Source: Methanocaldococcus jannaschii DSM 2661 (GTDB taxonomy: Archaea > AGJL01 > Methanococci > Methanococcales > Methanocaldococcaceae). From it: a stretch of DNA of 32,000 nt. This document shows positions 1-32,000 of this stretch, piece after piece. The number at the start of each line of letters is the position of its first letter. The stretch's first letter is position 1. The notes below the pieces were generated by a model. The model worked only from the letters and a program-made list of their open reading frames with translations. It was not told the origin of the DNA and did no database searches. The DNA lies in contig NC_000909.1 in the NCBI RefSeq assembly GCF_000091665.1, positions 242,871 through 274,870 of the forward strand. Direction: 5' to 3'. The position numbers were made by a program, and so were the translations under genes.

Positions 1-1
1 A

Positions 2-826
2 AATTGCTATAAATCAAAATTCTATGGTATTGAAACACACAGATGTATTCAATGCACACCATCAGTTATTTGGTGTCAGCAAAATTGTATATTCTGCTGG
101 AGAGTTTTACCAAGGGATATAGGTATAGATATAAGCCAAATTAAAGAACCAAAATGGGAAGAGCCAGAGGTTGTATATGAGAAAATTTTAGCCATGCATA
201 AAAGAATAATTATGGGTTATGCTGGAGTGTTAGATAGAGTTGGAGAGAAGAAATTTAAAGAGGCTTTAGAGCCAAAGCATGTGGCAATATCTTTATCAGG
301 AGAGCCAACACTTTATCCATACTTAGATGAGTTAATAAAGATATTCCATAAGAATGGATTTACAACATTTGTTGTTTCAAATGGAATCTTAACTGATGTT
401 ATTGAAAAAATAGAGCCAACTCAACTGTATATCTCATTAGATGCCTATGATTTGGACAGTTATAGAAGAATATGTGGGGGGAAGAAAGAGTATTGGGAAA
501 GTATCTTAAATACCTTAGACATTTTAAAAGAGAAGAAGAGAACTTGTATAAGAACTACTTTAATTAGGGGCTATAATGATGATATCTTAAAGTTTGTAGA
601 GCTCTATGAAAGAGCTGATGTCCATTTCATTGAGTTAAAGTCATATATGCACGTTGGTTATTCTCAAAAAAGATTAAAGAAAGAGGACATGCTACAACAT
701 GATGAGATATTAAAATTAGCTAAGATGTTAGATGAAAACAGCTCATACAAATTAATTGATGACAGTGAAGATAGTAGAGTGGCGTTATTGCAAAATGAAA
801 ATAGGAAAATCAACCCGAAACTTTAA
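2..826 (+). CDS. taw1: tRNA 4-demethylwyosine synthase Taw1/TYW1 (radical SAM), 5' end outside window
   Basis: The frame is open from nt 2, so the ORF-track start at 194 is internal. The upstream part reads CIQCTPSVIWCQQNCIFCW, containing a CX3CX2C radical SAM motif. The remainder matches archaeal Taw1 as I remember it (MJ0257). Stop TAA at 824-826. Confidence 0.85.
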   Translation, partial: NCYKSKFYGIETHRCIQCTPSVIWCQQNCIFCWRVLPRDIGIDISQIKEPKWEEPEVVYEKILAMHKRIIMGYAGVLDRVGEKKFKEALEPKHVAISLSGEPTLYPYLDELIKIFHKNGFTTFVVSNGILTDVIEKIEPTQLYISLDAYDLDSYRRICGGKKEYWESILNTLDILKEKKRTCIRTTLIRGYNDDILKFVELYERADVHFIELKSYMHVGYSQKRLKKEDMLQHDEILKLAKMLDENSSYKLIDDSEDSRVALLQNENRKINPKL

Positions 827-829
827 TAA

Positions 830-905
830 AGTTTCATCAAAGCTAACATCTCTGCCAAAGGCAGAGGTGTAAATGGGGTATCCCAATAGGGCGAAGCCCT
901 ATGGT
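830..905. repeat. Small hairpin-containing intergenic element between two copies of the taw1 3' end
   Basis: Hairpin 1 at 846-870: 11 bp stem with one G-U, core CTCTGCC-AAA-GGCAGAG. Hairpin 2 at 886-902: ATAGGGC-GAA-GCCCTAT. The region is locally less AT-rich than its flanks. Its left end TCATCAAAGC (834-843) resembles the end of the palindromic element at 23340-23447. Confidence 0.6.
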
Positions 906-963
906 TGTAAAATGAAAATAGAAAGATAAATCCAAAGATTTTTGAATAATTATTCTATAGTGG

Positions 964-2166
964 TTATTTTATTTTTTCTCTAAGAATAACTAAAGAGTCT
1001 CTCTTTATCTTATTTTCATCATAACTCTTAATATACCCCCCATTTAAATAATTTAGCAACTCTTTTCCAATTTCCCCAACAAATATATATCGGCAGTTAA
1101 ATCTCTTTAAAACTTCAGATAGCTTTTTTACATCAATTTCTTCGCAAACAATTCCAAAGTCCCCGCCAATATAGATATCTCCACCAAATACTTCTAAAAA
1201 ATCTTTTATAGCGTAGGAAATAGCTTTTACATCTAAGCCAGGGTTGATATTTTTAACTAAAATTTTTTTATTTATCTCTTTAATTTCCATTCTATTTTTT
1301 ATGGTGAAGGTTTTTAATCTATATCTTATCTCCTCCATATCAACCAAATTTTTACAAATCTCTATAGCAAATAACGAATTTTCTACAAAATGTAATCCAA
1401 AGATGTTCTTGCTGAACTCAAATATTTCATCAAAGTATTTAAATTTTAGAGGATACTTATCTAAAATCTTTGCCCTATCTACATCAACAACATTTAGGCA
1501 TTTATGGTTTATATTTAAGTCATATCTATTAATATCTCTCTTATTTATAAAAGATAACTCAGCATTTTTTAAAGAACTAAACTTTGCAGTTAATGCATCC
1601 TTTCTCCCACCAGCTATTTTATAATTTTCTAATACATTTGTTATAGCTCCATATTTGCATTTAATTAATCCTAAAGATGTTTCAAATATAAAAAAGTCAT
1701 ATTTGTCAATATCTAAACTATTTAAAACCTTTAAAATAGTTGGTGGAGCTATAGAGCCAAAATTTGAGTTGTGTAAGTAAGTTGAATATTTATCTTTCAA
1801 AATATGGTTTATTAAAGAGGTTGTTGTTGTCTTTCCCTTAACTCCTGTAACATTAATTATTTTTTTATGGATATTTCCAAACTTCTCCTTTAATATTTTA
1901 GATACAGCATCTGTAAATGGGATAAAATCAACATCTATTGGGCAGTGTATTGGGGCTATAACTCTATCATATTTTTCAAAATTTGGCTGTTCAAAAAATA
2001 GATTTAACTTATTTCCAAATTTTTCTTTTAATTTTTGATATTTAACTTTAAAATCTTCTGATTTTTTTATTTTTTGGTAAATATCCCATACATCAACTTC
2101 ATATCCTAAATTTAAATATTCCTCAGCCAATGTTAAAGCTCCATGATTAACATCAATAATCAACAT
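964..2166 (-). CDS. Mur-ligase family protein (possibly coenzyme F430 synthetase CfbE-like)
   Basis: P-loop GVKGKTTTTS is typical of the Mur ligase central domain. This organism lacks pseudomurein, so the CfbE role is inference. Start moved to ATG 2166 (MLIIDVNHG), which follows a GGTG SD-like site; the track start at 2178 is GTG. Confidence 0.6.
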   Translation of the reverse strand: MLIIDVNHGALTLAEEYLNLGYEVDVWDIYQKIKKSEDFKVKYQKLKEKFGNKLNLFFEQPNFEKYDRVIAPIHCPIDVDFIPFTDAVSKILKEKFGNIHKKIINVTGVKGKTTTTSLINHILKDKYSTYLHNSNFGSIAPPTILKVLNSLDIDKYDFFIFETSLGLIKCKYGAITNVLENYKIAGGRKDALTAKFSSLKNAELSFINKRDINRYDLNINHKCLNVVDVDRAKILDKYPLKFKYFDEIFEFSKNIFGLHFVENSLFAIEICKNLVDMEEIRYRLKTFTIKNRMEIKEINKKILVKNINPGLDVKAISYAIKDFLEVFGGDIYIGGDFGIVCEEIDVKKLSEVLKRFNCRYIFVGEIGKELLNYLNGGYIKSYDENKIKRDSLVILREKIK

Positions 2167-2235
2167 AAAAAACACCACAAAAAAGAGATTTTTATTAAAA
2201 TTAAAATTTTATTAAATTAAATAATATCCAATCAG

Positions 2236-2844
2236 TTATGTTATACTCCCTTTAAACATGTCAATAACAAACCGTGTTTCTGCATTATCCAATTCTTTTA
2301 ATGAATTTCCTTCAATTATAAATGTGTTATTTATTTTTGTTATCGTTGCAGTATTATGGGTTTTTAAGATTTCTATAACCATCGTCTTGTTATTGTGCAT
2401 TAAATATTCACTTTCATTTACTTTAAGCTCAGTTATTGATGTTTTTCCATTTGCAAAAATGGATTTTACAGTTACTGTTGAGTTAGTTCTATTTAGCTCA
2501 ACAACTATATTGTGGGGGTAAAACTGATTAAACCACTCTAATTTTGTTACTAAATCAACTATTGAAACCCCTCCTTCTTTAACACTAATGTTCATATCTC
2601 CCTTAATATAAATCAATATCTTTGAGTGATAATAATTATAAATTTCCCTATCTGTTGTATTTATCAATTTTACCTCCTTTGCTTCACCAACAGTTGCTCT
2701 CAATGGAATTTCTATTGGAGTTCCATTAACTTCAACTAATATGCTCTTTTTTAAATCCAAATTATTTAAATTGTTATTATTTAAACACATAGACATTGAA
2801 GTCATTAACGAGATTATTCCAATAATTAACAGTAGTTTTTTCAT
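2236..2844 (-). CDS. Secreted/hypothetical protein with N-terminal signal peptide and many N-x-S/T sequons
   Basis: ATG preceded by GGAGGGAG. Hydrophobic N-terminus MKKLLLIIGIISLMTSMSMC. Overlaps the stop of the upstream signal peptidase gene by 4 nt, suggesting one operon. No family recognised. Confidence 0.6.
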   Translation of the reverse strand: MKKLLLIIGIISLMTSMSMCLNNNNLNNLDLKKSILVEVNGTPIEIPLRATVGEAKEVKLINTTDREIYNYYHSKILIYIKGDMNISVKEGGVSIVDLVTKLEWFNQFYPHNIVVELNRTNSTVTVKSIFANGKTSITELKVNESEYLMHNNKTMVIEILKTHNTATITKINNTFIIEGNSLKELDNAETRFVIDMFKGSIT

Positions 2845-3452
2845 TTTCTCCCTCCTTTAAGATAATTGTATGCATAATAAATCAGGACAAATAAAACCAC
2901 CAAATACCAATATTCTTTAAGCCATATAGATAAATAACCTACATAGGGGATTACTAAAGGATGTCCATCTACAACTATAACCCTCTGCTTTATTTGGTTG
3001 ATTGAAACAAGCTCTGGGTCATGGATTGGATTGTTATCTCCTTTAATTATAAAGTATGTTTTGTTATTAAACTCAACTTTATCAATAACTCTATGGATTA
3101 CTGGCTTTGTTGGACTTTTTGGAATATCAGCCTCCAATATTTTGTAACTGCTTTTGTCTGTTTTTATTTCTCCTAAAACTTTTACTGACATATCTTTAAA
3201 ATCTCCCTCTTTGAATATATATAGTGTAGTGTAAGGATTTAAGTTGAGTTTATAATCTATTTCAGAAAGTAAATATTGATAGTAAGGCCAATGAGCTTTA
3301 TAAACAACTATATCTCCAACATCAACATCGTTTGGATTAAATTCAAAGCCAGCATTTTCCACTATAACCAAATCTCCCCTCTTCATTATAGGATACATAC
3401 TATCAGAAACGACAACATTTACATGACTCCAAATTAAAAACAAAACAACCAA
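2841..3452 (-). CDS. Signal peptidase I, archaeal/ER type (S26B)
   Basis: Catalytic-serine motif VVSDSMYP, GDNN box, and a C-terminal TM segment. The only available start in frame is TTG at 3452; there is no upstream ATG or GTG before the in-frame stop at 3510-3512. Confidence 0.8.
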   Translation of the reverse strand: MVVLFLIWSHVNVVVSDSMYPIMKRGDLVIVENAGFEFNPNDVDVGDIVVYKAHWPYYQYLLSEIDYKLNLNPYTTLYIFKEGDFKDMSVKVLGEIKTDKSSYKILEADIPKSPTKPVIHRVIDKVEFNNKTYFIIKGDNNPIHDPELVSINQIKQRVIVVDGHPLVIPYVGYLSIWLKEYWYLVVLFVLIYYAYNYLKGGRK

Positions 3453-3546
3453 GAATATTATCCACTCAACAACATCTTTTTTACTGATTTTTAGGTTAAT
3501 GATTCCACCTCATATATTTATTCCATAATGTTTTGAAAAGAACTAT

Positions 3547-4200
3547 TTAATATAGATGAGCATTTTTTATCATTCTTGGAATTAAAGCCATTATAACACT
3601 CTCCCTGCATAAATCTTTTCTTGTTATATTATTATCAGTTAGATAACCAATTAAGCCAATGTTTTTTCCAATGTCTTTAATACCAGAAATTTCTTCGGCA
3701 ATTTTTCCACCTTCAATCCCTTCCAAAACTTTTTCAGCTACAATCTTTGGATATTCAAAACCTTGAGATAAACCAACCGTCTCATTAACTCCATCAAAAA
3801 CAACACATATATGAATATCTATATAATGTTCTCCAACTTTTATTAAACCTGCCTCTATTCCCACAGCATAAGTGCATTGAACTTTTTCAAACGCATTTTT
3901 TGCTCTATTTAAAGCTCCCAAATAAGTTTCTTCTAATCCAATTGGATGAGATGAAACCCCACTAATAACATCAACCCCTATTACTTCAACAGCTCCTAAA
4001 ACCTTCTCAAACCCTTCTTTAACCGCCTCTATCTTTACTGGATTTGTAGAACCAACTGCCACAATCCTCAACTTATGTCTCGCCATGCTCAGCTTTTTAG
4101 CCTCTTCAATACACTTTTCATTTTTACATAAAAACCTCCCAAATAAAAAAATCTCTGCCTTTTTACCACAGATTTCACATTTCTTATTTTTAAAGTCCAT
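3547..4200 (-). CDS. YjjX/DUF84-type inosine/xanthosine triphosphatase with N-terminal CxxC...CxxxxC zinc-ribbon extension
   Basis: RIVAVGSTNPVKIEAV is the family N-terminal signature. ATG at 4200 gives MDFKNKKCEICGKK...CKNEKC upstream of it. An alternative start at ATG 4086 (MARHKLRIVAVGS) would drop the ribbon. Confidence 0.7.
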   Translation of the reverse strand: MDFKNKKCEICGKKAEIFLFGRFLCKNEKCIEEAKKLSMARHKLRIVAVGSTNPVKIEAVKEGFEKVLGAVEVIGVDVISGVSSHPIGLEETYLGALNRAKNAFEKVQCTYAVGIEAGLIKVGEHYIDIHICVVFDGVNETVGLSQGFEYPKIVAEKVLEGIEGGKIAEEISGIKDIGKNIGLIGYLTDNNITRKDLCRESVIMALIPRMIKNAHLY

Positions 4201-4370
4201 AACTATCACTATATTATAAGAATTCTATTCGCTAAATAATTTGCAAATAAAATATATATAAGTTAAACATCAAAGGAAGTAGTAATTTCACAAATAATAA
4301 TATATAATGATAACTTGAATTTATAAATTTATTGATATATTGTGATTAAAACACATTAAGAGGGATTATT

Positions 4371-7300
4371 ATGGCTAAAAAAAACACTAAGAAGGATAAT
4401 AAAAATCAGAATCTCAGATGTCCAATTGTGTGTGTTTTAGGACACGTTGACCATGGAAAGTGCTTAATGCCTCATGAGAAAGTTTTAACTGAGTATGGAG
4501 AGATTAAGATTGAGGACTTATTTAAAATAGGAAAAGAGATTGTTGAGAAAGATGAGTTAAAAGAAATAAGAAAGTTGAATATAAAAGTTCATACACTAAA
4601 TGAAAATGGAGAAATTAAGATAATAAATGCTCCTTATGTGTGGAAACTAAAACATAAAGGAAAAATGATAAAAGTTAAGTTAAAGAATTGGCATTCAATA
4701 ACTACAACGCCAGAACATCCATTCTTAACCAATAATGGTTGGATAAAAGCAGAAAATATCAAAAAAGGAATGTATGTTGCAATACCAAGAAAAATTTATG
4801 GTAATGAGGATTTTGAGAAGTTCATTGAATTTATTAATTCAAAGATATTAACTAATGAATTAATTGTAAAAGTTAATGAGAAAGATTTAAAAAACGTAGA
4901 GTTGCCTTCAACAAAAATCTACAAAAAACAGAAAAATGTTTTCAGAAGCGAAGATATTATTGAACATAATCTAAATATTGAAAAAATATCATTCTCTCCA
5001 AGAATCCACAGATGTGGAAAACCTCAGCACTATATAAAACTTCCAAAGTCGTTGAATGAATGGAAAGCTATATTCTACTTTGCAGGAGTTATGTTTGGGG
5101 ATGGATGTGTGGATAGAATAGCAAATAATGATGAAGAAGTATTCAACAAATTAAAATCATTGAATAATTTAGGAATTGAAGTTGAGAGAATAAAAAGAAA
5201 AAGTTCCTATGAAATAATATTTAAAAATGGAAAAAATGCGTTAATTAATCTCCTTAAAATATTATTTGATTACCCAAGTGAAAAGAAATCCCATAATATA
5301 AAAATCCCACAAATATTATACATAGCTCCAAAAGAGCTTGTAGCAGAGTTTATTAAAGGATACTTTGATGCAGATGGGTATGTAAATTTAAGACAGAATA
5401 GAATTGAAGTAATAAGTGCATCAAAGGAATTTATTGAAGGACTTTCTATTCTTTTATTAAGATTCGAAATAACATCAAAAATCTATGAAATTAAAAAATC
5501 TTACAAAGAAACTAAAAAGAAATACTACCAATTAAACATTGTAGGAAAGAGAAACTTAAAGAACTTCAAAAACATTGGGTTTTCAATAAAATATAAAGAA
5601 GAAAACTTAAACAAAATCATTGAAAAGAGTAGAAAAAGTGAGAAGTATCCAATAAATAAAGATATGAAAAGATTAAGAATTTTGTTTGGAATGACAAGGA
5701 ATGAAGTAAATGTCTCATACTATGCAAAATATGAAAATGGAAAAGAGATTCCTTCCTATGAAATTGTTAAGAAATTCCTAAATTCATTAAAACCAAAGAA
5801 CTTAGATAAAAAGATAAAAGTATTGGAAGGAAAAGAAAGAGATGTTAATTATTTAAAAGCATTTGAAAGCGATGGTTTAATAGAGAATGGAAGATTAACT
5901 AAATTAGGAAGAGAAGCATTAAATATTTGGAAGAATCATGAATTTGGAAAAGAGAATATTGACTATATGAAATCATTAATAGAAAATATTGCATTTGTTG
6001 AAGTTGAAGATGTTGAAATTATTGATTATGATGGCTATGTGTATGATTTAACAACTGAAACACACAACTTTATAGCAAATGGTATAGTTGTTCATAACAC
6101 AACACTTTTAGACAAGATTAGAAAAACAAGAGTCGCTAAAAGAGAAGCTGGAGGAATTACCCAACACATAGGAGCAAGTGAGATTCCAATAGATGTCATA
6201 AAACGGCTGTGTGGAGATTTATTAAAGATGCTAAAAGCAGATTTAAAAATCCCTGGATTGTTGGTTATAGACACCCCTGGGCATGAGGCATTTACCTCAT
6301 TAAGAAAAAGAGGAGGAGCTTTGGCTGATATAGCCATATTAGTTGTAGATATAAACGAGGGCTTTAAACCACAAACTGTTGAGGCTGTTAATATATTAAG
6401 ACAGTGCAAAACCCCATTTGTTGTAGCAGCAAATAAAATTGACTTAATTCCTGGATGGAACTCTAAGGAAGGGCCGTTTATCTTAAACTTCAATGAAAAA
6501 AATCAGCATCCAAATGCTTTAACTGAATTTGAAATAAGGTTGTATGAAAACATAATAAAACCATTAAATGAGCTTGGTTTTGATGCTGATTTATACTCAA
6601 GAGTTCAAGACGTTACAAAAACTGTCTGTATTATTCCAGTATCAGCAGTTACTGGAGAGGGAATTCCTGATTTATTGATGATGGTTGCTGGATTAGCCCA
6701 AAAGTTTTTAGAGGATAGATTAAAGCTTAATGTTGAAGGTTATGCAAAGGGAACAATATTAGAAGTTAAGGAAGAAAAAGGATTGGGGACAACGATAGAT
6801 GCCATAATTTATGATGGGATTGCTAAGAGAGGAGATTATTTAGTTGTTGGATTGCCTGATGATGTTTTAGTGACAAGAGTTAAAGCTTTATTAAAGCCGA
6901 AGCCATTAGATGAGATGAGAGACCCAAGAGATAAATTTAAGCCAGTAAATGAAGTTACTGCCGCTGCAGGAGTTAAGATAGCCGCTCCTGAATTGGATAA
7001 AGTCATAGCTGGATGTCCAATAAGGATTGTTCCAAAAGATAAGATAGAGGAAGCAAAAGAAGAGGTTATGAAAGAAGTTGAAGAGGCAAAGATAGAGGTT
7101 GATGATGAAGGAATTTTAATAAAAGCAGATACTCTTGGTTCTTTAGAAGCTTTAGCTAATGAGTTAAGGAAGGCAGGAGTTAAGATTAAGAAGGCAGAGG
7201 TTGGAGATGTAACTAAGAAGGATGTTATTGAAGTTGCATCATACAAGCAGAGTAATCCATTACATGGAGCAATAGTTGCCTTTAACGTAAAAATTTTACC

Positions 7301-7838
7301 AGAAGCTCAGAAAGAAATTGAAAAATATGACATAAAGGTGTTTTTAGATAACATTATCTATAAGTTGGTTGAGGACTTCACAGAGTGGATTAAAAAAGAG
7401 GAAGAGAGAATTAAATATGGAGAGTTTGAAAAACTTATCAAGCCAGCAATCATCAGGATTTTACCAGATTGTATATTCAGACAGAAAGACCCTGCAATTT
7501 GTGGAGTTGAAGTCCTCTGTGGAACTTTAAGAGTTGGAGCTCCTTTAATGAGGGAGGATGGAATGCAATTAGGTTATGTTAGGGAAATAAAAGATAGAGG
7601 AGAAAATGTTAAAGAGGCAAAAGCAGGAAAGGCAGTTTCAATAGCTATAGATGGAAGAGTTGTATTAAAAAGGCATGTTGATGAAGGGGACTATATGTAT
7701 GTAGCTGTTCCAGAAAGTCATGTTAGAGAGCTCTACCATAAATACATGGATAGGTTGAGAAATGATGAAAAAGAGGCATTGTTAAGATATATGGAGTTGA
7801 TGCAAAAGCTAACAAACAACATATTCTGGGGAAGATAA
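4371..7838 (+). CDS. infB: Translation initiation factor aIF5B (IF2), interrupted by an intein
   Basis: GTPase motifs GHVDHGK|intein|TTLLD (G1), DTPGHEAF (G3) and NKID (G4), followed by C-terminal aIF5B domains. 1155 codons, of which 609 are extein. Confidence 0.95.
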   Translation: MAKKNTKKDNKNQNLRCPIVCVLGHVDHGKCLMPHEKVLTEYGEIKIEDLFKIGKEIVEKDELKEIRKLNIKVHTLNENGEIKIINAPYVWKLKHKGKMIKVKLKNWHSITTTPEHPFLTNNGWIKAENIKKGMYVAIPRKIYGNEDFEKFIEFINSKILTNELIVKVNEKDLKNVELPSTKIYKKQKNVFRSEDIIEHNLNIEKISFSPRIHRCGKPQHYIKLPKSLNEWKAIFYFAGVMFGDGCVDRIANNDEEVFNKLKSLNNLGIEVERIKRKSSYEIIFKNGKNALINLLKILFDYPSEKKSHNIKIPQILYIAPKELVAEFIKGYFDADGYVNLRQNRIEVISASKEFIEGLSILLLRFEITSKIYEIKKSYKETKKKYYQLNIVGKRNLKNFKNIGFSIKYKEENLNKIIEKSRKSEKYPINKDMKRLRILFGMTRNEVNVSYYAKYENGKEIPSYEIVKKFLNSLKPKNLDKKIKVLEGKERDVNYLKAFESDGLIENGRLTKLGREALNIWKNHEFGKENIDYMKSLIENIAFVEVEDVEIIDYDGYVYDLTTETHNFIANGIVVHNTTLLDKIRKTRVAKREAGGITQHIGASEIPIDVIKRLCGDLLKMLKADLKIPGLLVIDTPGHEAFTSLRKRGGALADIAILVVDINEGFKPQTVEAVNILRQCKTPFVVAANKIDLIPGWNSKEGPFILNFNEKNQHPNALTEFEIRLYENIIKPLNELGFDADLYSRVQDVTKTVCIIPVSAVTGEGIPDLLMMVAGLAQKFLEDRLKLNVEGYAKGTILEVKEEKGLGTTIDAIIYDGIAKRGDYLVVGLPDDVLVTRVKALLKPKPLDEMRDPRDKFKPVNEVTAAAGVKIAAPELDKVIAGCPIRIVPKDKIEEAKEEVMKEVEEAKIEVDDEGILIKADTLGSLEALANELRKAGVKIKKAEVGDVTKKDVIEVASYKQSNPLHGAIVAFNVKILPEAQKEIEKYDIKVFLDNIIYKLVEDFTEWIKKEEERIKYGEFEKLIKPAIIRILPDCIFRQKDPAICGVEVLCGTLRVGAPLMREDGMQLGYVREIKDRGENVKEAKAGKAVSIAIDGRVVLKRHVDEGDYMYVAVPESHVRELYHKYMDRLRNDEKEALLRYMELMQKLTNNIFWGR
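4461..6098 (+). mobile_element. Intein (546 codons) with LAGLIDADG homing-endonuclease domain inserted in the infB P-loop
   Basis: Starts with Cys (TGC 4461-4463) right after GHVDHGK and ends VVHN (AAC 6096-6098), followed by Thr. Block B is TTTPEHPF. LAGLIDADG motifs are FAGVMFGDGCV (~5079-5111) and IKGYFDADGYV (~5352-5384). Visibly more K/N/I-rich than the exteins. Confidence 0.93.
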
Positions 7839-7839
7839 A

Positions 7840-7852
7840 TTTTTATTTTTTT
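7840..7852 (+). terminator. Oligo-T tract after infB
   Basis: TTTTTATTTTTTT begins 2 nt after the infB stop. Archaeal RNAP terminates at oligo-T. The tract overlaps the stop codon (7851-7853) of the convergent TPR gene. Confidence 0.35.
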
Positions 7853-8813
7853 AAATGTTGTTATCAAAGGCTTTATTATAGGTTTCTACTGCTTCTTCAA
7901 TTTTTCCAAGTTTTTCGAGGATTCTCGCTTTATTTAGTATAGATGATTTTATTAATAGCTTATCTTTAACATTTTTGTTTGAAATAATTTTATCATATAT
8001 TTTTAAAGCATCATCAACTTTGTTGAGATTTTCATATATCAAAGCTAAATAGAACTTTGCTTCAACATCATTTGGAAATTTTTCTAAATATTTGGTTATA
8101 TAGTTTAATGCCTCTTCATAATTATTATTTGCCAATTCTAAATAAGCGATATCTTTATAAACATGAACTAGATTTTCGTTTAAGTTTATTGCCATTTTTA
8201 ATGCATCTAACGCTTCTTTTATATTTCCAAGTTTCTTTAAAATTCTTCCTTTTAAATACCATGCATGGGCATCATCTTTTTTAATACTTAAAATTTTATT
8301 CACACAATCCAGTGCTTCATCTAATTTCCCAAGTATTTCTAATATTGATGCCTTCTGTCTTAAAATTGAGGTTAGATTTGGATATATTTTTAAAAATTCA
8401 TCAAGAGCTTCAAGTGCCTTTTCAAATTCTCCAAATTCTATATAAATTAAAGCTTTATGGAATGGAGACAAATAGCATGGTTTAGATAATCTTGATAACT
8501 TCTCAATATATTTTAATGTTCTTTCATACTCTCCTTTAACGAATGTTAAACATATAAGATTCCCTAAAGACAATAAAGATGTTCCTTCAATATTTTCTAA
8601 GCATTCAAAATATTTTTCTGCTTTTTCCATATCTCCTTTGAGTTTTAACACAATTCCTTTTACATACAATACTAAAGGATTATCCTTATCAACTTTCTGA
8701 GCTTTTTCTAAATATTCTAATGCTTTATCAAAATTTCCTTTATCTGCACATTCTAAGGCATTAACAACATCTTTTAATATTTCTAATGTTTTTACCATAT
8801 TATCATAATCCAT
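7851..8813 (-). CDS. TPR-repeat protein
   Basis: About nine tandem ~34-aa units with the A/L/Y/G pattern (for example KALEYLEKAQKVDKDNPLVLYVKGIVLKLKGDMEKA). ATG start at 8813. Confidence 0.85.
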   Translation of the reverse strand: MDYDNMVKTLEILKDVVNALECADKGNFDKALEYLEKAQKVDKDNPLVLYVKGIVLKLKGDMEKAEKYFECLENIEGTSLLSLGNLICLTFVKGEYERTLKYIEKLSRLSKPCYLSPFHKALIYIEFGEFEKALEALDEFLKIYPNLTSILRQKASILEILGKLDEALDCVNKILSIKKDDAHAWYLKGRILKKLGNIKEALDALKMAINLNENLVHVYKDIAYLELANNNYEEALNYITKYLEKFPNDVEAKFYLALIYENLNKVDDALKIYDKIISNKNVKDKLLIKSSILNKARILEKLGKIEEAVETYNKAFDNNI

Positions 8814-9051
8814 TTATACCACTCTAATAAATCTGTTAATTTGAATGTTGTGTTATAATGTTGTGTTATATTATTTGTATATAACTATAACATTTAACAT
8901 TGAAGATATTATCTATATAAAAATATAAAATTTACTCTTGTGAAGATTCCATTGAAGATTCGATAAAAGGACAATTAATAAAAATAGGTTTATATGTTTT
9001 ATTGTAAATTTTCGAACCTTATAAAATTACGAAAATAGGAAAATTAAGGAA

Positions 9052-9513
9052 TTATTTTGCATTTGCATAAAGATAGTAAAGCTTATTAAATTTATTCACT
9101 GTATTTTGTATTTTATTATTTAATATTTCTTCAAGGTTGTTAATAGCTCCTGTTGGACATACTTCTTTGCAAATCTCAACATCTCTTTTATAACATCCAT
9201 TACATTTTATCGCTACTCCATCAATTCTTATAGCTCCAAATGGACATGCTAAAGCACACAAACCACAACCAACACACTTATCTTTTATAACCACCACTTT
9301 GTTATTAATCCTCTCTATTGCATTCTCCGGACATGCATATAGACAAGGATTTCTATCACAATGCATACATTTTATTGGAAATTCATTGAAGGTTATTCCA
9401 TTTATTGGACAACTCCTTTCACATCTCCTACATCCAATGCAAGACCCAACATTTACTACAACCATTTTTTCACCATCAATAGCCAATAAAAGAAAACTCT
9501 TCACTTGGTGCAT
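9052..9513 (-). CDS. porF: Polyferredoxin-like 4Fe-4S protein, PorF-like
   Basis: Several CxxCxxCxxxCP motifs. It is the last gene of the por cluster; the porEF naming follows the Methanococcus maripaludis por operon. The start could instead be the internal Met ([12 protein letters not shown]). Confidence 0.7.
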
Positions 9514-9554
9514 AAGGGATTAAAAAAGATAAAAAGTTATAATATTACAACAAT

Positions 9555-10049
9555 TTAAGGTTTAACTTTTGCGTCTATTGTTATTTTTGAAATTAAACTG
9601 TTATCTGATTTTTGTGTAGGAAGAGACATCTTACTAAATAAATCTAAAGACTTATCCCTCTTAGCAAATATTAACTCATTTACATCAACAAGCTCTAAGC
9701 ATCTCTTTGAGCAAGCTTTAACACATGCTGGTTCATCTCCATTGCATAAAATACACTTGTATGCTTTATCCTCCATCAATATAGCTCCAAATGGACATGC
9801 TAAAGCACATAAACCACAACCAATACAAACATCTTCATTTAAATAGACGTAGCCGTCTTTATGTTCAATTGCTGAAACTGGGCAGACTTCCTTACAAGGA
9901 GCTGAAGCACAGTGTTGGCAGACAATTGGAATGTATTTGCCATCTTTCTCCATTATGGCAATTCTTCCAACTTTATTCTTCTCCATGCATGCCTTAACAC
10001 AATCCCCACAGTTATCACAGTTGAAGTTTGTCATGATTATTTTTTTCAT
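9555..10049 (-). CDS. porE: Polyferredoxin-like 4Fe-4S protein, PorE-like
   Basis: Multiple Cys clusters ([32 protein letters not shown]). Start set to ATG 10049 (MKKIIMTNFN), downstream of GGTGAT. Lies immediately downstream of porB. Confidence 0.7.
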   Translation of the reverse strand: MKKIIMTNFNCDNCGDCVKACMEKNKVGRIAIMEKDGKYIPIVCQHCASAPCKEVCPVSAIEHKDGYVYLNEDVCIGCGLCALACPFGAILMEDKAYKCILCNGDEPACVKACSKRCLELVDVNELIFAKRDKSLDLFSKMSLPTQKSDNSLISKITIDAKVKP

Positions 10050-10097
10050 CACCATCACCAAAAACTATTTTAATTTTAGTAAAAAAAGAAATTTTAA

Positions 10098-10985
10098 TTA
10101 CAATCCTAACAACTTACATTTCTCATCAATATATTTTTGAATTCTCTCAATATCCTCATCAGTTAAATGCCTATATCTCTTCTGCATCTTTAGATATTCC
10201 CTAACTGGCTTTCTCTTAGCTGGTTTGTATGTAATTCTAAACTCCCCATTTTCAATTTCATAAAGTGGGAAGATTCCAGTTTCAACAGCCAATCTTCCGA
10301 TTTCTATTGTTTTTTCTGGTGGATATCCCCAACCTGTTGTACAAGGTTGTAAAACTTGTATAAACTTTGGCCCTTCAATGCTTAAAGCTTTTTTAACCTT
10401 TCTCATAAAGTCCTCTGGATATGAAATGCATGCGGTAGCAACGTAAGGAATACCATGAGCTGCCATTATCATTGTCATGTCTTTTTTAGGCCTATCCTCT
10501 CCTCTAATCTTTGAACCAGCTGGAGATGTTGTTGTAGCGGCCATGAAGGGCGTTGATGAACTTCTCTGTATTCCAGTGTTCATATATGCTTCATTATCAT
10601 ACATAATATATAATATATCGTGCCCCCTCTCCATAGCTCCACTCAATGCCTGAAAACCAATATCTGCTGTTCCTCCATCTCCTCCAATGGCAATGACATT
10701 TATTTTTTTATCAGCAAACTTTCCTCTTTTTCTCTTCAATGCCTTTACAGCTGCTTCAATACCGCTTGCAGTTGCTGCAGCGTTTTCAAATGCTGTATGA
10801 ATCCAAGGAACTCTCCAAGATGTTTCTGGGTATGGGGTAGTCATAACCTCTAAACAGCCAGTGGCGTTTGTTATAATTGTATCTTTTCCAGCTACCTTTA
10901 GCAGTAATCTTGCTACAATAGCAGCTCCACAGCCAGCACATCCTCTGTGTCCTGGTGCAAAATATTCTTCTCTTGGAAATTGCAT
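10098..10985 (-). CDS. porB: Pyruvate:ferredoxin oxidoreductase beta subunit (TPP-binding)
   Basis: CAGCG near the N-terminus and the TPP motif [10 protein letters not shown]. Start set to ATG 10985 after AAGGTGAT; the track start is GTG 10994. Confidence 0.9.
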
Positions 10986-11021
10986 TACAATCACCTTAAA
11001 AAATTATTTAAATAAAATTAT

Positions 11022-12182
11022 TTATTCCTTTAATCCAACCCATAATGTAGAGTCATCCTCTGCCTTTTCAACATGGTTAATTATTGTCTTTATATCATCT
11101 ATTTTGATGTCTCTTCCCCCTAAACCAACAATGTAGTTGCAAACTTTCTTATTCTTTAAAATTGATGCCATTTCAATACCTAAAGCTCCTTTATTAAATC
11201 CTAATGAGATGTTTTTATCTAACACAGCTATATTATTGGCATCTTTTAAAAGCTCCTTAACATCCTCTTTTGGGAATGGTCTAAAGGCTCTTATTCTTAA
11301 CAATCCAACATTTTTGCCTTCTTTTTTAAGTTCATCAATAACATACTTTATTGTCCCACAAACAGAACCCATTGCAACTAAAACGGTATCTGCGTTATCT
11401 AAGTTATAAGCCTCGACTAAACCATTTCCATACTTTCTCTTAAACCATTCAGCAAATTCCTCATTAACATCCCTAATAACTTTCTTAGCCCTCTCCATAG
11501 CCTCCTCTATCTGTTTCCTTGTCTCCATGTAGCAATCTGGAACTCCTACTGGCCCTTGAGTTATTGGTCTGTCTGGGTCTAAATATGCGTGTTTTGGTTC
11601 ATAAACTCCTAAAAATTCTCTAACTCTCTCTGCCTTTGGAATTGTTACTGGCTCTACTGTGTGAGTTAAGATAAATCCATCTAAACAAACCATGACTGGC
11701 AATAAGACGTCTTCATTTTCAGCTATCTTATAAGCTTGAATAATGCTGTCAAGTGTTTCTTGGTTATCTTCAACATATATCTGAATCCATCCACTGTCTC
11801 TCTCTGCTATTGAATCTTGGTGGTCATTCCAGATGTTTATAGGAGCTGATAAAGCTCTGTTAGCAACCATCATAACTATTGGCAATCTCATACCTGATGC
11901 AATGAATAACATTTCATGCATCAAAGCTAAACCTTGTGAAGCAGTTGCAGTAAATGTCCTTGCTCCTGTTGCAGCTGCCCCTATGCAAGCAGACATTGCT
12001 GAGTGCTCACTCTCAACCTTTATATATTCAGCATCTAACTCTCCATTAGCTACAAACTCAGCTAACTTCTCAACACACGTTGTTTGTGGTGTAATTGGAT
12101 AGGCAGCTATAACATCAACATCAGCTAATTTAGCCGCTTCAGCAGCAGCTGAAGTTCCTGTAATAACCTTGACTTCACACAT
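11022..12182 (-). CDS. porA: Pyruvate:ferredoxin oxidoreductase alpha subunit
   Basis: N-terminal GTSAAAEAAKLA...AYPITPQT is typical of 2-oxoacid:Fd oxidoreductase alpha subunits. ATG 12182 follows AAGGTGGA. Operon context supports the call. Confidence 0.9.
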   Translation of the reverse strand: MCEVKVITGTSAAAEAAKLADVDVIAAYPITPQTTCVEKLAEFVANGELDAEYIKVESEHSAMSACIGAAATGARTFTATASQGLALMHEMLFIASGMRLPIVMMVANRALSAPINIWNDHQDSIAERDSGWIQIYVEDNQETLDSIIQAYKIAENEDVLLPVMVCLDGFILTHTVEPVTIPKAERVREFLGVYEPKHAYLDPDRPITQGPVGVPDCYMETRKQIEEAMERAKKVIRDVNEEFAEWFKRKYGNGLVEAYNLDNADTVLVAMGSVCGTIKYVIDELKKEGKNVGLLRIRAFRPFPKEDVKELLKDANNIAVLDKNISLGFNKGALGIEMASILKNKKVCNYIVGLGGRDIKIDDIKTIINHVEKAEDDSTLWVGLKE

Positions 12183-12212
12183 AGTTTCCACCTTAGTAAT
12201 TTAGTGTTTATT

Positions 12213-12473
12213 TTATTTCTCTTCTCTAACCTTTGTTATTGCATTTACTGGACATTCGTTCATACATATTAGGCAACCTTTACAGTAATCATAATCTATT
12301 TTGAAGTTTCCATTTTCATCTTCTTGAATAGCCCCCTCTGGACAGAATATATAGCAATTTTCACATTTTACACATTTTTCATTGTCTAAAATTGGTCTAA
12401 ATGTTCTCCAAGTCCCTGTTTTGTTTTTAATTGAGTTTCCTGGCTCATATATAATAGCTGCAATTGTAACCAT
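12213..12473 (-). CDS. porD: Pyruvate:ferredoxin oxidoreductase delta subunit (2x[4Fe-4S])
   Basis: 86 aa with CVKCENCYIFCP and CKGCLICMNECP ferredoxin motifs, located between porC and porA. Confidence 0.9.
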   Translation of the reverse strand: MVTIAAIIYEPGNSIKNKTGTWRTFRPILDNEKCVKCENCYIFCPEGAIQEDENGNFKIDYDYCKGCLICMNECPVNAITKVREEK

Positions 12474-12491
12474 TTAATTCACCTCAATAAT

Positions 12492-13028
12492 TTATCCATA
12501 TTTTTTTAACATCTCATTGTATGCTACTTCAGCAGCTTTAGCGTTTTTCTCTCCTAATTTACCTTTAAATGTATCTAAAATAGCTTTTTTAACTGATTCT
12601 ATGCTAACAATTCCTGTAACTCCAGCAAAAGCTCCAACCATTGCAGTATTTACAATTGGAACTCCTAAAACATCTAACGCTATTCCTGTAGCATCAATTG
12701 TATATGTTTTGTAGCCTAAATCTAAATCATCCTTAACAGTGTTAATTACAACAGCGCCATCTTTCTTTAACCCCTCAACAACATTAACACTCTCTAAAAG
12801 AGTAGCATCCTGAACAATAACATAATCTGGCTCATAGATTTGGCATCTTAATGTTATCTTCTTATCGTCTATTCTTGTGAATGCCATAACTGGAGCCCCT
12901 CTTCTCTCAACACCAAAGAATGGAAATGCTTGACAAAACTTTCCATCATAAAAAGCAGCTTTAGCTAAAATTTGTGCTGCTGTAACAGCTCCTTGTCCTC
13001 CTCTTCCGTGAAATCTAATTTCTATCAT
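12492..13028 (-). CDS. porC: Pyruvate:ferredoxin oxidoreductase gamma subunit
   Basis: [22 protein letters not shown] is the gamma-subunit signature. It is the first gene of the operon. Confidence 0.9.
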
Positions 13029-13078
13029 ACACTCACCTTAAACTGTCATTATCAATCATTAACAATTATTAAAAGTAA

Positions 13079-13086
13079 TATATAAA
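13079..13086 (-). promoter_or_regulatory. TATA box of the por operon
   Basis: The minus strand reads CTTTATATA, matching the archaeal box A consensus, 51-58 nt upstream of the porC ATG. AAGGTGA SD lies just before the ATG. Confidence 0.6.
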
Positions 13087-13141
13087 GTTTTGGAGATTTA
13101 AGCAATTAACGAAAATAGTTTAGGCATAAGAAAAAATAAAA

Positions 13142-13548
13142 TTAATTTACATGGATTACATAGTCTTTCTCTAAAAATGATGTTGTATTTATTTTTGAGA
13201 ATGACACTATAGCAGTTCCTTTTTTAACTCCTTCAATATAATAGCCGATTTGATTTTTAAACAGCTTTATTGTTGAATTACTGTCATAAATCTTAATCTC
13301 CCAGCTTTCATTTAATGGAATTTCATAGATTTCTCCAACTGAGATTTTATTTTATTAAAAGAGGCATTTATGGGAATTACATCTTTCATTGCTAATTTCT
13401 GCCCTAAACCATCATAGTAATATCCATCTACTTTGATTATTATGTGATTTGCTAAAATATCAATAGACAGTAGTAAAATCAAAACTGACATTAAGAGGAT
13501 TAAAATCGTTGATGATTTTGGTCTCATTTTCTCACGTTTATTTTTCAT
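13142..13548 (-). pseudogene. Membrane-anchored small protein with Ig-like (BIG2-like pattern) C-terminal half, split by a frameshift
   Basis: The 78-aa ORF (13312-13548; basic N-terminus plus TM) stops at 13312. A second frame is open from 13351 to the TAA at 13142-13144. It encodes VGEIYEIPLNESWEIKIYDSNSTIKLF..GYYIEGVKKGTAIVSFS...VIHVN. The frames overlap in a T/A-run region (13315-13351). Confidence 0.55.
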
Positions 13549-13717
13549 AGTGGTTTTATAGGATTTTCCACAGTTTATATATTGAATTTGGAATTTAAAT
13601 ACTCAAAGAGTGTTATTATATAATAAAATATTTCCTCATGCGAAAGTCCTATTTTATTTCCAATTATTTATAATTCTAAGTATTTAAATATTTTTATGAA
13701 AAATTTTATATACAAAA

Positions 13718-13758
13718 ATGTTAAACATACTTAACATAATGTAAAGTATTATTAACAT
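13718..13758 (+). promoter_or_regulatory. Candidate operator: palindrome ATGTTAA-N6-TTAACAT plus a third TTAACAT half-site
   Basis: ATGTTAA at 13718-13724, TTAACAT at 13731-13737 and TTAACAT at 13752-13758. They lie just downstream of TTTTATATA (13704-13712) and upstream of ATG 13773, in an operon that ends in an XRE-type HTH gene. Confidence 0.4.
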
Positions 13759-13772
13759 GATAGAGGAAAAAG

Positions 13773-14024
13773 ATGGGTAAATTACTTCTCGGATTTTTAA
13801 CAGAGTTTTTAATAATAGATGAATTAAAAGCAGAGATATTTAAAAAATCATCCATTATGTTAATCCTTTCTTTTTGGATTTATTTAGTTCTGATTCTTAA
13901 TTTTATGGCTTTCTTTAATGTAAAAGTTGCATTTTCTTTAGATATAGTTATATTTTTAATGGCAACTTTTGTTTTGAATTTGATATTATCTTTTATCTAC
14001 TGCTTTAAAATACACTTAAGGTGA
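13773..14024 (+). CDS. Small integral membrane protein
   Basis: 83 aa with two or three hydrophobic helices. ATG start. Separated by 4 nt from the next gene. Confidence 0.5.
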   Translation: MGKLLLGFLTEFLIIDELKAEIFKKSSIMLILSFWIYLVLILNFMAFFNVKVAFSLDIVIFLMATFVLNLILSFIYCFKIHLR

Positions 14025-14028
14025 AACT

Positions 14029-14571
14029 ATGGACTTAAAAAGTAATATAAAACTTATATTGGCTACTGATTTATTAGCAGTTTTAATTTTATCTCTATTT
14101 ATCAAAAATTTTAAAATGGTTTTAGCTTTCTTATTGGCAGTGTTTGTAATTTGGTTATTTATTGATAAAAATAATATAAATGAAAGGTTATATGAGAATT
14201 TATTAGCAATGAGTGTTGGATTTATTGAAGGGATTTTGATATTTTTAGGAATTATCTACAATGAGGTATTTTTAGATATTACTTTAGGAATATTTGCAAT
14301 ACTTATTTTAATTGTTATGGGGATTTTATTTCCAAAGTATAAGTTAATCTTTGAAGTTTTTGATGAATTCGTTGAGCATCTTAAACAAAAATCTGGATTT
14401 TTAACTTTAATATCAATTTTCGGAATGTTACTTACTATTTATGTGTTTTTATTGATATTACCTTCAAAAGAGTTCTGTATTAACGCAGTTGATATTATTA
14501 GAACAATAATGCTTGTTATTACGGCAAATATGTTTATAATTGAGTTCTATACATTTAAAAAGTTTTCATAG
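14029..14571 (+). CDS. Integral membrane protein (about 5 TM)
   Basis: 180 aa, strongly hydrophobic throughout. The stop is 7 nt before the HTH gene's ATG. Confidence 0.55.
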   Translation: MDLKSNIKLILATDLLAVLILSLFIKNFKMVLAFLLAVFVIWLFIDKNNINERLYENLLAMSVGFIEGILIFLGIIYNEVFLDITLGIFAILILIVMGILFPKYKLIFEVFDEFVEHLKQKSGFLTLISIFGMLLTIYVFLLILPSKEFCINAVDIIRTIMLVITANMFIIEFYTFKKFS

Positions 14572-14578
14572 TGAAACA

Positions 14579-14779
14579 ATGAAAAACAAGCTGAAATACT
14601 ATAGAGCATTGCATAATTTAACTCAGGAGGATTTAGCAAAAAAGTTAGGAGTTAGTAGGCAAACAATCATCGCCATAGAGAAGGGTAAATACGACCCTTC
14701 TTTAAAATTGGCATTTAAAATAGCCAAGTTTTTTGGTGTTAAGATTGAGGATATATTTATTTATGAAGATGATGAATAA
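14579..14779 (+). CDS. XRE/Cro-C1 family HTH transcriptional regulator (66 aa)
   Basis: KLKYYRALHNLTQEDLAKKLGVSRQTIIAIEKGKYDPSLKLAFKIAKFF is a canonical HTH_3 pattern. Start set to ATG 14579; the track's 14540 start overlaps the upstream gene. Confidence 0.85.
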   Translation: MKNKLKYYRALHNLTQEDLAKKLGVSRQTIIAIEKGKYDPSLKLAFKIAKFFGVKIEDIFIYEDDE

Positions 14780-14793
14780 TTATTGGTGAGATT

Positions 14794-15253
14794 ATGATAA
14801 CTATAGATATTACAAAAAAGGAAGATATCGATGATATGATTAATCTATTAAAACAACTTTTTGAGATAGAGAAGGATTTTACTCCAAACTATGAAAAGCA
14901 AAAAAGGGATTAGAACTTTTATTAAATAAAGAGGATGCAGTAATCTTTGTTGCAAGATATAAAGGAAGAGTTATAGGGATGTGTTCTATTCAAACCTTAA
15001 TATCAACTGCTGAAGGAAGGGAGTTGGACTCTTAGAGGATTTAATTGTTGATGAACATTTTAGAGGTAGAGGTATTGGGAGCAAACTTCTATTGGAGGCT
15101 GAGAGATACTGTAAAGAAAATGGGTTATTAAGATTATCATTATTGGCAGATAAAGACAACACAAAGGCATTAGAGTTTTGTAAATCAAAGGGCTGGGAAT
15201 TTACAAACCTTATTTGTTTAAGAAAATTTTTTGATGGTGAGAAATGTGATTAA
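14794..15253 (+). pseudogene. GNAT-family N-acetyltransferase disrupted by two frameshifts
   Basis: Three consecutive frames read MITIDITKKEDIDDMINLLKQLFEIEKDF.., then LELLLNKEDAVIFVARYKGRVIGMCSIQTLISTAEG.., then GVGLLEDLIVDEHFRGRGIGSKLLLEAERYCKENG... RGRGIG is GNAT motif A. Shift 1 is at the A6 run 14900-14905; shift 2 lies between 15014 and 15032. Confidence 0.75.
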
Positions 15254-15542
15254 GGAAATAACTGAAGAAAAATTAGAAAATTATTTTAAGAGGACAGAGG
15301 AAGCTATAAAAATTATTAAAAAAGGCATGCCACCAAAGAGAAGTTTGTTGTATGATGTTGCTAAGGACTTTTTATTGATGATAGAGAGCTATTTTGAAGA
15401 TGCCAAGGCATTTAAAGAGAGAGGAGATTATGTGACTGCCTTTGCCTCTCTAAATTATGCCTATGGCTGGATTGATGCAGGTGTTAGATTGGGAATTTTT
15501 GATGTTGGAGATGATGATGTGAGATTTACCCTTGCTAAATGA
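15234..15542 (+). CDS. DUF357-like small helical protein
   Basis: The pattern Y..DAKAF...[24 protein letters not shown] resembles the DUF357 family as I recall it. ATG 15234; the track start is TTG 15231. Confidence 0.55.
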
Positions 15543-15942
15543 TTTTAAATTTTTTATTTTAATTATTTATTAATTTACATTAATTGATTTTCATAAATAA
15601 AAATAAAAAATAAGATTACACTAAATTTTGTTATATCATAGTATTCTCTCTTTAAAGCTTATTTTAAAATTATCTTCTATGATTTTTAGAACGTCCTCTA
15701 AAGAAAATGTGTTTAACTCCTCAGCAAATTTAGCGTGTCTATTGGGTGGTGAGGACTGCACTCGTCTCCAGCAATACAGCCACAACAAAGAATTACTCCA
15801 ACTACGGAACAAATCAAAAGAAATAATTTCAACATTTTCATAAACATCCCTATAATTACTCTTTTTTAATTTTTTACTAGTTCCTACCTTTATTTTAATT
15901 GACTATCAATTCAAACGCTTACTCTTTGCTCTTATTTTATAC

Positions 15943-17505
15943 TCAACCTACTATATGTATTTTTCTAATATCTCTAACAACCTTCCCAGTAATCGACCTC
16001 CTCCCATAATCAACAACCTCAACATCTACAAACTCTCCAATTTTAAGATTTTTATCTAAAATTCCAACTAATAATGGATAACTTCCAAACTGTCTTCCAA
16101 AGTATAAATCTTCCCTTTCTTTAACTTCAACAAATACATCTCTTAATATTGTCCCTTTTGGAACAACCCTTTTAAGCATTTTATTATCTATTTCTTCCCT
16201 AACTTTTTCTTTAAACCATAAAAATAACTTTTTTCTCTTCTCTGCCTTTTTTATGTCTTTTAGAGTTATATCAGTCCCAAAAAATGGAACAACTTGCCTT
16301 ATGTTAATCCTTCTAATCATAAAGCCCCTATCATAGATTTCTTTTAAATATTCAAAATTTATAGTAAATGTTTCTTTTCTCTCCCCTTTTAATCCAAACA
16401 ATAAATTTATGCCTGGCAATAAATACGGCAGCCCAGTTTCTCCCCTTTTTCCTCCAACTTCATTTAAAATTTCTACAGCCTTTAAAACATCTTCTGGTGT
16501 TGTTAATAAGTTGTTGGCTTTAATTACTTTCTCATCAAAACTCTCAACACCAAAAGCAGCAACATTTCCAGAAGTGCAGTATTTAACTAATATTTTAGCT
16601 ACCTCTCTACTTTCATCTTCATGCCTTGCTATCACTGCAGGATTTGCATTATCTATATGCAAAACCTTTGGATTTGAAACGTTCCTAATGCCTTTAAACA
16701 GCTTTTCAATTGCTTCAACATTTGGTTTTGGAACCTCTTCCTTCTCGGAATCAATTGATTTATATGAAAACATACATGGCTGTCTTCCAATTCTGAAATA
16801 TTTTATTCCCTCATTATATAATACCTTAATTTCGTCTATGATATCTTTTTCATCTCTAAATTTTGGCAATCCAAACCTCCTTGGCTCTGTGCAAAAAGAG
16901 CAGCCTCCAGTTAAAGCTCTTGGGCATCCTCTATAAGTTTCAATCTCAGCAATTATATATGGATAGTTTGGATGCTTTTTAACAACCTTAGCTCCTCTTA
17001 TTGCATATTCTCTCAACTCTTCATAGGTTCTATATCTGTTAAAATCAATCTTTTCTATGCTTCCCTCTCTCAACAAATCATTTAAAACTGCCTCTAAATC
17101 ACCCTCAGCAACAACATCAAAAAATGCTTTATATTTACTCTCATCTTCTATCTTTCCTCCAATCATTGAAGAGCCATATTTTGTCGCTGCTGGCCCCCCC
17201 AAAATTTTTAAGCCATCATATTTATATAATATAGAAACAAACTCCTTTAATGTTGCAGGATTTGCATTTAAATATTTTCCAGGTGTGTGAAATCCACAAA
17301 TACAAATTATTGCATCGTATTTATTTAAATTAAAATCTCCTCTAATTTCTCTAAATTTATCGATAGTTATATAATCCACTTTAACGTTATATTTATCTAA
17401 GGCACCATAAGCATATCTTGGGTAAATGCCTATATAAGGGGGCACCCCCAAACCAGCGGGTTCGTCAGTATAACCATCTAATATTAAAGCTCTCCCTATC
17501 ATCAT
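15943..17505 (-). CDS. Radical SAM domain protein with C-terminal TRAM/OB-like domain
   Basis: Cys cluster YRGCPRALTGGCSFCTEP (codons at 16891-16926). C-terminal LKIGEFVDVEVVDYGRRSITGKVV is TRAM-like. Start set to ATG 17505 after GGTGAT; the 23-codon GTG extension in the track runs into the sRNA gene. Confidence 0.7.
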   Translation of the reverse strand: MMIGRALILDGYTDEPAGLGVPPYIGIYPRYAYGALDKYNVKVDYITIDKFREIRGDFNLNKYDAIICICGFHTPGKYLNANPATLKEFVSILYKYDGLKILGGPAATKYGSSMIGGKIEDESKYKAFFDVVAEGDLEAVLNDLLREGSIEKIDFNRYRTYEELREYAIRGAKVVKKHPNYPYIIAEIETYRGCPRALTGGCSFCTEPRRFGLPKFRDEKDIIDEIKVLYNEGIKYFRIGRQPCMFSYKSIDSEKEEVPKPNVEAIEKLFKGIRNVSNPKVLHIDNANPAVIARHEDESREVAKILVKYCTSGNVAAFGVESFDEKVIKANNLLTTPEDVLKAVEILNEVGGKRGETGLPYLLPGINLLFGLKGERKETFTINFEYLKEIYDRGFMIRRINIRQVVPFFGTDITLKDIKKAEKRKKLFLWFKEKVREEIDNKMLKRVVPKGTILRDVFVEVKEREDLYFGRQFGSYPLLVGILDKNLKIGEFVDVEVVDYGRRSITGKVVRDIRKIHIVG

Positions 17506-17520
17506 AATAATCACCAAAAA

Positions 17521-17583
17521 ATCGCCAATGATGACGATTGGCTTTGCTGAGTCTGTGATGAACCGTATGAGCACTGAGGCGAT
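17521..17583 (+). ncRNA. Box C/D sRNA (2'-O-methylation guide)
   Basis: Terminal stem ATCGCC/GGCGAT. C box ATGATGA at 17528-17534, then a 12-nt guide CGATTGGCTTTG. D' box CTGA at 17547-17550. C' box GTGATGA at 17555-17561, then a 12-nt guide ACCGTATGAGCA. D box CTGA at 17574-17577. This is the canonical archaeal architecture. Confidence 0.9.
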
Positions 17584-17639
17584 TTATAGTTTAAATTGAA
17601 CAAAAATTAGAAAATTAAAATTAAAAATAAAATGAAAAT

Positions 17640-18248
17640 TTATTCCTCAAATAAACTAAATACATATTTTGTCCAATTCATCCACAAATCATTAGCTTTT
17701 CTACTTTTCTCATAAGTTTGCATAATTATATAGTAATTACCAACTTTTCTATAATAGCAGTAACTAATTGATAAATTGGCATTTTTTGGAATGAACTCGT
17801 AATATATGTAGTTGCCAAAAATATCCCTTTCAGGATACTCTTTAACTTCATTATATATGTATGCATAGGAAAGGTCAATTGGCTTTCTGCTGACTACAAA
17901 GGTTATGTTTTTATATTTTTTTATTATTTTATCATCAAAGTCCGTCTCTTCATTATAAGGAAGATTTAAAAACATCTTGTCCATATCAACTGGCTTTGAA
18001 AAATCGTATTTTTTTGTAGTTTTTGTTATATTATTTGTTCTATTTTCATCATTTGTAATATTTAACTTACAGGATTCTTCTTTTAAATTTTCTATTGGTT
18101 TATTGTTTTGGACTTTTATATTTTCTTTTTCAATGACTGTCATATTTGGTTTATTTACTTCCTCTTTTTCATTCTCAAAACATCCACAAATTGAAATAGT
18201 TAAAATTAAAGATAATATAAATAAAACAATTATTGATACTTTTTTCAT
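17640..18248 (-). CDS. Lipoprotein-like secreted protein
   Basis: [27 protein letters not shown] is a signal peptide with a lipobox-like ISICGC. ATG 18248 lies 2 nt after the upstream gene's stop. No family recognised. Confidence 0.55.
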
Positions 18249-18250
18249 AC

Positions 18251-18685
18251 TCAACCCCTTTTTCTTTCTTTATTTTCAATTTTCTCCCTTAAAATTTTTA
18301 AAAGTTCAGCATCTTTTTTAACCACATATTCAATTTGGGGTCTATATTTAAAAAGCCCGGGGGTTTCCCAATTAAATGTCTCTTCCCTTTTACCTTTAAG
18401 ATTTATTTGTATTGAATTTAAAGATACAAAAAACTCTATTACCTCATCCCAACTATAAAACTCATTATCTACTTTTATCCCATTATCTAAAACAACTAAT
18501 TTCTTGGGTTTTAAAAAGATATAGGCAAAAAGTGCAATAATTAATATATCAACAGCTAATATAATAGAAAAAGAAAGCTTAAGACTATGAAGAATAATTG
18601 AAATATATAAAATAACAATAATGCTCATAGAAAATATTACTGCCCCAACAATCTTATAAGCATTATAAACTCTATAAACCCTCAT
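18251..18685 (-). CDS. Membrane protein, two TM helices plus a PH-like (bPH/YdbS-like pattern) cytoplasmic domain
   Basis: ATG 18685 ([11 protein letters not shown]). A TM hairpin is followed by [27 protein letters not shown]. The family call is pattern-based only. Confidence 0.45.
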
Positions 18686-18757
18686 GATACCACACAAAAA
18701 GAAAAAAATATTAGTATATCTATGAGTTATTCCATATTAAAATATTTCTATCGAGTG

Positions 18758-19858
18758 TTATCCTAAAACAGCCCTCTCCAACTCTTCTGGTCTATGTAAC
18801 TCTCCTCCAATTTTATCCACTAAAATAACCTCTTCTGCTTTTTTGCAAACTCTCTCAACCTCATAATATATCTGTCCTAAATTCATCTCTGGAACTACAA
18901 CTTTCTTAGCCTTCAACTTTTTTAATAAATCATCTGGGAATGGATAAACAGTTATCAACCTTATATATCCAACATCCAAACCTTTTTCTCTCAAATTTCT
19001 AACAGCATGTTTTACAGTTCTTGAAGGAGAACCATAACAAACAAATACTATTTCTGCATCTAAGTTCTCTCCTTCCCATTTAATTATCTCATCTTTATTT
19101 TTTCTTATTTTATTCACTATTCTCCTAACTAACTTATCATGAGTTTCTGGTGAAACATCTGGGTAGCCTCTCTCATCATGAGTTAAACCAGTTATATGCA
19201 CATTATAGCCCTCTCCAAATACTGGCATCTCTGGGATTAATTTATCAAAAGGATATGGCTTTTTACATGGCTTTTCTTCTGGCTTTTTTCTATTAATTAT
19301 CTCAATATTATCATGCAAAATTACTTTTTCTCTCATATGCCCAACTATCTCATCAGCCATTACAAAAACAGGAATTCTGTATTTTTCAGCATAGTTAAAA
19401 GCCATTATTGTGAAATCATACATCTCTTGGACAGAGCTTGGAGCTAAGGCAATAACTTCATAATCTCCATGGCTTCCCCATCTACACTGCATCATATCTC
19501 CCTGGGAAGCCATGGTTGGCTGTCCTGTGGAAGGGCCGCCTCTTTGAATATCCACAACTACACAGGGAGTTTCTGTCATGTATGCAAATCCTATATTCTC
19601 CTGCATTAAACTAAATCCAGGGCCTGAAGTAGCTGTCATTGCCTTTAATCCTCCCCAACTTGCTCCAATAACTGCTGCTATACTTCCAATCTCATCTTCC
19701 ATTTGTATATAATATCCTCCAACCTTTGGTAATTCTCTCGCCATTGCCTCGGCTATCTCTGTGGATGGAGTTATTGGATAGCCAGCGAAAAACCTACATC
19801 CAGCTTTTATAGCTCCCTTTGCACATGCCTGATTTCCCTGCATAAACTCAACTTTCAT
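18758..19858 (-). CDS. korA: 2-oxoglutarate:ferredoxin oxidoreductase alpha subunit
   Basis: GNQACAKGAIKAGCRFFAGYPITPSTEI and GGPSTGQPT motifs mark a 2-oxoacid:Fd oxidoreductase alpha subunit. It is distinct from porA in this window. GGAGGGGG SD upstream. Confidence 0.85.
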   Translation of the reverse strand: MKVEFMQGNQACAKGAIKAGCRFFAGYPITPSTEIAEAMARELPKVGGYYIQMEDEIGSIAAVIGASWGGLKAMTATSGPGFSLMQENIGFAYMTETPCVVVDIQRGGPSTGQPTMASQGDMMQCRWGSHGDYEVIALAPSSVQEMYDFTIMAFNYAEKYRIPVFVMADEIVGHMREKVILHDNIEIINRKKPEEKPCKKPYPFDKLIPEMPVFGEGYNVHITGLTHDERGYPDVSPETHDKLVRRIVNKIRKNKDEIIKWEGENLDAEIVFVCYGSPSRTVKHAVRNLREKGLDVGYIRLITVYPFPDDLLKKLKAKKVVVPEMNLGQIYYEVERVCKKAEEVILVDKIGGELHRPEELERAVLG

Positions 19859-19977
19859 TAAACCCCCTCCTTCTAAGCTACTTTTATATAATATAACCTT
19901 GTGTTAATATTTAACGACTATAATATAATAGAGAAGAAAATAACAATTTAAAAAAATAGAAGCATGGGCTAATTTAT

Positions 19978-21753
19978 CTAAAACTCTTTAACTGCTGCCA
20001 TATCTCTTATTTTCTTAATTTCATCGAACTGTGGTTTTTTTATTTTTGGTTCTACCCTAATTGGCTGGACAATATTGGTTAATCTCCCACCTGGAGGAAC
20101 CATTGGCAGAGCTTCAGCAGGGTCTATAACAATATCTAAGAGGTATGGCTCATTACTTAATATTGCTTCTTTCAACTTCTCTTTAATTTCATCTGGGCTT
20201 ATTATTCTATCAGCTTTAACTCCATAACTTTCAGCTAATTTAACAAAGTCAGGACTCTCTCCCAAATGAACTTCACTCTGCCTCTGCCCATAGTATAGGT
20301 TTTGCCATTGATAGACCATTCCCAAAGTTCTGTTGTCAAAAATACAGATAACAACAGGAATATCATATTCGCTAATTGTTGCCAACTCCTGAGAGTTCAT
20401 CAAAAATCCTCCATCTCCAGTAATAGAGATAACATTAGCATAAGGTTTAGCTACCTTTGCCCCAATTGCAGCAGGGAAACCAAAACCCATAGTTCCTAAA
20501 CCACCAGAAGCTAAAAAGCTTCTTGGCATCTTTGTTTTAAAGAAGTGTGCCATCCACATCTGATTTTGTCCAACATCTGTTGTTATAATTGTGTTTTTTA
20601 ATTTTGAGTCAATCTCATTCAAAACTTCCATTAAATCCTTAACAAACCTTTGTGGCTTTATTGGCTTATCATCAAAGTCCATCATTGGGATAGATAATTT
20701 TTTTAATTCATAAATTCTTTCAAGCCATGTTTCTTTGTCTTTAATTTCTAATGCTATTAATGCAGCTAACAAATCTCTCAAAACATTTTTTGCATCTCCA
20801 ACTATTGGAATATCAGCTCTAACATTTTTTCCTATCTCAGCTGGGTCTATATCTATATGAATAATCTTTGCCTCTGGAGCAAAGTATCTGATATCCCCAG
20901 TAACCCTATCTGAAAATCTACATCCAATAGCTATGAGAACATCACACTCCGTAACTGCGTAATTTGCAGCTTTAGTTCCATGCATTCCAACCATTCCTAA
21001 AGCTAAAGGATGGTCTTCTGGGAAACAACCCTTACCCATTAAGGTTGTGCATACTGGAATTTTAACAAACTCAGCTAATCTCAATAACTCTTCTGAAGCT
21101 CCACTAATTATAACTCCTCCACCAGCTAAGATTACAGGTCTCTCAGATTCAGCTATCAATTTAGCAGCTTTCTTTATCTGTAGAGGATGCCCTACAGTTT
21201 TTGGTTTATAACCTGGCAAATCAACCTTTGCAGGAATTGGGTATTTTTCAATATCTATTTCTCCATCTTGCACATCCTTTGGGAGGTCTATATGAACCGG
21301 TCCTGGTCTTCCAGTTGTGGCAATTTCAAAAGCGGCTCTAAACGTCTCTGGAATCTCTTCTGGTTTTTTTATTTGGAAATTGTGTTTTGTTATTGGCATG
21401 AATAATCCAAGAGCGTCAATCTCCTGAAATGCATCGTTTCCAATAAGTTTTGTTGGGACTTGCCCTGTTAAAGCAATAACTGGAGAAGAATCTGCATAAG
21501 CGGTTGCTATCCCAGTAACTAAGTTTGTAGCTCCAGGGCCAGAGGTAGAGACGCAAACCCCAGCCTCTCCACTTGCTCTCGCAAATCCATCTGCTGCATG
21601 TGCTGCTGCCTGTTCATGCCTTGTTAATATATGAACTAAATCGCTATCATACAACGCATCATAAAAAGGAAGCATAGCTCCTCCTGGATAACCAAATATA
21701 ATCTTAACTCCCTCCGCTTCCAATGCTTTTATGATTGCTTCAGCACCTTTCAT
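19978..21753 (-). CDS. ilvB: Acetolactate synthase large subunit (TPP/FAD)
   Basis: 591 aa. N-terminal GAEAIIKALEAEGVKIIFGYPGG and the TPP motif GDGGFLMNSQEL. Confidence 0.92.
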   Translation of the reverse strand: MKGAEAIIKALEAEGVKIIFGYPGGAMLPFYDALYDSDLVHILTRHEQAAAHAADGFARASGEAGVCVSTSGPGATNLVTGIATAYADSSPVIALTGQVPTKLIGNDAFQEIDALGLFMPITKHNFQIKKPEEIPETFRAAFEIATTGRPGPVHIDLPKDVQDGEIDIEKYPIPAKVDLPGYKPKTVGHPLQIKKAAKLIAESERPVILAGGGVIISGASEELLRLAEFVKIPVCTTLMGKGCFPEDHPLALGMVGMHGTKAANYAVTECDVLIAIGCRFSDRVTGDIRYFAPEAKIIHIDIDPAEIGKNVRADIPIVGDAKNVLRDLLAALIALEIKDKETWLERIYELKKLSIPMMDFDDKPIKPQRFVKDLMEVLNEIDSKLKNTIITTDVGQNQMWMAHFFKTKMPRSFLASGGLGTMGFGFPAAIGAKVAKPYANVISITGDGGFLMNSQELATISEYDIPVVICIFDNRTLGMVYQWQNLYYGQRQSEVHLGESPDFVKLAESYGVKADRIISPDEIKEKLKEAILSNEPYLLDIVIDPAEALPMVPPGGRLTNIVQPIRVEPKIKKPQFDEIKKIRDMAAVKEF

Positions 21754-21936
21754 CCAATCACCAAAAAATGTTAAGGGTAAAGTAATGATAAAATTGAAAT
21801 CATATATAAAAATTTTTATACTAAGGATTTAGCATTTGAAGAACTTTAAAAAGTTTGATATAAAAAAGTGTTGGTATTTAATATTTAATTACTAATCTTA
21901 AAGACTAAAAATAAAAAATAGAATTAAAGAAAGAAA

Positions 21937-22410
21937 TTATTCTGACTCAGCTGGCTGGACATCTCTTACTTTTATTGTGAATTTTAATTCTTTTCCAGCA
22001 AGCTCGTGGTTAAAGTCTAAAGTTACAGTATCATCAGTAACTTTTATTATCTTTGCAGGAATTCCACTGGCTAAGATTAACATTCCCTCCTGTGGTTCAA
22101 AGTCAGCATCAGCAAACATTTCCTTAGGTATTTCTTGGATTAATCTCTCATCTCTAAGTCCATAACCTTTTTCAGGAGGAATTGTTACAGTTTTTTCTTC
22201 TCCAACTTCCATGCCTATAACAGCCTCTTCAAAACCTTCGATTAATTCTCCATTACCTACAATAAATCCAATTGGCTCATATTCTCTTTCAGGATAGTAT
22301 ATTTTATTTTCTTTAGCTACTTCTTCAATTGATGTGTCAATAACTTTTCCATCTACTTCTAATATATAATCTACTTTGACATAGTCACCTTTTTTAATCA
22401 AGTTAATCAA
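21937..22410 (-). CDS. FKBP-type peptidyl-prolyl cis-trans isomerase (SlyD-like, with IF insert)
   Basis: [20 protein letters not shown]...[26 protein letters not shown] and [17 protein letters not shown] start at 22410; a second TTG 9 nt downstream is also possible. Confidence 0.88.
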
Positions 22411-22504
22411 CTCCTAACCTTTCCAAATACTTTTTGTGAAGGGTATATAAATAGTTTTTTGTTATTATTTTTTATGGACAAAAGCGTCATATTTGGGGGT
22501 TTTT

Positions 22505-23344
22505 ATGGAGAAGTTAAAAACGTATTTGGAGCTTATTAGAGTCAAAAACTGCATAACTGCATCTATTGGTGGGATTATAGGTTATTTAATATCATCAAAC
22601 TTTGAGATTGATATTTTAAAATCTCTTTTAGTATTTTTTGTTGTATTTTTTGTTTGTGCTTATGGAAATGTAATAAATGATATTTTTGATATTGAGATAG
22701 ATAGAATAAACAAGCCATCCCGTCCTTTACCATCAGGAAAAATTAAATTAAATGAGGCAAAAAAATTTTCAGCCATTCTATTAATTTTGGGATTAGTTCT
22801 CTCATTATTCATAAATATATATGCATTGATTATTGCTGTAATTAATGCACTTTTCCTCTATCTATATGCAAAAAAATACAAAAAATATAAACCAATTGGG
22901 AATTTTATTATTGGTTATTTAACTGGTTCTGTATTTCTATTTGGTGGAGTTGCTGGAAAAAACGTTATGCCAGTAGTTATTTTGTTTTTATGCTCTTTGC
23001 TTTCAATTTGGGGTAGGGAGATTGTTAAGGACTTTGAGGACATGGAAGGGGATAAAAAAGAAGGCGTTATTTCACTACCAATAAAGTATGGTAAAAAATC
23101 TTTATATTTTGCTACATTTTTGGTTGTTTTAGCGGTTATATTAAGCCCTCTTCCATACATTTTAAAAATATTTGGGATATGGTATCTAATTTTGATAGCA
23201 ATATGTGATATTTTGTTTATCTATGCTATGGCTTTATTGTTAAAAGAGCCAAATAAAGAAACTGCTTCAAAGGTTTCAAAATTCTTAAAAATCATAATGA
23301 ACATTGTTCTTTTGGCATTTATTGTTGGAGCCATAAAACTATAG
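22505..23344 (+). CDS. UbiA-family prenyltransferase, digeranylgeranylglyceryl phosphate synthase-like
   Basis: Asp-rich motifs NDIFDIEIDRINKPSRPLPSG and KDFEDMEGDKKEG, with about 8 TM helices. Start set to ATG 22505; the track start is TTG 22493. Confidence 0.85.
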   Translation: MEKLKTYLELIRVKNCITASIGGIIGYLISSNFEIDILKSLLVFFVVFFVCAYGNVINDIFDIEIDRINKPSRPLPSGKIKLNEAKKFSAILLILGLVLSLFINIYALIIAVINALFLYLYAKKYKKYKPIGNFIIGYLTGSVFLFGGVAGKNVMPVVILFLCSLLSIWGREIVKDFEDMEGDKKEGVISLPIKYGKKSLYFATFLVVLAVILSPLPYILKIFGIWYLILIAICDILFIYAMALLLKEPNKETASKVSKFLKIIMNIVLLAFIVGAIKL

Positions 23345-23447
23345 TCACTCATCAAAAGCAAAATATTTTTAACCAATACATAAATATAAAACCCCAAGGG
23401 TTTTATAAATACCCAATGACTTCCAAAATTTTTGATGATTGACTATA
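23340..23447. repeat. 108-bp palindromic (MITE-like) intergenic element
   Basis: 18-bp terminal inverted repeats TATAGTCACTCATCAAAA (23340-23357) and TTTTGATGATTGACTATA (23430-23447), 17 of 18 complementary. Central hairpin TATAAAACCC-CAA-GGGTTTTATA (23385-23407). The left repeat contains the stop codon of the upstream gene. Confidence 0.75.
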
Positions 23448-23501
23448 AAAATATCAAGAGATAATAAAAATAGAAATCAAATATAAAACTTTGGTGAAAG
23501 G

Positions 23502-23888
23502 ATGTTTCCAGGAAAAGTAAATCCAAGGATGTTAAAGAAAATGCAGAAGATGATGAAAGATTTTGGTATGGAAACTGAAGATTTAGATGTCAGAAAGGTA
23601 ATATTTGTATTTGATGATGAGGAATGGGTATTTGAAGAACCAAAAGTTCAAGTTATGGACATATTAGGAGTTAAAACCTACTCAATAACAGGAAAACCAA
23701 AGAAGATTAAAAAAGAAAAAGTAGAAGAGGAAGAAGAAGTTAAGGTTGAGATAACAGAAGAGGATGTTGAGTTGGTAGCTAAGCAGTGCAACGTTTCAAA
23801 GGAAGAAGCAAGAAAGGCATTAGAGGAGTGTAATGGAGACATTGCTGAAGCAATATTAAAATTAGAAGAAGAAAAAGAAGAAAATTAA
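23502..23888 (+). CDS. nac: Nascent polypeptide-associated complex protein (NAC alpha homolog with UBA domain)
   Basis: MFPGKVNPRMLKKMQKMMKDFGM, a NAC domain, and C-terminal EEDVELVAKQCNVSKEEARKALEECNGDIAEAIL (UBA). Confidence 0.88.
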   Translation: MFPGKVNPRMLKKMQKMMKDFGMETEDLDVRKVIFVFDDEEWVFEEPKVQVMDILGVKTYSITGKPKKIKKEKVEEEEEVKVEITEEDVELVAKQCNVSKEEARKALEECNGDIAEAILKLEEEKEEN

Positions 23889-24412
23889 ATTGAAATATAA
23901 ATTCCTCTATCCTGTAGCTTTTTTAAGCATTTTTTGCAATATCTCCAATCCTTTAAATCCACATCGATAATAGAATTTGAAAAACTCATAACACATCTCT
24001 TATTTTCGCAATGTATTAATCCCAAAACATGGCCTATTTCATGTATCGCCTCTTTTAAAGCCCTAATTTTTAAGACATCTTTATTTGGTGGCAACCCATA
24101 AAATTCAGGTCTTAATCTTGCCAGTGATATCAAAGCTCTTTTTCCAAATAACTCTGCCTCTCCAAACACAAAATTTAAATTGTCTGCGTATATATCTACC
24201 TCGGTAACACCTAAAACGATATCTTCAACTGTTGGTAGAGATTTTAAAATTAAGGTTGAATTAAATTGCCCTCTACTAAAATTATAAGCATAAATTGGAA
24301 TATCAATTTTAGGAAGTATTTCACACATTCCAAAAACTTCCCCAAATTTTTTCTTTAAAAATTTTAAAATCTCATCATTAACATCTCCAACTGGTTGGAT
24401 ACAAATTCTCAT
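23885..24412 (-). CDS. amzA: Archaemetzincin (zinc metalloprotease)
   Basis: HEIGHVLGLIHCENKRCVMSF and a C-terminal CKKC. Start set to ATG 24412 after GGTGAT. The stop shares the TTAA at 23885-23888 with the convergent nac stop. Confidence 0.88.
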   Translation of the reverse strand: MRICIQPVGDVNDEILKFLKKKFGEVFGMCEILPKIDIPIYAYNFSRGQFNSTLILKSLPTVEDIVLGVTEVDIYADNLNFVFGEAELFGKRALISLARLRPEFYGLPPNKDVLKIRALKEAIHEIGHVLGLIHCENKRCVMSFSNSIIDVDLKDWRYCKKCLKKLQDRGIYISI

Positions 24413-24467
24413 AATCATCACCAATAAAAAATAGTTAATTATGTATAGGACAACATTATAAATTTAA

Positions 24468-24917
24468 ATGAAAATGTTTCATAAAATTTATTTTGGTGAT
24501 AGTGTGGTAAAGCTAACAGAGGAGATGGTTAAATCCTTAGAAAATGAGATTGTATTTATAGCAACAGCTTCAAAGGATGGAGTTCCAAATGTAGCGGCAA
24601 TGAGGGCAATTAAAGTCTTAGATGCTGAGAAAGGGATTGTTTTAATAGCAGATAACTTCATGAACAAAACCCTAAAAAATATCTTAGAAAATCCAAAAGT
24701 TGCTTTAACTACCGCAAATTGTAAAGACATGCCTTACCAATATAAAGGAACTGCTGAATACTACAAAGAAGGTGAATATTTAAAAATAGCTGAAGAGGTT
24801 GATAAAGCATTAAAACCAGATTTGAAACCAAAAGGAGCTGTTGTCATAAAAATAACTGAAATCTATAACTTAAAATCTGGGCCAGATGCTGGTAAGTTAA
24901 TAGCTAAAGATGAATAA
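24468..24917 (+). CDS. Pyridoxamine 5'-phosphate oxidase-like FMN-binding split-barrel protein
   Basis: VFIATASKDGVPNVAAMRAIKVLD...LIADNFMNKTLKNILENPKVALT fits the PNPOx-like family pattern. The true start may be an internal Met. Confidence 0.65.
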   Translation: MKMFHKIYFGDSVVKLTEEMVKSLENEIVFIATASKDGVPNVAAMRAIKVLDAEKGIVLIADNFMNKTLKNILENPKVALTTANCKDMPYQYKGTAEYYKEGEYLKIAEEVDKALKPDLKPKGAVVIKITEIYNLKSGPDAGKLIAKDE

Positions 24918-25055
24918 ATAACTCCTTAACTATTTTTCATCCTTTATATGGGGTGTAATTTTATATCACATGGAAATAGATAACTTTATATGCCCTCTTT
25001 TATTATTATTCATTGATTATTATTTTTACTCAAATGAGGGAAAATAGGTGAGACC

Positions 25056-25928
25056 ATGGCTGAGTGTGATGGAAAATGTGACACTTGTCCATCAAAAAAT
25101 ACCTGCCCAGATACAAAGAAACTCTTAGCCCAGCAAGATGCAAAAATTAGAGAAAATATGTCAAAAATAAAACATAAAATAGTTATTTTGAGTGGTAAAG
25201 GAGGGGTTGGGAAATCAACAGTAACAGTTAATTTAGCTGCTGCTCTAAATTTAATGGGCAAAAAGGTTGGAGTTTTAGATGCGGATATTCACGGCCCTAA
25301 CATTCCAAAGATGCTTGGGGTTGAGAACACCCAACCTATGGCAGGACCAGCTGGAATATTTCCAATAGTTACAAAAGATGGAATAAAAACCATGTCTATT
25401 GGATATCTATTACCAGATGACAAAACTCCTGTTATTTGGAGGGGGCCAAAGGTTAGCGGAGCTATTAGGCAATTTCTATCAGATGTAGTTTGGGGAGAAC
25501 TTGATTATTTATTAATAGATACTCCTCCAGGGACAGGAGATGAGCAATTAACTATCATGCAATCAATTCCAGATATTGATGGAGCTATAATTGTAACAAC
25601 ACCAGAAGAAGTTTCTGTCTTGGATGTTAAAAAATCCATTATGATGGCTAAAATGCTAAACATCCCAATTATTGGAATTATTGAAAATATGAGCGGGTTT
25701 GTTTGCCCATACTGCAATAAAGTTGTGGATATATTTGGTAGAGGAGGGGGAGAAAAAGCTGCTAAAGAGCTTGGAGTTGAATTTTTAGGTAGAATTCCTT
25801 TAGATATTAAAGCAAGAGAAGCAAGTGATAAAGGAATTCCAATGGTTTTACTTGATTGTAAAGCAAGTGAAGAGTTTAAAAAGATTGTTAAAAGAATTGT
25901 TGAAAAGGTCGAAGGTAAAAAAGAATAA
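25056..25928 (+). CDS. Mrp/NBP35/ApbC-family Fe-S cluster carrier ATPase
   Basis: Deviant Walker A SGKGGVGKST, CPYC motif (FVCPYCNK), and a Cys-rich N-terminus CDGKCDTCPSKNTCP. Confidence 0.9.
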   Translation: MAECDGKCDTCPSKNTCPDTKKLLAQQDAKIRENMSKIKHKIVILSGKGGVGKSTVTVNLAAALNLMGKKVGVLDADIHGPNIPKMLGVENTQPMAGPAGIFPIVTKDGIKTMSIGYLLPDDKTPVIWRGPKVSGAIRQFLSDVVWGELDYLLIDTPPGTGDEQLTIMQSIPDIDGAIIVTTPEEVSVLDVKKSIMMAKMLNIPIIGIIENMSGFVCPYCNKVVDIFGRGGGEKAAKELGVEFLGRIPLDIKAREASDKGIPMVLLDCKASEEFKKIVKRIVEKVEGKKE

Positions 25929-25993
25929 AATTTCTCATTCAATATATTTTAAACATTCTGGGAAGTATTTTTTAATATAGTCTCTATCCGTTT

Positions 25994-26060
25994 CCCGTTT
26001 CCATAGCTTACCATAGCATTTAATAACTTACTATACGAATCGGTAAGCTATGGAAATGGG
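25994..26060. repeat. Long hairpin (19-bp stem) inside a 369-bp gene-free gap
   Basis: CCCGTTTCCATAGCTTACC (25994-26012) pairs with GGTAAGCTATGGAAATGGG (26042-26060). There is one G-U pair if read as plus-strand RNA. The loop is 29 nt. Confidence 0.7.
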
Positions 26061-26297
26061 TTGTCCTCAGCCCATAGCTTCATCGGGAACACCATTCCCT
26101 TCACTATAAGTTCATCAGACTTAGGACTGAACAGATACAGCCCCAAAATCCAAACTTCGTTAATATTTAGTATCAACATTTCGTCTCGAAGGCAAAGCCT
26201 CCTCATTAACATTATGATATAACAATACATATTACTATTTTAATAAAAAAACAATATTTATATTGTGATATTGTTTATTATGATATGCTACTGTAAG

Positions 26298-26957
26298 TTA
26301 TAGAAAATTAAAAACTGTTTCGAACCCTAATTTCTCTATTCTAAAAATCACTACAGGAATCTCCACAACCTTTTTTTTATGAAACTCGTATATTGCAGGA
26401 ATTCTAAAAAATGCCTCATAGATGTGAGTTATTTTTCCCCCTTTATCTTCAACATACTTAATAACAAAATCCTTTGTTGGATAATTGTGAATAGTATAAA
26501 TAATATCCCCAATCTCTAACGCCTTATCTAAAAATACTCTATCAGCATGTTTTTTCTGGGCTCCAAATGGAGGATTTTGAATAACTACTCTCTTTAAATC
26601 CCTATCTTCACCAAGCACATTATTTAAAAATTCATCATCAACATCTCTAATGTCCATGCAATAAAAATCTACATCAACATTTAGCTTTTTAGCGTTCTCT
26701 TTAGCTGCTTCAATACTCTCCCTATCGATATCTATACCAATAGCCCTCTTAGCTCCTAAAATTTTGCTACCTATAGCTAATCTTCCAGTTCCACAACCTA
26801 AATCGATAACAACATTGTTATAAAAATCATTCACAGCAAAAAATAAAATATCAGCTGCTAATTTTCCGTCTATTGTATATTGCTCTAAATCAGCTTTTGG
26901 ATTTGGATGTCTTTTTAAAGAATCTAACATCATTTCTAAATGCTTTTTCTTTATCAT
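26298..26957 (-). CDS. Class I SAM-dependent methyltransferase with NPPF motif (COG2263/METTL5-like putative RNA methylase)
   Basis: VIDLGCGTGRLA (SAM motif I) and VIQNPPFG (motif IV of amino-group methyltransferases). The substrate is inferred only. Confidence 0.75.
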   Translation of the reverse strand: MIKKKHLEMMLDSLKRHPNPKADLEQYTIDGKLAADILFFAVNDFYNNVVIDLGCGTGRLAIGSKILGAKRAIGIDIDRESIEAAKENAKKLNVDVDFYCMDIRDVDDEFLNNVLGEDRDLKRVVIQNPPFGAQKKHADRVFLDKALEIGDIIYTIHNYPTKDFVIKYVEDKGGKITHIYEAFFRIPAIYEFHKKKVVEIPVVIFRIEKLGFETVFNFL

Positions 26958-27025
26958 CTCTTCACCATCTAAATATGTAATTATATAGATGTTATTTAGT
27001 ATAAAAATAAAGAAAATTAGCCAAT

Positions 27026-27469
27026 TTATTCAATGTTGATTCCTTTCTTAATTGAGGATTCTGCCTTTGGTAATATAACTGATAAAACACCATTTTCAAA
27101 CTTAGCTGAGGCATTTTCTTCCTTAACAGTTGCAGGAAGTTTTATTGTTCTATATATTTCTTCCTCTTCTGGAATTTCTGAGTAGATAATTCTTTCACTC
27201 TCAGTTATCATTAATGGGCTTCTCTTAGCTCTAATCTCTAATGTATCTCCAACTGCATTTAAAATTATGTCCTCTTTATTAACCCCTGGCAACCATGCAA
27301 TAACTTTTATATGCTGGTCTCCTTCAATAATTGAGATTGGCATGAACCCTTTTCCAGAAATTTGTATTCCTGTTGAGCTTTGAATCATTGTGGTTCCTGT
27401 CATTGGTGTTGCAAAAAACTCTTTAAACATTCTTTCAAATAATGAATCAAATGGGTCTCTTCCGAACAT
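27026..27469 (-). CDS. Small heat shock protein Hsp16.5 (alpha-crystallin family)
   Basis: The sequence [25 protein letters not shown]...[21 protein letters not shown] is the structurally characterised M. jannaschii Hsp16.5 (MJ0285) as I remember it. Confidence 0.95.
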
Positions 27470-27522
27470 TTGCCCCCACCTCTCTTTTTTGGTTTTCTAT
27501 ATATGTAATGTTTTTGAAGTTC

Positions 27523-27530
27523 TATATAAA
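27523..27530 (-). promoter_or_regulatory. TATA box of hsp16.5
   Basis: The minus strand reads GTTTATATAG, 54-61 nt upstream of the ATG at 27469. GAGGTGG SD precedes the ATG. Confidence 0.55.
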
Positions 27531-27622
27531 CTTTTCTATAATCTATTAATTTAAATTATGGAATACAACTGTAAATAAAAAAAACATCAAACAATATAAA
27601 AATAGGTAAATTAAAAAAGCCG

Positions 27623-27976
27623 TTATTTTTTTACAAAATTAATTTCACTAACATCCATTGAAATCCATTTAATTTCTTCTTTCACGAATTCTTTTAACAA
27701 CATTAATATTTCAATTCTATTCTCAACAGGGATATCTGTTTGATATAGGAATGAAAACAACCTGTTAATACCCTCTTTTTCTTCCTTTATTAGGGCCAAT
27801 AAATCTGACATCTGTATTTCATTTTTTTGATTTTGAGAGAGCAAGTATTTCCATCTCCAAAGTCGTAGTTTTATTAGAAAATTGAACAAATCTTCCATCA
27901 TCTCTCTTGCAAACTCATCCCCACTCAAGCATTCTTTAACGATATCAGAAAGCAAAACCGTTCCAAATTTTTTCAT
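27623..27976 (-). CDS. Hypothetical helical cytoplasmic protein (117 aa)
   Basis: ATG start. No signal peptide or TM segment. Lies 17 nt downstream of the wHTH gene. No family recognised. Confidence 0.5.
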   Translation of the reverse strand: MKKFGTVLLSDIVKECLSGDEFAREMMEDLFNFLIKLRLWRWKYLLSQNQKNEIQMSDLLALIKEEKEGINRLFSFLYQTDIPVENRIEILMLLKEFVKEEIKWISMDVSEINFVKK

Positions 27977-27993
27977 AAAAATCCCCTCACAAT

Positions 27994-28287
27994 TTAAGGC
28001 TTGGAGTTCATAATCTCAAATAGTTCATACAGCGAGGAATACAACTTTTTCCCTAACTCTGTGAGTTCAAATTTCTCTTTATTTTTCTTAATAAATCCAT
28101 TACTAATCAAAAAATCGATGTATTTGGAAAAATTTCTCCAATCTAAGTTTGCAGCATACATAATTCTTGTTTTTATTTGTTCTCCTTCCTTGATAATATG
28201 CAAAATTTCAAAAATCACTTCAAATTGAGACCTTTTATACCTTCTATTCCTATTTTTATTATTTGAGAGTGGAGGGGGAATCCTCAT
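27994..28287 (-). CDS. Small winged-helix DNA-binding protein (archaeal HTH_45/ArnR-like pattern)
   Basis: EILHIIKEGEQIKTRIMYAANLDWRNFSKYIDFLISNGFIKKNKEKFELTELGKKL. It is paralogous to the C-terminal domain of the protein at 30245-30880. Confidence 0.7.
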   Translation of the reverse strand: MRIPPPLSNNKNRNRRYKRSQFEVIFEILHIIKEGEQIKTRIMYAANLDWRNFSKYIDFLISNGFIKKNKEKFELTELGKKLYSSLYELFEIMNSKP

Positions 28288-28345
28288 ACTACCACTTTAA
28301 AACATTTTTATTTTATTTTTATTTAAATGTTTAAATGAAGTTTAA

Positions 28346-28882
28346 TTAGAGATGTCTCCTAATCAACATAGCACCTAATCCCAAGATGCTGATGATTAAA
28401 ACTGCAGTAATTACCAATTCTTTTGTATGAATCTCATTACCAACTACCATTATCGCAACTTTTGTAGGCAAAACTACACTCGCTTTTAGATTCACGCCTT
28501 TTTTATCATCTCCATAATCTACTGGACTAATTTTCGTTAAAATATCTCCTTCATAGTTGTCCTTTTCCTTTACAGTAAATGTGATATTAACCCCAACAGT
28601 TTCTCCTGGTTTTAATGTAAAGTTATTCTTCATAATTTTGACTTCTACTTTTTTAGAATTATTTAAATCTCCAGTTGTAACCATTTCCACTTTAACTGGG
28701 AAACTATTGGGATTTTTTACATAAATAATGCTATTTATATCTTGAGGAAGCCCATTGCTTGCATTCACCATGATATCAATTTTTGGTGGAGTTATTGCCC
28801 CACTTAAACCACTAACCTGTGAAATGGCCATAATGACAAATATGACAGATAATAAACCAAAAATTGCAGAGAATTTTTTCAT
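28346..28882 (-). CDS. Secreted single-domain beta-rich (Ig-like-looking) protein with C-terminal TM anchor
   Basis: Signal peptide MKKFSAIFGLLSVIFVIMAISQVSG. Body NPNSFPVKVEM...FTLKPGETVGVNITFTVKEKDNYEGDI. C-terminal LVITAVLIISILGLGAMLIRRHL. AAGGTGAT SD upstream. Confidence 0.6.
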   Translation of the reverse strand: MKKFSAIFGLLSVIFVIMAISQVSGLSGAITPPKIDIMVNASNGLPQDINSIIYVKNPNSFPVKVEMVTTGDLNNSKKVEVKIMKNNFTLKPGETVGVNITFTVKEKDNYEGDILTKISPVDYGDDKKGVNLKASVVLPTKVAIMVVGNEIHTKELVITAVLIISILGLGAMLIRRHL

Positions 28883-28924
28883 AAGTAATCACCTTACTAT
28901 CAAAAAATTAAAAAGTTGGGGGAT

Positions 28925-29932
28925 TTATAATCCAAGTCCATAGAATGTAATTGAACCTCCATAGCAACCGCTTGGTAATGGTGTTGGAACATCGAGTGTG
29001 AAATTAACTTCTAAAGCATTTGTATGGCATGGTTTGAGTGGTTGCCATAATAGAACTTTGACATTGTTTTGGAGGTGAGTATTGTAGCTCTGTGTCATAT
29101 TGTTTGCTTTTATAACATGTGCTTTGATATTCTCTGCTGGAATTATTCCAGTTCCTCCTGCCTGTGTCATTGAGGTTGCTGAAACGAATACTGCTATCTT
29201 AGTTCCTACTCCATCTGGGTCAATATTGTGGATTGTTACAACATTCTCAGTTGCTGGGACATTAGTATCTCCTGGATTTACATTACCGAAGCTTAATCCT
29301 GTGAATGGAGCAGGATATGCATCGTTATCTTTTGTAACGTTTATTCCAATCATTGGGTTCAAGAATATCTTACCTTTCTTGATGTATCCTGTGCATGCAC
29401 CATGTTTGTCTGTTGCTTTAACATAGACATCGAAGCATCCGTATGCGCCTGCAGGGACTGTCCATTGTGCGTAGAATGTTAAGGTTGTTAAATCAGCATC
29501 TCCACTTGTTGATGTGTCAAATCCTGCATGGATTACATATGTTGGATTTGAAGGAGATTGTCCTTGTGGAACTAATAAGAAATCTACTCCAGCTCCATTT
29601 GTTTGTAAATCTTGCTCCCCGTTAGGGTCGCTAACATTTACATAGAAGGTTACTCCTTCTCCAGTATAGGCATAAGCCTCTAAAGCGTCACTTCTTAAAA
29701 GACCAGGAGTTACTCCAGTTGTATTCTTATATTCATATACTTTTATTCCTTGAACTGTTCTTATTACCATTTCGTAACTGCTACAATTAACTACAGGCTT
29801 AAGGTTGTCTACAGTTGCAGTTGTGTGTCCTGTTCCATAAGTTGTTGAAATAGCAAATGTGGAACCCATTACTGCAACTCCCATGATTATTGAGAGTAGC
29901 AGCGATAATATATACCTCGTAGAATTTTTCAT
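28925..29932 (-). CDS. Secreted beta-rich protein of unknown family (335 aa), probably abundant surface/structural protein
   Basis: Start set to ATG 29932 after GAGGTG; the track start is GTG 29941. Sec-type signal MKNSTRYILSLLLSIIMGVAVMGSTFA. T/G/N/V/A-rich and K/E-poor, with 6 Cys. The coding DNA is visibly less AT-rich than its neighbours. Confidence 0.6.
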   Translation of the reverse strand: MKNSTRYILSLLLSIIMGVAVMGSTFAISTTYGTGHTTATVDNLKPVVNCSSYEMVIRTVQGIKVYEYKNTTGVTPGLLRSDALEAYAYTGEGVTFYVNVSDPNGEQDLQTNGAGVDFLLVPQGQSPSNPTYVIHAGFDTSTSGDADLTTLTFYAQWTVPAGAYGCFDVYVKATDKHGACTGYIKKGKIFLNPMIGINVTKDNDAYPAPFTGLSFGNVNPGDTNVPATENVVTIHNIDPDGVGTKIAVFVSATSMTQAGGTGIIPAENIKAHVIKANNMTQSYNTHLQNNVKVLLWQPLKPCHTNALEVNFTLDVPTPLPSGCYGGSITFYGLGL

Positions 29933-30244
29933 TTCAAACACCTCATAAATTTCTTAAATTTTATTAGCAAGGAAAACCTCCCCCAATTATTGAGAGTATT
30001 AAATAAATCAACCAATGTATAATGCTACCATCTACTACCATTTGACATCACCCAGCAGTTTTAGACTTCAATTTTTGTAATACTTGACTTACCCTCATTA
30101 TCACCTCCCCCACATCTTCTGATTATACTATATTGTGTATTTTGTTAATATGATTTATGAATGTAAAGCATGTGGAAAAAACAGATGTGTTAATCCATTT
30201 AGTTTTTAAATTTTTTATGAAAAGTAAAAAAGAAAATAAGGCAA

Positions 30245-30880
30245 TTATTTATCTGGATAAATTAATCTAAAAACTTCTTCAATTTTCTCCAATAATAACT
30301 CACCCTTAGGTGTTAATGTATAAACCCCATCTGTTTTTCTGATAAATTCATTATCTAACAAGTATCCTATATAATTACGAAATGTTTTCCAATCTAAATT
30401 TGCAGCATACATTATTTTTGTCTTTTTTAATTCCTTGTTCTTTACAGCCTTTAAGATTTCAAATATTATCATTATTTTGTCTCGCTTTACACTTGGTAAA
30501 GTACTTTTATCTTTATCATCCTCACAATCTTTTATATCTTTTCCAATATATTTTAATATTATCCTTTTCAATAAGTCCTCCTGATACACTTCAGGAATTT
30601 CTTTTAGAATTAAAAGGGCATTTAAAATAGCATCTTTGTCATTTTCTAAAAGTACCTCTTCTAAATGTTTAATTAGTTGAGTAATTTGGACTTTTCCTTT
30701 TAGATATAAATTTCCTAAAATAGCTAAACAAGTTATTTTTAATTGAATATCATCAGATTTTAAAAAACCATAAATTTCCTCTAACAATAATGTATCTTCT
30801 TCAATCAGTTGTAAAACATCATTTATTTTACCATTTTTAATTAACTCTTTAATTTCTCCTTGTTTTGAAATACATTTCAT
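30245..30880 (-). CDS. Two-domain regulator: N-terminal helical-repeat domain plus C-terminal winged helix
   Basis: C-terminal IFEILKAVKNKELKKTKIMYAANLDWKTFRNYIGYLLDNEFIRKTDGVYTLTPKGELL parallels the 97-aa wHTH protein. The N-terminal ~135 aa look HEAT/ARM-like and helical. Confidence 0.65.
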   Translation of the reverse strand: MKCISKQGEIKELIKNGKINDVLQLIEEDTLLLEEIYGFLKSDDIQLKITCLAILGNLYLKGKVQITQLIKHLEEVLLENDKDAILNALLILKEIPEVYQEDLLKRIILKYIGKDIKDCEDDKDKSTLPSVKRDKIMIIFEILKAVKNKELKKTKIMYAANLDWKTFRNYIGYLLDNEFIRKTDGVYTLTPKGELLLEKIEEVFRLIYPDK

Positions 30881-31017
30881 AGTTTCACCCCAAAACGACC
30901 CGCAAACAGAACAGAGATTACATATAAATATTGTTCGTAATTTTATTATATTAAAATTACTTTAACAATGCTTTATTCAAATTTAATATTTATATATCGG
31001 CATAGGAGGGATTACAA

Positions 31018-32000
31018 ATGTTTGGAAAATTAAAAGAAAAACTCTTAGAAACTGCATCAAAGATTACTGAAAAAATATACAGCAAAGGAGAAGCTGAAGA
31101 AGTTAAAGAAGAAAAAGAGGAAAAATCAAAAATATCCTTCACAAGTTTATTTAAAAAAGAACCTAAAAAAGAAGAAGTAAAAAAAGAAAAAGCAGAAGAA
31201 GAAATTAAAAAATCTGAAATTGTAAAAACAGAACCTTCTGAAAAAGTAGAAGAAGCTAAAGAGGAAATTAAAGAAATTAAAGAAGAAAAAGAGGAGAAAA
31301 AAATAACGTTCTTTGATAGATTTGGCTTAACAAGAGCTATTAAGAAAGTTCTTAAAAAAGAAGTTGTTATCTTAGAGGAAGATATAGAAGATGTCTTAGA
31401 AGAGTTAGAAATAGCACTCTTAGAGGCAGATGTTGCATTAGAAGTTGTTGAAAAGCTAATTGAAAATATTAAAAATGAATTAGTTGGAAGAAAAATCTCT
31501 CCAGATGATAACGTAGAAGAGATTACAATAAACGCAGTAAAAAATGCTATAAAAAATATATTATCCCAAGAAAAAATTGATATTGAAGAAATAATCAAAA
31601 AGAATAAAGCAGAAGGAAAACCAACAGTCATCGTATTTGTTGGAATCAATGGAACTGGAAAAACTACAACTATAGCTAAATTAGCATATAAATTAAAGCA
31701 GAAAGGTTATAGCGTAGTTTTAGCCGCTGGAGACACTTTCAGAGCTGGAGCTATTGAGCAATTAGAACAGCATGCTAAAAACGTTGGAGTTAAGGTTATT
31801 AAGCATAAGCCGGGAGCTGATTCTGCGGCAGTTATCTATGATGCTATACAACATGCAAAAGCAAGAGGAATTGATGTTGTTTTGGCTGATACAGCAGGAA
31901 GACAGGCAACAAATGTTAATTTAATGGAAGAGATTAAAAAAGTGGTTAGAGTCACAAAACCAGATTTGGTTATATTCGTTGGAGATGCTTTAACTGGAAA
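31018..32000 (+). CDS. ftsY: Signal recognition particle receptor FtsY, 3' end outside window
   Basis: Not in the ORF track because there is no stop in the window. ATG 31018 follows AGGAGGG. A K/E-rich A-domain is followed by an NG domain with [15 protein letters not shown] and DTAGR. The frame is open to nt 32000. Confidence 0.92.

Follow-up and report, generated by a model that had tools for sequence, protein, structure and literature searches.

The window analysed here is a stretch of 32,000 nucleotides (C1:242871-274870) from the polyploid Methanocaldococcus jannaschii DSM 2661, whose genome (G000) comprises 1,739,927 bp in three contigs. A taw1-like gene lies at its left edge and faces a Mur-ligase-like gene, and the interval between them holds a hairpin element and a second copy of the taw1 3' end (Table 1). 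Pfam analysis of the taw1-like ORF gave matches to Radical_SAM (7e-20) and Wyosine_form (1.5e-21). The Wyosine_form match stops at residue 265 of a translated length of 274, and the repeated segment is therefore the tail past the last domain. The present stop of taw1 is the TAA at 824-826, and a second TAA follows immediately at 827-829.

Table 1. Features at the taw1 3' end of M. jannaschii, in positions of the window.
Feature	Position	Strand	Sequence, basis or remark
taw1-like gene	2..826	+	ORF listing, Pfam; 5' end outside the window
Live copy (D1) of the duplicated gene end	788..816	+	TTGCAAAATGAAAATAGGAAAATCAACCC; encodes LQNENRKINP
Element module H0	817..845	+	hairpin GAAACTTT-AAT-AAAGTTTC (817-835), then ATCAAAGCTAA linker
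Element module H1	846..870	+	GC-rich hairpin ACATCTCTGCC-AAA-GGCAGAGGTGT; variant of the CACCTCC...GGAGGTG module
Element module H2	876..904	+	GGGTATCCCAATAGGGCGAAGCCCTATGG; 3' end directly abuts the displaced copy
Displaced copy (D2) of the gene end	905..933	+	TTGTAAAATGAAAATAGAAAGATAAATCC
Remaining resident C-terminus (..K I F E *), now untranslated	934..949	+	continuous with the native downstream flank
Mur-ligase-like gene, convergent	964..2178	-	ORF listing, synteny in relatives, Pfam

The end of taw1 at 788-826 reads ttg caa aat gaa aat agg aaa atc aac ccg aaa ctt taa, and 905-949 reads ttg taa aat gaa aat aga aag ata aat cca aag att ttt gaa taa. The initial annotation had described the second segment as a recurrence of the first at an offset of 117 nt, which was borne out by reading the sequence. 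It had also counted six differences across NENRKINPK, all of them synonymous third-position changes. All six are indeed of this kind, but two of them (ccG and aaA) are bases of the element that mimic codons, because the element starts at 817. The true duplication is thus 29 nt long (788-816 versus 905-933) and contains four synonymous third-position differences, and beside the changes within NENRKINPK there is one more, a C>T that creates a stop (CAA>TAA). The similarity of the copies is not within chance for this AT-rich composition, as repeats of at least 26/33 spaced 45-420 nt were found 872 times on the real chromosome and 2-5 times on block-shuffled copies.

A start at 817 means that the final G of the proline codon CCG, the two codons AAA CTT (K L) and the TAA stop all come from the element. 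The current ..PKL terminus of M. jannaschii Taw1 is thus encoded by the element, and the consensus of the genus is ..PKIFE. The sequence and the relatives show that the element provides the present end of taw1, and that the resident ..P K I F E stop is displaced by 117 nt and untranslated. Translation of the displaced copy by read-through, in-frame insertion or bypass was considered and rejected, given the stops at 824-829 (two) and 908-910.

The interval 817-904 belongs, as one copy, to a modular family of hairpin repeats in Methanocaldococcus that encode no protein. It is 88 nt long and contains no ORF, and its 5' end (GAAACTTTAA...) was found in further genomic copies. When 812-906 was folded as single-stranded DNA, three main hairpins (817-835, 846-870 and 886-902) and a small stem (874-885) were obtained, with -23.7 kcal/mol and z = -7.8. 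Two GC-rich hairpins had been noticed in the spacer initially. These are present at 846-870 and 876-904, but there is also a third, AT-rich one at 817-835, which overlaps the stop codon. Pattern matches to H0 numbered about 64 on the chromosome versus 13 in a shuffle, those to H1 38 versus 0 and those to H2 51-82 versus 2-6; each module is present in roughly 40-80 copies on the chromosome. A BLAST search with H2 against the genome gave 40 hits, several of them 100% identical, and the spacer is hence not unique in the genome. Further copies of the H0-H1 composite GAAACTTTAAnAAAGTTTCATCAAA.CTAACACCTCC...GGAGGTGTAAATT, at C1:164.5k, 763.7k and 1621.6k, share its 5' end. With its hairpins and its many further copies the spacer is of the palindromic multi-copy type already reported from M. 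jannaschii, in agreement with one of the two interpretations offered initially, the insertion of a palindromic repeat.

Searching across the genus yielded taw1 loci from 15 congeners, of which 12 have a single taw1 end and no hairpins, i.e. they are insert-free. By codon table this was found for G001, G002, G005, G006, G009, G010, G012, G013 and G014; the ends of G003, G004 and G015 are also single and without hairpins, and more diverged. The insert-free tail reads ...NENRKINPKIF(E/N), with the exceptions of G012 (...NPKLI) and G006 (...NPKIFEE*). An empty site was also present on the metagenome contig L070. Besides M. jannaschii only G011 and two G011-like metagenome contigs (L068 and L069) have a filled site. 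Orthologous loci thus do not all carry both copies. We regard the empty state as ancestral because the empty lineages all keep the conserved tail and cannot descend from a long-untranslated relic. The proposal that the displaced copy represents an ancestral C-terminus (...IFE*) was supported at the nucleotide level, positions 911-943 being identical at 33/33 bases to the native ends of G013 and G014. Likewise, the downstream copy did evolve as coding sequence, as had been suggested, because taw1 had used it as its functional end before the element came in.

The Mur-ligase-like downstream gene is syntenic in G001, G013 and G014. G006 has additional intervening DNA, and G011 and G012 have another downstream neighbour. 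In the taw1 tree M. jannaschii groups with G006, G001, G013 and G014, all empty, and G011 falls with G012 and G002, which are empty too. The two filled genomes are therefore not sisters. The gene body of M. jannaschii is diverged from that of G011 by 12% overall and 28% at third positions, and from those of G013/G014 by 9% overall and 21% at third positions.

Compared with each other, the filled alleles of M. jannaschii and G011 have the element junction at the same nucleotide (after CC). From AATAGG onward the live copy is identical to the live copies of G011, L068 and L069. From AATAGG through H0 M. jannaschii and G011 are identical at 49/49 bases, a stretch that partly spans H0, which is possibly conserved family-wide, and that includes only 5 third positions of the live copy. 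The displaced copy of G011 opens with the same TTGTAAAATGA as that of M. jannaschii, and the first 11 nt of the displaced copy, including the C>T making TAA, are common to both. As the junction and the derived T are shared, we concluded that the two filled alleles have a single origin. To the right of these 11 nt each genome carries the sequence of its own clade; in G011 the displaced copy continues into a G012-type end (CTT ATT .. TAG) and a G012-type downstream gene. The G011 displaced copy is decayed, with a 1-nt deletion and an N>D change. H1 differs between the two genomes at about 6-8/30 positions, among them a single compensatory pair (T-A to C-G) and a wobble, and H2 is intact in M. 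jannaschii and truncated in G011. From these module differences it follows that G011 itself was not the donor, or that conversion by other copies of the family later altered the modules.

One origin, yet two non-sister hosts with own-clade right flanks, indicates that the M. jannaschii allele is recombinant. We consider it likely (probability roughly 0.7) that taw1 of M. jannaschii arose by recombination between a filled allele of another lineage and the resident empty allele, inside the gene end. In this event a G011-like filled allele from another Methanocaldococcus lineage would have been exchanged with the resident insert-free allele within the gene end of about 29 nt. The foreign unit would consist of the distal live copy, the element and the first 4-11 nt of the displaced copy, together one 117-nt period. 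The gene body as far as ..AATGAAAAT would be resident, as would the remainder of the displaced copy (from about 916) and the downstream flank. The stretch that is common with the G011 lineage extends from AGG (803) through the element to about 908-915, and the exchange points were mapped to a stretch of about 14 nt. The product would correspond to a Campbell-type (ends-in) integration of the gene-end copy plus element, or to two crossovers within the repeat. The copies would differ only synonymously because each had served as a working gene end in its own lineage. The host machinery for homologous recombination is assumed, because the element encodes nothing. In the hyperthermophilic archaeon Sulfolobus acidocaldarius short, moderately diverged DNAs recombine with patchy resolution of mismatches (PMC3367456), which makes such a route credible.

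The original duplication probably occurred earlier, in the G011 lineage, at a 6-nt microhomology (AAACTT) between the 5' end of the element and the native gene end. The G012-type native end, CCA AAA CTT ATT, offers this microhomology and the M. jannaschii clade does not. With its decayed relic and the microhomology present, the G011 lineage looks like the older holder of the element.

Concerning the donor, the live haplotype AAA ATC AAC is also native in G001, so that the synonymous sites alone name no donor clade. A scan of metagenomes for taw1-end alleles found no lineage with a native empty allele bearing the live haplotype. M. jannaschii has GAA at 797-799 and at 914-916, and both copies of G011 have GAG. 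This site would not match a single crossover with a G011-identical donor, and would call for heteroduplex repair or a slightly different donor. When taw1 of M. jannaschii was inspected for donor patches, as left by a long heteroduplex, no excess of G011-like sites was detected (12 versus 12 in G001); 4 of the 12 in M. jannaschii fall within the repeat.

Other loci have the same pattern. At a comE-like gene end located 1.1 kb upstream (C1:242565), just outside the window, the same 117-nt period is present. There M. jannaschii and G011 have in common the element and a live end of G011/G012 type (..GGAGTTAAACATAGATT). The displaced copy and the long spacer of M. jannaschii are G006-like, the sequence upstream of the repeat resembles that of its own clade, and different modules are present at this site in G001. 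At C1:1626945 the displaced copy equals native G006 at 4/4 sites, the live copies of G011 and M. jannaschii agree at 3/4 sites, and the M. jannaschii live copy together with an element of the same module type matches G011. At C1:129443 and C1:645969 the displaced copies retain complete open C-terminal frames with mostly synonymous differences; the former site holds different module combinations in several genomes.

We also used a frame-blind scan of the M. jannaschii genome for hairpin inserts bracketed by unique local repeats. About 40 inserts were found, and the local repeats, individual to each, are 17-66 nt long. At 31 gene 3' ends the differences between live and displaced copies fell at codon positions 1/2/3 in the numbers 21/14/75 (68% third), an excess with p = 9e-14 against 1/3 and 8e-7 against a generous null of 45%. 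In G001 (1.2 Mb) the corresponding numbers were 8/3/34 (76% third). G005 has many hairpin modules and only about six bracketed loci, too few for a codon-position test. At every 3'-end locus the stop lies inside the live copy or at most 10 nt from the start of the element, and displaced copies are therefore not translated together with the gene. When G001 served as the outgroup, derived states were distributed 37:39 between live and displaced copies. This even split counts against neutral decay of a relic, since decay would load the displaced copy with derived states. We regard the allele-like nature of live and displaced copies as established.

A single exchange per locus is plausible as the mechanism for the family. 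The corresponding spatial-order test showed a trend only (49:36, p = 0.21; 42:11, p = 0.009), and gave no signal with a distant outgroup. Together the data suggest that recombination sited at gene ends carries such elements between species. In its most general form, namely that units of a gene-end copy plus element spread between Methanocaldococcus species, each by a single reciprocal, homology-driven and integrase-free exchange in the last 10-20 codons, the proposal is tentative, and we would sooner doubt than affirm it.

The spacing of the copies is a multiple of 3 at 23/42 loci of M. jannaschii and at 16/28 gene 3'-end loci (p about 0.003-0.008). In the replicate genomes this was not reproduced (5/13 in G001, 2/7 in G005), and at no M. 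jannaschii locus is the element translated through. We rejected in-frame periodicity on these grounds and take the excess as chance, so that the spacing of the taw1 copies by '39 codons' carries no meaning.

Several other histories could be considered for the taw1 locus. An insertion in situ, in the M. jannaschii lineage, could have duplicated about 29 nt of taw1, after which the copies diverged in place, the live one by synonymous drift and the relic by decay. The hairpin family does create duplications, as seen from many family copies with perfect or near-perfect bracketing repeats (e.g. 35/35 at C1:459181), and in G011 the taw1 copies differ in the way of a decaying relic (indel, non-synonymous change). 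However, in M. jannaschii it is the relic that is identical to native G013/G014 (33/33) and the constrained live copy that holds all four synonymous changes. The junction nucleotide and the TAA change are common to the non-sister G011, and the 68-76% of third-position differences family-wide and the evenly split derived states also speak against divergence in place, which we regard as quite improbable. An insertion in the common ancestor of the clades, followed by repeated precise loss and by 'refreshing' of the displaced copy through homologous recombination, has more in its favour. A deletion between direct repeats happens easily and would leave the gene whole again, many genomes carry differing module combinations at several of the sites (e.g. 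C1:129443), and its end product is the same, on sequence alone, as that of a cassette transfer. On the taw1 tree it requires at least five independent precise losses, though, and the insert-free lineages all keep the conserved tail, their ends never having been long-term relics. The refreshing tract would have to begin at most about 10 nt from the element and yet be invisible in the downstream flank, where identity to G013/G014 is only about 80%, and the same coincidence would be required at the neighbouring comE-like site. We consider this history unlikely.

The other initial interpretation of the locus was an attL/attR-like scar with a foreign-lineage copy of the gene end. The foreign-lineage copy was supported, the live end and the element being common to the non-sister G011, but the part concerning att sites and an integrase was not: there is no ORF and no constant att core, and the recombinase genes are distant. 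A larger integrase-bearing element with a replacement end, later almost wholly deleted, would resemble e14 at icd/icdC (PMC13626634) in its layout of live foreign end, insert and displaced resident end. Against this, the insert consists of standard multi-copy hairpin modules only, the layout occurs at about 40 loci with differing local repeats, and no integrase remnants were found at the locus; the only two tyrosine recombinase genes of M. jannaschii, at C1:333.7k and 691.0k, both lie far from taw1. Such a scar is extremely unlikely. We find it very improbable, too, that the hairpins are a resident functional RNA or terminator of the taw1 3' UTR and the second gene end an unrelated tandem duplication. 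The very stable fold, the one compensatory change in H1 between M. jannaschii and G011 and the position between convergent genes would fit an RNA or terminator, but the structure is missing from the locus in 12 congeners and the modules are dispersed repeats at unrelated loci. A scan of 600-1200 against Rfam at E<=10 also returned no credible match, only chance-level ones with a best E-value of 0.61. Recombination between a foreign filled allele and the resident empty allele is the reading we prefer.

If this reading is true, a non-coding repeat of 88 nt can enter the coding end of an essential-type gene harmlessly, because it arrives with a working substitute end. The repeat would cross species boundaries without a recombinase of its own, a mode of spread undescribed for prokaryotic miniature elements, and this would account for the accumulation of repeats exactly at tight gene junctions in a compact genome. 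Pairs of live and displaced copies could serve as natural markers of gene flow among the methanogens of hydrothermal vents. Under the more tentative, general form of the proposal the displaced 'relics' would be snapshots of the recipient allele at the time of entry. For annotation, M. jannaschii Taw1 truly ends in ..PKL and not in ..PKIFE.

Among known systems, the hairpin family probably corresponds to the MJRE palindromic repeats (Suyama, Lathe and Bork 2005), to which we liken it by description and not by consensus sequence. MJRE1-3 were reported from M. jannaschii (FEBS Lett 2005;579:5281, as cited in PMC2229807 and PMC2996958). Both are found in the same genome and are about 100 nt long, palindromic, hairpin-forming and multi-copy, located mainly at the borders of genes and in some cases joined to coding sequence; the taw1 element itself is dispersed in many copies and is a palindromic, hairpin-forming repeat of about 100 nt. 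The original report of the MJRE is said to describe neither long, variable, allele-like duplications of gene ends nor sharing between species. As far as is known, allele-like gene-end copies are thus an undescribed property of this family.

The element also resembles small repeats such as Correia/NEMIS, RUP, ERIC and the Sulfolobus MITEs (reviewed in PMC2229807), which are non-autonomous, structured and multi-copy, lie at gene boundaries and are in some cases fused in frame to ORFs. MITEs, however, have terminal inverted repeats matching those of an IS and short target duplications of fixed length. The ends of the taw1 element (GAAACTTT... and ...CCCTATGG) are not mutual inverted repeats, and the duplications of the family measure 17-66 nt; the end at ...CCCTATGG is precise and the opposite end modular. 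A further likeness is to REP/REPIN (RAYT) and IS200/IS605-derived repeats, which are hairpin-based, protein-less and intergenic as well. REP/RAYT and IS200/IS605-derived elements depend on a Y1 (HUH) transposase and insert without duplicating their target. In M. jannaschii duplications are present and no Y1_Tnp was detectable, PF01797 giving no match in a search to which control genomes responded.

The closest parallel in layout is the prophage e14 at icd/icdC of E. coli K-12 (Hill et al. 1989, as described in PMC13626634). There, too, incoming DNA brings a gene 3' end that becomes live, as found at taw1 and two more loci. The resident end is displaced and untranslated with mainly synonymous or conservative changes, and excision would recombine both copies. 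However, e14 measures about 15 kb, encodes a site-specific recombinase for itself and integrates at a single fixed attachment site. The taw1 insert has 88 nt, no gene and no recombinase of its own, and the approximately 40 family loci have differing repeats of 17-66 nt in place of a constant attachment core. Unlike that of e14, the exchange at taw1 must rely on homology and on host enzymes. If the general proposal of spread by single exchanges is true, such units would be an integrase-free analogue, on a scale of about 100 nt, of the prophages that bring a replacement gene end.

The 3' end of a single gene is an insertion hot spot for the hairpin element (see the table). Each of six genomes, M. 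jannaschii (G000) and its congeners G001, G002, G009, G010 and G011, carried a different combination of modules there, with insertion points that coincided exactly or nearly so (..CCAG(T)|CCATAGG..), and the orthologous site was empty in G006, G014 and G005. In M. jannaschii the displaced copy, the second, untranslated gene end 3' of the element, retained a complete open frame (GYITVARVPPKPLDKEEKEDKKENE, then stop).

The layout found at taw1 was repeated, with an identical 117-nt period, in the comE-like gene immediately upstream. Here the M. jannaschii order was the live (translated) end, a module-b hairpin with H2, and then the displaced end. As at taw1, the element and the live end were common to M. 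jannaschii and G011; the long spacer of M. jannaschii, like its displaced end, resembled G006, and in G001 the site was occupied by other modules.

Coordinates of hairpin inserts on the M. jannaschii chromosome (C1, NC_000909.1)
Feature	Position	Remark
Gene 3'-end insertion hot spot	C1:129443-129628	orthologous loci L038-L049
comE-like gene-end insert	C1:242565-242723 (= L001:696-854)	just before the window start
Microhomology locus	C1:1446246-1446430	AGCCCT.. at 1446246
Microhomology locus	C1:1626945-1627096	..TATGG at 1626945

The hairpin stems of M. jannaschii and G011 differed in a compensatory manner, both at the comE-like locus (L001 vs L002), where the module-b stem GGGGC/GCCCC had become GCCCC/GGGGC with three pairs swapped, and in H1 of taw1 (window 846-870 vs L002), with one T-A to C-G swap. 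Such changes point either to selection on the structure or to conversion of the modules by other copies of the family.

At some loci the element 3' end (..AGCCCTATGG) had microhomology to the bases that immediately precede the live copy, which hints at an origin of the duplication guided by microhomology. At the orthologue of the second microhomology locus, the sole module in G014 (L005/L017) and G002 (L211) was a reverse-oriented H0-type hairpin, followed again by a displaced gene-end copy; in G014 the AAC GGT haplotype was present in the displaced copy, not in the live one.

Among the approx. 42 bracketed loci on the M. jannaschii chromosome (insert between two copies of a local repeat), the copy-to-copy distance was divisible by three in 23 (p about 0.003). 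This excess is probably due to chance, because multiples of three accounted for only 5/13 loci in G001 and 2/7 in G005. On the G005 chromosome (L071-L147) H2-type modules were as numerous as in M. jannaschii (40-66), but bracketing repeats could be detected around only about 6 inserts. The species thus differ in how common the long-duplication signature is.
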